Below are positions 1-64,000 of a stretch of DNA of 64,000 bases, piece by piece (position 1 is the first letter of the stretch; every line of letters starts with the position of its first letter). The notes under the pieces are model-generated. The model was given only the letters and a program-made list of their open reading frames with translations, did no database searches and was not told the origin of the DNA. The translations under genes and the position numbers were made by a program. The stretch lies in the IMG/VR virus record IMGVR_UViG_3300027759_000044; one strand, 5' to 3'. This DNA is from a virus (taxonomy: Duplodnaviria > Caudoviricetes).

Positions 1-1
1 C

Positions 2-343
2 TTTACAGTTAATCGTATTGGTAGTATTGTTTATTATGCTATTGCTACAGTATTCATTGCTAACATTTATGATGCACCACTAGGCTTAACAGGACTAGCA
101 GTTGTATTGTTTGGTAGTATCTTAGCAGGACTAGCAAGTGCAGGTACAACAGGTATCCTTACAGTCGCTACAGTGGCAGTTGTGTGTGATTTGTTGAAAT
201 TACCAAGCGAAGCTGTATTAGTATTACTAATCGCAGTTGATCCATTAATGGATATGATTCGCACAGCAAGTCATGTACACGGCAATGTAGCAGTAACAGC
301 ATTTGTCTGCGACAAAGAGGTAGTTACTGGTGGACAAACTTAA
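2..343 (+). CDS. Dicarboxylate/amino acid:cation symporter (DAACS/GltP family), C-terminal part; 5' end lies outside the window
   Basis: Frame is open from base 2: FTVNRIGSIVYYAIATVFIANIY...LASAGTTG...IAVDPLMDMIRTASHVHGN. This matches the DAACS TM7/HP2/TM8 pattern (TxNxxG..A..A.FIA; AxGxxG; AVD...DM.RT..NV.G). Confidence 0.85.
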   Translation, partial: FTVNRIGSIVYYAIATVFIANIYDAPLGLTGLAVVLFGSILAGLASAGTTGILTVATVAVVCDLLKLPSEAVLVLLIAVDPLMDMIRTASHVHGNVAVTAFVCDKEVVTGGQT

Positions 344-932
344 AGATTTTCTCTTTAGTTTATTAACCTATATAGGCGAAAGTCCATTTCGCCTATTTAC
401 CGTTGTCTTTCTCTGTATACTAGGATTTGCTGGTTGGATTGTTTATACAGAAAAAGACAACTTCTTGGCAACATATCGTGCCCAACAAGCATTGCCTAAG
501 ATGAATGGAAGATATGAAGAAGCATATAATTTCTTATTAAAAAATACAGAAATAGAGCTTGTATCTATTATGGAAGTTAACACTTTAATAAACACAAGAA
601 AAATTGTATTTGTGTCCACACGCAATGGTGGAAGAATTAAACAATACGATGGATTAGATGTTGGATTGTTTAGTAAAAACTATGATAACAATAATGATGT
701 TATTGGTTTAATGTCTGGTAAGATACCATGTAGTCCATATCTTAAGCCACAAAGTCTTATTGGATTTGCGTATAGAGAAAATGGTGTTAACTATATGTGT
801 AGAATTAGTGTACCAGCAGAGCCTGGCGTATTCATTGGACAAATTAGTGTAGGTTGGAAAGAACAACCCACTGATGTTGAAGCCGCACAAACCGCATTAG
901 TTATTGCTTCTGCCTTGTTATTTAAAAAATGA
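330..932 (+). CDS. T4 gpT-like holin candidate (one N-terminal TM plus periplasmic GAF-like domain)
   Basis: 200 aa, GTG start, single TM (FTVVFLCILGFAGWIVY). Size, topology and the C-terminal YMC...FIGQISVGW...ASALL segment resemble T4 holin T as recalled. Confidence 0.6.
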   Translation: MDKLKDFLFSLLTYIGESPFRLFTVVFLCILGFAGWIVYTEKDNFLATYRAQQALPKMNGRYEEAYNFLLKNTEIELVSIMEVNTLINTRKIVFVSTRNGGRIKQYDGLDVGLFSKNYDNNNDVIGLMSGKIPCSPYLKPQSLIGFAYRENGVNYMCRISVPAEPGVFIGQISVGWKEQPTDVEAAQTALVIASALLFKK

Positions 933-997
933 GACTTCCTGCTGTCATCGCTATTGGTATTGGTATTTTTATAATCATAATATTGGTTATGGTATGA
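929..997 (+). CDS. 22-aa hydrophobic micropeptide MRLPAVIAIGIGIFIIIILVMV
   Basis: Absent from the ORF track. ATG 929 overlaps the upstream TGA and its TGA overlaps the racemase ATG (ATGA coupling at both ends). Almost wholly hydrophobic. Confidence 0.6.
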   Translation: MRLPAVIAIGIGIFIIIILVMV

Positions 998-1686
998 TTA
1001 AACGATTAGGAGTATTAGGTGGCATGGGCCCTGCCGCAAGTGCTGAATTTATAAGCAGACTAATACAACAAACTCCTGCAACGTGTGACCAAGAACATAT
1101 TCCATTTGTATTATGGAATGAGCCACGAACACCTGATCGTAGTACAAGTATGCGAGCCGGCAATGATGATCCTTTACCGTACTTGAAAGAAGGCATTCTA
1201 TCATTAAAAGCTGTAGGATGTGATTATATTGTCATACCTTGCAACTCAGCACATTACTGGTATACTGAATTAAATGAATTAGGTGTACCAATAATTCATA
1301 TTGTTAGTAGTGTAATTACAGAGTTAGACAGTTTAGCTATTCCAAATCAAACTATTGGTGTAATAGGAACACAAGGTACAATAGAGTACGGAATATATCA
1401 ACAACATTTAATAAAGCAAGGTTGGAAATGTATTGTACCAGACACAGCAGAGATGGATTACTTTGTTCAGCCTGCAATTGATTTTATTAAAGCTGGTAAT
1501 ATGGTGGAAGCAAATTCTTTGTTAGTCAAGGTTATTGACAGTTTAATTTCTCGTGGGGCAAAAGCTGTAGTATTAGGTTGTACAGAATTGCCATTAGCTG
1601 TTAGAGAATTAGAGCTAAACGGCATTCCTTTAGTTAATAGCATAGATAGTTTGGTTAAAAGAGCTATATTTCATGCCAACATGTGA
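994..1686 (+). CDS. Aspartate/glutamate racemase (PLP-independent)
   Basis: Motifs LGVLGGMGPAAS, PDRS, IPCNSAH and LGCTELP carry both catalytic cysteines. Start moved from 904 to ATG 994. Confidence 0.92.
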   Translation: MIKRLGVLGGMGPAASAEFISRLIQQTPATCDQEHIPFVLWNEPRTPDRSTSMRAGNDDPLPYLKEGILSLKAVGCDYIVIPCNSAHYWYTELNELGVPIIHIVSSVITELDSLAIPNQTIGVIGTQGTIEYGIYQQHLIKQGWKCIVPDTAEMDYFVQPAIDFIKAGNMVEANSLLVKVIDSLISRGAKAVVLGCTELPLAVRELELNGIPLVNSIDSLVKRAIFHANM

Positions 1687-1716
1687 TCCTAATCACACCT
1701 ACGTAAAATATTAGTA

Positions 1717-1746
1717 TTGACAGTACTAGTAGAAATGCTATATACT
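1717..1746 (+). promoter_or_regulatory. sigma70-type promoter for the DUF4214-like gene
   Basis: TTGACA at 1717 and TATACT at 1741 (18-bp spacer). Confidence 0.6.
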
Positions 1747-1778
1747 TATTGAGTTATTTTTATATAAAAAGGAAATTT

Positions 1779-2675
1779 ATGACAACTACAATTACAATCA
1801 AAGACAAACCGGTAAACACTACCTATCAAAACATCACTGGATTAACAGGTGGCGCAGGTGTTGAAGCCGCATTTGATGTTACAAAAACTAACGGAGTATA
1901 TTCCGTTGTATTAGATTCACTAGCCGCTAGCGCAGGTCGCGGTTACTTAGCTGGTGACACAATCACTCTTGCTGGTACGGCACTAGGCGGAACAGTTGCT
2001 AACAACTTAATCGTTACAGTTGCTACTGTTGGTACATTAGGTAAGATTGCTACATTTGGTGTAGTAGGTACAGGTCGTGTTGGCGATGGTACAGTTGATG
2101 TGGTAGTAGATGTTACTGGTACAAGCGGTATTGACACCTATACAACAGGTGGTGCAAGCACAGAGTATACAATTACAAAGACTGCCGCTAAAGTAACACT
2201 AGCAAGCACATTAGTTAGTAACATGGAATTCAATCTTGCCGACCACGAACGTGTTGTCTTTACTGACAAGGCTATTGCTTATGATGCTGCCGGTCGTGCA
2301 GGTGATGTATACGCATTACTAGCAGCCGCACTTGGTGTTGCTGATGTTACTAAAGCATATGAAGGCATTGGTATCTATCTTGCTGATGCTGGTTGGACAA
2401 ACAAAGAATTAGCCACAGCATTACTAGCTACGGACACTTATAAGGCAGACGCCGGTGGTGTTAGTGATGAAACATTCATTAAGCATGTTTACAAAAATGT
2501 AATGGGTACAACTGCTACTTTAGCAGATGTAACTTCATTGACAAATTGGATGACTGCTAACAAGTACAGCCAAGCTGATGTATTAGTTATTGCTAGTGAA
2601 TTGGCAACATTTGAAACAAGTATCGGTTTAGTTGGTTTAGCAACAACTGGTATTGAATATACACCAGTCGTATAA
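1779..2675 (+). CDS. Thr/Ala/Gly-rich surface-type protein with C-terminal DUF4214-like domain
   Basis: AAGGA RBS before ATG 1779. C-terminal SDETFIKHVYKNVMG...QADVL...SE...IGLVGLATTGIEY resembles DUF4214 of proteobacterial S-layer/RTX-type proteins. No signal peptide. Confidence 0.6.
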   Translation: MTTTITIKDKPVNTTYQNITGLTGGAGVEAAFDVTKTNGVYSVVLDSLAASAGRGYLAGDTITLAGTALGGTVANNLIVTVATVGTLGKIATFGVVGTGRVGDGTVDVVVDVTGTSGIDTYTTGGASTEYTITKTAAKVTLASTLVSNMEFNLADHERVVFTDKAIAYDAAGRAGDVYALLAAALGVADVTKAYEGIGIYLADAGWTNKELATALLATDTYKADAGGVSDETFIKHVYKNVMGTTATLADVTSLTNWMTANKYSQADVLVIASELATFETSIGLVGLATTGIEYTPVV

Positions 2676-2692
2676 TTAATATATACTACTAT

Positions 2693-2715
2693 AAAAGGCT
2701 CTTTGAGCCTTTTTT
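2693..2715 (+). terminator. Intrinsic terminator
   Basis: AAAAGGCTC-TTT-GAGCCTTTTTT. Confidence 0.8.
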
Positions 2716-2823
2716 CATGTTAAAGCAGACGTTATTACGCAAACAACTATTTTATATGGGTAAGAAAAATCGCTCTAAATATTAGTCTAATCTGTTAACA
2801 GATTTTATTTAAAGGAAAATTAT

Positions 2824-3708
2824 ATGAAGAAAATCGCAATAGCGACATTATTGGCCGCAACAACACTAGTTGCAACTGCTCAAGTATCAGTCTCTGGTAA
2901 AATCAGCGAATTTGCTGACAATACTAAAACAGGTGCAACAAGCAAAACAACTCTTGTTACAGATCCAACAAGCAACTTCACATTTTCAGCAAATGAAAAT
3001 ATTGGTGGTGGTTTGAAGGCTCGTGTAGTATTAGATACAAGTTTGGCAGCTAATGATCCAACAGGTGGCTCTGCAACTAAGTTAGGTGATCGTCAATCAA
3101 CAGTCGGTTTAGCTAACAGACTAGGCAGTGTTGACCTAGGTCGCAACTTACATAGTCACTTCTTAGCAGTTACTAACAATGATGCCTTTGGTACATTGTA
3201 TGGTAGTATTGCCGGTGATGTACATAACTTGCGTGGTCTAAGAATGAGCAATGGTACATTCTTTGCATTGACACCAATCAAAGGTGTAACTGCAACCTAT
3301 GACCGCACAAATAATGGTGTAGGTACTGAAGCAACTAGCTATAGTGCATCAGCAACTGTTATGGGTGTTAATGCTGTAGTTGCCCAATATAGTCAAGGTA
3401 CTGAAAAAAGTACTGTATATGGTGGTAGCGCAAAATTAGGCGGTACTCAAGTATTTTACACACATAGTGATGACAAAGGTGTAGGCGCACATAAGGGTGA
3501 TTTGATTGGCGCAAGTCAAGCATTTGGTCCAGTAACTGCTAAAGCAAGTTTTGGTAAAACAAATACCAATGTTAAAGCTTATTCAATGGGTGCTGATTAT
3601 AACTTCAGTAAGCGTACTGCTCTTGGTGTCAACTATCGTAGTGTTGATGCTACAGGTACAGCAAATGACGTAAAACAAGTTGGAGTTGGTGTAACACATC
3701 GCTTCTAA
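2824..3708 (+). CDS. Gram-negative general porin
   Basis: Signal peptide MKKIAIATLLAATTLVATA, alternating beta-strand pattern, G.VDLGR motif, C-terminal ADYNFSKRT...VGVGVTHRF ending in Phe (BAM signal). Confidence 0.85.
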   Translation: MKKIAIATLLAATTLVATAQVSVSGKISEFADNTKTGATSKTTLVTDPTSNFTFSANENIGGGLKARVVLDTSLAANDPTGGSATKLGDRQSTVGLANRLGSVDLGRNLHSHFLAVTNNDAFGTLYGSIAGDVHNLRGLRMSNGTFFALTPIKGVTATYDRTNNGVGTEATSYSASATVMGVNAVVAQYSQGTEKSTVYGGSAKLGGTQVFYTHSDDKGVGAHKGDLIGASQAFGPVTAKASFGKTNTNVKAYSMGADYNFSKRTALGVNYRSVDATGTANDVKQVGVGVTHRF

Positions 3709-3723
3709 TCTCAACGAGATTAC

Positions 3724-3748
3724 ATAAAAAGGCTCTCAGGAGCCTTTT
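3724..3748 (+). terminator. Intrinsic terminator; identical 25-bp copy at 10086-10110
   Basis: ATAAAAAGGCTC-TCAG-GAGCCTTTT. Confidence 0.8.
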
Positions 3749-3756
3749 ATATTGGG

Positions 3757-3764
3757 TATAAATA
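3757..3764 (+). promoter_or_regulatory. T4-type late promoter TATAAATA (representative copy)
   Basis: The core ATAAATA recurs just upstream of genes, mostly structural or late, at 4005, 5543, 6973, 19930, 20927, 23405, 24976, 29066, 46513, 48145, 49588, 51744, 54293, 61570, 63880, and on the minus strand at 43210-43216 and 59650-59656. Confidence 0.75.
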
Positions 3765-3785
3765 TATAGTTATAAAGGAATTATA

Positions 3786-4001
3786 ATGATAGACTTAGAA
3801 AACATGCCAGCACCAACACAAGAAGAAATTGCTGAAGCAAGAGAAAACGCATTTAATGCTGAACGTCCAGCATCATGGATATGGGATGAAGCTGCTGTAT
3901 CATATGTTGCACCAACCTCACCCCCGTCAGATGGATATCCTTATTTATGGGATGAAGATACAACTAGTTGGACTCCTTTCCCGGGATATCCTAGAGGATA
4001 A
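3786..4001 (+). CDS. Small Trp/Pro-rich fibre-associated protein; homologous to the C-terminal half of 8229-8594
   Basis: PASWIWDE...VAPTSPPSDGYPYLWDEDTTSW aligns with FASWTLNE...EAPTPMPTDDKMYRWDEETMSW. Confidence 0.6.
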   Translation: MIDLENMPAPTQEEIAEARENAFNAERPASWIWDEAAVSYVAPTSPPSDGYPYLWDEDTTSWTPFPGYPRG

Positions 4002-4034
4002 TTGATAAATATAATATAACGTAGGAATAATAAA

Positions 4035-5531
4035 ATGGCATTACCAGGCATACAAATAGGTCCAGGCATTGATATAGGAGCTGGTATTTTAATACAACAA
4101 GCTCCTAGTGGTAGTTCTCCGGTTAATACCGTAGCACCGGTTGTAAGTGGTACACCAAATTTTGGTCAAACACTATCAACTACTAATGGCACTTGGACTG
4201 GCACAGCTACAATAACTTTCACATATCAATGGCAACGAAATGGTACTAATATAGGAAGTGCAACGTCTAGTAGCTATACTTTAGTAGCCGCAGATGTAGG
4301 TAATCCAATCAGATGCGTAGTAACTGGTACTAACGGCATTGGTAATTCATCTGCTAATTCTAATGCCACAGCTAATGTATCAGCTATAGCCCCAGATGCG
4401 CCAACTATAGGTACAGCTACAGCTACAGGGTCAACCACAGCAACAGTAGCATATACAGCTCCGGCAAGTAATGGTGGTGCCACTATTACAACATATACAG
4501 CAACAAGTAGTCCAGGTAGCATCACTGGTACATTAAGCCAAGCAGGTAGTGGAACCATCACTGTTTCTGGATTAACAGCAAGCACAAGTTATACATTTAC
4601 AGTTACTGCTACAAATAGTATTGGTACAAGTAGCCCAAGTGCTGCAAGTAATAGTATTACAACATCAGCACCGGCAGCCCCATCAACAGTTGATTACCTT
4701 GTAGTTGCAGGCGGCGGTGGAGGTAACACTAATGATGGTGGTGGTGGTGGCGCCGGTGGATTTAGATATGGTACTTCTTTCTCTATTGGATCTTCATTTA
4801 CTGTAACAGTTGGCGGTGGTGGCGCGGCTCAAACAGGACAAGCAAGTTATGGTAATGCTGGGTCAAATTCAGTATTTTCAAGTATTACGTCAGCCGGCGG
4901 CGGTGCTGGCGGTTCTGGTCAAGGCGGTGGAAATTGGAAAAACGGTGGTGATGGCGGCTCTGGTGGCGGAGGCGGAAACGGTGGCGGAGATAGTTCCGTA
5001 GGAGGCGCCGGCAATACACCAAGCACAAGCCCATCTCAAGGTTTTGGCGGCGGTGCTGGAAGTGGTACTGGTCCAGCTTATCCTGGTGGCGGAGGTGGAG
5101 GAGCTAGTGCGGTTGGGGGTAATGGTCAAGCTCCAAATGGCCCCGGAGGTTCTGGTGGTGCAGGTTCTGTTAACCCAATTACAGGATCAACAACAGGTCA
5201 ATTAAGTGGCGGTAATTACTATTTAGCCGGCGGTGGCGGTGGCGGTGTTGATAATGGCGCGACTCCAGCGGCCGGCGGACTTGGAGGAGGCGGTACAGGA
5301 GGAAATAATGGTACTGCTGCCACAAATGGAACTGCCAATACTGGCGGTGGCGCCGGATCATCAGGTAGATCCACTACAGGTAGTGGTGGCTCTGGTGTTG
5401 TTATTATTGCCTATCCATCTTCATATGCTGACCTTACAACAATTGGTGGTGGTCTAACTTATGCTAAAACAACATCAGGTGGAAACACTATATATACATT
5501 TACAGCTGGAACAGGAACAGTTACGGTGTAA
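4035..5531 (+). CDS. Ig-like + FN3 + glycine-rich virion fibre/adhesin, paralogue 1
   Basis: TYQWQRNG Ig-like module, APDAPTIG...SYTFTVTATNS FN3 module, then poly-Gly domain ending SGVVIIAYP...FTAGTG. Confidence 0.7.
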   Translation: MALPGIQIGPGIDIGAGILIQQAPSGSSPVNTVAPVVSGTPNFGQTLSTTNGTWTGTATITFTYQWQRNGTNIGSATSSSYTLVAADVGNPIRCVVTGTNGIGNSSANSNATANVSAIAPDAPTIGTATATGSTTATVAYTAPASNGGATITTYTATSSPGSITGTLSQAGSGTITVSGLTASTSYTFTVTATNSIGTSSPSAASNSITTSAPAAPSTVDYLVVAGGGGGNTNDGGGGGAGGFRYGTSFSIGSSFTVTVGGGGAAQTGQASYGNAGSNSVFSSITSAGGGAGGSGQGGGNWKNGGDGGSGGGGGNGGGDSSVGGAGNTPSTSPSQGFGGGAGSGTGPAYPGGGGGGASAVGGNGQAPNGPGGSGGAGSVNPITGSTTGQLSGGNYYLAGGGGGGVDNGATPAAGGLGGGGTGGNNGTAATNGTANTGGGAGSSGRSTTGSGGSGVVIIAYPSSYADLTTIGGGLTYAKTTSGGNTIYTFTAGTGTVTV

Positions 5532-5576
5532 TTAAAGTCGGCATAAATAATATTAATATATATTGGAAATAATAAT

Positions 5577-6965
5577 ATGGCAGTGACAATAGGCGGAAAC
5601 ATAACAATAGGTGGTGGTATTACTCTAATACCAGAATCAAGCACAAGTCCCCCAGTTAATACCGTAGCACCGGTTGTAAGTGGTACAGCTAATTTTGGTC
5701 AAACACTATCAACTACTGATGGTACTTGGACTGGCACAGCTACAATAACATTTACATATCAATGGCAACGCAATGGAGTTAATATAGGAAGTGCTACTGC
5801 TAGCACATATACATTAGTAGCTGCAGATGTGGGTAATCCAATTAGATGTGTAGTAACTGGTACAAATGGTATTGGTAACTCATCTGCTAATTCTAATGCT
5901 ACATCTAATGTATCAGCAATTTCACCAGGAGCTCCTACAATAGGTACAGCCACAGCTACAGGTGCTACTACTGCAACTGTATCATATACCGCTCCAGCAA
6001 GTAATGGCGGTGCTACTATTACAACATACACAGCAACAAGCAGTCCTGGTGGCATCACCGGTACATTAAGCCAAGCAGGTAGTGGTACTATTAATGTTAC
6101 TGGATTAACAGCTGGTACAAGTTACACATTTACTGTTACTGCTACTAACAGTGTTGGTACTGGTTCAGCTAGTGCATCAAGTAATAGCATTACGACAGAT
6201 GCCGCATTTAGTTATCTTGTTGTTGCGGGCGGCGGTGGAGGATCCGGTGGCGGTGGTGGTGCAGGTGGTATGCTAACTGGTACAGCTACATTCTCTGGTT
6301 CCTATACAGTCACCGTGGGCGCAGGCGGTAGTGCTGGCACGCAAACTAGCGGAAATGCTTCTCCTGGAACTAATTCAATTATAACTGGGTATACCGCAGT
6401 TGGCGGTGGATATGGTGCTGGAGCTTATGCAGTAGTTAACGGTGGTTCTGGTGGCTCTGGTGGCGGTGGTTCAATTGGTTCTTTTATTATAGGAGTAGGA
6501 GCAGGAGGTACTGCAACAGCAGGACAAGGTTATGCAGGCGGATCAGGCACTGCAACAACTACCGCATATGGCTGGCTTTCTGGTGGCGGTGGTGGTGCTG
6601 GCGGGGTAGGTGCTAGTACCCAAGATATTGATACTGGTGCTGTAGGAGGTGGTGCGGGTGGTGCCGGCTTAGCATCATCTATTACAGGATCTTCTGTTAC
6701 CTATGCTGCTGGAGGTAAAGGCTATTGGTCTACCGGTGTCACCGGAGATGCCACAGCAAATTCAGGAAACGGCGGAGGTGGTTCAAGAACTTTTCAGGCG
6801 GCAAGTGCTGGATGGAACGGAGGCTCTGGTGTAGTAATTATTGCTTACCCAGATAGTTATCCAGCTATCTCCTCAATTGGAGGTGGTTTAACATACACCC
6901 AACCATCTAGAGCTGGTTACCGAGTGTATAGATTTACTGCTGGTACAGGAACTATTACTTTCTAA
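5577..6965 (+). CDS. Ig-like + FN3 + glycine-rich fibre/adhesin, paralogue 2
   Basis: Same architecture as 4035-5531, with its own ATAAATA upstream. Confidence 0.7.
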   Translation: MAVTIGGNITIGGGITLIPESSTSPPVNTVAPVVSGTANFGQTLSTTDGTWTGTATITFTYQWQRNGVNIGSATASTYTLVAADVGNPIRCVVTGTNGIGNSSANSNATSNVSAISPGAPTIGTATATGATTATVSYTAPASNGGATITTYTATSSPGGITGTLSQAGSGTINVTGLTAGTSYTFTVTATNSVGTGSASASSNSITTDAAFSYLVVAGGGGGSGGGGGAGGMLTGTATFSGSYTVTVGAGGSAGTQTSGNASPGTNSIITGYTAVGGGYGAGAYAVVNGGSGGSGGGGSIGSFIIGVGAGGTATAGQGYAGGSGTATTTAYGWLSGGGGGAGGVGASTQDIDTGAVGGGAGGAGLASSITGSSVTYAAGGKGYWSTGVTGDATANSGNGGGGSRTFQAASAGWNGGSGVVIIAYPDSYPAISSIGGGLTYTQPSRAGYRVYRFTAGTGTITF

Positions 6966-7003
6966 AGTTAACATAAATATAAATATATAATAGGAATAAT
7001 AGC

Positions 7004-8212
7004 ATGGCATTACAAATAGGTGGAAATATTGTTATTGGTGGTAATATCACACTTCAAATAGAGTCTGGTGTTACGGTGCCAGGTGCTCCTACAATAGGTA
7101 CAGCTACAGCTACAGGTGCATCAACAGCCACAGTAGCATTTACTGCTCCAGCAAGTAATGGTAATGCCACGATTACAACGTATACAGCGACAAGTAGTCC
7201 TGGCGGTATCACTGGTACACTAAGTCAAGCAGGTAGTGGTACTATTAATGTTACTGGATTAAGTCCAAGTACAAGTTATACATTTACTGTAACTGCTACT
7301 AATAGTGTTGGTACAGGTAGTCCAAGTTCGGCAAGCAATAGCATAACTACTGCAGCATTAAGTGCTTCAATTCAATATTTAGTAGTTGCAGGAGGCGGTG
7401 GATCAGCCGGCAGTGGTAGTGTCAATCCAGGTGGCGGCGGAGCCGGCGGATTTAGATCATCTACTCTTTCGGCATCTTTAAGCACAAATTACACAGTAAC
7501 CGTAGGTGGCGGAGGAGCCGGAGTACCTAATAATAGTCAGAGTGATGGATCACCTGGTTCTAACTCAGTATTCAGCTCTATAACTTCTGCAGGTGGAGGT
7601 GGTGCTAATGGATTTAACACTGCTACCGGCGGTAGCGGTGGTTCTGGCTCCGGCGGTTTTGGCTCTGGAGGTGGCGGTTCAACTAAAGGTTTTGGTAATA
7701 CTCCAAGCACAAGTCCTTCACAAGGTAATGACGGTGGTAATGGGGGCGGTTCTCCATACTATGGAGGTGGAGGTGGAGGTGCAGGAGGTGCAGGCTCTAA
7801 TGGCGGATCAAGCGTAGGAAATGGTGGTATTGGAGCAGCCAATCCAATTGCAGGATCAACGACAGGTGAATTCTCTGGTGGACAATATTACCTAGCTGGT
7901 GGTGGCGGTTCTGGTAGTAATGGACCAACTGCATCAGCCGGTGGTCTTGGTGGTGGTGGGTACGGTAGTAATGGATCAGCAGTTGCGGCTGCAGGAGCAA
8001 CTAACACCGGAGGTGGCGGGGGCGGAGGTACTAATGTCGGAAGTCCTTATGATCAAGGTAAAGCCGGCGGATCAGGTGTTGTTGTACTTAAATATCCAGA
8101 TACTTATACAATTACAGTTGGCGGCGGGCTAACAAGCTCAACATCTTCACCATCAGGTGGATACAAAATAACAACATTTACTGCCGGAACAGGCAACGTA
8201 CAATGGAATTAA
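7004..8212 (+). CDS. FN3 + glycine-rich fibre/adhesin, paralogue 3 (lacks the Ig-like module)
   Basis: The shared N-terminal leader joins directly to the FN3 module. Confidence 0.7.
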   Translation: MALQIGGNIVIGGNITLQIESGVTVPGAPTIGTATATGASTATVAFTAPASNGNATITTYTATSSPGGITGTLSQAGSGTINVTGLSPSTSYTFTVTATNSVGTGSPSSASNSITTAALSASIQYLVVAGGGGSAGSGSVNPGGGGAGGFRSSTLSASLSTNYTVTVGGGGAGVPNNSQSDGSPGSNSVFSSITSAGGGGANGFNTATGGSGGSGSGGFGSGGGGSTKGFGNTPSTSPSQGNDGGNGGGSPYYGGGGGGAGGAGSNGGSSVGNGGIGAANPIAGSTTGEFSGGQYYLAGGGGSGSNGPTASAGGLGGGGYGSNGSAVAAAGATNTGGGGGGGTNVGSPYDQGKAGGSGVVVLKYPDTYTITVGGGLTSSTSSPSGGYKITTFTAGTGNVQWN

Positions 8213-8228
8213 TTAAAAAGGAAAAAAT

Positions 8229-8594
8229 ATGGCACATTACGCATTCTTAGATGAAAACAAAATCGTTACTGAAGTTATAGTAGGTAAAGATGAAGGTGAA
8301 AACGGTATTGATTGGGAACAACACTACGGTGACTTCCGAGGTCAAACTTGTAAACGCACAAGCTACAACACTTATGGAGGTGTTCATTTAAACAGTGGCA
8401 CACCATTACGTAAGAATTATGCAGGTATAGGCTACACATATGATGAAACACTTGATGCTTTTATACCTCCCAAACCATTTGCATCTTGGACATTAAACGA
8501 AACTAGTTGTTTGTGGGAAGCACCCACACCAATGCCAACAGATGATAAAATGTATCGTTGGGATGAAGAAACAATGTCTTGGCTTGAAATATAA
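8229..8594 (+). CDS. Fibre-associated protein, possible assembly chaperone
   Basis: MAHYAFLDEN...YAGIGYTYD..LDAFIPPKPFASW...WDE; sits within the fibre array. Confidence 0.55.
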   Translation: MAHYAFLDENKIVTEVIVGKDEGENGIDWEQHYGDFRGQTCKRTSYNTYGGVHLNSGTPLRKNYAGIGYTYDETLDAFIPPKPFASWTLNETSCLWEAPTPMPTDDKMYRWDEETMSWLEI

Positions 8595-8610
8595 TAATTA
8601 AGGTAGTAGT

Positions 8611-10059
8611 ATGGCATTAGAAATAGGCACCGGAATCACGATAGGTACTGGTATTACATTACAAATTGAAACAGGCGGTTCAGCTCCAGTTAACACAGTG
8701 GCACCTGTTGTTAGTGGTACAGCTACTGTTGGTCAAACATTATCAACTACTAATGGTACTTGGACTGGTACAGCCACAATAACATTTACATATCAATGGC
8801 AACGAAATGGTACTAATATAGGAAGTGCAACGTCTAGTAACTACACATTAGTAAATGCTGATGCTGGTAATCCAATTAGATGTGTAGTAACTGGTACAAA
8901 TGGTATTGGTAATTCATCTGCTAACTCTAATGCTACAGCTAATGTATCTGCTATTGCTCCCGGAGCTCCAACTATAGGTGCAGCCACAGCTACAGGATCA
9001 ACAACAGCCACAGTAGCATATACAGCTCCAGCAAGTAATGGCGGTGCCACTATTACAACATATACCGCAACAAGCAGTCCTGGTGGCATCACCGGTACAC
9101 TAAGTCAAGCAGGTAGTGGTACTATTACAGTTTCAGGATTAAGTGGAAGTACAAGTTACACATTTACCGTAACAGCAACTAACAGTGCTGGTACAGGTAG
9201 TCCAAGTAGTGCAAGTAATAGCATTACAACATCAACACCGGTAGCAACATCATCTGTTGATTATCTTGTTGTTGCAGGTGGCGGAGGATGTGCTGGTCCA
9301 TATCACGGAGGTGGCGGCGGTGCGGGAGGTTTATATTATGCTTCTGGATTCTCTGTTAGTGGCGGAGTTAACGTAACTGTTGGTGCAGGCGGTGCTGGTT
9401 CTGTAAATGGAAGTAGCAGTACATTTTCATCAGTTACTGCTTCAGGAGGAGGAGGAGCATATGCTGATGCTAATGGCTTGAACGGTGGTAGCGGTGGTGG
9501 TGCCGGTGGCTATCAAGAGATTGGTGGTAGCGGTATTGCTGGACAAGGATATGCCGGTGGTAATTCTAATGTAACCAATGGTACTAATGCTCGTGGTGGC
9601 GGAGGAGGTGGAGGTGCAGGCGGAGTAGGTGGTAATTTAATTCCTAATGCATCAAATACACCTACACAATATGCGGGTAATGGCGGTGTAGGACTTGCTT
9701 TAAGCATTACTGGAACATCTGTTTACTATGCAGGAGGTGGTGGTGCCGGAGCCGACTACGTTACTTGGAATACAGTTAAAGGTACCGGTGGTTTAGGTGG
9801 AGGCGGTGATGGTGGCCAACAAGGCGGAGCAGGATCCTCAACACCCACAAACGGAACTGCAAATACAGGAGGAGGTGCCGGTGGTGTAAGCCCTGCTTTA
9901 ACATCAGTTAACGGTGGCTCTGGTGTTGTGATTATTGCTTATCCATCAAGCTACCGAGATTTGTCAGGTATTGATGCTGGACTAACTTATACCAAAACTA
10001 CTTCAGGTGGAAACACAATTTACAAATTTACTGCTGGTACCGGAAGTATTACTTTCTAA
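8611..10059 (+). CDS. Ig-like + FN3 + glycine-rich fibre/adhesin, paralogue 4
   Basis: Same architecture; C-terminus closest to paralogue 1. Confidence 0.7.
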   Translation: MALEIGTGITIGTGITLQIETGGSAPVNTVAPVVSGTATVGQTLSTTNGTWTGTATITFTYQWQRNGTNIGSATSSNYTLVNADAGNPIRCVVTGTNGIGNSSANSNATANVSAIAPGAPTIGAATATGSTTATVAYTAPASNGGATITTYTATSSPGGITGTLSQAGSGTITVSGLSGSTSYTFTVTATNSAGTGSPSSASNSITTSTPVATSSVDYLVVAGGGGCAGPYHGGGGGAGGLYYASGFSVSGGVNVTVGAGGAGSVNGSSSTFSSVTASGGGGAYADANGLNGGSGGGAGGYQEIGGSGIAGQGYAGGNSNVTNGTNARGGGGGGGAGGVGGNLIPNASNTPTQYAGNGGVGLALSITGTSVYYAGGGGAGADYVTWNTVKGTGGLGGGGDGGQQGGAGSSTPTNGTANTGGGAGGVSPALTSVNGGSGVVIIAYPSSYRDLSGIDAGLTYTKTTSGGNTIYKFTAGTGSITF

Positions 10060-10085
10060 AAATTAAACACCGGTAGTGTAATTTA

Positions 10086-10112
10086 ATAAAAAGGCTCTCA
10101 GGAGCCTTTTTT
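10086..10112 (+). terminator. Intrinsic terminator closing the fibre array
   Basis: ATAAAAAGGCTCTCAGGAGCCTTTTTT. Confidence 0.85.
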
Positions 10113-10113
10113 G

Positions 10114-10142
10114 TTGACATAAATTACATTCTCTGTTATACT
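10114..10142 (+). promoter_or_regulatory. sigma70-type promoter
   Basis: TTGACA-17-TATACT. Confidence 0.75.
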
Positions 10143-10148
10143 CATCAT

Positions 10149-10403
10149 ATGAAAATAGAACGTGCTTTAGATTGGAATCAAGTTAGTAGTAACTTATCAA
10201 GTCAAATGAATGGGATTGGCTACAACCCCGACCTACATCGTATGTATAAAAACATTGACAAAATGGTCACAGAATTAAGCAAACTAGAAGTCAATCTACG
10301 TAGAACGGGTAAGTTTGAAATGTTAAACGATAGAGTTACCAAAATCAATAACGCTATCAATCACTTGGAAAAGTTAGTATTGATGGCTAATCTAATGAAG
10401 TAA
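10149..10403 (+). CDS. Hypothetical protein (84 aa, helical)
   Basis: ORF directly downstream of a promoter. Confidence 0.65.
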   Translation: MKIERALDWNQVSSNLSSQMNGIGYNPDLHRMYKNIDKMVTELSKLEVNLRRTGKFEMLNDRVTKINNAINHLEKLVLMANLMK

Positions 10404-10404
10404 T

Positions 10405-10433
10405 TTGACAATAATTGGATTTGGGTATATAAT
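10405..10433 (+). promoter_or_regulatory. Early promoter
   Basis: TTGACAATAATT...TATAAT, 17-bp spacer. Confidence 0.8.
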
Positions 10434-10460
10434 AGAGTCTTATTCAGTCAAAAGGTATCT

Positions 10461-10715
10461 ATGAAATTCAATGCAAATGCAGTTAGTACTTTGTACTTCA
10501 GAGTCTCAATGAAAAAACGGCCCTATAGTGATGAAGAAATTTGTTTATTAATCTCAGCAAGTGATTATACAAAAACAAATAATAAAGGTAAACTTTTATT
10601 AGGTAAAACTCTCTATTTTAGAGAATTACCATTAACTACTGAACAAACTATTATTGATTCTCATATTGAGCAAATTGCCAGAATCAATAATTTTTCTTCT
10701 ACACAAGTTTTGTAA
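10461..10715 (+). CDS. Hypothetical protein (84 aa)
   Basis: ORF with AAGG RBS after an early promoter. Confidence 0.55.
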   Translation: MKFNANAVSTLYFRVSMKKRPYSDEEICLLISASDYTKTNNKGKLLLGKTLYFRELPLTTEQTIIDSHIEQIARINNFSSTQVL

Positions 10716-10722
10716 TCAAAAT

Positions 10723-10751
10723 TTGACAATAAATCCAATTAGTGATACAAT
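10723..10751 (+). promoter_or_regulatory. Early promoter with no ORF before the next promoter
   Basis: TTGACAATAAAT...TACAAT, 17-bp spacer. Confidence 0.75.
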
Positions 10752-10825
10752 ACACAAATTGAACAATATAAAACTGACTAGTTAATCAAATGGGTAGTTG
10801 TTGTAAATAAACAACAACACAAAAT

Positions 10826-10854
10826 TTGACAATAAATCAGTTTTATACTATACT
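10826..10854 (+). promoter_or_regulatory. Early promoter
   Basis: TTGACAATAAAT...TATACT, 17-bp spacer. Confidence 0.8.
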
Positions 10855-10888
10855 TCATACATATTAAATTTTTCAACAGGAGCATCTA

Positions 10889-11989
10889 ATGGCATCAGTA
10901 TCAGACAATCTCACTATCACTAGTGTACAAACTCGCAAGGCAATGCTTAAAGCATTCAAAGCGAAACGCCCGCTTTTCTTGTGGGGCCCGCCCGGTATCG
11001 GTAAATCAGAAGTTGTAGCAGAAGTTACTGAAGAACTAGGTGGCTTTATGATTGACTTGCGTATGGCACAAATGGAGCCTACAGATATTCGCGGTATCCC
11101 ATTCTTTAATAAAGATATTAATAAAATGGACTGGGCGGCACCTGTTGACTTGCCTGACGAGGACCTAGCAAGTCAGTACCCGATCGTTGTTCTATTCTTA
11201 GATGAAATGAATTCAGCAAGTCCCGCAGTACAAGCGGCCGGCTATCAGTTGATTTTGAATCGTAGAGTTGGTAAGTATAAGTTACCTGACAATGTTGTTA
11301 TCGTTGCGGCAGGCAATCGTGACTCTGACAAAGGTGTTACATATCGTATGCCAATGCCCCTCGCTAATCGTTTCTTACACTTAGAAATGAGAGCAGATTT
11401 TACATCATGGCAGAATTGGGCTGTTAACAAAGGTATTCACAAAGACGTTGTGGGTTACTTGTCATTTGCTAAACAAGATTTGTACGATTTTGATGCTAAA
11501 TCGTCAAGTAGAGCATTCGCTACACCTCGCACATGGTGTTTCGTTAGTGATTTGTTGAATGATGAAAACGATACAGATAGCGATACATTGTTCAATTTGA
11601 TTTCAGGTGCTGTTGGTGAAGGTCTTGCTGTTAAGTTTGCGGCACATCGTAAAGTAGCAGGTCGTATGCCCGAACCCTCAGATATTTTGTCAGGTAAAGT
11701 TAAGGACCTCGCAGTTAAAGAAATTTCTGCTATGTACTCACTTACAATTTCAATGTGTTATGAATTGCGTGATGCACTAGAGACAAAGAAAGTTTCTAGT
11801 AAAGAGTTCCACACAATGGCTGATAATTTCTTCAGTTACATTATGGCAAACTTTGAGACTGAACTAGTTGTTATGGGTGCCAAGATTGCGCTTAAGACAT
11901 ACAAGTTACCAATTGAACCTAGTCAGTTGAAGAACTTTGATGACTTTCATAAGAAATACGGCAAGTACATTGTAGACGCAGGTAATTAA
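10889..11989 (+). CDS. MoxR-like AAA+ ATPase
   Basis: Walker A GPPGIGKS, Walker B LFLDEMN, AAGNR, PLANRF, ATPRTW. Confidence 0.85.
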   Translation: MASVSDNLTITSVQTRKAMLKAFKAKRPLFLWGPPGIGKSEVVAEVTEELGGFMIDLRMAQMEPTDIRGIPFFNKDINKMDWAAPVDLPDEDLASQYPIVVLFLDEMNSASPAVQAAGYQLILNRRVGKYKLPDNVVIVAAGNRDSDKGVTYRMPMPLANRFLHLEMRADFTSWQNWAVNKGIHKDVVGYLSFAKQDLYDFDAKSSSRAFATPRTWCFVSDLLNDENDTDSDTLFNLISGAVGEGLAVKFAAHRKVAGRMPEPSDILSGKVKDLAVKEISAMYSLTISMCYELRDALETKKVSSKEFHTMADNFFSYIMANFETELVVMGAKIALKTYKLPIEPSQLKNFDDFHKKYGKYIVDAGN

Positions 11990-11990
11990 T

Positions 11991-12155
11991 ATGGCAACAA
12001 AGATTTTAACTGGCAAGAAGTATTTCTACGCAATGGGTCAAAGTGCCCGTGATCGTGGATTGAACAAAAGTGAAGCGGAGGAACTGTACACTAAAGGTGC
12101 GGATCCTTACGCAAGGATTTACTTTGATAAAGGTTATCGCAAACTATCAATGTAA
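11991..12155 (+). CDS. Hypothetical 54-aa protein (MATKILTGKKYFYAMG...)
   Basis: Fills the gap after the ATPase; below the ORF-track cutoff. Confidence 0.6.
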   Translation: MATKILTGKKYFYAMGQSARDRGLNKSEAEELYTKGADPYARIYFDKGYRKLSM

Positions 12156-12157
12156 TT

Positions 12158-12186
12158 TTGACAGTAAATCACTAGTGTGTTACAAT
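12158..12186 (+). promoter_or_regulatory. Early promoter
   Basis: TTGACAGTAAAT...TACAAT, 17-bp spacer. Confidence 0.75.
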
Positions 12187-12212
12187 ACATACTTAACTAA
12201 CAAAGGACCAAT

Positions 12213-13499
12213 ATGAGTGAAGTAATTAATCCCAGTAAGAAACGTAGTCGCAGTAAGAAATTTGAGAATCTTGTAGGACCTACAGATAGTAAGATTGACC
12301 ATCAAGCACGTGAAAAATTAGTTACCGCACGTATTGGTCTATTGTTGCGTCATAGTTTTTTTGGCAATCTTGCTACACGTATGCAATTGATTAATGCTGA
12401 TCTATGGTGTAGTACAGCGGCAACTGATGGATTGAAATTCTATTACAATAGTCGTTTCATTATGATGTTGAAGCCTAAAGAAGTTGAATTCTTAGTTGGC
12501 CATGAAGTGTTACACGTTGTTTACGATCACATGGGTCGTAGAGGTAATCGTGATCCCGAAATCTGGAACATTGCTGATGACTATGCTGTCAATGCTGATT
12601 TGAAACGTCACAAAGTGGGTGAGTTTATTAAGACAGTACCTTGCTTGTATGAGCAGAAGTATGATGGTAAAGCCGCAGAAGAAATCTATGATGATTTGAT
12701 GAAGAATGTTCAGAAAATCTCTATTGATGATTTACTAGACCAGATGATTGACGATCACATGGATGATGAAGGTGATGGAGATGGTGATCAAGAAGGTGAA
12801 GGTAACAAAAAAGGCAAGCGTCCTTCAATGAGTCCTGAAGAACGTGAACGTGTGCGTCAGGAAGTTAAGCAAGCAATTATCAATGCCGCAAGTAGTGCTG
12901 AAGCAGGTTCATTGCCCTTAGGTGTTGAGCGACTGATTAAACAACATACTAACCCAGTTATGCCTTGGCGTGAACTGATTCAAACTAATTTGACAAGTGC
13001 TATTCGCACAGATTATTCTTGGATGCGTCCCTCACGTAGAGGTTGGCATATGGATGCTATCATGCCCGGCATGAATCCCGGTGAAGAAATTGATGTTGTT
13101 ATTGCTATTGATATGTCAGGTAGTATTAGCAATAGTCAAGCACAAGCATTCTTGGGTGAGATCGGTGGCATGATGAATAGCTTTGATGGTTACAAGGTCC
13201 ACGTATTTTGTTTTGATACTGAGACATATAACCCGAAAGATTTCAGTAGTGAGAACATGGACCTCATTGATGAGTATGAGCCAATGGGCGGTGGTGGTAC
13301 TGACTTTGATTGTATCTTTACGTACTTGAAAGATATCGGTAATGTACCTAAACGATTGATTGTATTCACCGATGGTTATCCTTTTGGTAGTTGGGGTGAT
13401 GCTGATTACTGTGATACAACATGGATCATTCATGGTGACAAAAATCCCAATCCCCCTTTCGGTACTTATGCAATTTATGATGAGCCGGTAACAGCATGA
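12213..13499 (+). CDS. Metallopeptidase-like + vWA domain protein (DUF2201 type), MoxR partner
   Basis: HEVLH zinc motif, acidic linker, MIDAS DMSGS, GGGTDF, FTDG. Confidence 0.85.
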   Translation: MSEVINPSKKRSRSKKFENLVGPTDSKIDHQAREKLVTARIGLLLRHSFFGNLATRMQLINADLWCSTAATDGLKFYYNSRFIMMLKPKEVEFLVGHEVLHVVYDHMGRRGNRDPEIWNIADDYAVNADLKRHKVGEFIKTVPCLYEQKYDGKAAEEIYDDLMKNVQKISIDDLLDQMIDDHMDDEGDGDGDQEGEGNKKGKRPSMSPEERERVRQEVKQAIINAASSAEAGSLPLGVERLIKQHTNPVMPWRELIQTNLTSAIRTDYSWMRPSRRGWHMDAIMPGMNPGEEIDVVIAIDMSGSISNSQAQAFLGEIGGMMNSFDGYKVHVFCFDTETYNPKDFSSENMDLIDEYEPMGGGGTDFDCIFTYLKDIGNVPKRLIVFTDGYPFGSWGDADYCDTTWIIHGDKNPNPPFGTYAIYDEPVTA

Positions 13500-13612
13500 T
13501 ATTAGATATACTTGGCTATGGGTTTATAGTATTAGTACTAGGAATAGTCTTGTATATTTTTATTAGACTACTCACCGGAGCATTAGAAACATTATCAAAA
13601 CATGATGACTAA
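13496..13612 (+). CDS. 38-aa single-TM protein
   Basis: MILDILGYGFIVLVLGIVLYIFIRLLTG...; ATGA-coupled to the vWA gene stop. Confidence 0.55.
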   Translation: MILDILGYGFIVLVLGIVLYIFIRLLTGALETLSKHDD

Positions 13613-13964
13613 GAACAAGCATTATCTAGCAGTGTGGGACTGTAACGGTCTTGAAAGTCTACATGATGTTGACTATCATATGGAAAAGTATAATGAATGG
13701 GAGAAGCAAAAAGTTCTTTCTATTCTTAAAGAAGAACGCATTCCTGAGCAGCCAAAAGGTATTCCGTTACAAATGTTGATCCTTCGTGCTAAATTTAATA
13801 GTCAACGTGCTTATGAAATTTATGAATTCAATAGTACAATGGGATACAAAGAACTTACGAAAGTATTTAATGATGACCCCCAACCAGTTGTAAAATGGAT
13901 TAGAGAGAACGGCAAGAAAGTCTATAGTGACTATGTTAAGCAGGATAGGAAGATGATTGTATGA
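13602..13964 (+). CDS. Hypothetical protein
   Basis: Tightly packed ORF. Confidence 0.65.
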   Translation: MMTKNKHYLAVWDCNGLESLHDVDYHMEKYNEWEKQKVLSILKEERIPEQPKGIPLQMLILRAKFNSQRAYEIYEFNSTMGYKELTKVFNDDPQPVVKWIRENGKKVYSDYVKQDRKMIV

Positions 13965-14392
13965 TGTATATTGGTACAAGTCTAGGTGGTTGCTTACTTA
14001 GTCTTATGAATAACGAAGTGTCCGAGGATCAGGTTATGTTCATTGTAACACGTACATTTTGTCCTGATTATGATGCCTTCATTCAAGTAGTACAACAATA
14101 TCACGCAGAGGGTAATCCTAATGCCCGTAATCCTGCACAATATGGTTTAGGTGATTATGATTTGAACGAAGTAAAAAATCTAGCTACTAGATTATATTTC
14201 TCAGGTAGAATACACCAACCTAGGGTATTTGATAATGCAGGAAGAACAGCTGGACATTATTATCCTTATAATCATCCAGCAAAGTTAGGTCACGGATTAT
14301 GGATGCAAGTTGTTCCCACTAATGATAACTCTACTCCAGTAGTGATTGAAGCTTGGGAAAAATACAAGATGTTGGACAATTTAACAAAATGA
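13961..14392 (+). CDS. Hypothetical protein
   Basis: ATGA-coupled ORF. Confidence 0.65.
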   Translation: MMYIGTSLGGCLLSLMNNEVSEDQVMFIVTRTFCPDYDAFIQVVQQYHAEGNPNARNPAQYGLGDYDLNEVKNLATRLYFSGRIHQPRVFDNAGRTAGHYYPYNHPAKLGHGLWMQVVPTNDNSTPVVIEAWEKYKMLDNLTK

Positions 14393-14640
14393 TTGAATAT
14401 CAGTTAGATCCTATTACATGGTTTAGTGAAAGAGAGTTGACACATACTCCTAAACATTTTGTAGTAACCTCACATCCATGTACAGAAGAATCTAAACAAT
14501 GGGTTTTAGATAAATTAACTGGTAGATTTAGTATTACATATCCTACAATCAGTAGCAATATATATGAATTAATAAACCCTAGTTGTATTGCCTTTGAAGA
14601 TCCTCAAGAAGCAGTCTTTTATGAACTTAAATGGTCATAA
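14389..14640 (+). CDS. Small protein with C-terminal F.D..EA.F..LKW motif
   Basis: ATGA-coupled start at 14389; ends AFEDPQEAVFYELKWS. Confidence 0.6.
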   Translation: MIEYQLDPITWFSERELTHTPKHFVVTSHPCTEESKQWVLDKLTGRFSITYPTISSNIYELINPSCIAFEDPQEAVFYELKWS

Positions 14641-14714
14641 ATGGGCATATGGAAATTTTGTAGAGAACAAATTTCTTATTAAATAAGTTTAGCATATTAC
14701 AAGGAGAACATAAT

Positions 14715-15422
14715 ATGAGTTTTACAAGACATGTAGGAAAACACGGTGATAGAAAAGTAGCTGTAGTATTCCGAGAAGTACCGGGCGAGCCTCATATGTG
14801 CTTAGTAACATATACGGAAACAATTAATAAGAATATACATGATTCACTTATTAGCTGTATTGAAAGTGATATTGGTCAAAATAGCGAGAATTTAGCTGAT
14901 GCGTTGAATCGGAGCTATACTCAAGATGGTAGACCGATACTACAAGTTTTACATTCGGAAAGTCAACTAAAGAAAGTCAATACAGAAGTAATTGTAATGA
15001 CACCTGCACCAAACACTAGAATTAAATTAAATGACCTTAATAAAATTTTAGATGAAATGAAATTGGGTGAAGATGCAGTTAAGCGTATGGCTGAATTAGA
15101 CCAGAGTCGCGGATTACAAGATCCAGCTGATGTAGCACGTAGAATGCGTGGACAACAAGGTAAACAACCACCAGTAGTTGCACCATCAGGTGATGCATTA
15201 GGTGACGCCTCATTAGCTAAACAACGTATTGAACAAGCACAGAAAATGGAACGTGAAGCAAAAGGCTTATTAGCTGAAGCACAACGTTTAACTACAGAAG
15301 CACAAACACTAGATCCTTCACTAGCTCCTAAACCAGCTAGGGCTAAAAAGGCAGCAGTTGTGGCTGAAGTAGCGACACCAGCAAAGAAAAAAACTACAAA
15401 AAAAATAACTAATGTCGCCTGA
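14715..15422 (+). CDS. Hypothetical protein with coiled-coil and basic C-terminus
   Basis: Strong AGGAG RBS; 235 aa. Confidence 0.7.
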   Translation: MSFTRHVGKHGDRKVAVVFREVPGEPHMCLVTYTETINKNIHDSLISCIESDIGQNSENLADALNRSYTQDGRPILQVLHSESQLKKVNTEVIVMTPAPNTRIKLNDLNKILDEMKLGEDAVKRMAELDQSRGLQDPADVARRMRGQQGKQPPVVAPSGDALGDASLAKQRIEQAQKMEREAKGLLAEAQRLTTEAQTLDPSLAPKPARAKKAAVVAEVATPAKKKTTKKITNVA

Positions 15423-15708
15423 TTTTATCGATAAATGGGAACACATCCTTGAAGATGTTGAGAAGAACAAAATACCAGTAGAGTTTATTAAAAAATTAAT
15501 TATTAAACTAACTGGAAAGAAGCAACAAACGATTAACATTCAAAAGTTACTTCAACAGGGTTTGGATCCAGATCAAGTAGAGGATGCTGTTAGTCGTAAA
15601 TTAAATGAGTTGGAAGATTCTATTGTTAGTGTAGAATTTGTTCTTAATGTACAAAGTATCGCAGATACAGTACAACCAGAAACTGATAGACTATTAGGTA
15701 AACTTTAA
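15412..15708 (+). CDS. Hypothetical protein
   Basis: Overlap-coupled ORF followed by a terminator. Confidence 0.65.
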   Translation: MSPDFIDKWEHILEDVEKNKIPVEFIKKLIIKLTGKKQQTINIQKLLQQGLDPDQVEDAVSRKLNELEDSIVSVEFVLNVQSIADTVQPETDRLLGKL

Positions 15709-15715
15709 CTCAATC

Positions 15716-15741
15716 AAAAAGCCCTGATTAGTCGGGGTTTT
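15716..15741 (+). terminator. Intrinsic terminator
   Basis: AAAAAGCCCTGA-TTAG-TCGGGGTTTT. Confidence 0.7.
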
Positions 15742-15760
15742 CCTTATTATATAATAAATT

Positions 15761-16660
15761 ATGAAACAATACTTAGAACTATTACAAGATATACTAGATA
15801 ACGGAGAAATTAAAGATGACAGAACTGGTGTGGGTACCTATAGTGTTTTTGGACGTCATATTCGCTTTGATTTGCGTAGGGGCTTTCCCGCAGTCACAAC
15901 TAAAAAACTTGCTTGGAAATCTTGCGTTGGTGAACTACTATGGTTTATTGAAGGCAGTAGTGATGAGCGTAGATTGGCAGAGATTACCCATGGTGACAGT
16001 GAAGGAAAAATTACTATCTGGACGCCAAATGCGCTTGCTCCGTATTGGAAACACAAAGCGAAGTTTGAAGGTGATCTCGGACGTGTATATGGGGTACAAT
16101 GGCGCCATTGGAACAAATATCGCACCGAAAAAGACATGGGTAAGGCACACAAAGGTGGTACACGCCTCGCAGTTGACAAGATTGAAGTCGACCAATTGGC
16201 AAATCTCATTAAAGGATTAACTGAAGATCCTAATGGGCGCAGGCACATACTCAGTGCTTGGAACGTGAGCGAGTTAGACGAAATGGCATTGCCCCCTTGT
16301 CACGTTATGAGTCAATTTTATGTCAACAAAAATAAAGAACTTTCTTGCCATATGTATCAGAGATCCGTGGATGTTTTTTTAGGCCTCCCCTTTAATATTG
16401 CTAGTTATGCACTACTTACACATCTACTGGCACATCACTGTGGTTTAAAAGTAGGTGAACTTGTTATCAGTACAGGTGATACACATATCTACAAAGACCA
16501 TATTGAGCAAGTTAAAGAACAATTAACACGTGAACCGTATCCATTGCCTACATTGATGTTAAATGCTTCAAAGACAAACATTTTTGAGATGACAATGGAA
16601 GATATACATTTGGAGAACTATCAAAGTCATGGCCCTATCAAAGCAACAATGGCAGTCTGA
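15761..16660 (+). CDS. thyA: Thymidylate synthase
   Basis: DRTGVGT, RRHILSAWN, ALPPCH (catalytic Cys), YQRSVDVFLGLPFNIASY, GDTHIY. Confidence 0.97.
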   Translation: MKQYLELLQDILDNGEIKDDRTGVGTYSVFGRHIRFDLRRGFPAVTTKKLAWKSCVGELLWFIEGSSDERRLAEITHGDSEGKITIWTPNALAPYWKHKAKFEGDLGRVYGVQWRHWNKYRTEKDMGKAHKGGTRLAVDKIEVDQLANLIKGLTEDPNGRRHILSAWNVSELDEMALPPCHVMSQFYVNKNKELSCHMYQRSVDVFLGLPFNIASYALLTHLLAHHCGLKVGELVISTGDTHIYKDHIEQVKEQLTREPYPLPTLMLNASKTNIFEMTMEDIHLENYQSHGPIKATMAV

Positions 16661-16958
16661 TACTGAACTTAGACCTAAGTATCAGGTACAAGTATCTGAT
16701 ACAGGGAAAGAGATAGTGTCTATCACTCATGTAGTTCACTATATTAAAATGGGTGACGTTGAGGATCCTGATTTGTTTGTGGCACAACCTATATATGAGT
16801 GGCAACAAACGGAAGCTGGTAAATGGATAATGGAAAACTCTAATCCTACACCCAGTTGGCATCGCAACAATGACCTATACAATTATGGTTATGTATATCA
16901 GATTAGAGCATATCTAACACATAAACAATTAACATTTTGGAAATTAAAATATGAGTAA
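16629..16958 (+). CDS. Hypothetical protein
   Basis: Overlaps the thyA end; C-terminus LTFWKLKYE is weakly like the small-protein family. Confidence 0.6.
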   Translation: MALSKQQWQSDTELRPKYQVQVSDTGKEIVSITHVVHYIKMGDVEDPDLFVAQPIYEWQQTEAGKWIMENSNPTPSWHRNNDLYNYGYVYQIRAYLTHKQLTFWKLKYE

Positions 16959-17922
16959 TATACTAGTTACAGGCGGATTAGGACTTATCGGACACAATGT
17001 TGTTCAACGATTACAACGTATGGGGCACCATGTTGCTATAACCGATATACGAACTAACTACGGCATTATCCCACAAGATGAGATAGACTATCTAATGACA
17101 GAAAGGTTAAAGAAAATTCAACCCGGTAGTATCCATGCTATTGATATTTCTAGTGAAAGTATTGATTGGTTATTTGGTCGATACAAGTTTGATACTGTGA
17201 TTCACATGGCTAGCTTTCCAAGACAAAAAGTTGTTAATGCTAACCCAACTATGGGAGCAAAAACAATGATGGAAGGTCTATTGAATTTATGTGAAGTTAG
17301 TAAGAAGCATGGAATAAAGAAATTTGTTTATATCAGTAGTTCAATGGTATATGGTGACTTTACTGATGATGTAACAGAAGATTATAACTGTAAACCACAA
17401 GGACAGTATGGTATTATGAAACTAGCAGGAGAACGATTAGTAGAAGATTATAGCCGACGTGGTTGCTTTAGTCACACAATTATTCGTCCAAGTGCTGTAT
17501 ACGGTGAATTAGATGTTGAGGATCGTGTTATTGCTAAGTTTATGCTTACTGCAATGCGTGGTGGAACACTAAATGTGAATGGTGCAAACGAAACATTAGA
17601 CTTCACCTATGTTGAAGATGCCGCAGATGGAATTGTTGCGGCAGCATTGAGTGATAACACAGAGAACAAGACATATAATATTACTAAGAGCCACAGTCGT
17701 ACATTGTTAGAAGCCGCACAACTAGCATTGAAATTAGCAGGTGGCGGAACATTAGTAGTTAAAGATAAAGATGTTGATTTTCCGAGTCGTGGTGCATTGA
17801 ACATTGATGCCGCTCGTAGAGACTTTGGTTATGATCCTAAAGTAGATGTAGAAGAAGGATTTGAAAAATATTATGAGTGGCTTAGTAATTCCACATTTTG
17901 GTCTAAAAAGACAGTACAGTAA
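16951..17922 (+). CDS. NAD-dependent nucleotide-sugar epimerase/dehydratase (extended SDR)
   Basis: ILVTGGLGLIG, SSSMVYG, YGIMK (YxxxK), RPSAVYG, DFTYVEDAA. Confidence 0.92.
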   Translation: MSNILVTGGLGLIGHNVVQRLQRMGHHVAITDIRTNYGIIPQDEIDYLMTERLKKIQPGSIHAIDISSESIDWLFGRYKFDTVIHMASFPRQKVVNANPTMGAKTMMEGLLNLCEVSKKHGIKKFVYISSSMVYGDFTDDVTEDYNCKPQGQYGIMKLAGERLVEDYSRRGCFSHTIIRPSAVYGELDVEDRVIAKFMLTAMRGGTLNVNGANETLDFTYVEDAADGIVAAALSDNTENKTYNITKSHSRTLLEAAQLALKLAGGGTLVVKDKDVDFPSRGALNIDAARRDFGYDPKVDVEEGFEKYYEWLSNSTFWSKKTVQ

Positions 17923-18940
17923 TCTAAGAGATGAATTACTAGATGCCACAGACCGTGCCCTCAAAGATGGTAAGTTAGTTGGTGGACATTATACACGGTC
18001 ATTTGAAGAATGGCTTAAACACCGCACTAAAACAAAATATGCTATAACTGTACATTCAGGTACACAAGCATTAGAGATTATTGCTCGTTGGAAAAAGATT
18101 AAACATAGTGAGACTATGGAGGGCAATCCAAAGATTCGTATACCCAATTTAACTTACCCTGCTACATTAAATGCCTTTCTAATAGCTGGATGGGATATTG
18201 AATTAGCTGATACTGACAAGAACGGTGTTATTAACATTGAGTTTGGTAGAGGTGGTATATACGATTGTGTGATGGGATTTGCAGGTCGTAAGCCATGGCC
18301 AGATGCTGGCTATTCAAATGCGTATGGAGTAATAGTTGACGGAGCACAACACTGGTTAGCATGTGAGGGTGATGTGGGTAGCGGTATGTCTATTAGTTTT
18401 GATCCTACAAAGAACCTACCTAGTTCAGGCAACGGTGGTGCTATTGTAACCAATGATGAAAAGTTATATCTATATGCCTCAAGTTACAGAGATAACAACA
18501 AACCCTATTTTCATGATGCTGGATCTAATAGTAAAATGAGTGAACAGGATTGTGCTCAAATTCTTGTTAGAGTAAATTATATAGATGAATGGCAAAAACG
18601 TAGAAGTGATATCGCAAAATATTGGTGTGATAAATTTAAAGATTTACCTATAAATTGTTTGTCAGATACCAAAGATCCTCATGCTCATCAAAAGTTTGTG
18701 ATGTACTTAGCCGATCGGAATAGTTTACATACACGTTTACTTAGTGATGGAATTGATACTAAAATTCATTATGAATATGTTTTGGGTGATTTACCAATTG
18801 GTAAGGATTTATCTAAACCCGACTTATTAAGTAATAGTGTATTGTTGTCTAGGGGTGTATTAAGTTTGCCTATGTATCCTGAGTTGACTGATACAGAAGT
18901 ACAATATATTACTGATAAGGTTATTAATTTTCATAAATAG
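17873..18940 (+). CDS. DegT/DnrJ/EryC1/StrS PLP sugar aminotransferase
   Basis: HSGTQAL, DGAQH, SFDPTKNL (PLP lysine), GGAIVTND, LSLPMYPEL. Start placed at ATG 17873. Confidence 0.9.
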   Translation: MSGLVIPHFGLKRQYSNLRDELLDATDRALKDGKLVGGHYTRSFEEWLKHRTKTKYAITVHSGTQALEIIARWKKIKHSETMEGNPKIRIPNLTYPATLNAFLIAGWDIELADTDKNGVINIEFGRGGIYDCVMGFAGRKPWPDAGYSNAYGVIVDGAQHWLACEGDVGSGMSISFDPTKNLPSSGNGGAIVTNDEKLYLYASSYRDNNKPYFHDAGSNSKMSEQDCAQILVRVNYIDEWQKRRSDIAKYWCDKFKDLPINCLSDTKDPHAHQKFVMYLADRNSLHTRLLSDGIDTKIHYEYVLGDLPIGKDLSKPDLLSNSVLLSRGVLSLPMYPELTDTEVQYITDKVINFHK

Positions 18941-18943
18941 CAT

Positions 18944-19933
18944 ATGAAAATATTTCCAATTAAAGTTGAGCGATCCAAACCACTAGCGTATAAATTAATA
19001 GAATGGAAATTACATAATGTGTGTAATCATAACTGTAGTTTTTGCGGCTCCGTACATAAAGATGGCAGTGTTAGGTGGCTTACTTTAGAAAAATACAAAT
19101 TATACGTAGATAAACTTGCCAAGATGTGTGAGGGTCATCCTTTTTGGATTCAATTAACAGGCGGTGAACCTACTCTTTATCCAGACCTACTAGAGTTAAT
19201 AACCTATATTAAGTCTAAGGGAGCAATGATAAGTATGATTTCAAATGGTACAAGAACATTGCGTTGGTGGAAAGAATTACAAGAATCTAATACTATGGAT
19301 TATTTGTTTTTAACGTACCATTCGGAACAAACTAATGATTGGCAACATATAAGTGATGTTGCTAATCTATTCCATGAAAAACCCACAGAAGTAATTATAT
19401 TAATAACTCATACAATTGATTCTTTTGATCAGGCAGTTTTGGGAATGAACAATCTATTAGATAATACCGGAGCTATTATTAATTTAAAAGCAATGTTCAT
19501 AGATGCTTATGATATTTATGACAAATATACCAAAGAACAGCTTAATTCATTAAAAAGTGTTAATTGGGAATTGGGAGCAAAAAGAGATACTAAAACAAAA
19601 TTCCCATATGAAGATAAATTTAAATTAAATCATAAATTAAAAGTAACCTATAATCGACCTAATACGGTGATTGAAGTTGAATCACAAACTCTTATGAAAA
19701 ATAAAAAAAATAATTTTAGAGGATGGGATTGCTTTATAGGAAAAGACACCATTAGGATTGATAGTGAAACCGTATATCGTGGTGTGTGTGGGGAGGGGGA
19801 AGTTAGAAGCCTATCAGACCCAAATTTGTCATTCACATCCGATTCAATAGTATGCGGGATTAAAGAATGTTATTGCGGATCAGACATGATAGCAACTAAA
19901 ATACTTCCTGAGAGTAAGTATCCCCTGGCATAA
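18944..19933 (+). CDS. Radical SAM protein with Cys-rich C-terminal (SPASM/twitch-like) domain
   Basis: CNHNCSFC (CxxxCxxC), TGGEPT, ISNG; C-terminal C...C...CGIKECYC. Confidence 0.88.
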   Translation: MKIFPIKVERSKPLAYKLIEWKLHNVCNHNCSFCGSVHKDGSVRWLTLEKYKLYVDKLAKMCEGHPFWIQLTGGEPTLYPDLLELITYIKSKGAMISMISNGTRTLRWWKELQESNTMDYLFLTYHSEQTNDWQHISDVANLFHEKPTEVIILITHTIDSFDQAVLGMNNLLDNTGAIINLKAMFIDAYDIYDKYTKEQLNSLKSVNWELGAKRDTKTKFPYEDKFKLNHKLKVTYNRPNTVIEVESQTLMKNKKNNFRGWDCFIGKDTIRIDSETVYRGVCGEGEVRSLSDPNLSFTSDSIVCGIKECYCGSDMIATKILPESKYPLA

Positions 19934-19944
19934 ATAAGGATACT

Positions 19945-20403
19945 ATGTGGATACTATCATTACTACCCGACGCCGCAATACATATAATCTTTGGATTAGG
20001 TATTTTGGGCACTATCGCAGGATTCGTCCTAGGATTCATTCCTTTTGTCAAAACATATCAATTTGCTATACAAATATGTAGCATTATTGTACTTGTATTT
20101 GGCGTCTATCTTGAGGGAGGCTTAGCCGACTACAAAGAGTGGGAACTCAAAGTCAAAGAAATGGAAGCTAAAGTAGCACAAGCTGAGGCACAATCCGCTA
20201 ATACAAATATTGAGATTCAGGAAAAAATCGTAGAAAAGACTAAAGTTATCCGTGAAAAAGGTAAGGACATTATAAAGTACATTGATAAAGAAGTTATCAA
20301 AAAAGAGGAAGTTATCAAGTATATTGAAAATTGCCCCGTTCCCAAAGAAATCATAGATTTACATAATCAAGCTACTGAATTAAATAAGGCGGCTACAAAA
20401 TGA
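19945..20403 (+). CDS. Putative i-spanin (Rz-like)
   Basis: N-terminal TM segments then coiled coil; ATGA-type overlap into a lipoprotein gene; late promoter at 19930. Confidence 0.65.
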   Translation: MWILSLLPDAAIHIIFGLGILGTIAGFVLGFIPFVKTYQFAIQICSIIVLVFGVYLEGGLADYKEWELKVKEMEAKVAQAEAQSANTNIEIQEKIVEKTKVIREKGKDIIKYIDKEVIKKEEVIKYIENCPVPKEIIDLHNQATELNKAATK

Positions 20404-20660
20404 AATATCTATTAATACTTCTATTATTAGCCGGATGTTCAACAGTAGTTCCTGTTAAACAAAAGTTTCCCAATGCCACTCCCGAATTAATGAAAAAATG
20501 CGAAAGTCTTAAAAAGATTGAGGGTGATAAGGTAGCAATTACAGAAATGCTTAAAGTCATTATATATAACTATTCACTTTACCACGAATGTTCTACTAAG
20601 GTAGAAGGCTGGCAAGATTGGTATAACGAACAGAAAAAGATATTTGACAACGTAAAATAA
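20400..20660 (+). CDS. Putative o-spanin lipoprotein (Rz1-like)
   Basis: Lipobox LLAGC, Pro-containing linker, Cys pair; follows the i-spanin. Confidence 0.7.
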   Translation: MKYLLILLLLAGCSTVVPVKQKFPNATPELMKKCESLKKIEGDKVAITEMLKVIIYNYSLYHECSTKVEGWQDWYNEQKKIFDNVK

Positions 20661-20669
20661 TAGCATATT

Positions 20670-20927
20670 ATGAAGTATTTGATATTATGTATGTTACTAA
20701 CCGGCTGTGCCACCAATAAAGACTTTGAGTTATACCTAGAAGCACAGAAATCCATAAGTAGAGATGCCACTATGAGTGAAGCGGCCCGTATAAGCGTATT
20801 GATTGATATGACCAAGAGTTCTGACAATCAAGTGAAAATGGAAGCAATACGTGCTTTACAAGAGATACAACGTAGTAAAACCCCTATAGTTATTGAAGCC
20901 CCAAAGAAGAATTGGTTCGGCTTTTGA
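20670..20927 (+). CDS. Second small lipoprotein
   Basis: MKYLILCMLLTGC lipobox. Confidence 0.65.
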   Translation: MKYLILCMLLTGCATNKDFELYLEAQKSISRDATMSEAARISVLIDMTKSSDNQVKMEAIRALQEIQRSKTPIVIEAPKKNWFGF

Positions 20928-20955
20928 TAAATACACTAGAGGTCTAGGATTTTAC

Positions 20956-21840
20956 ATGTCACAAGAATTTATTAATACAAGCGGCTCATCAAACAATGCT
21001 AATGTAGATCCATTAAGTACGGCTTTTGTTAACGTAGCTAATAATGTATTTTCTTTACCAACAAGTGACTCAAACGTCCCTTCAATAGTTGAAGTAATCA
21101 ATCCTACAAGCCAAGCTACTAATACTAGTAATACTAATAATCTAAACATTGGTAATGTGTATATTACTAATAGATTTGATAGTAGAGCAAATAATCCTGT
21201 ACTCATTAGACAAAAGCAAAGAGTTACACCACCGGTAACACTTACTGCAATAGAAACAATTGATTCTACTCCGGCACTTTCTATTAATTCAGTTATATAT
21301 GGTAACCAAGAATACATTAACATTGGCGAAACACCAAATGATGGTAATGGAGACCCGTTAAGAACTGCATTTGGTAAAATTAATAACAATTTTTCAAACT
21401 TATTTTTTACTACTACAACTACCAGTACAGCATATACGTCCGGAAATGAACAGAATCAAGTTATACTTGAAATTCCTATAACACGTTTTTATCAAGGTGA
21501 ATTTCAAATTCGTTCAAGTGATTCAGGAACACCTGACATGCAAGATATTACATTGTCTGCTAGTATTACTAATAATCTAGCTGGTGTAAGATTTAGTGGA
21601 CATTCAACACTATTTGAAGGTAATGCTATTTGTAGATATGATATGGATGTATCAGCCGGGAATGTTAGGATTTTAATAAATCCGTTATTAGATATAGGAA
21701 TTGAACATTTTATATCAGCATTTGTAACTTATCCTGATCAGGTAGTGGTATCAGGAATTGAGATTGCATTAGACGGTTATGCTAACGGTTATCTAATGGG
21801 AACCGAAGATGGATTAATATTAACAACGGAATCAGCATGA
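20956..21840 (+). CDS. Virion structural protein with T4 gp9/gp10-like motif
   Basis: YINIGETPNDGNGDPLRTAFGKINNNF; late promoter at 20927; start ATG 20956. Confidence 0.65.
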   Translation: MSQEFINTSGSSNNANVDPLSTAFVNVANNVFSLPTSDSNVPSIVEVINPTSQATNTSNTNNLNIGNVYITNRFDSRANNPVLIRQKQRVTPPVTLTAIETIDSTPALSINSVIYGNQEYINIGETPNDGNGDPLRTAFGKINNNFSNLFFTTTTTSTAYTSGNEQNQVILEIPITRFYQGEFQIRSSDSGTPDMQDITLSASITNNLAGVRFSGHSTLFEGNAICRYDMDVSAGNVRILINPLLDIGIEHFISAFVTYPDQVVVSGIEIALDGYANGYLMGTEDGLILTTESA

Positions 21841-22214
21841 GAGCAAAAGAATTTATAACTGAACAAAACAATCTACCTGATAGAATTACTAAGCCACTTC
21901 CTGCAACATGGATAATACCGGAATTACAAAATCAAAATGCATATTTACAATATAGATTTTCTGTAGCACTAGCTGGCGCCAAAGCTGCCCGTAATGGTGA
22001 CATACCTAAAATGGATAAAGACTCTGTTTGGGGAGAAAATCAACTAGTGTCCGGATATATGAATCCAGATGTAGCAGACGATATTGATTTTGCTTTAGGT
22101 GAAATGGGCCTTAAGGGTAGTAAAGTTTTAGTTACATCTGATCATAGTGAAGAAACACCAGATACCGGGATAGGTAGTCCACTAAAGGCTTTCAAAGGAT
22201 ATAAAAGAAAATGA
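21837..22214 (+). CDS. Putative internal head protein, paralogue A
   Basis: Starts MRAKEFITE; ends PLKAFKGYKRK. Confidence 0.5.
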   Translation: MRAKEFITEQNNLPDRITKPLPATWIIPELQNQNAYLQYRFSVALAGAKAARNGDIPKMDKDSVWGENQLVSGYMNPDVADDIDFALGEMGLKGSKVLVTSDHSEETPDTGIGSPLKAFKGYKRK

Positions 22215-22585
22215 GAGCAAATGAATTTGTATCCGAATCTAAAATCGGTAAAATAGGAAATAGAAAACAAATGTCAACTATAGGTTTACACAAGTTTCGT
22301 GATGAAAACTGTGCCGACCGTACATATGAATTGAATAGAATCATGATGGCAGCAGCCGCTACTGATGGTACTTTTGTACCAGACATTGACGGCGAGAGCT
22401 GGGCCGGAAGATACAATATTGCTGTACCTTACACACAAGAAGAAAGTGATATGTTAATGATGGCCTACAAGGCAGCAGGTTCTGAATTTCACGACTTAAA
22501 TAAAGGTGACTTAAAAAGTAAAGAGTTAGATAGTACCAATATTCAAAGCATAGTTAAACCTTTTAAAGGATACAAAAGAAAATAA
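22211..22585 (+). CDS. Putative internal head protein, paralogue B
   Basis: Starts MRANEFVSE; ends VKPFKGYKRK. Confidence 0.5.
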   Translation: MRANEFVSESKIGKIGNRKQMSTIGLHKFRDENCADRTYELNRIMMAAAATDGTFVPDIDGESWAGRYNIAVPYTQEESDMLMMAYKAAGSEFHDLNKGDLKSKELDSTNIQSIVKPFKGYKRK

Positions 22586-22637
22586 TTTGAGCTACATCAA
22601 TCAGAATAAGTAATTATATCAAATTACAGGATTATAA

Positions 22638-23354
22638 ATGATTGATATTAATAACACACTTGACCTAGTCAAACTTAAATTTTACAACGAATGGCTATAT
22701 ACTGCTCATATATATGAAGAGGGTGAGAGTCAGATGCATGAAGTACTGACTGAAACAGTTGTTGAAAAATATATTGACCCCCTTAACATACAAAAAGACG
22801 CAAAAATACTTGATTTAGGATGTGGTCCGGGCTATTTCATGGATTCAATGAAAAAACGTGGATATACTGATCTTACGGGAGTTACACTAAGTCTCGGTGA
22901 TGTTAAACTATGTGAAGATAAAGGTCATGTTATTAAAAAATACGATTTTAGTTTTCTACCACAAAAAGACGGCTATTATGATGAATCAATTGATTTTATC
23001 TTTTTACGCCAAACACTAGAACATAGTCCATACCCAATATTTACATTAATGGAATACAATCGTGTTCTTAAACAAGGTGGTAAAATTTATATTGAGGTTC
23101 CTGCCCCAAATAATCCAAGACTACATGAAAATAATTTAAATCATTATAGTATTTTGGGAGAACATCAATTAGCTGCATTAGTAGAGCGTACAGGATTTAA
23201 AATCAATCTGTTTGAAAATTTTGAATTTGATCTTAATGTACCGGTACAAGATAATGTAAAGATTAATAATGATGATCCTAGCACATTTACAACAATGAAA
23301 GAAAAATTCTATTGTCTTATTGCTACCAAAGCTAGACCATTAGATATCAAGTAA
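22638..23354 (+). CDS. Class I SAM-dependent methyltransferase
   Basis: ILDLGCGPG motif I, DFIFLRQTLEH, RVLKQGG. Confidence 0.88.
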   Translation: MIDINNTLDLVKLKFYNEWLYTAHIYEEGESQMHEVLTETVVEKYIDPLNIQKDAKILDLGCGPGYFMDSMKKRGYTDLTGVTLSLGDVKLCEDKGHVIKKYDFSFLPQKDGYYDESIDFIFLRQTLEHSPYPIFTLMEYNRVLKQGGKIYIEVPAPNNPRLHENNLNHYSILGEHQLAALVERTGFKINLFENFEFDLNVPVQDNVKINNDDPSTFTTMKEKFYCLIATKARPLDIK

Positions 23355-23357
23355 ATT

Positions 23358-23381
23358 AAAGCACTCTTAGGAGTGCTTTTT
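23358..23381 (+). terminator. Intrinsic terminator
   Basis: AAAGCACTC-TTAG-GAGTGCTTTTT. Confidence 0.8.
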
Positions 23382-23417
23382 AATAGCATCTCTAAATTGC
23401 TTATATAAATACTTGTT

Positions 23418-24965
23418 ATGAGTAATACACCTTCACTAGTAAAGAATCCTTATACTAAAACAGTTTTTAAAACTGATAAAGAACTACAGGATTTCATTAA
23501 ATGTTGTGACCCAGATACAGGTTATCTATACTTCATGGATAACTTTTTTATGATACAACATCCTACGAAAGGTAGTATGGTCTATCATCCCTGGCCCTAT
23601 CAAAAACGATTGATTGAAACATACCACAACTATCGTTATTCAATAAGTTTGATGCCACGACAATCAGGTAAATCAACTTCAGCTGCCGGATATTTACTTT
23701 GGTATGCTATGTTTGTACCAGATAGTACTATCTTAGTTGCGGCACACAAATATACAGGTGCACAGGAGATTATGCAACGTATTCGTTATGCATATGAAAA
23801 TTGCCCCGACTACATAAAAGCGGGCGTAACAACATACAACAAAGGTTCACTAGACTTTGAGAACGGATCTCGTATCGTTTCAGCAACAACTACTGAAAAT
23901 ACAGGTCGTGGTATGTCTATTACCCTACTATACTTAGATGAGTTTGCATTCGTTAGACCAAGTATTGCTAAAGAATTCTGGACAGCTATCACACCAACAC
24001 TATCAACTGGTGGTAAAGCTATTATCACAAGTACTCCAAACAGTGATGAGGATCAATTTGCCTACATTTGGAAAGGTGCTAACAAAACTGAAGATGATTT
24101 TGGTAACACAACAGAAATTGGTGTAAACGGGTTTAGAGCATATAGGGCGCATTGGAGTGAACAACCGGGTCGAGATCAAAAGTGGGCTGATGAAATTAAA
24201 GCACAGTTAGGTGATGATCGGTTTAACCGAGAGATTGGTTGTGAATTTATTATTGCTGACGAAACATTAATCAATCCAAATACATTGATAGCAATGGAAG
24301 GGATAGAACCCGTGAATCGTATAGGACAAGTTCGATGGTATGATAAACCCAAGAAGGGTAATATCTATTGTGTAGGATTAGATCCAAGCTTAGGCACAGG
24401 CGGTGACCCGTCTGCTATACAAATCTTTGAAGCTAATACTACTACTCAAGTAGGTGAATGGAAACACAATAAAACAGACATTCCAAGTCAAATCAAACTA
24501 TTAGCACAGATAAACAAATACATAGCAGAATGTACTAATGAACCTAACAACATATATTACAGTATTGAATGTAACGGGATTGGAGAAGCCGCTATCATAT
24601 CATTAAACGAATACGGTGAAAGCAATATCCCAGGTATTTTTATTAGTGAAGCCGGTAAAGGGCGTAGAGGATTCAACACTACTAATAAAAGCAAATTAGC
24701 AAGTTGCGCTAAGTTCAAAACACTAGTTGAAAGCAAAAAAATGACTGTAAATAGTCGTAGTCTTATTAGTGAAATGAAAGCATTTGTAGCACATGGTGGT
24801 AGTTATGCCGCTAAAATTGGTGACACCGACGATTTGATTATGGCTAGCTTGTTAGTAACTAGAATGTTACAACATTTAAGTGATTATCACGTTAATTTAG
24901 AGACACAGATACGTGACCATGATGAATACATAGCTCCTTTACCCTTCTTTGCGGTCATAAGCTAA
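23418..24965 (+). CDS. terL: Terminase large subunit (T4 gp17-like)
   Basis: MPRQSGKS Walker A, LYLDEFAF Walker B, STPN coupling motif, GLDPSLG nuclease, DDLIMA. Confidence 0.95.
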   Translation: MSNTPSLVKNPYTKTVFKTDKELQDFIKCCDPDTGYLYFMDNFFMIQHPTKGSMVYHPWPYQKRLIETYHNYRYSISLMPRQSGKSTSAAGYLLWYAMFVPDSTILVAAHKYTGAQEIMQRIRYAYENCPDYIKAGVTTYNKGSLDFENGSRIVSATTTENTGRGMSITLLYLDEFAFVRPSIAKEFWTAITPTLSTGGKAIITSTPNSDEDQFAYIWKGANKTEDDFGNTTEIGVNGFRAYRAHWSEQPGRDQKWADEIKAQLGDDRFNREIGCEFIIADETLINPNTLIAMEGIEPVNRIGQVRWYDKPKKGNIYCVGLDPSLGTGGDPSAIQIFEANTTTQVGEWKHNKTDIPSQIKLLAQINKYIAECTNEPNNIYYSIECNGIGEAAIISLNEYGESNIPGIFISEAGKGRRGFNTTNKSKLASCAKFKTLVESKKMTVNSRSLISEMKAFVAHGGSYAAKIGDTDDLIMASLLVTRMLQHLSDYHVNLETQIRDHDEYIAPLPFFAVIS

Positions 24966-24986
24966 GAGGTAAAAGATAAATACAAT

Positions 24987-27317
24987 ATGGCTAAAAATCA
25001 AGAATCAATCAACCGCTCATTATTTGAACTATTACGTAGTAGAGGGTATGCACCGACACTATTAGATACTTCTGGTAAAGAAATCCCAGTCCCAGAAGAA
25101 GCAGAAGTATTTCAGTTTAAATTCACAAAAGACGGGGAAGAATACGGGACAGTAACAGCATCCATTGACGGATTACATAAATTAATAATTTACTTTGGTG
25201 ATGATGTTGCTAATAGTGCTAAGGGTGAAGGTACAGACGATGATTGGTCTGATTTTATCAAAAAAGTTAAGAAATTCAAAAAATCTAAACTAAAAGAAAG
25301 TAGTGGTGACGATTCTTGGTACAAACTATTGAATCACCTAAAGCGTTTTTCACAGCAACATCAATTGAGTTTTGAAGTTAAAAATAGAGACCATTTAAAA
25401 TATGATATGGCAAAAAGGGAACATATGAAAAAGCAAGAAAAAATTTCAGAAGGCTATTATCCAATGGGTAAAAAGGCTAGTTATAATGACAATATTCCAA
25501 CTGTTAAGATTGTTATTGAACATAGTCGTACAATTGAAGAAGGTGAACAGCGTTATCGTAATGTAAACCGTATCTTTTTAGAGAATACACAAGGTGAAAG
25601 AATTCTTGCCCCTACAACTAAGCCTGGTGTTGCTCAGATATATGCCCGTCATTTAGCTGAAGGTGGTATGCCACACGATGATCGTTGGAATCATATTATT
25701 GGTCTATGTGAAGAATATAATAAGATGGGTGCATTTGTTCGTGCTACCCGTAACAACCAATTCAATGAATCAGCACAGCAATTAGTTAATGAAGGTATTA
25801 ACCACTATCAAAGTTTAAGAGAATCATTAAGCAAGATGCGTGGTGCACGTGGTTACAATGCGTATTTTGAATCATACACTCCTCCATTAATGGAAGATGA
25901 AAGTGAAGAAAACAATTTGAATGAGTTGTTTGTACAAGAAACATTAGACCCACGTATTGAAAGCGTAATGCCAATATTGAATAAGCTACATAAGAAAGTA
26001 GCAGAGATGAAAGAAGTTAATGAATTAAGTGAGTGGGCCGATAGTTTAACTGAAATTGCTTTAGAAGAAGGTGAGCTTGGTCAAGCAGTAGGCACTGCAG
26101 CCGGAACTGTTCTTGGTGCAAGATTGGGCCCAGCTGGTTCAGCAATAGGCGGTGCGGTAGGTGGAGAGATTGGTGATTTTGCAGGTGATATGGCTGGCGA
26201 TGCTTTGGGCATAGATGAAGAAGTAGACAAGGGTATTTTAGATACTGTTAAGAAAATTGGTAGTAAAGTAAAAGATGTTGCAAGTACCGCATTTGACAAA
26301 TTAGGCGGCGGCACTGAAGAAGACCTAATTAGAAAATTACAACAAGATGCAGGTGTAGAGCAGACTGGTAAAAAACCAGAACCAAAAGATAAACCGGTTG
26401 GTGAAGGTAAAGGTATATTAGACCGTAGTCGTGAGCAACAAGCCGCCAACAAAATTGAAAAACCTGCAGTATGGCGTAAAGAGCAAGATAGTTTTTCCAT
26501 ACATAAAAGTAATAATGATGACGACGGAGCTGTTAAAGTACAGGGTTCTAACTGGAAAGTTACTCCGGACGATTTAAAGATGGCTGATGAAAAAAATATG
26601 ACTAGTTCATCTAGTATGGCAGCATTGAGGAAAAACTTAAGTAATATTGAAGAAGTTGACATGGGTCAAGCTGACAGTTCATTAAGAAATGATCCAAAAC
26701 AAAGCAATGATAAAATGGATCATTTTACTGCGTTAGATAAAGCATCAAAGAAAATGGGACACAATCATTTTATGGATGTACCTGATGACAAACTTGAAGC
26801 ACTTAGATCAATGGTTAAAAGATTTAGAGCCGGCGAAGAAGTTGATGAAAGCGCACTACAAGCATCTTTTGGGTACGATAAGTACGGTGAAGATGGTATG
26901 GAAGCACTACAGGACGCTGGTCGTAAAGGTGCTAGTGAGAAAAAAATGCAAAATATTCGTGCTGAATTTAGTGATAAAGAAAAACCTGTAACAGAAGATG
27001 GTGAGTTTGCCGGTGACTATGCTACAGGTGAAGCAGGACAATGGCGTAACAAAGGTCCTAAAGCTAACAAGCCAGCAACGATTGGTGATCTAGTTGGTGA
27101 AGGCGAAGAAAAAAATCCTCTTGATCCGTGGAAGAATGTTAATCCTAGAGTTGATAATCCAAAAATTAAAGGTACTGATAACCGTGCCAAATCAGGATAC
27201 TATCCTACTCCAAAACCCCCTGTTAAGAAATTAGATACGCCGTTAACTAATGAAACAGTAATAGAAGGTTTAGATGATTTAGCAAGAATATTAAATATTG
27301 CTGGAATTAGAAAATAA
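24987..27317 (+). CDS. Large acidic late protein, probable prohead core/internal protein
   Basis: Late promoter; many hydrophobic-x-E(G/S/E/D) sites; glycine zipper; C-terminal LARILNIAGI. Confidence 0.45.
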   Translation: MAKNQESINRSLFELLRSRGYAPTLLDTSGKEIPVPEEAEVFQFKFTKDGEEYGTVTASIDGLHKLIIYFGDDVANSAKGEGTDDDWSDFIKKVKKFKKSKLKESSGDDSWYKLLNHLKRFSQQHQLSFEVKNRDHLKYDMAKREHMKKQEKISEGYYPMGKKASYNDNIPTVKIVIEHSRTIEEGEQRYRNVNRIFLENTQGERILAPTTKPGVAQIYARHLAEGGMPHDDRWNHIIGLCEEYNKMGAFVRATRNNQFNESAQQLVNEGINHYQSLRESLSKMRGARGYNAYFESYTPPLMEDESEENNLNELFVQETLDPRIESVMPILNKLHKKVAEMKEVNELSEWADSLTEIALEEGELGQAVGTAAGTVLGARLGPAGSAIGGAVGGEIGDFAGDMAGDALGIDEEVDKGILDTVKKIGSKVKDVASTAFDKLGGGTEEDLIRKLQQDAGVEQTGKKPEPKDKPVGEGKGILDRSREQQAANKIEKPAVWRKEQDSFSIHKSNNDDDGAVKVQGSNWKVTPDDLKMADEKNMTSSSSMAALRKNLSNIEEVDMGQADSSLRNDPKQSNDKMDHFTALDKASKKMGHNHFMDVPDDKLEALRSMVKRFRAGEEVDESALQASFGYDKYGEDGMEALQDAGRKGASEKKMQNIRAEFSDKEKPVTEDGEFAGDYATGEAGQWRNKGPKANKPATIGDLVGEGEEKNPLDPWKNVNPRVDNPKIKGTDNRAKSGYYPTPKPPVKKLDTPLTNETVIEGLDDLARILNIAGIRK

Positions 27318-27333
27318 GATTTGGATTGAACAC

Positions 27334-29028
27334 ATGAAGATTATTTCATTATTGGGTGAAGCTGGAGTAGGAAATAAAGCTAACCTATCTGTAGACCAGG
27401 ATTTGCTATATAAAGCCAAGCAAAAATATCCACAATATAGTGGAGAACAAGCCTTAACTTTATATATAGCTGATGAAATGAAAGAGAAAGACAAAACTGA
27501 TTCAAATCAAAATAGATTAATAGATACACAAAAACGTGAAAATGAACGGTTAAGAAGTGTAGTAGATAATTTGGGTCAAACAGTAGAACAAGAAATACAA
27601 CAAGTAGCACAACAGGCTGAAATAAATGATAATGAAATTTCACGTATTAAACAACTTACCGGAACACTATCTCAGGGTGGTACTGATACTCAACGTAAGG
27701 CAAAACTAAGTTCTGATGATCTAGAAAAACTTCAAAAAGAATTAGAACAATTAAAAACTAAACCTGGTATGGATTCAGAGAAGTTTAATCAGTTAAAAAA
27801 GCAAATTGAAACTATGGTTTCTAATCCATCAATAGATGATAAAGAATTATCAAAAATAAATTCTTTAGTCAATACACTTACCCAACAAAGACAAGTTGGA
27901 GATACCTTATATAAAAAAATAGAAGACCAATTACGTAAGACGCAATCTGATTTAGATAAAAAAGAAGGTAGATTTTCAAAATATATTGAAAAGAAAAAGG
28001 GCGAAATAGGTACAATTCAACAACAAAATGCCGGCGAAATAAAAAAATATTCTGATATTGTTAAAAGTTATCAACAAGATATTGAAAAATTTAATTCACA
28101 AGTAGAAAAACTAAACAAAGATAGAGAATTTATCAATAATGAAAAACAAATTATAGTAAATTTGAGAGGTGAGGTTCAACAAAATGCCGAAATAATTCAG
28201 CAGAATGCTGATAATATTAACAACGATTCAAAAGAAGCCGCAGAATTGTTAAAGGTAATTAAACAACTATATACTAAAAATATCAAGGATATAGATGATA
28301 CACCTTCTACATCTGATGTAGATGATACACCTTCTACATCTGATGCGGATAATATTATACCTAGTAGGGATGATATTCGTAAAGTTTATAAAGATAATAT
28401 ATCTCAGTCTGATAATCAGGCGACTACTGATACTGATACTGAACCTTCAAAACAAAAAGATAATGTTGTACCATTTCCAACTCAAGCAGAATTAGCAGGT
28501 TTATACCCTAAAGGTGGTACTGTTGATGCTACCACTGATGATAAGAGTGCCAATAATGATGATGGAATAGTTGGATATGATCGTCGGGCTAAACTTGTAA
28601 AAACAGGTACGGATGAAAGTCTATTAGAATATGAAAATCAACCATTTAAAATATACAAAAATTGGGGAGATCCTCGTTTCAATAAATGGATGAAAGATAA
28701 TTTATCTATGTTAATTACATTGTTTAAAAATAAATTCAGAGAAGAATTATCAAATAAAAATCCTAAGTACGGTGATGGTCAAATATCATATAGTATACAA
28801 GAAGAAGCTTGGTATCTCAAAGAAATATTTGAAAATAAAGAAGATTCTATATTAACTAGAGAAAAAATGGATAGTTATTTAACTTTAGTTAAAAGAACAT
28901 TGTTTAGTCAACCGTCGAACTCAACATTGTATATGCAACCAAATGATTTGTTTAATGAAAGCCTAGCTAAAACATATGCCCGTATGTTGGATAACATCAT
29001 TGGTTTAGATTACATCAAAAAGGGTTAA
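27334..29028 (+). CDS. Long coiled-coil protein
   Basis: Heptad-rich Q/K/E sequence; start placed at ATG 27334. Confidence 0.6.
   Translation: MKIISLLGEAGVGNKANLSVDQDLLYKAKQKYPQYSGEQALTLYIADEMKEKDKTDSNQNRLIDTQKRENERLRSVVDNLGQTVEQEIQQVAQQAEINDNEISRIKQLTGTLSQGGTDTQRKAKLSSDDLEKLQKELEQLKTKPGMDSEKFNQLKKQIETMVSNPSIDDKELSKINSLVNTLTQQRQVGDTLYKKIEDQLRKTQSDLDKKEGRFSKYIEKKKGEIGTIQQQNAGEIKKYSDIVKSYQQDIEKFNSQVEKLNKDREFINNEKQIIVNLRGEVQQNAEIIQQNADNINNDSKEAAELLKVIKQLYTKNIKDIDDTPSTSDVDDTPSTSDADNIIPSRDDIRKVYKDNISQSDNQATTDTDTEPSKQKDNVVPFPTQAELAGLYPKGGTVDATTDDKSANNDDGIVGYDRRAKLVKTGTDESLLEYENQPFKIYKNWGDPRFNKWMKDNLSMLITLFKNKFREELSNKNPKYGDGQISYSIQEEAWYLKEIFENKEDSILTREKMDSYLTLVKRTLFSQPSNSTLYMQPNDLFNESLAKTYARMLDNIIGLDYIKKG
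28292..28345 (+). repeat. 2 x 27-bp in-frame tandem repeat
   Basis: TAGATGATACACCTTCTACATCTGATG twice (DDTPSTSD). Confidence 0.95.
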
Positions 29029-29065
29029 AAACCTGTACAAAAAAATGTGTTTACCCACAAACGGG

Positions 29066-29104
29066 ATAAATACTATTGACATTGAGAGTTAGCTATGCTA
29101 TACT
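29066..29104 (+). promoter_or_regulatory. Tandem late (ATAAATA) and sigma70 (TTGACA-17-TATACT) promoters of the SSB gene
   Basis: ATAAATA 29066, TTGACA 29076, TATACT 29099. Confidence 0.7.
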
Positions 29105-29182
29105 AACTCTTATGTTAGTCGCTTCATAGGGAAGCGGCGAATATTAAAAACGAGACCATCTCAATTTATAAGGAAATTTATC

Positions 29183-30187
29183 ATGGCATCATTAGCAGAG
29201 ATTCGTGCCCGTATTGCGGCACAAGAAAACAAATCAAATTCTGGTTCAACACAGAAACAATCAGATAACTCTATCTACCCTCATTGGAATATGGACGAAG
29301 GCACAACAGCCACAATGCGTCTATTGCCTGACGCAGATAGCAATAACCCATACTTCTGGGTAGAACGACAAATTATTAAACTTCCATTCAATGGGGTTAA
29401 AGGTGATTCTAATATTAAACGTATTGAGGTTCAAGTACCTTGCGTTGAAATGTATGATCCCAAAGCACAATGCCCAATCTTAACTGAGGTTCGTCCTTGG
29501 TATAAAGATGAAACATTAAAAGAGTTAGCAAACAAATACTGGAAGAAACGCAGTTACTTGTTTCAAGGTTTTGTTCGTCAAAACCCAATTGGTGATGACA
29601 AGACACCAGCTAACCCAATTCGTAGGTTCATTATTAGTCCACAAATCTTTACAATCATTAAAGCAAGTTTGATGGATCCTGAGATGGAAGAATTGCCAAC
29701 AGACTTTATGCGTGGTCTTGATTTGAATATTAAGAAAACAAGTAAGGGTGGATATGCTGATTACTCAACAAGTAATTGGGCACGTAAAGAGTCAGCATTG
29801 ACTGAAGCAGAGCAAGCCGCTATTGAAGCACATGGTTTATACAATTTGGCAGAGTTCTTGCCAAAGCGTCCTGGTGAAGCAGAGTTGCGTATCATCAAAG
29901 AAATGTTTGACGCAAGTGTAGACGGTCAACCATATGACTTAGAGCGTTGGGGTAGTTACTATCGTCCTTGGGGACTAGAAGCACCTGCAGGAGCAACCGC
30001 GGAAAAACAAACAGCTACTACTGAAACTAGAGCACCCGCAACCGCCCCCGTAGCAGAAACTTCAGCACCATGGGAAGATGACGCTGTAGCAGCCGCAGAA
30101 TCAATTAAGATTCCAACAGCACAACCTTCAAGCGACAAAGCACAAGACATTCTAGCAATGATTCGTGCTAGACAAAACAAGTCTTAA
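29183..30187 (+). CDS. ssDNA-binding protein (T4 gp32-like)
   Basis: RLLPD..PYFWVE, CPIL...WY...YWKKRSY..., G.DLNIKK..KGGYADYSTS.W; lies in the recombination cluster. Confidence 0.85.
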   Translation: MASLAEIRARIAAQENKSNSGSTQKQSDNSIYPHWNMDEGTTATMRLLPDADSNNPYFWVERQIIKLPFNGVKGDSNIKRIEVQVPCVEMYDPKAQCPILTEVRPWYKDETLKELANKYWKKRSYLFQGFVRQNPIGDDKTPANPIRRFIISPQIFTIIKASLMDPEMEELPTDFMRGLDLNIKKTSKGGYADYSTSNWARKESALTEAEQAAIEAHGLYNLAEFLPKRPGEAELRIIKEMFDASVDGQPYDLERWGSYYRPWGLEAPAGATAEKQTATTETRAPATAPVAETSAPWEDDAVAAAESIKIPTAQPSSDKAQDILAMIRARQNKS

Positions 30188-30228
30188 AAGGTAGTAGGGA
30201 GCATTGCTCCCTACCTAAGGAGAACTCC

Positions 30229-30462
30229 ATGACATTACCAGACGAAAGATACCGCGCCATTAAGCAAGGTAAAAAACTATTGGAAGAATTATGCGATCCA
30301 GGTAAGACACCTCGTGTACCTAGTATCATTAGAGATAGGGCTAGAGGTGCATTACGTCATTATCCAAATGATTGGGAATTAGAATCTATCGCAGAAAAAT
30401 GTCCAGATATACTAGACAAGCAAACATTTAGTGTATATACTAACGGTGTACACGTAAAATAA
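30229..30462 (+). CDS. Hypothetical protein
   Basis: AGGAG RBS. Confidence 0.65.
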   Translation: MTLPDERYRAIKQGKKLLEELCDPGKTPRVPSIIRDRARGALRHYPNDWELESIAEKCPDILDKQTFSVYTNGVHVK

Positions 30463-30474
30463 AAGGAATATAAA

Positions 30475-30666
30475 ATGAAATACCTAGAAAAATTAAACAA
30501 AGTAAATGAATCATTTACCATCAATCGTTATACTAATGGTTATATGATTGAAGTAGGTGGTAGAGATTCAGAGAATGATTGGAAGAATTACAAATTTCTT
30601 TGCACTACTGATGAAGAACTCTTTGCTGTAATCAAGGAAGCATTAGCACTAGAATTGGATAATTAA
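30475..30666 (+). CDS. Hypothetical protein
   Basis: AAGGA RBS. Confidence 0.6.
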   Translation: MKYLEKLNKVNESFTINRYTNGYMIEVGGRDSENDWKNYKFLCTTDEELFAVIKEALALELDN

Positions 30667-30667
30667 T

Positions 30668-31735
30668 ATGGCAAAACCATTTGATATTAGTAAGTTCCGT
30701 AAGGACATTACAAAAAGTATTGAAGGTCTATCAATAGGATTTAACGATCCTACTGATTGGATCTCGACAGGAAATTATGCTCTCAATTATCTCATTAGCG
30801 GCGACTTTAATAAAGGCGTTCCTCTTGGTAAAGTTACTGTCTTTGCCGGAGAGTCAGGCGCAGGAAAAAGTTTCATCTGTTCAGGAAACCTCGTCAGACA
30901 CGCACAAGAACAAGGAATCTTTGTAGTCTTAGTTGACTCTGAGAATGCCCTTGACGAAGCATGGCTACACGCACTTGGTGTATCCACTGCAGAAAATAAA
31001 CTATTAAAACTAAACATGGCAATGATTGACGAAGTAGGAAAAACTATTTCTATGTTCGTTAAAGATTACAAAGCACTACCTGAAACAGATCGTCCTAAGG
31101 TATTGTTTGTAGTTGATTCATTAGGTATGTTATTAACACCCACGGACGTTAATCAGTTTGAAGCAGGTGATATGAAAGGTGACATGGGTCGTAAGCCTAA
31201 AGCACTAACAGCACTTGTTCGTAATTGTGTTAATATGTTTGGTTCACTGGGCATTGGCTTAGTAGCAACTAATCACACCTATGCTTCACAAGATATGTTT
31301 GATCCAGATGATAAAATCTCAGGCGGTCAAGGTTTCGTTTACGCATCAAGTATTGTAGTTGCTATGAAGAAACTAAAACTTAAAGAAGATGAAGATGGTA
31401 ATAAGATTAGTGATGTACGAGGTATTCGTGCCGCATGTAAGATTATGAAAACTCGCTATGCGAAACCATTTGAATCTGTTCAAGTTAAGATTCCTTATGA
31501 AACAGGCATGAGTCCCTATTCAGGTCTACTAGATATGATTGAGAAGGCCGAACTTGTTAAGAAAGAAGGTAACAGTCTTGTCTACACAACACTTGATGGT
31601 GAAATTATTAAGAAGTTTCGTAAAGGATGGGAAGCTAATACTGACGGTTGCTTAGATATAGTAATGAGCGAGTATAGTCAAAAATCATCTACAAAGATAA
31701 GTACTGTAACACCTGAGGAGGAGGGTACAGAATGA
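30668..31735 (+). CDS. uvsX: RecA/UvsX recombinase
   Basis: STGNYALN, GESGAGKS, DSENALD, VVDSLG, SGG.G..YASS. Confidence 0.93.
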   Translation: MAKPFDISKFRKDITKSIEGLSIGFNDPTDWISTGNYALNYLISGDFNKGVPLGKVTVFAGESGAGKSFICSGNLVRHAQEQGIFVVLVDSENALDEAWLHALGVSTAENKLLKLNMAMIDEVGKTISMFVKDYKALPETDRPKVLFVVDSLGMLLTPTDVNQFEAGDMKGDMGRKPKALTALVRNCVNMFGSLGIGLVATNHTYASQDMFDPDDKISGGQGFVYASSIVVAMKKLKLKEDEDGNKISDVRGIRAACKIMKTRYAKPFESVQVKIPYETGMSPYSGLLDMIEKAELVKKEGNSLVYTTLDGEIIKKFRKGWEANTDGCLDIVMSEYSQKSSTKISTVTPEEEGTE

Positions 31736-31980
31736 GTTTAGATTTTGTTGCTGAAGTTTGGGATGCACTACGCACACACATTGATTTCAATGACCGTAGT
31801 GATGCCGCAGATACACTTATCAATCTATTGATTGACAACAACTACGAAACCGACGATATCAAAGATGCGTTCAAAGGCGACAAGGAAGTGCTTAAGGCAT
31901 TGAAAGGTTATGCGGAACAACACGATGATGTTGAAGATGACTACGAAGAAGAAGACGAAGACCAAGACGATTGGAATTAA
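31732..31980 (+). CDS. Hypothetical acidic protein
   Basis: ATGA-coupled to uvsX. Confidence 0.65.
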   Translation: MSLDFVAEVWDALRTHIDFNDRSDAADTLINLLIDNNYETDDIKDAFKGDKEVLKALKGYAEQHDDVEDDYEEEDEDQDDWN

Positions 31981-32442
31981 ATGTCAAATTGGTATACAAG
32001 GATCACCGCTAATTTAGTTGTGATACCCGATTTTATTTCACACTATGACAATGAAATAATTTCCGCAAAAAGTGATGTAAAGGTATACGGCAATCTTGAA
32101 AAGAATATTGCCGCATTACCCGGAATCACAGAACATAGATTTAACCAACTACAAGAGATAGAAGCAGTATTAAATTATCTCAATATTCAATTACGGAAAA
32201 TTCGCCGAAAGCATTTTCAAAAATACTTAGAAGCGTATAATAGAGCATTGACAAGCCGTGATGCTGAGAAGTATGTTGATGGTGAGGATGAAGTAGTTGA
32301 CTTTGAAACACTTATCAATGAAGTAGCATTACTACGCAATCGTTGGTTAGGTATAATGAAGGGCCTTGAAGCTAAACAATGGCAAATGGGACATATCGTA
32401 AGATTACGCACAGCAGGCATGGAGGATATCACAATTGGCTAA
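31981..32442 (+). CDS. uvsY: UvsY-like recombination mediator
   Basis: Helical 153 aa with DAEKYVDGE...LLRNRWLGIMKGL..K.W pattern; next to uvsX. Confidence 0.6.
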   Translation: MSNWYTRITANLVVIPDFISHYDNEIISAKSDVKVYGNLEKNIAALPGITEHRFNQLQEIEAVLNYLNIQLRKIRRKHFQKYLEAYNRALTSRDAEKYVDGEDEVVDFETLINEVALLRNRWLGIMKGLEAKQWQMGHIVRLRTAGMEDITIG

Positions 32443-33271
32443 TACATATAGCAGTAACACAATAACATTGACTGGATCTGGAGGTAGTGGGATGAATTCT
32501 ATCAGTCCGCACTCTATAAGCCCGTTATCTATAAATTCATTATCACATAACTCATCTATTACGTTGGATGATACTTATCTTAATAATTTGTTTAAAAACA
32601 TTAATAGAAGTGACTATGTAAAAAGATATGAAGTAATAGAAGCCACTGAAGATATATTAGCATTAAGTGTTGCTTGGAAACGATTGCGTGATACAAAAAA
32701 TGAATCAATACAAACTGGTATTACTACATTATTAGATGATAACTTATTCAGAAAAATAGAAGAACCTGACAGGATTCGTGCTAATGAGATAAGAGATTAT
32801 TTCAGCAAAAAAATTATGTTATGGACTCTTAAAAGTGTTAAGTTATCCGCCTATAGACAAGACCTAAATAAATTTATTCATGGTGATGGCAAAAAAGTCA
32901 CAGAAGAATTGTTACCACTCATTTATAGATTGCCTGAGTTCTACGAATATGATGTTCAATTCGACCAGTTCAAAAGAGAAGTTAATGTAGAAATAACTAA
33001 TTTTGGTAAGATAGATAGTGTTAAAAAAATCACTACACTAACTCCTGTTACAAGTTTTTACAAAACCAACAAACGGGTAAAACATTTTGAATATTGGTTA
33101 AAGGATAACAATGACAATGCTCATTTGATTACAATCGAACCAAAGAATCCGTTAAAGCATATTTGGGATAAGATTTTTACTAATGGTCAATTACGTATTG
33201 AAGCTACATGCTACCCTAAAAAGTATGATGAATTACAATACTTTCAGTTACTAAATTGGTCGGTAGCCTAA
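32435..33271 (+). CDS. Hypothetical protein
   Basis: 278-aa ORF with Ser-rich N-terminus. Confidence 0.65.
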   Translation: MANTYSSNTITLTGSGGSGMNSISPHSISPLSINSLSHNSSITLDDTYLNNLFKNINRSDYVKRYEVIEATEDILALSVAWKRLRDTKNESIQTGITTLLDDNLFRKIEEPDRIRANEIRDYFSKKIMLWTLKSVKLSAYRQDLNKFIHGDGKKVTEELLPLIYRLPEFYEYDVQFDQFKREVNVEITNFGKIDSVKKITTLTPVTSFYKTNKRVKHFEYWLKDNNDNAHLITIEPKNPLKHIWDKIFTNGQLRIEATCYPKKYDELQYFQLLNWSVA

Positions 33272-33273
33272 AT

Positions 33274-33302
33274 TTGACAATAAATGGCTTTTAGTATACA
33301 AT
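33274..33302 (+). promoter_or_regulatory. Early promoter
   Basis: TTGACAATAAAT...TACAAT, 17-bp spacer. Confidence 0.8.
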
Positions 33303-33329
33303 AGAGTTTTATTCAGTTGAAAGGGTCTT

Positions 33330-33542
33330 ATGGGTTACAAAGTTGTTGCTGACAAATATCAGATGGACGAAATGCGTACAAAGTATGGTCCACGTAACGG
33401 TCTAGAAGGACCGTTCAATTTCTCCGGAAGAGTGTTGTATTATGACAACAAAGAAGGCCAATACTACGATCCTAGGAGTGATTTCTACGTGGAACAGTCA
33501 GAAATGAATGAAATTCATGCTAGTTTGATAGCCAAAATTTGA
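33330..33542 (+). CDS. Hypothetical early protein
   Basis: Has its own promoter. Confidence 0.65.
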   Translation: MGYKVVADKYQMDEMRTKYGPRNGLEGPFNFSGRVLYYDNKEGQYYDPRSDFYVEQSEMNEIHASLIAKI

Positions 33543-33567
33543 CAATAAATGGATTTGGCGCTATAAT
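33539..33567 (+). promoter_or_regulatory. Early promoter
   Basis: TTGACAATAAAT...TATAAT, 17-bp spacer. Confidence 0.8.
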
Positions 33568-33600
33568 AGAATCTTAGACAGTAAAGAAAAGGACTACGAA

Positions 33601-33978
33601 ATGACTACAGAATTCAAATCTTGGGAAGAATTGACAACTTTAGAGCAGTATTCCAGCATCTACTGGGATATGTATAAAGATGCTTTTGGCATTCGTCCCC
33701 GAGGTATTGATACTTCTGCCTGGACTGAAGCAGACTTTCAGGCCGAGTTTAAAGAGTTGGGTGAGGTCATTGACCGTGAAGAAAAGATCCGTGTTGCGGC
33801 ACAAGAAAATGCAATGTTCTCTTTTGAGAAAAGGGTTGATGACCTAATCTTTTCAGGTGCCAGAGACCGTGCAACAGCAATTCGCTGGATCCACGAAGCT
33901 GAGGACACCCAAGGTGATGATGAGTATTTGTGCTATACTTTGGGCTTGCCCTACATGTACTTTCGTAAGGTAGCATAA
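33601..33978 (+). CDS. Hypothetical early protein
   Basis: Has its own promoter; AAGGA RBS. Confidence 0.7.
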   Translation: MTTEFKSWEELTTLEQYSSIYWDMYKDAFGIRPRGIDTSAWTEADFQAEFKELGEVIDREEKIRVAAQENAMFSFEKRVDDLIFSGARDRATAIRWIHEAEDTQGDDEYLCYTLGLPYMYFRKVA

Positions 33979-33979
33979 T

Positions 33980-34008
33980 TTGACAATAAATGGCATTCAT
34001 GCTATAAT
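33980..34008 (+). promoter_or_regulatory. Early promoter
   Basis: TTGACAATAAAT...TATAAT, 17-bp spacer. Confidence 0.8.
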
Positions 34009-34042
34009 ACTTGTATTGATTGATTAACACACAGGAGAAGCT

Positions 34043-35071
34043 ATGTCTACAGTTCGTATTTTGTCAGGTTCATATCGTAATGAAGCAGTTAAAGGTGAAG
34101 TGTTTACACTTGTTAAGGGTTTTCAGACAAGTAAAAAAGGTAGTTATGTGACTGTTAAAAACGATGGTCAGTTCCCGGGTCGTAGTGCTGAGATTAAAAT
34201 CTTAGTAGATGCGATTGATAATATTGAATTTTTAAATGGAGATAAAGTTATGGCTAATGCTGTAGTAGAGTTTAAGAAAGAAGCAGTTAAAGAAACAGAA
34301 CAGGAAGCAATGGACCGTATTGCTACTCGTTTTGAGGTACTTGATGAAATGTCACGTGCATGTATCAATGGTGATATACGTGCTATGATTGTTTCAGGCC
34401 CGCCCGGCGTCGGCAAATCTTATGGTGTTGAGACACAAATGGAGAAAGCAAGTATGTTTGACAAGCTTGCAGGCAAACGTGTGCGTTTTCAAATTGTTAA
34501 AGGTGCTATGACAGCATTGGGCTTGTATACTCAACTGTACAAGTATTCTGACACAAAGAATGTGTTAATTTTTGATGATTGCGATTCAGTTTTTACTGAT
34601 GACTTGAGTTTGAACATTCTTAAGGCCGCACTTGATTCAGGCAAGACTCGTAGAATTTGCTGGAATAGTGATTCACGTTTGTTGCGTGAAGAAGGTATCC
34701 CGAATACTTTCAACTTCAATGGTAGTGCTATCTTTATCACTAACTTGAAATTCGGCAATCTGAAATCTAAGAAATTGCAGGATCACTTAGAGGCTTTGCA
34801 GTCACGTTGTCACTTTCTTGACTTGACAATCGATGGTGATCGTGACAAGATGTTGCGTATCAAGCAAGTACATCGTGATGCTGATGGTGGCTTGTTTAAA
34901 GATTATGATTTTAATGAAGAACAATCACAAACTGTGATTAACTTCATGTGGGACAATCATACTAAATTGCGTGAAGTGTCCTTGCGTATGTGTTTGAAGA
35001 TTGCGGACTTGGTTAAGATCAGTCCCGGCAACTGGCAGAATCTTGCTAAGACAACTTGTATGAAAGCATAA
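34043..35071 (+). CDS. AAA+ ATPase with clamp-loader-like SRC motif
   Basis: GPPGVGKS, LIFDDCD, FITN, ALQSRC. Confidence 0.75.
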   Translation: MSTVRILSGSYRNEAVKGEVFTLVKGFQTSKKGSYVTVKNDGQFPGRSAEIKILVDAIDNIEFLNGDKVMANAVVEFKKEAVKETEQEAMDRIATRFEVLDEMSRACINGDIRAMIVSGPPGVGKSYGVETQMEKASMFDKLAGKRVRFQIVKGAMTALGLYTQLYKYSDTKNVLIFDDCDSVFTDDLSLNILKAALDSGKTRRICWNSDSRLLREEGIPNTFNFNGSAIFITNLKFGNLKSKKLQDHLEALQSRCHFLDLTIDGDRDKMLRIKQVHRDADGGLFKDYDFNEEQSQTVINFMWDNHTKLREVSLRMCLKIADLVKISPGNWQNLAKTTCMKA

Positions 35072-35146
35072 CCCCTGCAGTGTGCGTAACGGCAATGTCA
35101 ATAAGCCCGTTTCGATAAGTTTTTCGTTCCTTCGTTAATCACTTTT

Positions 35147-35171
35147 GAGAGACTTCGGTCTCTCCTTTTTT
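35147..35171 (+). terminator. Intrinsic terminator
   Basis: GAGAGAC-TTCG-GTCTCTC followed by a U-tract. Confidence 0.85.
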
Positions 35172-35207
35172 ATTGATTTTTTGTTTTATTTGTTGTATAA
35201 TTATTGA

Positions 35208-36236
35208 ATGGTTGAATTTAATAACAAAGAACAGTTAGTATATTTTATGGTTACCAACTTAAGATTAAGTAGGTATGATATTAGATTCCTTCAAAATCTT
35301 GAAAAAATTATTCTAGTTAAAAATCGGATAACTAGTAATCAATCAAATTTAGTTGATAAACTTATTGAAAAATATGAACGTCAATTTGTAAAAAATCAAA
35401 TGTTTATTAAGGATTTATCAAAGCTTCCTTGGAAAACACTTGTAGTAGAAACTACCGATGAATATACATCCGCTCATATAGGTATCGTAGATGATAACGT
35501 CATTCTTAAAACACCCTATAATAAAGCATTTATTACAGCATTCAGGAACCTTAGTCAATCTAGTTTTGTATGGGATAATACAAATAAATACTATATTGCT
35601 GATTTGAGTACCTTTTCTTTAAAACTAGCATTACGTATGACTGCAATTTTCTTCAATGAAATTAGGTTTAGTGACAATGTTAACAAAATATTAAACCAGC
35701 AAGAGTATTATAAAGATGTAAAATATTGGACACCCACATTAGTTTGCGTTAATGGGAATTATATGATAGCATCTACTAACTCTGCATTAGATGAAGCTAT
35801 TAAACATATTACTTTAACTACAGAATTAACAACATTAGCTGAACTAGTAAGATACGGAATTGAAATTGATAACAGTATTTTATTAACTGATGAAGAACGA
35901 TTTGCTGGTTCATATAATCCTAAAGTAGAATTAACCAACATATGTGATATTGTTCCTTGGTTAAAAAACATCAAATGTGATTATGTTACTGTATCAGGTG
36001 TGGGACTATCAACTAATGTAAAGTTTAAAAATGATTTAAAACAAGCATTAGAACTTGCAGGAATACGTTATAACGATTCTGCAAGAATGATGATACACGA
36101 TAATACAAGTAAGTATAAATTCCCAGTAGTAATTAAATTCAAATTGATATCTGATACAGATCATGCTAATACAGCAAAAGTAATCACCGTGGTAAATAGT
36201 CAACCAGTTAACTTGGAAAAGAATGAAACAATGTAA
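35208..36236 (+). CDS. Hypothetical protein
   Basis: 342-aa ORF overlapping the helicase start. Confidence 0.7.
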   Translation: MVEFNNKEQLVYFMVTNLRLSRYDIRFLQNLEKIILVKNRITSNQSNLVDKLIEKYERQFVKNQMFIKDLSKLPWKTLVVETTDEYTSAHIGIVDDNVILKTPYNKAFITAFRNLSQSSFVWDNTNKYYIADLSTFSLKLALRMTAIFFNEIRFSDNVNKILNQQEYYKDVKYWTPTLVCVNGNYMIASTNSALDEAIKHITLTTELTTLAELVRYGIEIDNSILLTDEERFAGSYNPKVELTNICDIVPWLKNIKCDYVTVSGVGLSTNVKFKNDLKQALELAGIRYNDSARMMIHDNTSKYKFPVVIKFKLISDTDHANTAKVITVVNSQPVNLEKNETM

Positions 36237-37680
36237 AATAATCGTCAAAGACGAAGTGAATGTAAAGATTGAGGGTCTTGAACTATCGGAGCGCAAAGCA
36301 CTGATGAAAATGTTTGAGTACGAAATACCCGGAGCACGTTATCTACCTGCAGTAAGATTAGGTAGATGGAATGGTAAGGTAAGCTATTTCAGTTTAGCCG
36401 GTAGTACTTATATCAATCTACTACCTGAAATACTCCCTTACCTAGACAATGCAGGATATGACATTGAACTAGAGGATTTAAGAGATTACACAACAACCTT
36501 TACATTCGACAAAGTGTCCGAGGATACGTTCAAAAATAAGAACTGGCCTAAAGGTCATCCCAAAGAAGGTGAACCGGTAGTTTTACGTGATTATCAAATT
36601 GAACTAGTAAACAACTTTTTAGAAAACCCGCAATCATTACAGGAGATTGCTACAGGGGCAGGTAAGACACTAATGACTGCGGCACTAAGTTATACTATAG
36701 AAAAGTATGGTCGTAGTATTGTCATCGTTCCAAACAAGTCACTGGTAACACAAACAGAAGCAGATTACATTAATCTAGGATTAGATGTTGGTGTATATTT
36801 TGGTGATCGTAAAGAATATAACAAAACACATACTATCTGTACTTGGCAAAGTCTTAACAATATGCTTAAGAAAACAAAAGCAGGTGAAGCAGAAGTGGAT
36901 ATTGGAGACTTCATTGAAGGTGTTGTATGTGTGATGGTTGATGAAGTACATATGGCAAAAGCTGACGCACTAAAAACATTGCTAACTGGTGTATTTGCTA
37001 AAGTGCCCATTCGTTGGGGATTAACAGGAACTATCCCTAAAGCAAAGTTTGAAGCACAAAGTATATATGTAAGTTTGGGTAACGTTATTGGTAAACTATC
37101 AGCAAGTGAATTACAGGATCAAGGTGTATTAGCACGTTGTTATGTTAACATTATTCAATTACAAGATGGTAAAGAGTTTACTAACTATCAAAGTGAATTA
37201 AAACATTTACTAGAAGATAGTGAAAGATTGGATAAGATAGCTAGTTTAATAAATGGTATTAATGATACAGGTAACACATTGATCCTTGTTGATAGGGTTA
37301 ATGCAGGAAAAGAGATTGTTAGTAGATTGCCCGGAAGTGTATTTGTCAGTGGTGCTACTAATATGAATGAACGTAAGGAAGAATATGATGAAGTTGCGAC
37401 AAGCACTAATAAAATTATTGTGGCTACTTATGGTGTGGCTGCTGTTGGTATCAATATACCCCGTATTTTTAATCTTGTTCTCATAGAACCCGGAAAAAGT
37501 TTTGTTCGGGTTATACAAAGTATTGGACGTGGGATTAGAAAAGCTGAAGATAAAGACCATGTACAAATCTACGACATAACCAGTAGTTGTAAATTTGCCA
37601 AAAGGCATTTGACCCAACGTAAAGCTTTTTATAAAGAGGCTAATTACCCGTTTGATGTAGAAAAGTTGACTTATAGATAA
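36223..37680 (+). CDS. uvsW: SF2 DNA helicase (UvsW-like)
   Basis: LRDYQ, ATGAGKT, DEVH, GLTGT, QSIGRGIR. Confidence 0.85.
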   Translation: MKQCKIIVKDEVNVKIEGLELSERKALMKMFEYEIPGARYLPAVRLGRWNGKVSYFSLAGSTYINLLPEILPYLDNAGYDIELEDLRDYTTTFTFDKVSEDTFKNKNWPKGHPKEGEPVVLRDYQIELVNNFLENPQSLQEIATGAGKTLMTAALSYTIEKYGRSIVIVPNKSLVTQTEADYINLGLDVGVYFGDRKEYNKTHTICTWQSLNNMLKKTKAGEAEVDIGDFIEGVVCVMVDEVHMAKADALKTLLTGVFAKVPIRWGLTGTIPKAKFEAQSIYVSLGNVIGKLSASELQDQGVLARCYVNIIQLQDGKEFTNYQSELKHLLEDSERLDKIASLINGINDTGNTLILVDRVNAGKEIVSRLPGSVFVSGATNMNERKEEYDEVATSTNKIIVATYGVAAVGINIPRIFNLVLIEPGKSFVRVIQSIGRGIRKAEDKDHVQIYDITSSCKFAKRHLTQRKAFYKEANYPFDVEKLTYR

Positions 37681-38038
37681 AGAAAGTAAAGTAATGAAAT
37701 TTATAGTAGATATTGATGGTACTATCTGTACTGGAACTGAACAACGTGTATACGAAAATGCTAAACCTATTGTTGACCGTATTGAGTATTTTAATAAACT
37801 ATATGATGAAGGTAATGAAATCCATTATTGGACAGCACGTGGAAGTGGAAGTGGAATAAACTGGGATGAACTTACTATTAAACAATTAAATGATTGGGGT
37901 GCTAAGTATACAACCGCTAAAACGGGTAAACCCTCATATGATATATGGATTGACGATAAAGCATTTAATGTTGATAACTATTTTGATTCAATTAAATCCA
38001 ATTACCCAATCAACAAATAAAAGTTGACTTATAGATAA
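37661..38038 (+). repeat. 20-bp direct repeat flanking the HAD gene
   Basis: AAAAGTTGACTTATAGATAA at 37661-37680 and 38019-38038. Confidence 0.9.
37694..38020 (+). CDS. Minimal HAD-superfamily phosphatase
   Basis: DIDGT, YWTARG, GKP..DIWIDDK. Confidence 0.88.
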   Translation: MKFIVDIDGTICTGTEQRVYENAKPIVDRIEYFNKLYDEGNEIHYWTARGSGSGINWDELTIKQLNDWGAKYTTAKTGKPSYDIWIDDKAFNVDNYFDSIKSNYPINK

Positions 38039-38052
38039 GAATGTGATAGAAT
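38024..38052 (+). promoter_or_regulatory. sigma70-type promoter
   Basis: TTGACT-17-TAGAAT. Confidence 0.65.
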
Positions 38053-38058
38053 AACAAC

Positions 38059-38559
38059 ATGCGTATATTAACACTTGAAAACGAATTTTATAATTTAGAG
38101 ACATTGCCGGAGGAAATAGACGACCTTCGCTTTGCGATACTAGATAACAGTAATCCACAAAACGTAGATTATCATTACATCCCATTAATCTTTTTGGAAT
38201 CATTTAACAGTCCTGCACTTGTATTAAAGATCGGGAATCAAACTGTTAAGATGCCAGTAGATTGGCAAATATTGATTGGCGAACAAGAACACGGAGACTT
38301 AGAGACATTGCCTTTAACAAGTATCAATGATAGAGGATTTAATGCGTTTGAGTTTAATCCTTTAACAAGCTTTAGCCCAAGTTTTGTACCAATTGAGATT
38401 GTAGATATTTACCATGATGTGACATGGTATGCACCTAGATTAAAGAATGGCCAATTCTTATGTGTGCCATTAGATGATGGTCCTAAACCAAGATGTGTAT
38501 ATTTTGTAAAAGAGATTAGTCGTAACTGTGAGATTGTAGATTATAGTCAGGCATTCTAA
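38059..38559 (+). CDS. Hypothetical beta-rich protein
   Basis: 166-aa ORF after a promoter. Confidence 0.7.
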   Translation: MRILTLENEFYNLETLPEEIDDLRFAILDNSNPQNVDYHYIPLIFLESFNSPALVLKIGNQTVKMPVDWQILIGEQEHGDLETLPLTSINDRGFNAFEFNPLTSFSPSFVPIEIVDIYHDVTWYAPRLKNGQFLCVPLDDGPKPRCVYFVKEISRNCEIVDYSQAF

Positions 38560-39149
38560 TGGCAACTAAAAAGAGTACTCCTATTGATGAGAAATTTGTA
38601 GCACAAGACTTTGACTTGTTTGATGCTCTTACGGCTATGGACAAGAAAGACTATGCGTATTATGATAGGTTAACAGAAGAACAACAAAAGAAGTTTGTTC
38701 CCTATATGATGACACATTGGATGAGTGCTATCAAAGGTTCAGGAGATGTTCAAGGTTATTACTTGCGTAGTGTTGACTATCACGCAAATAAATATCTATT
38801 CAATGAATATGTACAGAAGCATCCTAAATTGCAATGGTATATGTTATGTGCTAGTAGTCCTGGATTAGGCAAACAATTTCATCAGTGGATTCCTCATTTA
38901 GGTAGTAAAGTAACATCATTAAAAGAGCCTGCTAAAGCAAAAGATATTAAAGAATATTACACTAAAATCTATCCCAAAGTAGATAGCGATGATATTGATG
39001 AGATAGCAAAAGCATTTGTACAAGAACATAAACGTAAATGCTATTTGGCAGAAACATACCCTAACTTAAAACAATCTGATATAGAAGTTCTTAGTCAATT
39101 GGTGACTGAAGAAGATATTAAGCAATATGAAAAAGACCGAGGAAACTAA
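38559..39149 (+). CDS. Possible clamp-loader small subunit (T4 gp62-like)
   Basis: KFVPYMM..WMS and HPKLQW.ML...PG.GKQFHQWI echo gp62 as recalled. Confidence 0.45.
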   Translation: MATKKSTPIDEKFVAQDFDLFDALTAMDKKDYAYYDRLTEEQQKKFVPYMMTHWMSAIKGSGDVQGYYLRSVDYHANKYLFNEYVQKHPKLQWYMLCASSPGLGKQFHQWIPHLGSKVTSLKEPAKAKDIKEYYTKIYPKVDSDDIDEIAKAFVQEHKRKCYLAETYPNLKQSDIEVLSQLVTEEDIKQYEKDRGN

Positions 39150-39825
39150 ATCAGCATATGGATGTGAGTTTTGTAAAGCTACGTTCCAACGTGAAAGTAC
39201 TGTACTTAAACACATATGCGAACCTAAACGTAGATGGTTAGAACGTGACCGTCAAGGTAATCGTGTAGGTTTCCAAGCTTGGTTACAGTTTTATAAGAAG
39301 AATACTGCAGGTACAAAGAATCGTACATATGAAGAATTCATTAAGAATCCTTATTACCTTGCGTTCATTAAGTTTGGTCTATATTGTGTAGAGATTAAAT
39401 GTATCAATGTTAGTAGATTTAGTGATTGGTTATTAAAGAATTCAATTCGCATTGACAATTGGAGACAAGATACTAATTACACAAAGTTCTTGTGTGAATA
39501 TTTGCGTATTGAAGATCCGTTAGATGCGATACATCGTAGTATTGAAATAACAATAGAAAAAGCTGAAGCTGAAAAGATTCAAAGCAGAGATTATTTACGT
39601 TATGGCAATCCTAACAATATATGTTATGAGATTGCTAGAGGACGAATTAGTCCCTGGATGTTATATCAAAGTGATAGTGGTGTCCAATTCTTAAGTACAT
39701 TACGTGATGACCAGCAGAAGATGATTATGGATTACATTAATCCAGAGCAATGGGCATTAAAGTTCAATCGTGATCCTGCGAATGTTAAACAAGTTAAGGA
39801 ATTATTAAATGCCGGCGGCTATTAA
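39127..39825 (+). CDS. Hypothetical protein with N-terminal Zn finger
   Basis: CEFC-x12-HIC. Confidence 0.65.
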   Translation: MKKTEETKSAYGCEFCKATFQRESTVLKHICEPKRRWLERDRQGNRVGFQAWLQFYKKNTAGTKNRTYEEFIKNPYYLAFIKFGLYCVEIKCINVSRFSDWLLKNSIRIDNWRQDTNYTKFLCEYLRIEDPLDAIHRSIEITIEKAEAEKIQSRDYLRYGNPNNICYEIARGRISPWMLYQSDSGVQFLSTLRDDQQKMIMDYINPEQWALKFNRDPANVKQVKELLNAGGY

Positions 39826-40465
39826 AATACCAAAAACTATTCACATAGTTTGGATAGGTGACGAATCTAAAATACCTAGTGATTGTATTAAAACTTGGGT
39901 CGATCTTAATACTACCTGGATAGTTAAAGTCTGGGGTAACACTGAATATTATAACTATCCATGGAGAAATCGAGAGGCTATGGACAAACTTTGGGATGAT
40001 GACAAGTTTGAAATTAGTCGTAAGAGTGGTATTGCTGATATTATGCGCTATGAAATTTTATACAACGAGGGTGGATTTTGTATTGATGCCGATTCAACAT
40101 GTATCAAACCATTAGAAGATTGGTTATTTGACGCAGAAGCTTGTGCTGGATGGGAAAATGAAACAGCGCGGCCAGGACTTATTGCTGTTGGATACATGGC
40201 ATCAATTCCCAATAATTTATTTTTTAACAGAATTATTGATGAAATATATAACGATCCTGATATTACAGATAATTTACCTTGGATCAAAACCGGACCACTT
40301 AGATTAACCAACGCATATAATTCGCTAAAATACAATAATCTAAAAATCTGGCCATCACACTATTTTATACCAACTCACTATACCGGGATATCCCATACAG
40401 GAAATGGTCCGATATTTGGTATACAAGAGTGGATGACTACATTTGCTTCAGCAAGGAATTATTAA
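39809..40465 (+). CDS. DXD glycosyltransferase (Gly_transf_sug/OCH1-like)
   Basis: IPKTIHIVWIG, ADIMRYEILYNEGGFCIDAD, TGP..LT. Confidence 0.88.
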   Translation: MPAAIKIPKTIHIVWIGDESKIPSDCIKTWVDLNTTWIVKVWGNTEYYNYPWRNREAMDKLWDDDKFEISRKSGIADIMRYEILYNEGGFCIDADSTCIKPLEDWLFDAEACAGWENETARPGLIAVGYMASIPNNLFFNRIIDEIYNDPDITDNLPWIKTGPLRLTNAYNSLKYNNLKIWPSHYFIPTHYTGISHTGNGPIFGIQEWMTTFASARNY

Positions 40466-40660
40466 ATGTCGGCGGGTACTAGAGTTCGTATATCCTGGAA
40501 AAAGGGAGATATAATCGATTGGAATGAAACCTGTGCCTGGGTAGTAGAACAATTTGGATTACCCGGTGACAAGTTTGAAACACATGCTACTGAAGATTAT
40601 ATGGATTTTTACTTCAAAGATGAAAAAGATGCCATTCTATTTGAGTTGACCTGTGGCTGA
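40466..40660 (+). CDS. Small paralogue family member
   Basis: Ends FYFKDEKDAILFELTCG. Confidence 0.65.
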   Translation: MSAGTRVRISWKKGDIIDWNETCAWVVEQFGLPGDKFETHATEDYMDFYFKDEKDAILFELTCG

Positions 40661-40868
40661 CGTTATCTTATATATTACTGCTAAAAGAACTATGGAAATA
40701 GGACATGAGTTACGAAACATGGGTTATGTTCAAGGAGTTGATTTTGATTATGCTTATTACCAAGAAAAATATGACAATTTTAGCCATGAACCTATTGTAA
40801 AACGACATGCAAGGTTTACTTTTTACAATGATAGTAATGCTAGTTACTTTGCACTAAAATGGCAATGA
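40653..40868 (+). CDS. Small paralogue family member
   Basis: Ends FTFYNDSNASYFALKWQ. Confidence 0.65.
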   Translation: MADVILYITAKRTMEIGHELRNMGYVQGVDFDYAYYQEKYDNFSHEPIVKRHARFTFYNDSNASYFALKWQ

Positions 40869-41101
40869 TAATTGAACATTATGATTATGCTGTAGGTTGG
40901 GAAAATACTAAACCCGGCTGGCATGAATGTACTGTACATGTTAAACATCTTGACAAATATAATGAAATAGTTAAATGGTTAGAAACTAATATAGGTAAAC
41001 ATGAAAGACATTGTAGATGGGGCATAACTGATGATGACCTAATCAGCTTTAAGTTTAGATATGAAAAAGATTACATTTTGTTTACGTTGAGGTGGAGTTG
41101 A
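40859..41101 (+). CDS. Small paralogue family member
   Basis: Ends FKFRYEKDYILFTLRWS. Confidence 0.65.
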   Translation: MAMIIEHYDYAVGWENTKPGWHECTVHVKHLDKYNEIVKWLETNIGKHERHCRWGITDDDLISFKFRYEKDYILFTLRWS

Positions 41102-41367
41102 TGGCATCAATACCTCAAATACAGGATTATGATGATGACGATCCAAATATAGAACAACGTAAAAATCGTTGGAATTATTGGGAAGCATTGAAAAAAGTTC
41201 GTAAAGAATATATGGCACAGAATAAAGAGTTTGACGCATATGATTTTGAGGATTACCTTACTGGACAATATGGGTTAAAAATGAACATAGTTAATGGTAA
41301 CATAACTGACGGTTATGAGATTGTTGACGAAAAGAAGTATCTAATATTTTTATTAAAATTCCAATGA
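41101..41367 (+). CDS. Small paralogue family member
   Basis: Ends IVDEKKYLIFLLKFQ; ATG 41101. Confidence 0.6.
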   Translation: MASIPQIQDYDDDDPNIEQRKNRWNYWEALKKVRKEYMAQNKEFDAYDFEDYLTGQYGLKMNIVNGNITDGYEIVDEKKYLIFLLKFQ

Positions 41368-41720
41368 ATCAATTATTTCCCATAACCTCTGTACAAAACG
41401 ATAAATTTCTAGTATCATGGCCTAAATGGGAGAACATCCGACAGTTTGACACAAAGAAAAGATTATTGGCTGTGTTGTTTGCTGATATCGGTAGTGATGA
41501 AGTTGGTATTGCAATAATGGCTGGTGTACTAAGTGGTGGAGAACTAGATGTTATGTGGATTAATTCAAACACTTGGGCACAAGATGTTAACGGCGACTAT
41601 GCTAGATACCTAGAAGATATGTATGATATCAAAGGCGTAGTATTTAATAGTGAAGATGAAGCAACAAAGTTTCAAGATTACTTAGAGAAGAAATATATTT
41701 GGAAAACATTACAGGCATAA
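41364..41720 (+). CDS. Hypothetical protein, possible distant family member
   Basis: VFNSEDEATKF near the C-terminus. Confidence 0.6.
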   Translation: MNQLFPITSVQNDKFLVSWPKWENIRQFDTKKRLLAVLFADIGSDEVGIAIMAGVLSGGELDVMWINSNTWAQDVNGDYARYLEDMYDIKGVVFNSEDEATKFQDYLEKKYIWKTLQA

Positions 41721-41721
41721 T

Positions 41722-42264
41722 ATGGCACAAGATATAATGATTGATATGGAAACGCTTGACACAAGTCCTGATTGTGTTATACTAACTATTGGCGCAGTAA
41801 GATTTGATCCTAAATGTAGTGGAGTTGTTGAGCGATTAGAATTGCGACCTACAATTGAAGAACAAACAGAAATTTATAATAGGAGTATAAATGAAGATAC
41901 ATTACGATGGTGGAGTGAGCAAAGTCCTGAAGCTCTTGAAGAGGCTATGGGAGAAACTGGACGAATTCCGTTTAGAGAATGTATGGAGATACTTTATAAG
42001 TTTTGTTGGAATCGTCGTGCTGTGTGGAGTAATGGTGCATCATTTGACGTGGTTGTGGCAGAGTCGGCCTGGAGAAATCTTGAAATGCGAACCCCGTGGC
42101 CTTTTTATACAGTCAGAGATACTCGTACCTTGTATGAGATTGCCGGAGTCAAATTAAAAGATGGCGGGCATGTCACCAGTCATAAAGCAGTAGAAGATGC
42201 TGAACGACAAGCCATTGTTGTACAAAAAGCGTATACCAAATTAGGATTAAGTAATGAGAATTGA
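41722..42264 (+). CDS. DEDDh 3'-5' exonuclease
   Basis: IDMET, NGASFD, RDTRT, HKAVEDA. Confidence 0.88.
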   Translation: MAQDIMIDMETLDTSPDCVILTIGAVRFDPKCSGVVERLELRPTIEEQTEIYNRSINEDTLRWWSEQSPEALEEAMGETGRIPFRECMEILYKFCWNRRAVWSNGASFDVVVAESAWRNLEMRTPWPFYTVRDTRTLYEIAGVKLKDGGHVTSHKAVEDAERQAIVVQKAYTKLGLSNEN

Positions 42265-42817
42265 TAGTGATATTGACATTGACTTCGGAGATAGAGATAC
42301 TCTATTAAAATTAATACCTCACACAAGAGCGGCAATGCGTAATGTTAAGCCTATACGTAATCATGCCACTGGAGTTTATATTACTGACGTACCATATGAT
42401 CCAGTACACAATATAGCAAGTATTGACTATACTTCCGCAGATAAACGTGGATATTTCAAATTAGATTTATTGAACGTTCATGTTTATAATCAGGTTCGTG
42501 ATGAAGCACATCTTATAGAATTGATGAGAGAACCCAAATGGAGTAAACTTAAAGATCCTGTATTTGTAGAAAAATTGATTCATTTGAATAATCAGTACTA
42601 TAATCTACAAAAGATGCGAGAACCAGTAGATAGTATTCCTAGATTAGCTATGTTTTTAGCTGTTATTCGCCCCGGTAAAAAGCATCTAATAGGTAAACAA
42701 TGGAGTGATATTGCTAAAACTGTATGGGATAAGGGAACTGATGGATATACTTTTAAGAAGTCACATGCCATAAGTTATTCATGGCTTGTTGCAGTTCATA
42801 TGAATTTGTTAGGGTAA
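42254..42817 (+). CDS. Miniature DNA polymerase III alpha (DnaE)-like protein
   Basis: SDIDIDF, HATGVYI, GYFKLDLL, LAVIRPG and GYTFKKSHAISY occur in DnaE order within 187 aa. Confidence 0.8.
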   Translation: MRIDSDIDIDFGDRDTLLKLIPHTRAAMRNVKPIRNHATGVYITDVPYDPVHNIASIDYTSADKRGYFKLDLLNVHVYNQVRDEAHLIELMREPKWSKLKDPVFVEKLIHLNNQYYNLQKMREPVDSIPRLAMFLAVIRPGKKHLIGKQWSDIAKTVWDKGTDGYTFKKSHAISYSWLVAVHMNLLG

Positions 42818-43188
42818 ACGTTTTACTAAAGTAATACTACGGCGTTTACTTCTACGTTTGTTTAATTCAATTATACTACATACAGGACCATGTAGTATTG
42901 TGAGACTTTTGTTATTAAACGTTCTAATATAGGGCCTAAAGATACTCCATTCGTCTTTTAAAAATAGATTTATGGGGATTAATCTATTAGATTCCCACCA
43001 CCAAACATCTCCTAGTTCTAGGAATTTCTCTTTAATTACATTATCTATTATAGCACCGTAGTCGTATATAGTGGTAACTATATCGTCTCGGTTCTGGACA
43101 ATTCCCACATAATCCTGATTTGCGTAGGAGCAAATAGTTATGAAGGGATGATTTTCGCCTAAGCGTTTAAAAAACTCGTTTTGTATCA
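42809..43188 (-). CDS. Hypothetical protein
   Basis: Minus-strand ORF with ATAAATA upstream; start placed at MIQNEFF. Confidence 0.65.
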
Positions 43189-43284
43189 TTAAAATTATAG
43201 TCTCGGATATATTTATCACCCTTCCCAAACCATTAATAAAATAATATATATGGGAGACTAAATACACAATAGGAGATTACATTT

Positions 43285-44052
43285 GTGTACTCAACCCAAG
43301 TTTTCGTTTATACACAACGCCAGATCGTTGTATTATTATCAGGATATTCGCCAAGGAGTTATATGCCTCAGTATGCCAAGCCACTGACCCTACACAAAGG
43401 TGTAGACAATCAAATACAGTTTCAGTTCCTTAATCAGCAACAGAAACCGGTAGATATCACAGGTAAATCTATTGTATGTAGAATTATTAACAATACCGGT
43501 GGTGCGGTGCTATTACAAAAAGCATTAACACTACAATTACCAGCGACAGGTATTGCAGCCTTAGAATTAAATCCTGCTGATATAGCCAGCTTTGATGCAC
43601 AAAAATGTTACTATTCATTAGAAATCCCAACCGGAGAGTTTGACTTCCCTGTATTTGTAGACCAAAATGCAGGAGCACGTGGTGATTTGAATATAGTTAA
43701 TAGCATCCTTCCTAGCTTTATTCCTTCAATGGAAGTATCTATTCCTACAGGACAGGCATTTCCTAATACCAACGCCAATGGTAATAGCGATAGCAATTTG
43801 ATATATTATACAAGCGTTATTACTACCAGTGATGCTAGCATATTGACAATACAAGCTGAGTATAGTGACTATTATGGCAATATTGCTATTGAAGGTTCTA
43901 CTATTGTCGACGGAGATTGGTATCCAATTTTTGCCGACACATATGAAGAAGTAACCGATACAAAAGGGTATGTTGTAGAAGGCTTTCACCCATATATCAG
44001 AATGCAATTTGAAAGCAATGCCGGTGCAGTAACAAATATATTGACAAGATAA
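43285..44052 (+). CDS. Hypothetical, probably structural, beta-rich protein
   Basis: AGGAG RBS, GTG start. Confidence 0.6.
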   Translation: MYSTQVFVYTQRQIVVLLSGYSPRSYMPQYAKPLTLHKGVDNQIQFQFLNQQQKPVDITGKSIVCRIINNTGGAVLLQKALTLQLPATGIAALELNPADIASFDAQKCYYSLEIPTGEFDFPVFVDQNAGARGDLNIVNSILPSFIPSMEVSIPTGQAFPNTNANGNSDSNLIYYTSVITTSDASILTIQAEYSDYYGNIAIEGSTIVDGDWYPIFADTYEEVTDTKGYVVEGFHPYIRMQFESNAGAVTNILTR

Positions 44053-44101
44053 ACAACCATAGTTGTTGATATCTTTGTTAGAGTATGTTATACTACTACT
44101 A

Positions 44102-45079
44102 ATGTTTGATATTTTATCCATAATTCCCGGCAAGAAAAAGACTACAAGTAGCGGATGGCATAGCTTTAATGCTATCTGTTGTGGTCATCTTGGTCATAAA
44201 CCTGATCGCAGAATGCGTGGTGGTATTAAGTTTGACGGACAAACTAACTGGTCTATGCATTGCTTTAACTGTGGATACAAATGTAACTTTGTATTAGGTC
44301 GTAGCATAAGTTATAAAACAAAACAACTATTGTTATGGTGCGGCATTGATGACACCCAAATAGGTAAGTGGAGCATAGAAAGCCTACAGCAAAAAGATTT
44401 ACTTGAAATTGTTATACAAAAGAAAACTAAAATAAAAATCAAATTCAAGGATCATGAATTACCTGAAGGTGAAATGTTAGATGGAAATAATCCATTACAC
44501 AAAGTGTACATTGATTATGTGCAGTCGAGGGGGATAAATTATAATGAGTATCCGTTCTTAATAACACCAACTGCAAAAGGTCGTTACGCAAATAGAATAA
44601 TCATTCCCTACACTTATAAGAATAAAATTGTTGGTCACACTAGCAGATTCTTAGACAATAAAATACCAAAATACATTAACGAACAACAGCCTGGCTATGT
44701 GTTCAATATTGATATACAGAAACCCGAATGGCAAGTATGTATATTGACTGAAGGCATATTTGATGCATTAAGTATTGATGGTATAGCAATTATGCACGAT
44801 GACATTAGCAATGAACAAGCACAATTAATTGCGTCATTAAATAAACAAATTATTGTAGTACCTGATAGAGATAAAACAGGTTTAAAGATATGTGATAGAG
44901 CATTAGAATTAGGCTATAGCGTTAGTTTACCTAATTGGGAACCGGATATTAAGGACGTCAACGATGCTGTTGTAAGATATGGCAAGTTGCCAACTCTATT
45001 AAGCATCTTGCAAAGTGCTACAATGAGTAAAATAAAAATAGAAATACAGAGGAAGAAAATTGAGAAAACAATCGGATAA
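44102..45079 (+). CDS. DNA primase
   Basis: Zn-binding CCxH...HCFNC; TOPRIM TEGIFDA, DRD, KDVND. Confidence 0.88.
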   Translation: MFDILSIIPGKKKTTSSGWHSFNAICCGHLGHKPDRRMRGGIKFDGQTNWSMHCFNCGYKCNFVLGRSISYKTKQLLLWCGIDDTQIGKWSIESLQQKDLLEIVIQKKTKIKIKFKDHELPEGEMLDGNNPLHKVYIDYVQSRGINYNEYPFLITPTAKGRYANRIIIPYTYKNKIVGHTSRFLDNKIPKYINEQQPGYVFNIDIQKPEWQVCILTEGIFDALSIDGIAIMHDDISNEQAQLIASLNKQIIVVPDRDKTGLKICDRALELGYSVSLPNWEPDIKDVNDAVVRYGKLPTLLSILQSATMSKIKIEIQRKKIEKTIG

Positions 45080-46499
45080 TAAAGAATATAGTGTAGAATT
45101 GCAGAAGTTGTTTCTGCAAATGATGATTACAAATGCCGAGTTATACACCAGAGTTATGAACATTATGAACTCGGAGAACTTTGATAAATCATTAAGATCG
45201 GCAGCAGAGTTATTTAAAGAACATACAACAAAATATGGGGTACTACCCGACAGTACACAAATTAAAGCATTAACTGGTATGGATCTTGAAATAATACCTG
45301 AATTGAGTCAGGGACATTATGATTGGTTCTTTGAAGAATTTGAATCATTTACTAAACGACAAGAATTAGAAAGAGCAATATTAAAAAGTGCTGACTTACT
45401 TGAGAAGGGTGATTTTGGTCCTGTTGAAAAATTAATTAAAGATGCGGTACAAATCAGTTTACAAAAAGACATGGGTACAGATTATTTTGCTGATCCGGCA
45501 GGGCGTATTAACAAATACTTTAACAGTGGTGGGCAAGTCAGTACAGGCTGGCCACAGATGGATAAGATTCTTTATGGTGGCATGAGTCGTGGAGAATTGA
45601 ATATCTTTGCGGGTGGTTCAGGATCAGGTAAATCACTTGTAATGATGAACATAGCATTAAATTGGTTACAGACAGGTATGAGTGGGGTATATGTCACATT
45701 AGAATTGAGTGAAGAACTAACTAGTTTGCGTACTGATGCGATGTTAACTAATATGGGCACAAGAGATATTCGTAAAGATATTGGATCAACTGAACTTAAA
45801 GTTAAGATGGTTGGTAAGAAAGCAGGACAATATCGTGTTAAAGCATTACCAGCACAAAGCAATGTAAATGACATTCGTGCTTATTTAAAAGAGGTTCAGA
45901 TTCAAACAGGTATTAACATTGATTTTGTGATGATTGATTATTTGGATCTAGTAATGCCTGTCTCTGTTAAAGTTAACCCTAACGATCAGTTTATCAAAGA
46001 CAAATATGTTGCTGAAGAATTGCGTAATCTTGCAAAAGAAATGAGTATTTTAATGGTAACAGCGTCACAGTTAAATCGTAGTGCGGTGGATGAGATTGAG
46101 TTTGATCATAGTCATATTGCTGGTGGTATCAGTAAGATTAATACAGCAGATAATGTGTTTGGTATCTTTACAAGTCGTAGTATGCGGGAGCGTGGGAAGT
46201 ATCAGATCCAATGTATGAAGTCCCGTAGTTCAACTGGTGTTGGCATGAAAATTGACCTAGAGTACAATATTGAAACTATGCGTATTAGTGACAACGGAGG
46301 TGATGGTGATGATAGTTATAGACCACAACCTAGTGCTACTCAGATTATGAGTTATTTGAAGCCACAATCTACCTTACAATCTACAGAACCTATCATAGAT
46401 CAGGCTACAGGAGAGATATTAGAGGCGGAAAACAAGAAAATTGTAGTAGATGTTCAGGGATCAAAATTGAAGAATTTGCTGAATAGTTTAAAGAAATAA
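45060..46499 (+). CDS. Replicative DnaB-like helicase (gp41-like)
   Basis: GGSGSGKS, TLELSE, IDYLDL, TASQLNRS, KSRS. Confidence 0.9.
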   Translation: MRKQSDNKEYSVELQKLFLQMMITNAELYTRVMNIMNSENFDKSLRSAAELFKEHTTKYGVLPDSTQIKALTGMDLEIIPELSQGHYDWFFEEFESFTKRQELERAILKSADLLEKGDFGPVEKLIKDAVQISLQKDMGTDYFADPAGRINKYFNSGGQVSTGWPQMDKILYGGMSRGELNIFAGGSGSGKSLVMMNIALNWLQTGMSGVYVTLELSEELTSLRTDAMLTNMGTRDIRKDIGSTELKVKMVGKKAGQYRVKALPAQSNVNDIRAYLKEVQIQTGINIDFVMIDYLDLVMPVSVKVNPNDQFIKDKYVAEELRNLAKEMSILMVTASQLNRSAVDEIEFDHSHIAGGISKINTADNVFGIFTSRSMRERGKYQIQCMKSRSSTGVGMKIDLEYNIETMRISDNGGDGDDSYRPQPSATQIMSYLKPQSTLQSTEPIIDQATGEILEAENKKIVVDVQGSKLKNLLNSLKK

Positions 46500-46535
46500 A
46501 ACCGTAAAGTAGATAAATACTATTAGGAAACTATT

Positions 46536-46790
46536 ATGCAAAAACAAACTCGCAGCCTTCTGCAGGAATTGGAAGCTATCGGCAATAATCGTGATACAAG
46601 TCATGTTATTGAGAGTAGAGCCCACAACATCATTACTAGTGCTATCAATTTGTTAGAGATGATTAATAGGAATTATCCTAAAGAACAAGCAGAGATATTA
46701 GAGAGAAAGTTGCTTGGTGCGATTAAATCACGTGACCAAGGAAAGTTTTCCAAATCAATAAAGAAAAACAGTGACAAAGAGCAGTTATGA
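46536..46790 (+). CDS. Hypothetical late protein
   Basis: Late promoter at 46513. Confidence 0.65.
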   Translation: MQKQTRSLLQELEAIGNNRDTSHVIESRAHNIITSAINLLEMINRNYPKEQAEILERKLLGAIKSRDQGKFSKSIKKNSDKEQL

Positions 46791-48109
46791 ATTTATCGGA
46801 ATCGTTATCTATATTAAGCAATAAACTATCCTCTATTATATTATCAGAGACCGAGTTGACCACAGCACATTTAACACATCCAGAAGATATAATTGTTATG
46901 AAAGGTAGTGAAGGTTTAGAAAATGCACTAGACCGAATGACTTCTACACTACAACAACCAGAGCAAGCAACAATCAAGTGGGACGGTAGTCCTGCACTAA
47001 TATTTGGAAATGGCCCTGATGGTAAGTTCAGAGTTATGGACAAACATATGTTTGACAAAGTAGATGACAGTGGTAGAAATGTATTCAGTCCTAAACAGTT
47101 TGCTCAATATGATGTAAATAGAGGAGTAGACAGGGGAACTATGATACAAGACATTACCAATCTATGGCCTGGCTTACAAAAAGCAACTCCTAACACTCCC
47201 GGATACTACTGGGGTGATGTACTGTTTGGTGCACCGTTAACAGATACAAATGGATTCTATATCTTTAGACCCAATCCTACAGGAATTGAATATAAAATTC
47301 AAGCAAATAGTCCTTTTGCACAACAGAATATAAAAGGTAAACGTGCCGGCATAGCTGTACATCAGTTTATACCAGCAGATGCACATCAAAAAGCATTAGA
47401 AGCAAATATAGAAGCAAAACGTAGGGGTAGTAACGAAAAATACGTAGCAACTATGTTCTCCCAATCACTTAATGGTGGTTTGGGAAATCTCCAAGTTTCA
47501 CCAAAGTCTAGTATAGCTATACTCCCTAGTAAGATGGCTATTACTCCTGAAATGAATACTGCAGGATGGGATGATGCTATTGAACGAGTTAAACAGATGT
47601 TAGCACCTCTAGCTCCTAGTATTGATAAGTTTGTAGCTGGTATACCATTAGCTAACATAACAACAAACAATGCTTTTAAAGGATACCTCACTAGTTATAT
47701 TAACTATGAAGTAAGAAAAATTGCCCCTAGTTTGAGTGCTAGTAAAACTCCCAAACAGCGTGATGCTGTTATCAATAATGCATTGAAGATGATGGGTAAA
47801 GACTTTATGAATTATGTACAGCAGAAGTTAGATACGAACGCAAAGATGCCAGACAACAATAAACAAATGATATTGAATCACATCAAAGCTAATCAAAAGG
47901 GTATGCTTAACTTGTATAGAGTCTGGGCTGAGGTATACAAGCTTAAAATGCACGTATATAATGACTTAGATGTTGCCGGGAAACAGAGTCCAGTCAAGGG
48001 TTACTTGCAAGGGGGTGCAGAGAGCCAAGAAGGCTATGTAGCACACGGAGTCAAGTATGTAGACCGTTTAGGTGGCTTTAGCGCACAACATTTGGGTGGA
48101 CGAGGATAA
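46787..48109 (+). CDS. Protein with ligase-like nucleotidyltransferase motifs
   Basis: HLTHPED, KWDGSP (KxDG), GDVLF, EGYV, KYVDR. Confidence 0.5.
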   Translation: MNLSESLSILSNKLSSIILSETELTTAHLTHPEDIIVMKGSEGLENALDRMTSTLQQPEQATIKWDGSPALIFGNGPDGKFRVMDKHMFDKVDDSGRNVFSPKQFAQYDVNRGVDRGTMIQDITNLWPGLQKATPNTPGYYWGDVLFGAPLTDTNGFYIFRPNPTGIEYKIQANSPFAQQNIKGKRAGIAVHQFIPADAHQKALEANIEAKRRGSNEKYVATMFSQSLNGGLGNLQVSPKSSIAILPSKMAITPEMNTAGWDDAIERVKQMLAPLAPSIDKFVAGIPLANITTNNAFKGYLTSYINYEVRKIAPSLSASKTPKQRDAVINNALKMMGKDFMNYVQQKLDTNAKMPDNNKQMILNHIKANQKGMLNLYRVWAEVYKLKMHVYNDLDVAGKQSPVKGYLQGGAESQEGYVAHGVKYVDRLGGFSAQHLGGRG

Positions 48110-48192
48110 ATTAAGCCCAAAACCGACATTTTTTGTTGCCAGGCATAAATAATAGTAGAGCTATATGCTCACAAACTTAAAGGAATTTTAAA

Positions 48193-48576
48193 ATGTCACA
48201 ATTTACAAAAACAAACGGCGACTTGCTACCGGTAATTAACTATGACTTACCGTCATACACAAACAGCGGTGCAAACGCTGTTACTTCAGCGGCTACAGTT
48301 CAACCACAAGGTCCTAAGCTAGACTTCTTCACGATTACAGCTACTGGTGCTTTGACAGGTACTCAAGTTAACTTGATCATCCAAGCTACACAACAATTAG
48401 CTACAGTTTACTTGTATGAGTATACAGACGACACTAATGACACATTAGCAATGGCTGTATATCCAACAGGTGCATGGACAACTACAACTTTAGATGCCGC
48501 TGTTGAAGCAGTTCTAACGGCAGCTAGCTTGTCTAATTCTGTAACTACAACAGCTACAGCTACATTCACAGGTTAA
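48193..48576 (+). CDS. Probable abundant virion structural protein
   Basis: Own late promoter (48145), strong RBS, own terminator, Thr/Ala-rich. Confidence 0.55.
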   Translation: MSQFTKTNGDLLPVINYDLPSYTNSGANAVTSAATVQPQGPKLDFFTITATGALTGTQVNLIIQATQQLATVYLYEYTDDTNDTLAMAVYPTGAWTTTTLDAAVEAVLTAASLSNSVTTTATATFTG

Positions 48577-48596
48577 TTTTTAACTTGAATAAAAGG

Positions 48597-48621
48597 ACCC
48601 GAGAATTTCTCGGGTTTTTTT
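48597..48621 (+). terminator. Intrinsic terminator
   Basis: ACCCGAGA-ATT-TCTCGGGT followed by a U-tract. Confidence 0.85.
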
Positions 48622-48640
48622 ACCTCTATTAAATAGTAGT

Positions 48641-49099
48641 ATGAGTTACACTATTACTTGCTATACACTATTTGATATTACACCTACTGGAGTAGTCAAT
48701 CGAAGCCGTCCGGTTGTAGATGAAGAATTGATACCTTGGCTACATAAAAGAAATACACAATGTAATTTTGATACTGTATTACAAGCAATATCATTACGTA
48801 GCCAACCTGAAATTACTAGAACACCTGAAAAAACACAGATACGATTTGATGAATTTACTGACTTTGGTTTTTTATATCAACAACAAGAAAATGAATTATA
48901 TAACTGTTGGTCATTTGATTTTAGCATACAACATGCTAGTGTGTTTAATGACGATACAAATGATTTAGGAGCATTATATAGTGATTGTGACACGGTACCA
49001 ATGATTAAAACAGAAACAGTTTGGGACAAATTACCGGCATTTTTAGATACCAGCGCCGAACTACGTAACATATACTTTAAGGTAGTACAACATGGTTAA
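48641..49099 (+). CDS. Hypothetical protein
   Basis: Packed ORF. Confidence 0.65.
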   Translation: MSYTITCYTLFDITPTGVVNRSRPVVDEELIPWLHKRNTQCNFDTVLQAISLRSQPEITRTPEKTQIRFDEFTDFGFLYQQQENELYNCWSFDFSIQHASVFNDDTNDLGALYSDCDTVPMIKTETVWDKLPAFLDTSAELRNIYFKVVQHG

Positions 49100-49571
49100 G
49101 AAAATTAATACAGAAAAACAATTAGAAAAGTTAATGAAAACTGAATTTGTAGGGCAGTTAGAAGATGTTATTATTTTTCAAAATTCTGACAATAGTTATG
49201 AGTTATTCAATATGTATCATATTAATAAGAATGATACTAATGAATATATAGTGAAAATGCACACTACATTCACTACTCATAATTTTAATACTCTTAAACA
49301 TGCTGTAGCATGGTGTACGTTTGATAAAAGAAATATGCTATATCAATCAAATAGGATAATTAAATTGGACAATTTATTAGCTGGATTAGAAGTAGATATA
49401 TCATTACATACCAAAATGTTTAAAAATGCCAAAAATACAGACGATCGGTTAATATTTTTATCCAAATTAAGTGAAGATAAGCTAAAAAAACGACAGATTA
49501 CGGATGAATTATATACATATATTAATGATTCCAAAAAATGGCAAACTAACAGATTTAACGCAAAACCCTAA
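49092..49571 (+). CDS. Hypothetical protein
   Basis: Overlap-coupled ORF. Confidence 0.65.
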   Translation: MVKKINTEKQLEKLMKTEFVGQLEDVIIFQNSDNSYELFNMYHINKNDTNEYIVKMHTTFTTHNFNTLKHAVAWCTFDKRNMLYQSNRIIKLDNLLAGLEVDISLHTKMFKNAKNTDDRLIFLSKLSEDKLKKRQITDELYTYINDSKKWQTNRFNAKP

Positions 49572-49620
49572 CAATAAAACAAAAAAGATAAATACTTTAT
49601 CTTAGTCTTGGAATATAATT

Positions 49621-50352
49621 ATGAAACTAACTGAATTCGACAACAAAAAAATATCAACTGCTAAAAGAGCGTTGAATGAACACTATTCTCTTCCGTTCAA
49701 TACAAAGAGAATGTCCGTAACGGAAACTAGGTCTATGCTTAGTAAAGTTCGTGGATTGATTAATGAAACTAAATCATCTAATGAATTTTATCAAAGCCAA
49801 ACTAGTCCATCGTACATGAAACTAGTATTTATGGAACAAGCATTAGCTGACCATTTTAGCTATTTACAGTCATTACCTAGAACTCGCATCGTTGTAGAAA
49901 ACGAAGAAGTTGAGAAGTCACAGGTTGTTCTTGCAGCCCAAGACATGGTAGACCAAGTACAGAAAATGGTTGAAGAAGTATCTGATATGTTAGTAAAAGA
50001 ATTACCAGCATTAACATCAGGTGTTCAAAGCGAGATTGGTGTAAATGAAAGTGAAACTTTCAGCCAACAAGTTACTGAAGCATTAACTGCATTGCAAGCC
50101 GCATTGACACAAAGCAAAGGAACATTACAATCTGCATTGAACGGTATTACTGGTCAAGGTGGTGATATGATGAGTTCTGCTGATGATGCTTTTGGTGATG
50201 ATTCGGGTGAAGAGACCGCAGATTTAAATGTAGATATGTCGGGTGATCTAGCCGGTGATGGTGATGATGATTTCAGCGTTGATGATGACATTTCTGTTGA
50301 AGAACCAGAAGAAGAAGTACCTGTAGCAGGTGCCGGTCGCCTAAAGAGATAA
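49621..50352 (+). CDS. Probable prohead core/scaffold-type protein
   Basis: Late promoter 49588; helical with very acidic tail; starts MKLTEF. Confidence 0.45.
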   Translation: MKLTEFDNKKISTAKRALNEHYSLPFNTKRMSVTETRSMLSKVRGLINETKSSNEFYQSQTSPSYMKLVFMEQALADHFSYLQSLPRTRIVVENEEVEKSQVVLAAQDMVDQVQKMVEEVSDMLVKELPALTSGVQSEIGVNESETFSQQVTEALTALQAALTQSKGTLQSALNGITGQGGDMMSSADDAFGDDSGEETADLNVDMSGDLAGDGDDDFSVDDDISVEEPEEEVPVAGAGRLKR

Positions 50353-50675
50353 TGCGTTTATTTGAACTATCCAATCCAAACCCACTATTAGTAAGATTAG
50401 TTGCTGTAACAAGTCAGTTAACTAGCGATATTGATAGTGGTGTTGAACATTCGGATTGGACAGTAGATGAATTATTACAATTCTATAAAGATAATGATAT
50501 CATATTAGCCAAAGAAGATTTATATGATATGATTAAAAAATTACCATTGAAGAATAAAATCTCAAATATACAAGGTGATAAGGTTATATTCAAAGGTCAA
50601 GAAACTCCAGTTGAACCTGAAGAAGAAGATAGCAAAAAAGTTGTCAAACAAATGGCACAAAAAGCAATGAAGTAA
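50352..50675 (+). CDS. Hypothetical late protein
   Basis: Starts MRLFEL; TAATG-coupled. Confidence 0.65.
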   Translation: MRLFELSNPNPLLVRLVAVTSQLTSDIDSGVEHSDWTVDELLQFYKDNDIILAKEDLYDMIKKLPLKNKISNIQGDKVIFKGQETPVEPEEEDSKKVVKQMAQKAMK

Positions 50676-50676
50676 G

Positions 50677-51003
50677 ATGATTACAATCACTGAAAAAGCT
50701 TCAAACAAAATAAAACAAATAATAACAAAACGTGGTAAGGGTCTAGGTATACGAATAGGCGTTAAGACTACCGGATGTAGTGGTTTGGCATATGTTTTGG
50801 AATATGTAGACGAATACAAATATGATGAATCCATCATTAATTACGCCCAAAATGAGTTTATTGTTTTAGTAGATAAGAAACATGATGTATACTTAAAGAA
50901 CATGATAGTTGACTATGTACGTAATGGATTAAACGAAGGATTTGAATTCAGTAATCCAAATGAGCGTGATAGATGCGGATGCGGAGAGAGTTTTAGAGTT
51001 TAA
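50677..51003 (+). CDS. iscA: A-type Fe-S cluster carrier (IscA/HesB family)
   Basis: ITITEKA, RIGVKTTGCSGLAY, FSNPN...CGCGESF. Confidence 0.93.
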   Translation: MITITEKASNKIKQIITKRGKGLGIRIGVKTTGCSGLAYVLEYVDEYKYDESIINYAQNEFIVLVDKKHDVYLKNMIVDYVRNGLNEGFEFSNPNERDRCGCGESFRV

Positions 51004-51047
51004 CCTAAATCATTGCGTTAGGTTATAAAATACAGTATAATAGCTTG

Positions 51048-51734
51048 ATGTACAATCCAAACAAATATAATTACGTTCCTTTGCTTAGGGAAACAATAAA
51101 TGGCTCACGTAAATACGCCACGCCTGATGGTGAGAAACTTCCTAGTGTCACTACAATACTAGATGCTACTAAAAGTGAAGAATCTAAACAAGCATTACAA
51201 AATTGGCGAAAGCGAGTTGGTGTTCAGAAAGCACAAGAAATCACAACAGAAGCCGCAGGTCGTGGAACACGAATGCACAAGTGGTTAGAAGATTATATTA
51301 AGACAGGAGTACTCAATGAGCCCGGAAGCAATCCGTATAGCTTGCAAAGCCATAAAATGGCCCAATCAATCATTAATCAAGGCCTTAGCAAGTGTAGTGA
51401 ATGGTGGGGTACAGAAGTTCCTCTCTATTATCCAAAAATTTACGCAGGGACGACAGATTTAGTTGGTATACATGATGGCAGTGATGCTATTATGGACCAT
51501 AAGCAAACAAACAAGCCTAAAAAACGTGAGTGGATTGATGATTATTTTGTTCAGTTAGCAGCCTATGCTAATGCTCATAATGAAGTTCATGGCACAAAGA
51601 TTCGTAAAGGTGTTATTTTTATGTGTTCTGCCGCAAATGAATATCAGGAATTTATCTTAGAAGGTCCTGAATTTGTAAAGTATAGTGATATATGGTTTAA
51701 CCGTGTTGAAAAGTATTATGAACAGTTCTTGTAA
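51048..51734 (+). CDS. PD-(D/E)XK exonuclease (Cas4/lambda-exo-like)
   Basis: PSVTTIL, GTRMH, AGTTDL, MDHKQ, QLAAYA. Confidence 0.85.
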   Translation: MYNPNKYNYVPLLRETINGSRKYATPDGEKLPSVTTILDATKSEESKQALQNWRKRVGVQKAQEITTEAAGRGTRMHKWLEDYIKTGVLNEPGSNPYSLQSHKMAQSIINQGLSKCSEWWGTEVPLYYPKIYAGTTDLVGIHDGSDAIMDHKQTNKPKKREWIDDYFVQLAAYANAHNEVHGTKIRKGVIFMCSAANEYQEFILEGPEFVKYSDIWFNRVEKYYEQFL

Positions 51735-51778
51735 CAAATAATGATAAATAAGTATAAATCTTCTAAAGAATTATACTT

Positions 51779-53701
51779 ATGGCCATTATACAGATATCAA
51801 AAATCCAACAGCGTTCAGGTAACCTTGTAGACCTGCCACAATTATCAGAAGCACAATTAGGTTGGGCTAATGATGCTAAACGCCTTTTTATAGGTGGAAC
51901 AGGCAATGCTAATACCTATAATGAAAACATTGAAGTATTAACATCTTATTCTGATATTACCTTTAGTCAGATTAACGGTAGTGAGGGTAATTTAAATATT
52001 TCCAATGCTCAGACTGGTCAAATTCTAACCTATGTAGCTAGTACAAATACTTGGGATAATGCAGGTGGTAACGCATTACAACCCGGCAATTCCGCATTAT
52101 ATACCGGCGGTAATATTCATTTGGGTGATGTATCTACTCTTAAAATTGGTGGCGGAGCAATAGGATATGTGTTAGAAACAGATGGTGTGGGTAATCTAAC
52201 ATGGACACCCAAATCAACAATTACAGCATACATTAGCGCAGTAACAAAAGCTAATCCTGGTGTAGTAACCACTACCGAAGATAATTTCTTTACTGAAGGT
52301 GCTGAAATAACTATCACTAATGTTGGTGGTATGGTAGAGCTTAATGGTGGAAGTTTTTATGTAAATATATTAACTTCTAACACGTTTTCTTTGTACTCGG
52401 ATTCTGGTTTAACGACTCCGGTAGACACAACTGGATATACTACATATACAACCGGTGGTAGGGTAATATCTAGCGTAGGTGGCGCAGGAACTAGTGCAGC
52501 CGGCGGTAGCAATACTACTATTCAATTTAATGATAATAATGTCATTCAAGGCAACGCTGGATTTACGTTCAATAAAATTACAGGCGCAGTAGCTATTCCA
52601 GGTAACCTTACTGCAGGTAATGTAAGTGGTACACTAGTTACGGGTACATTAACAACTGTAGCACAACCAAACATCACAAGTGTTGGTACATTAACATCAC
52701 TTGTAGTTACTGGTAACATTACAGGTGCAAATTTAATAGGTAATCATTATGGTTCAGGTATTGGATTAACTTCTATTCCGGGTGCAAATGTAACAGGTCA
52801 AGTAGCTAATGCACTAGTAGCAGGGACAATCTATACTGCGGCACAACCAAATATCACATCAGTGGGTACATTAACAAGTTTAGCTGTAACGGGTAATATA
52901 AGTGGAGCAAATATTACTGGTACACATTATGGTTCAGGTATTGGATTAACTTCTATTCCGGGTGCAAATGTAACAGGTCAAGTAGCTAATGCACTAGTAG
53001 CAGGGACAGTATATACAAATGCACAACCAAATATCACTAGTGTTGGTACACTAACAACTGTAACTGTAAGCGGTAATGCCAATGTAGGTAATATATTAAC
53101 TGATAACTATAAGTATGCTAACGGTACTTCTATTAGTTTTGCCGGAACATATGGCAATAGTAATGTAAGTTTATTCTTAGCCTCATATGGTAGCAATACA
53201 ATTAGTACGACCGGTAACATAACTGCAGGTAATATTATTACTACTGTTTTAACAGCAGGAGCTAACACGACAGCAGGTAATATTACAGGTAACTGGTCAT
53301 TAACTACCGGATCTAAATTAACAGCAACATATGCTGACTTAGCAGAATATTATGAATCAGATAGACATTACGAACCCGGTACAGTACTGGCATTTGGTGG
53401 AGACAAAGAAGTTACAATCGCAGAAGATTCGACTACGAAAGTTGCAGGTATTGTATCAACTAATCCAGCATATGTAATGAATAGTTCTTGTCCAGGTCAA
53501 CATACAGTTGCATTAGCATTACAAGGTCGTGTTCCGTGTAAAGTACGTGGTAATATTAAAAAGGGTGATATGTTAGTAAGTGCAGGATATGGCTTTGCCA
53601 AATCTACACCCTTCCCAATATTGGGTACAGTGATTGGTAAATCATTAGAAAACTTTGATGGTGTAGAAGGCATCATTGAAGTAGCAGTCGGCAGACTTTA
53701 A
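51779..53701 (+). CDS. Tail fibre/baseplate-associated protein with internal 60-aa repeats and C-terminal chaperone-like domain
   Basis: N-terminal QISKIQQRSG...LGWA.D..RLFIG; AQPNITSVGTLT repeats; C-terminal ADLAEYY...GTV...G.VPCKV. Confidence 0.7.
   Translation: MAIIQISKIQQRSGNLVDLPQLSEAQLGWANDAKRLFIGGTGNANTYNENIEVLTSYSDITFSQINGSEGNLNISNAQTGQILTYVASTNTWDNAGGNALQPGNSALYTGGNIHLGDVSTLKIGGGAIGYVLETDGVGNLTWTPKSTITAYISAVTKANPGVVTTTEDNFFTEGAEITITNVGGMVELNGGSFYVNILTSNTFSLYSDSGLTTPVDTTGYTTYTTGGRVISSVGGAGTSAAGGSNTTIQFNDNNVIQGNAGFTFNKITGAVAIPGNLTAGNVSGTLVTGTLTTVAQPNITSVGTLTSLVVTGNITGANLIGNHYGSGIGLTSIPGANVTGQVANALVAGTIYTAAQPNITSVGTLTSLAVTGNISGANITGTHYGSGIGLTSIPGANVTGQVANALVAGTVYTNAQPNITSVGTLTTVTVSGNANVGNILTDNYKYANGTSISFAGTYGNSNVSLFLASYGSNTISTTGNITAGNIITTVLTAGANTTAGNITGNWSLTTGSKLTATYADLAEYYESDRHYEPGTVLAFGGDKEVTIAEDSTTKVAGIVSTNPAYVMNSSCPGQHTVALALQGRVPCKVRGNIKKGDMLVSAGYGFAKSTPFPILGTVIGKSLENFDGVEGIIEVAVGRL
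52745..53008 (+). repeat. 180-bp-period in-frame tandem repeat
   Basis: 84 identical bp at 52745-52828 and 52925-53008. Confidence 0.9.
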
Positions 53702-53719
53702 AATAATAGGAAAAATAAA

Positions 53720-54277
53720 ATGGCATCATACGCATATACAGCAAACACTTCATCAGCTTCGGCATCAGCAAATATAGCAACTGATAAAATAAGAATTGCT
53801 ACTAGCAATGTAGGAATACAATATACAACTAGCTTCCCCAATGTTGCGATAACAGGAAACGTAACATGTAATACAAGTAGTGCTACGGTTACTGGTGTAG
53901 CTACATTGTTTACTACTCAATTAAATGTTGGAGCCTGGATAGGTAATATTACTGGATCTAACGTGGGTATTATAAAAGCTATTGCTAATAATACTAGTTT
54001 AACTTTAACCGCTAATGCATCAGTAGCTATTTCAAATACTACTGCTAGATATAACCCATATGGTGTTGCTTATACTGTAGCAAATGCCAATAGCGAATTG
54101 GTTCCACCTAATACCGTTAATAATAGTATTATTGTAGGACAAGGTAATATTGTATCTTATCTATCAACAGCGGGTGCAAATTCACTATTCACTATTACTG
54201 AATTAGGAGCTCCTCATGCTAATACAGGCACATCTGGTGTAAATGCTACACCGGCACTTGGCGGTCCTGTAGAGTAA
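53720..54277 (+). CDS. Structural, beta-rich Asn/Thr/Ala protein
   Basis: Lies in the late tail cluster; AGGA RBS. Confidence 0.6.
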   Translation: MASYAYTANTSSASASANIATDKIRIATSNVGIQYTTSFPNVAITGNVTCNTSSATVTGVATLFTTQLNVGAWIGNITGSNVGIIKAIANNTSLTLTANASVAISNTTARYNPYGVAYTVANANSELVPPNTVNNSIIVGQGNIVSYLSTAGANSLFTITELGAPHANTGTSGVNATPALGGPVE

Positions 54278-54383
54278 AATATACCTTTATAGATAAATAC
54301 TTAATACATTCTCATTCTGAGAGTTTATGCAGTAACCCACTGCGTAGCGGCTAGAACCCGCTAATTTTATAAAGGAAAATCAA

Positions 54384-55775
54384 ATGGGACGTCCTCTAAA
54401 AATCGCAAAGGCTCAAGCAGTCTTAACAATCACCGATACAGCACAAACAGGTAGTATCGTTACAATCTCAGGTGGAAACTTAACAACTTCTCCTATAACC
54501 GGTGTAGCCGCAGGTATGTCATTCCAAGTAACTACTACCGTTGGTGGTTTAACAGCAGGTGTTACATATTATGTAAATTCAATACTATCAAATACTACAT
54601 TTGATGTTTCAACTACACAACTAAGTGTTCAACCGCGTGTTATGGCAACATTGGAAGATACTACTGGTCAAACAAATAAAGTTATTTCATTCAATGTTGT
54701 TGATGCTTATTTCAACAATCCACTTGGTGGCGCAGGCTTTCCAGCAACTAATGCTAACACATACGGTGTAGTTGGTGGCAACACAAATATTGTTGGTAAG
54801 CAAGTATTGACAGCAGTAGCTATCGGTATTGCTGGTACAGGTACTATATATACAAGCAGTGCTAATGCTAACGTATTTGGGGTAGGTACAAACTTTACTG
54901 CACAATTGAGCGCAAACTCAGCATTACAAGTTGCTGTTGCAAATACAAATGGTTCAACTGATTATGTAAATTTAGGTTTTGTCACAACATCAGTTGCAGG
55001 TTATGCAAATATTGAATTGTCTAATGCCTCTGCCAGTGGAAATTTTTTGACTTCTGTAGGCAACGCACAAACATTGTTTGCAAATCAGCCAGTAGTATTA
55101 ACAGCAAATATTGGTGGTCTGATTGCCGGTACAACATACTTTGTTAAAACTATTTCTAATGCAGCCGCATTCAGTGTTTCTAACTATGTTGGTGGTGCTA
55201 ACGTTTCTCTTACAAACGCAAACGTATCATCTTATGCTGTTCAAGACCGTGTTGTATTGACTGGTTCTGCATCAACTACAGCATCTAATGCCGCATTTAT
55301 TTACGCTGATGATGAAGCAGGTTATATTGTTCGTCAAAAAGGTAAAACAAAGTATTTGGTAAAAGGTGGTACAACAGGCTTGACAGCACAATGTTATACT
55401 GCTAATCTTGCTAACGCCGCATTGACACCAAACACAATGAATATTCTTTCTACTGATGTGGCATCGGCTACAGCATATGTTTCAAGTATTAATGACTATA
55501 ACTCTGAAGTGTTCCCAACGCAAGTTGCAGCCGGATCAATATCAGCAGGTACAGTTTATACAATTTACTTTGCTGGTACAACAAATTGGACAGCAATTGG
55601 TGCAATGGCTAATATGACAGGTATTACATTCACTGCTACTGCATCAGGTTCTGGTACAGGTACTGCTGTTGAATATAGTGTCAATCCTGACGTTATTGCT
55701 ACATTCAATACTGCGTTTGCCGCTAATGCAGCTAACGGTCAGCCTAACCCAATCGTAGTTATTGCTAGTGCTTAA
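54384..55775 (+). CDS. Structural protein (463 aa, repeated beta modules)
   Basis: Late promoter 54293; repeated T.GGL.AG.TY.V motifs. Confidence 0.6.
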   Translation: MGRPLKIAKAQAVLTITDTAQTGSIVTISGGNLTTSPITGVAAGMSFQVTTTVGGLTAGVTYYVNSILSNTTFDVSTTQLSVQPRVMATLEDTTGQTNKVISFNVVDAYFNNPLGGAGFPATNANTYGVVGGNTNIVGKQVLTAVAIGIAGTGTIYTSSANANVFGVGTNFTAQLSANSALQVAVANTNGSTDYVNLGFVTTSVAGYANIELSNASASGNFLTSVGNAQTLFANQPVVLTANIGGLIAGTTYFVKTISNAAAFSVSNYVGGANVSLTNANVSSYAVQDRVVLTGSASTTASNAAFIYADDEAGYIVRQKGKTKYLVKGGTTGLTAQCYTANLANAALTPNTMNILSTDVASATAYVSSINDYNSEVFPTQVAAGSISAGTVYTIYFAGTTNWTAIGAMANMTGITFTATASGSGTGTAVEYSVNPDVIATFNTAFAANAANGQPNPIVVIASA

Positions 55776-55777
55776 TT

Positions 55778-56089
55778 ATGGTAACAGGTAGAACTATTAA
55801 AATGCCAAAAACTGAAACCGATATTGCAGTTCTTCAGGTAGAAGTCCAAAACATCACTGATGATATCCGTGAAATAAAAACGGATATCAAAGATATTCAC
55901 GTTGAAATGGTTAAAAACAACGATGATACTAGAGTGATGTTAAAGGGTATGAAGGACGCTAGTTCATCAGCACATCAGGCAATGTCTGAAAAAATTTCCG
56001 CATTAGAAAAGTGGCGATGGATGATGATGGGAGCAGGTGTTGTAATAGGCTCGCTAGGTTTTGATACTATAGCAAAACTACTAAAATAA
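55778..56089 (+). CDS. Coiled-coil protein with C-terminal TM (XhlA/holin-like)
   Basis: Heptads followed by ALEKWRWMMMGAGVVIG. Confidence 0.5.
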   Translation: MVTGRTIKMPKTETDIAVLQVEVQNITDDIREIKTDIKDIHVEMVKNNDDTRVMLKGMKDASSSAHQAMSEKISALEKWRWMMMGAGVVIGSLGFDTIAKLLK

Positions 56090-56114
56090 AAAAACGGTCT
56101 TAGGACCGTTTTTT
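56089..56114. terminator. Bidirectional terminator between convergent genes
   Basis: AAAAAACGGTC-TTAG-GACCGTTTTTT; overlaps the NUDIX stop codon. Confidence 0.85.
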
Positions 56115-56516
56115 CGTAAGTGCTTTTAATTTCTTCTGAACAACATCAAAATTCACTGTACTAAATAATCCAGGATGTAATGGTTTAGGATATTGATTAT
56201 CACCCACCCAAGCATAACCACAATGTTCATAATTTAATATTGGGATGAATTCTTCATCTATCGCACAAAAAAATGTATGATAGGTAAACGTATTATTCAC
56301 AAATTTTTGTATCGGTACTAGTTTTGCATTTTCTGGAAAGTACCCAATTTCTTCTTGACATTCTCTATCAATACCCACAAGTAATGTTTCACCGTTTTCT
56401 ATCTTACCACCTGGTATACCCCAATTGCCCGGATTTTTGTTATCCGTTCTAAGTAGATATAAGAATCGTTGTGTGTTTTTAGCGTAAAAGAAAACGCCTG
56501 CTGAGATATTATTCAT
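56100..56516 (-). CDS. NUDIX hydrolase
   Basis: PGGKIENGETLLVGIDRECQEEIG Nudix box. Confidence 0.9.
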   Translation of the reverse strand: MNNISAGVFFYAKNTQRFLYLLRTDNKNPGNWGIPGGKIENGETLLVGIDRECQEEIGYFPENAKLVPIQKFVNNTFTYHTFFCAIDEEFIPILNYEHCGYAWVGDNQYPKPLHPGLFSTVNFDVVQKKLKALTKKRS

Positions 56517-56544
56517 ATGCTAAAGTATTATAGCATAAAGTACT

Positions 56545-57921
56545 TTAGATTACAATACTATAATCACCCTGGTCGTACCAACCTTCCCAAGATTTCATCC
56601 ATGCATCTTCGGTATTAACATAACGATATTGTATGCTGGTTGTTAAATTGGTAACATATTCTACTGTAGTAGCCTGGGCACTATCAAATGATACAAACCA
56701 TTCGCCTGTACCACTATCATATTCAATAATGTCATTAGCATATGCTACTACATTACCCCATGCAATAGTTGTATCACCTTCATGACCAATGTTATCTACA
56801 ATAAGATATCTCATGCCATTTTCTGCGGGAGGTAACCCTGCATTTGGTCCAGTGACTAGTGGGTTAATCACGCTGTCTACAGGATCCAATGTATTTTGGG
56901 GCAGGGTATCTGGATCAATATCATATATCAATAATCTATCATCTACTGGATCCGGAACAATAGTGCCAACAATCTCGGTAGTCATAAATGGGTTTTGTAA
57001 CCATATTTGACTGATACCGGGACGTATAGTTCCATAAACATTTAATAGACTTGACCAATATAAACTTGTATTGGGGTTAGGAGGCAAATCTAAATCTTCA
57101 TTACTTGGATAGAAATCTTGATTAGCTGGTAATAGTTGTAGGCTATTACCTATCAATAATAATTTATATCCATATGGTGTAATCTTTTGTCTTGTACCTA
57201 ATAATAAATCATCATTCTGTATATCATCCAGTGCTTTACCAGAGAATATACTTGCAATAATCTTTTCAATAACACCCATCTTTTTAAGTTTAGCCGCATT
57301 GCTAATCCATATAGGCATATAAAATTTCCAACTTAGTACATCAATAGGATTACCTGTACCTTGTGGTATTTGTCTACTACTAAATGTTAAACCATCTTGA
57401 TACACAACACTTAAACTAGTCCAATCAATAAAGTTATCAGTAGATTGAATTTCTAATGAAGGATTGAATAGTGTGCCTAGTTGTTCAATCAATTCTAATT
57501 TTTGATTGTAATTAGTTGTCCATAAATCTACACTCATACGTAATGTATAGGGTACTGGCATTAATCTTTCAACAGTAAATGCTTGTCCTTGTACAGTTTC
57601 ATAGCTTTGTGTTTCTGCATTATAGCTACGTTGACGAACTTGAATCTTATCAACAAAGGTAGGATCTTGAGTTCTACGTTGATCATATTCTAAACCAGTA
57701 ATGTAATAAGTGATTAGTGGTGCGCTAGGCAAATTACTAGCACTATTGTTAGCAATAATTGTACTTGCTTGACGACTTGAATCACCATACATAACTGGAA
57801 CACGAACCAATATTTCATTGCCCGCGGGGTCTTTGCCTTTAGTAACATACCAATTGCTAAAGATTTTTCCAAATTGAATTAGAAATCTGCGTACTTGATT
57901 ATCATAGAAAAATTGTGCCAT
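56545..57921 (-). CDS. Tail terminator/sheath-stabiliser (T4 gp15-like) with C-terminal extension
   Basis: FYDNQVRRFLIQFGKIFSN...RVPVMYG; PVPYTL...Q..EQ...LFNP. Confidence 0.7.
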   Translation of the reverse strand: MAQFFYDNQVRRFLIQFGKIFSNWYVTKGKDPAGNEILVRVPVMYGDSSRQASTIIANNSASNLPSAPLITYYITGLEYDQRRTQDPTFVDKIQVRQRSYNAETQSYETVQGQAFTVERLMPVPYTLRMSVDLWTTNYNQKLELIEQLGTLFNPSLEIQSTDNFIDWTSLSVVYQDGLTFSSRQIPQGTGNPIDVLSWKFYMPIWISNAAKLKKMGVIEKIIASIFSGKALDDIQNDDLLLGTRQKITPYGYKLLLIGNSLQLLPANQDFYPSNEDLDLPPNPNTSLYWSSLLNVYGTIRPGISQIWLQNPFMTTEIVGTIVPDPVDDRLLIYDIDPDTLPQNTLDPVDSVINPLVTGPNAGLPPAENGMRYLIVDNIGHEGDTTIAWGNVVAYANDIIEYDSGTGEWFVSFDSAQATTVEYVTNLTTSIQYRYVNTEDAWMKSWEGWYDQGDYSIVI

Positions 57922-57924
57922 TTA

Positions 57925-59643
57925 TTAAATTACCGGTGGTAGTGGATCTGGTGCTATCGTTAAAATAGTTGATAGAGCTTGTTTCTGTGGTATCTCTGTA
58001 CCATTAGTTGTGACAGTAACATTACTGTTATTTATGAAAGTAGATTGCTGTGACAAATCTGTTTCAGTAAATCCTGTAGGTGTTCTGACGTTTTTAGATA
58101 TACGAACCCATATTCTACCGTCCCAACGATAAAGAAGTTGTGGTAAATAATCTGTGCGTAAGAAATATGCACCCACTTCTGGGTTTTGAGGAAAAGCAAT
58201 ACCTGCTCCTGTCGGGAATCCATTTGGTGCTTCGCCCGTACCGTCTAAGTAACCAGTTGTATATCCAAAACTTCTTGGGCTACTACGAGCAATGAATTGG
58301 AATCTTGGATCAGAATCTGCACGATAGTCCATAGTATCTGGGCCATATGGTTGTGTTCCAGTAAAGTTTGGTGCTACTGGATTCTGATCGGCAAACGCAT
58401 ATGTGTTATCTGAAGTACCATATGGTCCTGTAATTGGCCCTGTTGGCAATGCTGTTAATACAATCTCACCCTCAACTGCTCCCGAACCGTTACCAATGAG
58501 TGTGGGTGCAATAGTAGCAGTTTCTAAATTAATTTGTCGTGCGGCTTGTAAAGGATCAAATGTCATGTCCGCTGACATATCCCATATACTTTGAATTGTT
58601 GCTTTAGGTATGCGTAATATAGGACTTGCGTTTTTGTAAGCAGGACTACGAACTATTGCTACAACACCGGTTGCTACAACAGGAGCACCTCCGTTATTAG
58701 CAATAACATTTATAGGAGGAGCGGGTTGATTATATTTACCTGATAATTCTGTATTAGTTTCAAATTCACCATATGTAGGTACAATATATAAATTACTTCT
58801 ATCGTAACCTGATTTAGGTACTAATCTATCAGCCTCTTCAATAATAGCATTATTGATTTGTAGATTCTTATTGTATGTAGCAAGAATATCTTTAAGATTT
58901 TGATTAGGATCAAGTTCCCAGAATACTGTATTAGGAGGAGTAATACCAATTGGTACTTCTTGTTTAGATAGATAATTTTTATCACCAAATGTAATAGTAT
59001 AACCGGCTGGATATGTTCTAGTAGCATCCCATAATCCAAGATAATTATCCTGATTAATTGGCTCAGATAATATCTGACTAAATTCTTCACTATCAACTAA
59101 TGGTTCACATTTAATACGCCATAAATGCGGATACCAAGTAGGACTAAATCCTTCACTAGCAAAATTACCATCTGTTATTTGATAAAATCTTTTTAATGCT
59201 ACCGGAATAGTTTCTTTTAATGGATTATAATCTAATAGATGAGGTAATTCTAATACATCACCTACCATTAATTTACGACCAATTAAATCAATCATATCAT
59301 TATAATGAATGGTAATAAAAATAATATCGTTATTTAAGAATAAACCAAATTGGCTTAAATTAAAGTCTAAATTCTGAACATTATAATGACCACGTAATCT
59401 ATAAATATTAGGGTCATATGTTCTATCTCTATTCTCTAAAAATAGTAAATCTTGTATATTAGTAGGATCTAATACATCATATTGTGGTTGTGTATAATCA
59501 ATACTTGCACCCTGATCTGTGGGTCCTAAGTATTTGTGAATATATAAATCTGTGGAGCCAACAGTAAACATCTCTGATATTGTTCTATCAAAGAATCGAT
59601 AATCGTTTGATTTTGTCGGGTGATATAGTGATAATCTAGGCAT
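57925..59643 (-). CDS. Neck/head-closure protein (T4 gp14-like), extended
   Basis: E...G.D.Y..KY; FLENRDR; FGLF...D; GD...P; next to gp15-like gene. Confidence 0.65.
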   Translation of the reverse strand: MPRLSLYHPTKSNDYRFFDRTISEMFTVGSTDLYIHKYLGPTDQGASIDYTQPQYDVLDPTNIQDLLFLENRDRTYDPNIYRLRGHYNVQNLDFNLSQFGLFLNNDIIFITIHYNDMIDLIGRKLMVGDVLELPHLLDYNPLKETIPVALKRFYQITDGNFASEGFSPTWYPHLWRIKCEPLVDSEEFSQILSEPINQDNYLGLWDATRTYPAGYTITFGDKNYLSKQEVPIGITPPNTVFWELDPNQNLKDILATYNKNLQINNAIIEEADRLVPKSGYDRSNLYIVPTYGEFETNTELSGKYNQPAPPINVIANNGGAPVVATGVVAIVRSPAYKNASPILRIPKATIQSIWDMSADMTFDPLQAARQINLETATIAPTLIGNGSGAVEGEIVLTALPTGPITGPYGTSDNTYAFADQNPVAPNFTGTQPYGPDTMDYRADSDPRFQFIARSSPRSFGYTTGYLDGTGEAPNGFPTGAGIAFPQNPEVGAYFLRTDYLPQLLYRWDGRIWVRISKNVRTPTGFTETDLSQQSTFINNSNVTVTTNGTEIPQKQALSTILTIAPDPLPPVI

Positions 59644-59696
59644 ATCTATTATTTATCTGTTCAGCAGATAGAGTTAAAAACGGGTCAACTGCAAGG

Positions 59697-59725
59697 TTGA
59701 CAATAAATGGAACATCTGCTATAAT
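59697..59725 (+). promoter_or_regulatory. Early promoter
   Basis: TTGACAATAAAT...TATAAT, 17-bp spacer. Confidence 0.8.
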
Positions 59726-59757
59726 ACATAAATGCGCTATAAATTTAGGAGAACTTA

Positions 59758-60942
59758 ATGGCAACACGTAAACCCGCAAAGAAAATCATTAAAGCTAGTG
59801 ATTATTCACAGGTTAAGACACTTAACCCTAGAGACCCGGACATTGAATATTTAGGTCCTGAACCTATGTTTGCCGTACAACCCGATCCAGATAGACGCCG
59901 AGTAGCACTTATGCGTAGTTTCACATGGTATGGTCGTTTCTATGGCAAGAAAGATGCTAAAGAATTCTTATCACAATACTTAGACCTACGTGAACGACCA
60001 CAAGAGGCTAAAATTATGCGTAAGATTGATGAAAGAGAATGTATCAATACTCTAGCTTGGTTGGCACGTATGGAATTGCGTGGGCTAGAACTTTCTGAAA
60101 CAGAATCAGATACCCTACAAAATGAAATTAAACGATTGCTTGAAACTATTAATAAACCAGAAGTGATTGAAGCTACTGTACCCGAAGTGTCTAATAGACC
60201 TAACATTCAGGAAATTCTAAAAGATAAAGCACGTGAAGCCGCAGGTGAACTTGAAGGATTGTTTGATGAATATATTACATCAGGTGCAGGATCAAAACAT
60301 ACATTAAGACCAATAGATGAGGTTGCTAAAAAGAATGTAATGCCACAACATATCAGTTTATTGACCGATGTATGGAAAAAGAAATTGAATGAAATTGAAG
60401 AAGTATTAAAAGGTACTGATAGTCAATTAGTGCAGGGTTATCAACATTTAACTAAAACACAATTGAAAAATATTGTAAAGTTTATTGAGTTAGTTATTAG
60501 TGATTTGAATAGTTACATTAGTGTTAAGAAAGCCGCTAAAGCTCCTAGGGCACGTAAGGCTGTACCTGTAGAGAAACAAGTAGCAAAACTTAAGTATCTT
60601 AAAACATTCAAAGATACTGCAAGTAAACTTGATTTGATGAGTATCAGTCCTATTAAGCTTCATGGCGCAAGTGAAGCATGGGTTTATGATACAGCAAAAC
60701 GCAAATTACATCATTACATTGCTGATGACTATAGCAAAACGTTTACTGTTAAAGGTAGCACATTGTTAGGGTTTGATACAGCACAAAGTGAAGTGAAAAC
60801 ACTACGTAAACCGGCTGAGCAGATTAAAGAAGTTATGGGTAGCAAGCCGGCAGCACGTAAGTATTTTAAAGACATTAAAGCAGTTAGTACAACACCTAAT
60901 GGTAGGTTTAACGACCAAATGATTATTTTGAAAGCATTTTAA
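59758..60942 (+). CDS. Hypothetical early protein (394 aa)
   Basis: AGGAG RBS after an early promoter. Confidence 0.75.
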   Translation: MATRKPAKKIIKASDYSQVKTLNPRDPDIEYLGPEPMFAVQPDPDRRRVALMRSFTWYGRFYGKKDAKEFLSQYLDLRERPQEAKIMRKIDERECINTLAWLARMELRGLELSETESDTLQNEIKRLLETINKPEVIEATVPEVSNRPNIQEILKDKAREAAGELEGLFDEYITSGAGSKHTLRPIDEVAKKNVMPQHISLLTDVWKKKLNEIEEVLKGTDSQLVQGYQHLTKTQLKNIVKFIELVISDLNSYISVKKAAKAPRARKAVPVEKQVAKLKYLKTFKDTASKLDLMSISPIKLHGASEAWVYDTAKRKLHHYIADDYSKTFTVKGSTLLGFDTAQSEVKTLRKPAEQIKEVMGSKPAARKYFKDIKAVSTTPNGRFNDQMIILKAF

Positions 60943-61124
60943 TGAGCGATATTCAAGACCGAATGGAAGAACTAATTAAGCCAATAGACCAGCAAATTAT
61001 GATGTGTGATGATAGGCGTGATTTGCTTATGTTTAATTGTGCTATGTTACAGCGTGTAAGAGAATTATTTGATGCGCTAGTAGGAGAAGAGGGTAGAAAA
61101 CAAATGTTTAAGGATTTAGTATGA
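60942..61124 (+). CDS. Hypothetical 60-aa protein
   Basis: Translationally coupled at both ends. Confidence 0.65.
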   Translation: MSDIQDRMEELIKPIDQQIMMCDDRRDLLMFNCAMLQRVRELFDALVGEEGRKQMFKDLV

Positions 61125-61552
61125 ATATTGATTTGAACAAATACAAAGATTTTGTAGAAGCAGTAACTAGTAAACCTAGTAATGACTTAACTACATTTAT
61201 GGACCGATGTGATGAACTTGATGGTAATTACATTGGTGACGGATTACATGGACCTGATATCAATGTCCCGCTACTACTCACCGCTTGTCTAGGATTAGCG
61301 GCTGAAAGTGGAGAATTTATTGAAGTGCCCAAAAAGATGTTTTTTCAGGGTAAACCATTAAATGATGAGAACGTCTTTCATATGAAACGAGAACTCGGGG
61401 ATATCATGTGGTATTGGATTAATGCTTGTAGAGCATTAAATCTTGACCCAAATGATGTTATTAATGAGAATGTACGTAAATTAGAAAGTCGCTATCCCGG
61501 TGGTAGTTTTGACGCACATTATAGTGAGAATCGTAAACCGGGCGATTTGTGA
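61121..61552 (+). CDS. mazG: MazG-like NTP pyrophosphohydrolase
   Basis: GLAAESGEF..V.KK, RELGDIMWY, NVRKLESRYP. Confidence 0.88.
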   Translation: MNIDLNKYKDFVEAVTSKPSNDLTTFMDRCDELDGNYIGDGLHGPDINVPLLLTACLGLAAESGEFIEVPKKMFFQGKPLNDENVFHMKRELGDIMWYWINACRALNLDPNDVINENVRKLESRYPGGSFDAHYSENRKPGDL

Positions 61553-61560
61553 TTGTTAGT

Positions 61561-61591
61561 TGTTTCCTGATAAATACAATATCGGGAAACA
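61561..61591 (+). promoter_or_regulatory. 12-bp hairpin enclosing a late promoter and masking the gp13 RBS
   Basis: TGTTTCCTGATA-aatacaa-TATCGGGAAACA; ATAAATA at 61570. Confidence 0.7.
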
Positions 61592-61594
61592 TAT

Positions 61595-62392
61595 ATGACA
61601 ATATCAGCAACAGCAAGTATCCTTTCTACTCCATCTGGTCTAACATTAGATGAATTGAAACAAGCATTATTCCAAAACGTCAGATATCGTCTGGGAGATG
61701 GTATCATTGACTTGGAATTAGATCCTCAACACTATGAGGCAGCATATAACTATGCTATCAAAGTCTATCGTCAACGAGCGCAAAATGCCACAGCAGAATC
61801 CTATACTCTTTTCACAATAGAAAAGAATGTTGATACATATACCCTACCACAAGAATTTATTAACGTCAGATGTTTATATCGTAGAACAGTTGGATTAGAA
61901 ACAGGACCAAGTTCTAGTTCATTTGATCCATTCAGTTCAGCTATTCTAAACACATATTTGTTAAATTATAATTATGCTGGTGGTATGGCAACATATGACT
62001 TTTATGCTGGTTATGTTGAACTAGCCGCACGTATGTTTGGTGGTTATGTAGTTTATACCTTTGATCCAGTTACCAAAGTATTGCGTATTGTACGTGATCC
62101 AAAAGGTTCTGGAGAACGTGTATTAATTTGGGCAGATGTACAAAGAACACAAGAAGTATTATTACAAGATCCGGGCGCTGGAGTTTGGATTGGTGATTGG
62201 GTATTTGCTGTATTAAAAGGTATCATTGGTGAAGCACGTGAAAAGTTTGCTAGTATCGCAGGTCCAGGTGGCGGCACAAGTTTGAATGGTGCGGCAATGA
62301 AAGCTGAATCTAAACAACTTCAACAAGAACTTATTGAAGAATTGAAACGTTATGTAGATTACAGTCAACCATTGACTTGGGTACAGGGCTAA
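61595..62392 (+). CDS. Neck/head-tail adaptor (T4 gp13-like)
   Basis: RLG...I..EL...HY...A...Y; GG..LNG...AE......L.EEL. Confidence 0.7.
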   Translation: MTISATASILSTPSGLTLDELKQALFQNVRYRLGDGIIDLELDPQHYEAAYNYAIKVYRQRAQNATAESYTLFTIEKNVDTYTLPQEFINVRCLYRRTVGLETGPSSSSFDPFSSAILNTYLLNYNYAGGMATYDFYAGYVELAARMFGGYVVYTFDPVTKVLRIVRDPKGSGERVLIWADVQRTQEVLLQDPGAGVWIGDWVFAVLKGIIGEAREKFASIAGPGGGTSLNGAAMKAESKQLQQELIEELKRYVDYSQPLTWVQG

Positions 62393-62800
62393 ATGAGAGC
62401 AATTGAATTTATAATTGAATCCAATAACATTGCTTCAGCAGAGAAGGTATGGGATTATGTTGATGGCTCTCATCCCAAAGACCAACAAGGTGGCGGATTT
62501 TTAAAAAGTTTGGTAATGCGTAATCCACAATATGAATTAAAACGTGTACCATTATCAAGTTTACACGTACCAAACGACAAAGATGAAGGCAATGATCCAT
62601 ATGGACGAGCTATGTTTGTCGATGTTGACCATGCAAGAGAGTATAGTCAACATTACATAGATAAAAAGCCATTAGTAGTTGATTCACGAGGACACATACT
62701 AGATGGTGCACATAGAGCTTGGGCCGCATCAGAGTTATTGAATAAAACTGATATCATGGCTTGGGTTCCTGTTAAACAAGGTGTGGCGGAAGATAATTAA
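62393..62800 (+). CDS. ParB/Srx-like domain protein with CTS-like N-terminus
   Basis: PLVVD...ILDGAHRAWAA; starts MRAIEFIIE. Confidence 0.65.
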   Translation: MRAIEFIIESNNIASAEKVWDYVDGSHPKDQQGGGFLKSLVMRNPQYELKRVPLSSLHVPNDKDEGNDPYGRAMFVDVDHAREYSQHYIDKKPLVVDSRGHILDGAHRAWAASELLNKTDIMAWVPVKQGVAEDN

Positions 62801-62859
62801 CCTAAACAGTTTACTTTACGACACTCCTGTAGTACAATATGTATTACAGGAGTTACCAT

Positions 62860-63492
62860 ATGATTATTGGAGTTACAGGTTTAATTGGGTCAGGCAAAGA
62901 TACGATTGCTGACTATCTTTGTACATTTCACGGGTTCAAACGTGTTAGCTTTGCGGCATCATTGAAAGACGCAGTAGCCAGTGTATTTGGTTGGAATAGA
63001 GAATACCTAGAAGGTTCTACTAAAACAAGTAGAGCTTGGCGAGAACAGAAAGATGAATGGTGGAGTGAACGTCTTGGTATGGAGATCACCCCAAGATGGG
63101 TATTACAATATTGGGGTACAGAAGTATGTCGTAATAACTTTCATAGTGATATTTGGGTAGCAAGTGTAGAGAATAAACTACGTCAAACCGATGAAAACAT
63201 TGTGATTACCGATTGCCGTTTTGCTAATGAAGTTAATTCTATCAAAAGTGTAGGTGGAATAACAATGCGTGTTAATAGAGGTGAACGACCAATTTGGTAT
63301 AGTGCGGCAGTTGATTATAACAATGAACCTGAAGGTAGCGAACAAAAAATAAAAGCTATGGTAGAATTAGGAAACTATAGTGTCCATGCTAGTGAATACT
63401 CTAGTATTGGATTATTATATGACCATTATATTGACAACAATGGTTCAATCGATGAGTTACATAAACAAGTCAACTCAGTAGTCAACCTGTAA
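62860..63492 (+). CDS. Deoxynucleoside monophosphate kinase (T4 gp1-like)
   Basis: IGVTGLIGSGKDT, FAASLK, PR.VLQYWGTE, ITDCRFANE. Confidence 0.88.
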   Translation: MIIGVTGLIGSGKDTIADYLCTFHGFKRVSFAASLKDAVASVFGWNREYLEGSTKTSRAWREQKDEWWSERLGMEITPRWVLQYWGTEVCRNNFHSDIWVASVENKLRQTDENIVITDCRFANEVNSIKSVGGITMRVNRGERPIWYSAAVDYNNEPEGSEQKIKAMVELGNYSVHASEYSSIGLLYDHYIDNNGSIDELHKQVNSVVNL

Positions 63493-63822
63493 GTCCCCTC
63501 GTTTCCAAGTAACTTCTTTCTTTTTAACTACTTCCACACAGTTAAGACAGATACTACGTAGATTAGATAGTTCAGCGTTATCTAAGTTACCGTCAATGTG
63601 AAAGACTGTAATTTGACTTGTAAATAGACTTTTGAAGCCGCATAAATCACATGCGGCTTTTTTCTTATATCCCTTGCTTTTCCATTTAGGGATTCTAGGT
63701 TTAAGTTTATTTTTCTTTCTCCCACACTCATCGCACAAGCTTCTATAGTGTGTTATACCTACACGGTGGTAGTTAACAGAACAGTGATTCTTTCCACAGG
63801 TGTTGCATATAGGTCTCATCAT
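63475..63822 (-). CDS. HNH-like Zn-binding endonuclease
   Basis: CNTC, CDEC, CDLC, HIDGNLDN...NL...CLNC. Confidence 0.7.
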   Translation of the reverse strand: MMRPICNTCGKNHCSVNYHRVGITHYRSLCDECGRKKNKLKPRIPKWKSKGYKKKAACDLCGFKSLFTSQITVFHIDGNLDNAELSNLRSICLNCVEVVKKKEVTWKRGDLQVDY

Positions 63823-63939
63823 GTATTTACTCATAAAGCCTTCGAAGGCACGGTAAGTATGTCTTTTTATAAGTATTTGATAAATATTAATATGCAAACA
63901 GGTAGTAAACCTTAAAATTTTACATAAAGGAAATATAAA

Positions 63940-64000
63940 ATGGCATTAACATCTCCAGGCGTAGAAGTAACGATCATTGACCAGAGTCAATATCTTCCAG
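63940..64000 (+). CDS. Tail sheath protein, N-terminus (runs out of the window)
   Basis: MALTSPGVEVTIIDQSQYLP matches the typical sheath start; late promoter 63880 and AAGGA RBS. Confidence 0.75.
   Translation, partial: MALTSPGVEVTIIDQSQYLP

Follow-up and report, generated by a model that had tools for sequence, protein, structure and literature searches.

An operon of freshwater T4-like phages encoding a binding protein, an SDF-family carrier, a relative of holin T and a two-cysteine racemase

Organization and conservation of the operon

The window analysed here, the whole 64,000-nucleotide stretch of IMG/VR record IMGVR_UViG_3300027759_000044, derives from an uncultured freshwater T4-like phage with near-complete relatives of about 350 kb. 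Four overlapping ORFs lie on the + strand at its left end, at the positions given by the initial annotation, and these form the 3′ part of a five-gene operon; the window stops short of the 5′ part. The remainder is supplied by contig L001, which has 9 mismatches to the window in 11,686 nt (99.9 % identical). The features are as follows (coordinates are those of the window unless L001 is named).

2-343, + strand: 3′ end of the SDF/DAACS carrier gene, last 113 codons; Pfam SDF, E-value 1.3e-16, profile positions 286-384 of 387
315-320, + strand: Shine-Dalgarno-like AAGAGG within the end of the carrier gene, 9 nt 5′ of the ORF2 start, by direct reading
330-932, + strand: ORF2, 200 aa, GTG start, 14-nt overlap with the SDF stop
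929-997, + strand: micropeptide ORF, 22 codons; the ATG shares nucleotides with the TGA of ORF2, and the TGA with the ATG of the racemase gene
994-1686, + strand: two-cysteine, PLP-independent racemase of the aspartate-racemase type, 230 aa; Pfam Asp_Glu_race, E-value 1.1e-41, full-length
1717-1746, + strand: sigma-70-like promoter, TTGACA-18 nt-TATACT, 11 of 12 consensus matches in a consensus scan
L001, 2079-2897: SBP_bac_3 gene, directly before the carrier gene
L001, 2907-4184: full carrier gene, 425 codons, intact

The gene order is thus SBP_bac_3, SDF carrier, ORF2, a peptide of 19-22 aa and racemase. The four ORFs are linked as originally proposed, but the operon starts one gene further 5′ than was thought, with the gene for a periplasmic SBP_bac_3 protein (here SBP); in L001 the carrier gene is preceded by this gene as well as by a terminator and the late-type promoter motif TAAATA. 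The concern that the transporter might be truncated upstream does not hold, the carrier being intact at 425 aa in L001. ORF2 starts with GTG here and with ATG in most relatives, and the micropeptide ORF is bounded at both its 5′ and 3′ ends by an ATGA overlap. No terminator was found between position 1686 and the promoter at 1717, which opens the next unit and sets the 3′ limit of the operon.

In IMG/VR, 35 distinct phage loci keep the order SBP-SDF-ORF2-racemase, and all four proteins are conserved among them. Some of these loci lie in near-complete genomes (332-353 kb), of which one has terminal repeats. Since the same order and overlaps recur in 35 distinct related loci, the conserved layout exceeds chance, and the earlier worry that the genes might prove unlinked in related phages can be set aside. 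The median identity among loci is 63 % for the racemase, 85 % for SBP and 88 % for the SDF carrier, and the divergence of the operon parts is hardly correlated (Spearman 0.18-0.30; rho 0.28 for ORF2 against the carrier), which reads as heavy recombination. Additional genes lie between ORF2 and the racemase gene in three loci, and an outer-membrane porin is also encoded in some relatives. A host search with this porin gave no match at E ≤1e-15 in 401 sampled Burkholderiales genomes, and when the first 6 kb were compared at the DNA level with the phage collection there was a sole match, short and within a glycine-rich gene. Racemase and carrier protein matches in the 'phages' collection were mostly apparent bacterial or unannotated fragments and were excluded as phage precedents.

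In most relatives the SBP start is preceded, at a distance of 7-12 nt, by TATAAATA or ATAAATA. This late-type motif is also present before the large-terminase gene of the window, and late expression of the operon is accordingly probable. In L001 a Pho-like box stands before the SBP gene with a spacing that matches the box before the neighbouring gene, but it is not kept in most relatives, and phosphate control as a general feature of the cassette was rejected on this ground. ORF2 has its own ribosome-binding site. The micropeptide and racemase genes have none, so that their translation probably relies on ribosomes coming off the end of the preceding gene, an arrangement that would tie their output to that of ORF2. 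Two lake metatranscriptome runs contain small shares of matching sequence; one contig of 170 nt spans the junction of the carrier gene with ORF2, and further ones map to the next gene. As all of these are contigs only, in which DNA carry-over is possible, we do not count them as proof of transcription.

ORF2 and the micropeptide

ORF2 belongs to family phrog_31287 and is predicted to have an N-terminal helix, one transmembrane helix (approximately residues 21-40) and a GAF-like C-terminal domain (AF2 pLDDT 81.8). A Foldseek search with this model matched the periplasmic domain of T4 T (6pxe, 6psk and 6px4) and phage proteins named holin, the fold match to T having a TM score of about 0.55-0.67 by target length. 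When a profile of 65 ORF2 family members was aligned by hhalign with a profile of eight annotated T holins, the probability was 96.5 % (E-value 8.2e-10) over 178 columns (5-187 against 4-192). T4 T alone reached only 12 % against the ORF2 family in profile-profile comparison, and the PF11031 Pfam model matched neither 25 ORF2 members at E ≤10 nor the phage genomes at E ≤1; the relation is visible only when profile is compared with profile. Word-based searches with ORF2 likewise returned near-identical metagenome copies only, and the distant members needed an exhaustive profile search. These distant members lie directly before Phage_lysozyme genes, near Peptidase_M15_3 or near a lysozyme, that is, in lysis cassettes. 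By profile and predicted fold, ORF2 is a remote homologue of T4 holin T, a class III holin, which bears out its first description as a 'T-like' membrane protein.

The likeness to T4 T (gene t; PF11031; structures 6PSK, 6PX4 and 6PXE with antiholin RI) extends to length (approximately 200-218 aa), a cytoplasmic N-terminal helix, a single transmembrane segment and a periplasmic alpha/beta GAF-like domain, and also to the setting, a T4-like phage with a late-type promoter motif upstream. The cysteine pair of ORF2 is C134/C157 as against C175/C207 in T4 T; C134 is invariant and C157 nearly so, and this conserved pair suggests an oxidising compartment. T4 T has the antiholin RI, whereas no RI-like antiholin was seen here and a one-helix peptide of 19-22 aa follows ORF2 in half of the loci. 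Unlike T4 t, the ORF2 gene is embedded in a transport operon. No endolysin gene adjoins it in this phage and no T4-type lysozyme (PF00959) was found in four relatives. ORF2 is the sole family copy in three of four near-complete genomes, and homology and context make it the putative holin of these phages. The T4 holin T family would thereby be widened to many unannotated phage proteins (phrog_31287), with a candidate holin for giant phages among them.

A very unlikely alternative is that ORF2 is a membrane-anchored periplasmic GAF-like sensor or an accessory subunit of the carrier, with the peptide as a second small subunit. The overlap of its frame with the carrier gene is conserved in all loci, GAF domains often sense small molecules, and small hydrophobic peptides such as KdpF and AcrZ are partners of transporters. 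Besides the homology to T4 holin T and the distant members that directly precede endolysin genes, three observations speak against it: a 66 %-identical copy of ORF2 is present in an unrelated small phage that has neither carrier nor racemase, the divergence of ORF2 is uncorrelated with that of the carrier, and tblastn found no ORF2 homologue in the bacterial SBP-SDF-racemase loci described below. A complex prediction for the carrier with mature SBP and ORF2 as the scored partner returned 'no answer' (score 0.00), which counts neither way on binding.

The micropeptide consists of MRLPAV followed by 16 hydrophobic residues and is predicted to be a single hydrophobic helix. It is present in 18 of the 35 distinct loci, where it has 19-22 codons and invariably terminates at the start of the racemase gene, and Leu3, Pro4 and Val6 are kept through five, three and three synonymous codons respectively. 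The micropeptide proposed from the window alone is thus a conserved ORF under purifying selection. It is cleanly absent in 14 loci, also in L006 and L007, whose ORF2 is identical.

The binding protein, carrier and racemase and their bacterial counterparts

The SBP has a Sec-type signal peptide and is a secreted family-3 amino-acid-binding protein that conserves the signature for amino-acid binding (SxTxxR and RDE); its closest PDB relatives are the binding proteins of amino-acid ABC transporters. The SDF family assignment covers the whole 425-aa carrier product, and the best PDB match is the aspartate transporter 9bgz (E-value 7e-28, residues 18-417). In an alignment to 9bgz the TM8 motif DPLMDMIRT and the HP1 motif SSRSS are retained by the phages and by most members of the subfamily in bacteria. 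If the GltPh numbering that we assume here (D394, R397, T398, N401 and D405) is applied, the carrier keeps the RSS motif of HP1 and the equivalents of D394, R397 and T398, residues by which GltPh binds aspartate at its amino group and its distal acid group. The equivalents of the GltPh sodium-site residues are absent: NMDGT is replaced by NRIGS in the phages and by xxR-hydrophobic-G in the bacteria, N401 corresponds to H or a hydrophobic residue, and D405 to N. Judged by these residues, the carrier is a member of the SDF superfamily that stands outside the sodium-coupled Glt type. The loss of every GltPh sodium-site residue bears on energy coupling and on the direction of transport, and in this respect sits awkwardly with the reading of the operon that we favour below.

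The carrier subfamily was found in three of 401 sampled Alphaproteobacteria and three of 401 sampled Burkholderiales; an ESM Atlas search with the carrier gave generic SDF clusters only. An SBP_bac_3 homologue (31-41 % identity) lies directly 5′ of the carrier gene in all six bacterial genomes, and the racemase gene is adjacent in five of them, two having the order SBP-SDF-racemase with gaps of about 5-11 nt. Across the 35 phage loci and six bacterial genomes the SBP gene is constantly adjacent to the carrier gene and ABC components are absent, and the subfamily may represent a new kind of binding-protein-dependent carrier. One long open frame in a Burkholderiales genome was considered as a fused SBP-carrier gene and rejected, because its matches to SBP and to carrier do not share a reading frame. 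Binding-protein-dependent secondary transporters of other families are the TRAP, TTT and TAXI-GltS systems, the last of Bordetella pertussis (PMC12344293). They share with the present operon an SBP gene directly 5′ of an elevator-type secondary carrier and the lack of an ABC ATPase or permease, but the families here are SBP_bac_3, normally an ABC partner, and SDF/DAACS, no fused form was found, and the pairing is known from genes. No paper on SBP-dependent DAACS carriers was found in the part of the literature covered; the bacterial cluster of SBP_bac_3 with an SDF carrier that has no sodium site is apparently undescribed and, if borne out, adds a class of binding-protein-dependent secondary transporters.

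The Asp_Glu_race match of the racemase spans all of the Pfam profile (positions 1-211 of 211), and the best PDB matches are 3s7z (E-value 8.7e-46) and Pyrococcus horikoshii AspR, 1jfl (E-value 2e-39). It shares length, fold family and both aligned cysteines with AspR (1JFL/2DX7) and Salmonella 3S7Z, at no more than 37-40 % identity. Both catalytic cysteines recognized at the outset are indeed present: C83 and C196, in the motifs CNSAH and GCTE, align with Cys82 and Cys194 of 1JFL and are invariant in 23 phage homologues. A conserved Arg and Lys, the two basic residues of the pocket, also align with AspR, presumably at positions 48 and 164. In Achromobacter a close relative of the racemase adjoins TctC and an Amidohydro_3 protein of the D-aminoacylase family, which fits a substrate of this class. 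The racemase scores 164 bits on TIGR00035 (asp_race; cut-off 93) and 217 bits on the NCBIfam model for the cysteate racemase CuyB (NF052483; cut-off 190), its best-scoring curated family, which is likewise at odds with our favoured reading.

The operon could accordingly be read as a module for L-cysteate (a sulfonate counterpart of aspartate), which it would import and convert by racemisation to D-cysteate; a host CuyA would then cleave the latter to pyruvate, ammonium and sulfite, as happens in Bilophila. Besides the CuyB score, far above that for asp_race, and the Arg for the distal acid group in the carrier, there is a precedent in the cysteate locus of Bilophila wadsworthia, which encodes an SDF carrier, the racemase CuyB, the D-cysteate sulfo-lyase CuyA and RidA (PMC11193023). 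There, as in the phage, an SDF carrier gene adjoins that of a PF01177 two-cysteine racemase, and import of the L form followed by racemisation has been proposed; the phage has neither CuyA nor RidA, and adds an SBP, a carrier without sodium site, and a holin and micropeptide between carrier and racemase. The contention that no characterised phage system combines these genes stands in so far as no phage paper was found (the part of the literature covered held none on aspartate racemases as auxiliary genes of phages), but the pairing of carrier and racemase itself has this bacterial precedent. We regard the cysteate reading as unlikely. Nine bacterial relatives of the racemase were taken from unrelated contexts, for example citrate synthase, D-aminoacylase and Vibrio loci, and eight of them pass the CuyB model at 218-267 bits, above the phage enzyme, while the most distant, L183, scores 105 bits. 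The model thus does not discriminate cysteate from aspartate racemases, and because eight of the nine relatives also pass, the score does not fix the choice among aspartate, cysteate or a similar substrate. Moreover, CuyA (PALP, PF00291) was not found in the five related phage genomes searched, of which four have a completeness of 95 % or more (controls matched 14 of 14), and none was seen beside the bacterial SBP-SDF-racemase clusters examined.

Also to be weighed is the view that there is no functional unit at all and that these are merely adjacent late genes of a mosaic genome, the carrier and racemase serving unrelated ends. The differing histories of the genes, with the racemase at a much lower median identity than SBP and SDF and correlations near rho 0.2, and the extra genes between ORF2 and the racemase gene in three loci are in its favour. 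We think it quite improbable, given that the order survives recombination in 35 of 35 phage loci and that the three genes are neighbours in five of six bacterial genomes from two classes.

Possible roles of the operon

A few members of the Alpha- and Betaproteobacteria have the SBP, SDF and racemase genes in a cluster that lacks ORF2, and we infer on this basis that the phage captured a bacterial bind-import-racemise unit. The import-and-racemise module suggested initially gains support from the same cluster and from the aspartate-binding residues kept by the carrier. Our preferred explanation, to which we assign a probability of roughly 0.55, is that the five-gene operon is such a captured unit for acidic amino acids with a phage holin and peptide lodged inside it. 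In the periplasm the SBP would capture an acidic alpha-amino acid resembling aspartate, the SDF elevator-type carrier would bring it across the inner membrane, and in the cytoplasm the racemase would turn its L and D forms into each other. The most likely use would be that the infected cell scavenges either enantiomer. Racemases run in both directions, and because L-Asp is consumed, feeding nucleotide and protein synthesis, the net flux would be from D to L. By homology and context, the holin-like gene and the gene for the small peptide are phage genes lying within this unit and not parts of the transporter. We note that late expression is an odd timing for a metabolic booster, and that the racemase tree gives no sign that the racemase arrived together with SBP and SDF.

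The opposite use, in which the module would make D-Asp or D-Glu that alter the host wall or signalling and would be wired to the holin for lysis timing, seems improbable. It would account for the holin gene within the unit, for the late-type promoter motif and for the translational coupling of racemase to holin in every locus. Two of the bacterial clusters, moreover, have a D-amino-acid-type PLP enzyme (Ala_racemase_N + D-ser_dehydrat) nearby, from which the D form would be the one used there. A racemase alone, however, yields no net D form unless that form is consumed, D-Asp is to our knowledge not a normal component of Gram-negative peptidoglycan, and the same three genes occur in bacteria without a lysis gene.

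The position of the holin gene is constant and its frames overlap in all 35 loci despite recombination, which hints at a functional tie to the unit; the captured-unit explanation treats this tie as incidental. The nesting of a holin gene among metabolic genes calls for an explanation and could couple the timing of lysis to the nutrient state. In a more speculative extension, which we consider doubtful but worth stating, a new class of transporter (SBP_bac_3 with an SDF carrier that has no sodium site and a conserved Arg at the Met311 position) has been taken over by a large clade of freshwater giant phages, and the T-type holin and a one-helix modulator peptide are deliberately nested within it, such that a single transcript and a shared flow of ribosomes would govern the timing of lysis together with late nutrient import and racemisation, in effect a nutrient-linked lysis clock.

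Phages are known for single nutrient-capture genes, an example being the phage-borne uptake gene pstS of cyanophages. The operon resembles pstS in encoding a periplasmic nutrient-binding protein and, in the lineage of the window, in the Pho-like box before the promoter; it differs in including a membrane carrier and a cytoplasmic enzyme, and in its predicted substrate, an amino acid rather than phosphate. A whole path is present here, with SBP, carrier and enzyme, to which the porin is added in some relatives, and the cassette is conserved in dozens of abundant lake phages.

Organization of the operon

The window encodes a large terminase, a gp15-like sheath stabiliser and UvsW- and DnaB-type helicases, has a GC content of about 36 %, and is, on gene content, DNA of a phage of the T4 kind. 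The features at its 5′ end are as follows.

2-343, + strand: 3′ end of an SDF/DAACS carrier gene, last 113 residues (Pfam E-value 1.3e-16); the window begins within the gene
330-932, + strand: ORF2, 200 codons, GTG start, 14 nt overlap with the carrier stop
929-997, + strand: small ORF, 22 codons, ATGA at either end, starting on the ORF2 stop and ending on the racemase start
994-1686, + strand: racemase, 230 codons (Pfam Asp_Glu_race, E-value 1.1e-41)
1717-1746, + strand: strong sigma-70-like promoter opening the next gene (consensus scan)

The sequence AAGAGG lies 9 nt 5′ of the ORF2 start, as read from the sequence, and no terminator was found between the racemase and the promoter at 1717-1746. 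The 5′ part of the operon is present in L001, a 16 kb lake metagenome contig that was retrieved by an exact look-up of the racemase and has 9 mismatches to the window over 11,686 nt of overlap. Upstream of the window this contig carries a terminator and then a TAAATA late-type promoter motif, followed by a gene for an SBP_bac_3 binding protein (272 aa, with a Sec-type signal peptide) and, starting 9 nt after it, an intact carrier gene of 425 aa. The operon thus consists of five ORFs, with a transporter gene that is complete and not pseudogenised, so that the import-and-racemise unit proposed in the initial annotation stands on this point. Two promoters (L001:1205-1232 and L001:2048-2072) share one layout, with a TGTCA-type heptamer, 4 nt, a second heptamer and TAAATA, and this Pho-like box is retained 5′ of the binding protein gene only in the closest relatives (L002 and L033); the TATAAATA motif is widespread.

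The small ORF was found in 18 loci, where it has 19-22 codons and, without exception, stops on the racemase start; the encoded peptide is M(M)RLPxV plus a hydrophobic stretch of 13-16 residues. Residues Leu3, Pro4 and Val6 are retained through five, three and three different codons respectively, which argues that the peptide itself is under selection and not spacing alone. The peptide is dispensable. In L006 and L007 the ORF2 is the same as in the window, the 68 nt stretch is missing and the ORF2 stop overlaps the racemase ATG, and forms with and without the small ORF co-occur in one lake sample.

ORF2 and the T holins

ORF2 has no match in Pfam or NCBIfam and belongs to phrog_31287, for which no function is annotated. 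Its AlphaFold model (25 homologues, pLDDT 81.8) has an N-terminal helix, a transmembrane helix and a GAF-like alpha/beta domain, and the periplasmic domain of T4 holin T is among its best solved-structure matches, alongside generic GAF domains. Some of the viral models that match over the full length bear the names class III holin or T holin. An exhaustive profile search recovered 142 cluster representatives, most of the full-length ones being about 190-250 aa, and a profile of 65 family members aligned with one of 8 annotated T holins at 96.5 % probability (E-value 8e-10, 178 columns). The family shares two conserved cysteines, a pair consistent with a periplasmic disulfide. One distant member lies immediately 5′ of a Phage_lysozyme gene with a 4 nt overlap, and others are found two genes 5′ of a Peptidase_M15_3 gene and two genes 5′ of a lysozyme. 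The family is single-copy in three near-complete relatives, a fourth (G004) having in addition a distant paralogue with a lipoprotein-like ORF after it, and a copy with 66 % identity lies beside a terminase gene in an unrelated small phage with neither carrier nor racemase. Given the fold, the profile match, the lysis-gene context, the copy number and the carrier-free copy, we read ORF2 as the putative holin of the phage and not as a transporter component.

The second copy in G004 (L194:6671-7746) is a T-like paralogue with 26 % identity and a Lys/Pro-rich N-terminus; the 114 aa ORF after it has a lipoprotein-type signal (LLISC) and is possibly a spanin, and the two may form a separate lysis cassette. 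Members of phrog_31287 annotated as hypothetical also occur in the T4-like Straboviridae Cronobacter phage S13 (L087, S13_076), LPCS28 and Citrobacter phage Ci1. Phage S13, the one checked among these, has no PF11031 (T holin) match, and its phrog_31287 gene may therefore be its unrecognised holin.

Conservation, mosaicism and bacterial counterparts

ORF2 and racemase scans of IMG/VR together yielded about 80 loci; after removal of duplicates, the order binding protein, carrier, ORF2, racemase is present in 35 distinct loci, which bears out the linkage in related phages on which the initial annotation depended. Several of these come from genomes that are close to complete (332-353 kb), one of which has terminal repeats. 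The racemase follows ORF2 directly in 14 loci and the small ORF in 18; in three, inserted genes occupying 1-2 kb stand between ORF2 and the racemase. Median pairwise identities are 85 % for the binding protein, 88 % for the carrier, 76 % for ORF2 and 63 % for the racemase, and only the binding protein and carrier co-vary (rho 0.68, against 0.18-0.30 for every other pair); the cassette is therefore mosaic, though its content and order are retained. Recombination at the ORF2/racemase junction swaps racemase alleles. Between L006:803-2082 and window 330-1686, ORF2 is 100 % identical and the adjoining racemase only 69 %. Different insertions are found at this junction in L023 and L028, and that at L018:6629-8322 encodes a 302 aa glycine-rich protein, of the kind encoded at window 4035-10059, and a 273 aa ORF.

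The phage racemases form one clade beside those of Acetobacteraceae and Alcaligenaceae, their nearest bacterial relatives (44-50 % identity). The carrier subfamily is rare in bacteria (three of 401 sampled Alphaproteobacteria and three of 401 sampled Burkholderiales; 31-37 % identity), and all six genomes have an SBP_bac_3 homologue directly 5′ of the carrier. A racemase adjoins in five of the six, two having the phage-like order with a carrier-racemase gap of only about 5-11 nt; tblastn found no ORF2 homologue at the six loci. Since the three genes cluster in bacteria, we infer that the phage acquired them as a bacterial unit; the phage holin, with or without the peptide, occupies the exact site of the bacterial gap.

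A dCache-HAMP-adenylate/guanylate cyclase is encoded near the cluster in three alphaproteobacterial genomes (L131:5770-7998, L182:10063-12225 and L183:5802-7973, the last between binding protein and carrier), suggesting that it senses the same ligand. A D-amino-acid-type PLP enzyme (Ala_racemase_N and D-ser_dehydrat) and LysR regulators are each found nearby in two bacterial genomes. Two Burkholderiales (L184:3276-13409 and L185:3753-12592) have the binding protein-carrier(-racemase) block and a second SDF paralogue within a type VI secretion locus, between TssK and a group made up of VgrG, a MORN-repeat protein and DUF4280 (PAAR-like), a position usually occupied by effector and immunity genes.

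Substrate, proposed mechanism and neighbouring genes

The carrier can be aligned from end to end with aspartate transporters of solved structure. It retains the HP1 RSS motif and, in TM8, the residues with which GltPh holds the amino group and the distal acid group of aspartate. The sodium-site residues are replaced throughout the subfamily: in place of NMDGT the phage carriers have NRIGS and the bacterial ones xxR-hydrophobic-G, the Met position being a conserved Arg, and N401 and D405 (GltPh numbering, alignment to 9bgz) are His or a hydrophobic residue and Asn respectively. The binding protein resembles those of amino-acid ABC systems and retains the alpha-amino-acid signature. Both cysteines and two basic pocket residues of the Pyrococcus horikoshii aspartate racemase, Arg and Lys at AspR positions 48 and 164, are matched in the phage racemase.

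NCBIfam scores the racemase as the cysteate racemase CuyB. The CuyB equivalog NF052483 is passed by proteobacterial racemases of many unrelated gene contexts (218-267 bits, cut-off 190), so that automatic annotation may be over-specific where it assigns the name 'cysteate racemase' within this clade. As eight of nine bacterial relatives tested, from differing contexts, exceed the cut-off with scores above that of the phage racemase, and no CuyA (D-cysteate sulfo-lyase) was found in the five related phage genomes searched, the substrate is read as an aspartate-like acidic amino acid, with aspartate a first guess and cysteate or hydroxy-aspartate as alternatives. In Bilophila the CuyB gene lies beside an SDF carrier (PMC11193023).

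Taking as established the gene set, conserved in phages as in bacteria, the secretion signal, the conserved residues for binding and catalysis, the homology of ORF2 to holins and the overlapping frames, we propose that the operon would be read late, the holin being translated from its own ribosome-binding site and the peptide and racemase by re-initiating ribosomes. The binding protein would capture the amino acid in the periplasm and pass it to the carrier, and the racemase would equilibrate L and D forms, making either imported enantiomer usable. Such a hand-over would be comparable in kind to that of TAXI-GltS, a binding protein with a secondary carrier (PMC12344293), and the pairing would be new. 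The position of the holin inside the unit may be an insertion accident that linkage has preserved, or may reflect a genuine tie between lysis timing and the module. Every part falls in a known superfamily. Limited literature searching found no precedent for the combination of binding protein, carrier, holin and racemase in a phage, for a binding protein paired with a carrier that lacks the sodium sites, for these additional members of the T-holin family, or for a holin gene nested in an operon of metabolic function.

The 298 aa gene at 1779-2675 has a weak DUF4214 match, its own promoter (1717-1746) and a terminator (2693-2713); among the relatives, only some (L008-L011, L019/L020) have this gene with the cassette. 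At 2824-3708 the window encodes a Porin_4 outer-membrane porin (E-value 7.6e-22), with no close homologue among 401 sampled Burkholderiales; binding protein, carrier and racemase together with this porin would span every envelope layer. Only some relatives have a porin, and that of L033, 49 % identical to the window's, is placed directly 3′ of the racemase.

Follow-up and report, generated by a model that had tools for sequence, protein, structure and literature searches.

The tandem array of small genes at positions 40466-41720 of the window (a 64,000-nt stretch of viral DNA, analysed as a whole) is a local cluster of old paralogues belonging to a large, undescribed, phage-specific domain family. 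Genes A and C of the array, less firmly gene B, and a dispersed gene at 14389-14640 share a domain of about 60 residues with the element order beta-alpha-beta-beta-alpha. The family is very large and has no name, and some jumbo phages carry tens of its copies. The expansion of small domains in jumbo phages is already known from the zinc ribbons of Bacillus phage G (PMC7824862); new here are a quantified test of the Shine-Dalgarno (SD) signal in the tail of the domain, with an internal control, a genome-specific signal in its second helix, and the cultured phages found to carry copies.

Array genes and their genomic slot

The window comes from an uncultured jumbo phage similar to Paride and Atu_ph07. 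Its ssDNA-binding protein is 48% identical to that of the Pseudomonas phages Paride/PA5oct and 44% to that of Atu_ph07, and these relatives belong to group 2.2 of Iyer et al. 2021 (PMC7824862), jumbo phages whose minimal Pol III alpha is split. Gene A was likewise called on a contig of 348,724 bp. Elsewhere, the window encodes a Gram-negative porin (2824-3708; Porin_4, E 8e-22), which points to a proteobacterial host, and an AAA+ ATPase followed by a vWA/metallopeptidase-like gene (10889-13499, both read from the sequence only); this gene pair resembles the MoxR-vWA pair of group 2.2 jumbo phages (PMC7824862).

As the initial annotation had reported, five small open reading frames abut or overlap within 40466-41720, and the C-termini that it quoted for A-D and for 14389-14640 are correct. 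All of them lie on the plus strand: A (40466..40660, 64 aa), B (40653..40868, 71 aa, with a GTG start inside the tail of A), C (40859..41101, 80 aa, or 78 aa from 40865, with an N-terminal extension), D (41101..41367, 88 aa), and E (41364..41720, 118 aa). On the same strand are the dispersed member (14389..14640, 83 aa), which is syntenic in related phages, and a gene of 109 aa located after the thymidylate synthase (16629..16958). Of 83 genes, four adjacent ones carry the tail F-x-L-[KRT]-[WFC]-x-stop, whereas composition predicts about 0.002 per window; the pattern was picked after the data had been seen.

Family membership was evaluated with a profile built from 154 sequences, from which the relatives of the window proteins had been removed (best decoy E-value, 0.39). 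This check, proposed in the initial annotation, recovered A (1e-10), C (5e-14), B (8e-4), and the gene at 14389 (2e-3) above the decoys, and the last of these, already named as a dispersed copy, reached a profile probability of 85%. In A and C, the profile matches 56-60 columns, among them helix 1 and its near-invariant Trp, and the alignment of A with C spans 42 columns. The divergent paralogues first recognized by their shared tail are real for A, C, and B, but the similarity involves the whole domain and not only the tail. Gene B represents a distinct subfamily for which the profile (probability 94%) aligns the tail only, and by eye its homologues show the same element order.

Gene D appears as a divergent branch (HMM E 2.3, profile probability 6%), with an acidic N-terminus and, to judge from the sequence, an extra helix replacing strand 1; intermediate sequences in other arrays (L195, L183, L199, and L179) link it to the family, of which it is probably a member. 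Gene E is a conserved neighbour (HMM E 2.3, profile probability 3.5%) whose motif, contrary to what had been annotated, is not C-terminal. Since it has an alpha/beta model of its own, with no top BFVD hits in common with the model of gene A, its place in the family is doubtful. The gene at 16629, suggested earlier as a possible copy, was missed by the HMM and is tied to the family by a weak link only (probability 5.5%). It belongs to a conserved subfamily of its own, marked by the motif G-D-V-E-D-P-D-L and found in several arrays of other phages, which may be a distant branch of the family. The probabilities of D, E, and 16629 (3.5-6%) compare with values of at most 0.4% for unrelated neighbours.

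The array sits within the replication gene cluster. Its upstream edge is a conserved core gene (phrog_11058; 39127..39825, plus strand) and its downstream edge, coupled to the array, is an Rv2179c-like 3'-5' exonuclease with a DNA polymerase fragment (phrog_11778; 41722..42817, plus strand). In Paride, the polymerase gene directly follows the syntenic core gene, which marks the array as an accessory element inserted into a core operon. The window also has a glycosyltransferase gene (39809..40465, plus strand) between the core gene and A; it is absent from the 80 closest loci and bracketed by a 29-nt direct repeat (39796-39824 and 40453-40481, 90% identical, 657 nt apart). In relatives without this gene, the core gene is coupled directly to A, indicating a precise insertion at the gene junction.

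The order A-B-C-D-E is kept in the 80 related viral loci wherever contigs span the array, apart from one small group in which D and E are missing. Further motif-bearing genes (up to a few) or cargo enzymes sit between the array genes of these relatives. The slot contains 2-10 family members across 59 distinct configurations, and the same upstream core gene was found in 42/86 loci, a set obtained mostly from a degenerate DNA motif scan. Cargo genes of 220-515 aa lie between family members in L001, L022, L042, L043, L048, and L063; the slot thus also accepts enzymes. Promoter and terminator scans remained at chance level, with no terminator within the array. In the window, no DNA repeats were found between the paralogues, and the duplications are therefore old. 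A contig otherwise matching the array region (L082, 10400-10522) carries a 119-bp tandem duplication of the tail region of B, which creates a 40-aa chimera of the start of C and the tail of B; it may represent real array growth in action or an assembly error.

The neighbouring genes gave no functional clue beyond the replication cluster. The gene at 38559 was considered as a T4 gp62-like clamp-loader subunit, an identity that is doubtful at a profile probability of only 1.7%. The real gene of the region 42809-43267 probably lies on the minus strand, in line with its call in L081 and its annotation in Paride; a 126-aa frame from L210, at the matching place, hits phrog_11637 on a strand in conflict with that call.

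Fold, size and range of the family

The model of gene A (E5-10 H19-30 E37-41 E45-50 H53-63; pLDDT 68, moderate confidence) predicts a ferredoxin-like sandwich without the fourth strand. The conserved motif, F-x-F...D-A-x-x-F-x-L-[RK]-W, corresponds to strand 3 plus helix 2, and the near-invariant Trp of helix 1 is conserved alongside it. The protein ends one residue after the tail Trp in 106/132 representatives, and the repeat protein P0246 (207 aa) likely continues past helix 2 with a strand.

The best structural matches (TM up to 0.83 in BFVD, up to 0.84 when the Atlas is included) are uncharacterised small phage proteins. Among solved structures, secretin N (Z 5.5-6.5), ACT, RRM, and designed ferredoxin-like domains are tied at Z 5-6.5, which indicates a common architecture and not a function, and Foldseek on the PDB gave no match at E 0.001. 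More specifically, the first five elements superpose on those of the calcipressin RRM (PDB 1wey) and the TyrA ACT domain (5uyy) with Z 5.9-6.3 and rmsd 2.2-2.7 over 60 residues, and the F-x5-A spacing at the strand 3-helix 2 transition resembles that of RRM, ACT, and ferredoxin-like domains in general. Unlike these domains, stand-alone family members lack the fourth strand, share 8-12% identity with them, and have no sequence match in Pfam or PDB. The ring-building secretin domains N1-N3 (8co1, 3gr5, and 3oss) have the same five-element order (Z 5.5-6.4), but identity is 3-5%, and the family proteins stand alone and show no hint of a signal peptide or of a membrane domain.

The family has no counterpart in the resources searched. 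Credible Pfam or PHROGs hits were found neither for the seven proteins of the window nor for 144 members of the family, the Atlas neighbours had no common Pfam 38.1 family, no credible PDB sequence match was obtained for the family, and literature searches found no description of it.

A single-pass profile search retrieved 3,225 clusters at 50% identity. The degenerate DNA motif pattern matched more than 120 viral contigs and none of 185,579 prokaryote genomes (one genome per species), and on these matches the family looks phage-only. The initial annotation had proposed an expanded family, which is borne out, and a count of copies per genome: near-complete uncultured genomes contain 7-31 matches each, and the cultured Sinorhizobium phage Phosso (PV764938) has about 55 over the 69 kb covered, without any decoy hits. 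Atu_ph07 has at least 8 copies and Paride at least 3-4, and the homologues in PA5oct are gp247, gp274, and gp275, none of which is flagged as a virion protein in the record. A coarse first-look search found no copies in RaK2, XaC1, Vibrio 2.275.O, or T4. The search for longer or fused forms, a weak test, returned one 160-aa protein and no fusion to a functional domain among longer proteins. Tandem two-domain proteins exist (P0174 and P0288).

A comparable case is Bacillus phage G, where a lineage-specific small-domain expansion comprises about 35 zinc-ribbon copies (Iyer et al. 2021, PMC7824862). Both are sets of many diverged copies of one small domain in a jumbo phage, with function unassigned. 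The present family differs in its unrelated fold, which lacks Cys ligands, in its occurrence across many group 2.2-like phages and not in a single lineage, and in a 3' end that doubles as the ribosome-binding site of the next gene.

Dual coding of the tail and selection on the domain

The tail is dual-coded: the codons for Leu-Arg-Trp-x-stop are often also the SD site and start of the next gene. Indeed, the tail Arg codon is AGG in 80/127 lineages (50% clusters with a tail Arg), versus 3/48 Arg-Trp pairs inside the domain (p about 1e-12) and 5/127 in long genes of the same loci (p about 1e-25). Downstream of AGG tails, the start of the following gene lies 8 or 11 bases further along in 67/80 cases, and the pairing energy of tails with the anti-SD is −7.2 kcal/mol versus −4.3 kcal/mol for synonymous randomisations. 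Of 161 tails, 151 terminate one residue after Trp.

Within the window, the clear SD case is the C-D junction (41089..41103, plus strand), where GAGGTGGAG lies within the Leu-Arg-Trp-Ser codons of C and is followed by a TGATG stop/start overlap with D; its anti-SD pairing is −10.3 kcal/mol. In genes A and B, by contrast, the start codon of the following gene lies within the tail. The copies of Phosso mostly keep F-x-L without an AGG-type SD, and usually end a few residues later, which argues for a constraint also at the protein level. Those of Paride and Atu_ph07, too, keep the fold and F-x-L without this signal.

The constancy of the tail is thus explained in part by its coding for the ribosome-binding site of the next gene. 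A copy ending in such a site could be inserted or duplicated in a coupled replication operon without loss of downstream translation. Insertion free of polar effects, which we infer, would explain the arrays as well as the constant end point one residue past Trp, and the double role of the conserved protein end offers a concrete route to array growth.

Then, we evaluated selection on the array genes. The dN/dS values are 0.14 for A, 0.30 for B, 0.23 for C, 0.09 for D, and 0.29 for E, with 0.11-0.23 for the flanking core genes; orthologue lines are under ordinary purifying selection. The initial annotation had described a constant tail with variable bodies. This holds among paralogues, whose bodies are about 16% identical while the last helix is fixed, but not among orthologues, where the low dN/dS means bodies that are old and conserved, not hypervariable.

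Across 21 genomes, with close pairs excluded, paralogue bodies are equally alike within and between genomes (16% vs 16%). Conversely, the sharing of residues at positions 57/58/60 of helix 2 is 37% within genomes versus 15% between them, or 24% versus 14% when Phosso is left out, above all 100 permutations; the window's own copies are not uniform at these positions. In the same 21 genomes, helix 1, strands 1 and 3, and the synonymous tail codons showed no within-genome sharing. DNA-level homogenisation of the tails was considered and is unsupported, as synonymous codons are unshared within genomes. The simplest functional reading of the helix-2 sharing would be a surface matched to one partner per phage; alternatively, slowly evolving sites could have retained the ancestry of genome-specific expansions.

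Possible functions of the paralogues

We tentatively favour, at somewhat less than even confidence, a reading in which the paralogues are small adaptors or modulators that bind proteins: they would use helix 2 to dock on a shared partner, differ elsewhere, and be expressed with the replication operon. Hydrophobic residues occupy two opposite faces of helix 2. The face formed by Ala56, Phe59, and Trp63 would pack on the core, and the other one, with position 58 (hydrophobic in 92%) and Leu61 (a Leu in 94%), is probably exposed according to the helical wheel and to the geometry of the RRM fold. This second face, with its neighbours, may dock on a partner common to the paralogues of one phage, either a phage or a host protein, and the divergent sheet and loops could provide for a second partner or condition specific to each paralogue. 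Docking, partner, and targets are here inferred. The docking motif for one hub, as first annotated, survives in the three helix positions common within a genome; the tail itself is strand 3 plus helix 2 of the domain and not an appended element. The homodimer prediction for gene A (score 0.02) carries no weight either way.

A wider version of this scheme is possible but rather doubtful. Dozens of diverged modules per genome would form a phage-wide set of plug-in adaptors, docking by a genome-specific C-terminal helix on one hub (candidates are a phage or host protease, a chaperone, or a part of the replisome) and turning variable faces to their targets, with the 3' translation signal serving to slot in new copies.

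It is rather unlikely that the paralogues are independent single-domain inhibitors of different host or defence proteins, with a tail that is only structure plus ribosome-binding site and no hub. Such a function would suit small, acidic members, patchily gained and lost, with 2-10 copies in the same slot and none found by the coarse first-look search in RaK2, XaC1, and T4; furthermore, most motif residues fit a generic strand 3-helix 2 ferredoxin-like pattern. However, conservation of the orthologues matches that of core replication genes, the 80 loci show a fixed gene order, and the genome-specific sharing in helix 2 would be left unexplained unless it is ancestry. An anti-defence role was also raised in the initial annotation; Foldseek on the PDB and the PDB sequence search found no similarity to solved anti-defence proteins.

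The genome-specific helix-2 surfaces would fit equally if the common partner were the family itself, with the paralogues as subunits of a shared homo- or hetero-oligomer such as a ring or filament. We consider this improbable. Secretin N domains, of the same topology, come up repeatedly among the top structural matches (Z up to 6.5), tandem two-domain proteins could be read in the same sense, and coupled translation suits a stoichiometric assembly. Nevertheless, Z values below 8 mean a common arrangement only, copy number is free, from 3 to more than 50, with many copies dispersed, and the virion proteome annotation flags none of the three PA5oct homologues.

More improbable still are RRM-like binders of RNA or ssDNA, acting as RegA-like translational regulators with each paralogue reading a different sequence. 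T4 RegA is a small alpha/beta protein of RRM-type fold (PMC7824862). Its gene immediately precedes the polymerase gene in the replication cluster, with gene 62 on its other side, a position resembling that of the array, and the tied structural matches include RRM and KH domains (Z 5-6). Unlike the family, RegA (PF01818) is single-copy and has 122 aa, and a relationship was rejected at hhalign probabilities of 0.1-2.5% for the family and each subfamily. Furthermore, the domains are neutral to acidic (median net charge −1, with −6 for gene A, and pI >8 in only 24%), and the gene A model, with three strands and an end at helix 2, lacks the four-strand RRM topology. The presumed exposed sheet positions are not conserved: in strand 3, positions 47 and 49 vary, where RNP1/RNP2 would have conserved aromatic and basic residues.

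Finally, near-neutral cassettes of little protein function, spreading by means of a ready-made 3' ribosome-binding site, would agree with the strong SD signal in the tail and the L082 duplication in a near-identical contig, but they are highly improbable, being largely refuted by the purifying selection on every array gene (dN/dS 0.09-0.30) and by the fold and F-x-L kept in Phosso, Paride, and Atu_ph07 without an AGG-type SD.

As to the favoured docking on a shared partner, the copies in cultured Phosso (about 55), Atu_ph07 (at least 8), and PA5oct/Paride (at least 3) make the hub hypothesis directly testable. Two further observations are possible functional leads: Phosso gene 569 (L292, 676-1686) encodes a 336-aa protein with the domain near its C-terminus, and a cluster of bacterial DnaJ-domain proteins in the Atlas matches the fold with a TM of 0.77.
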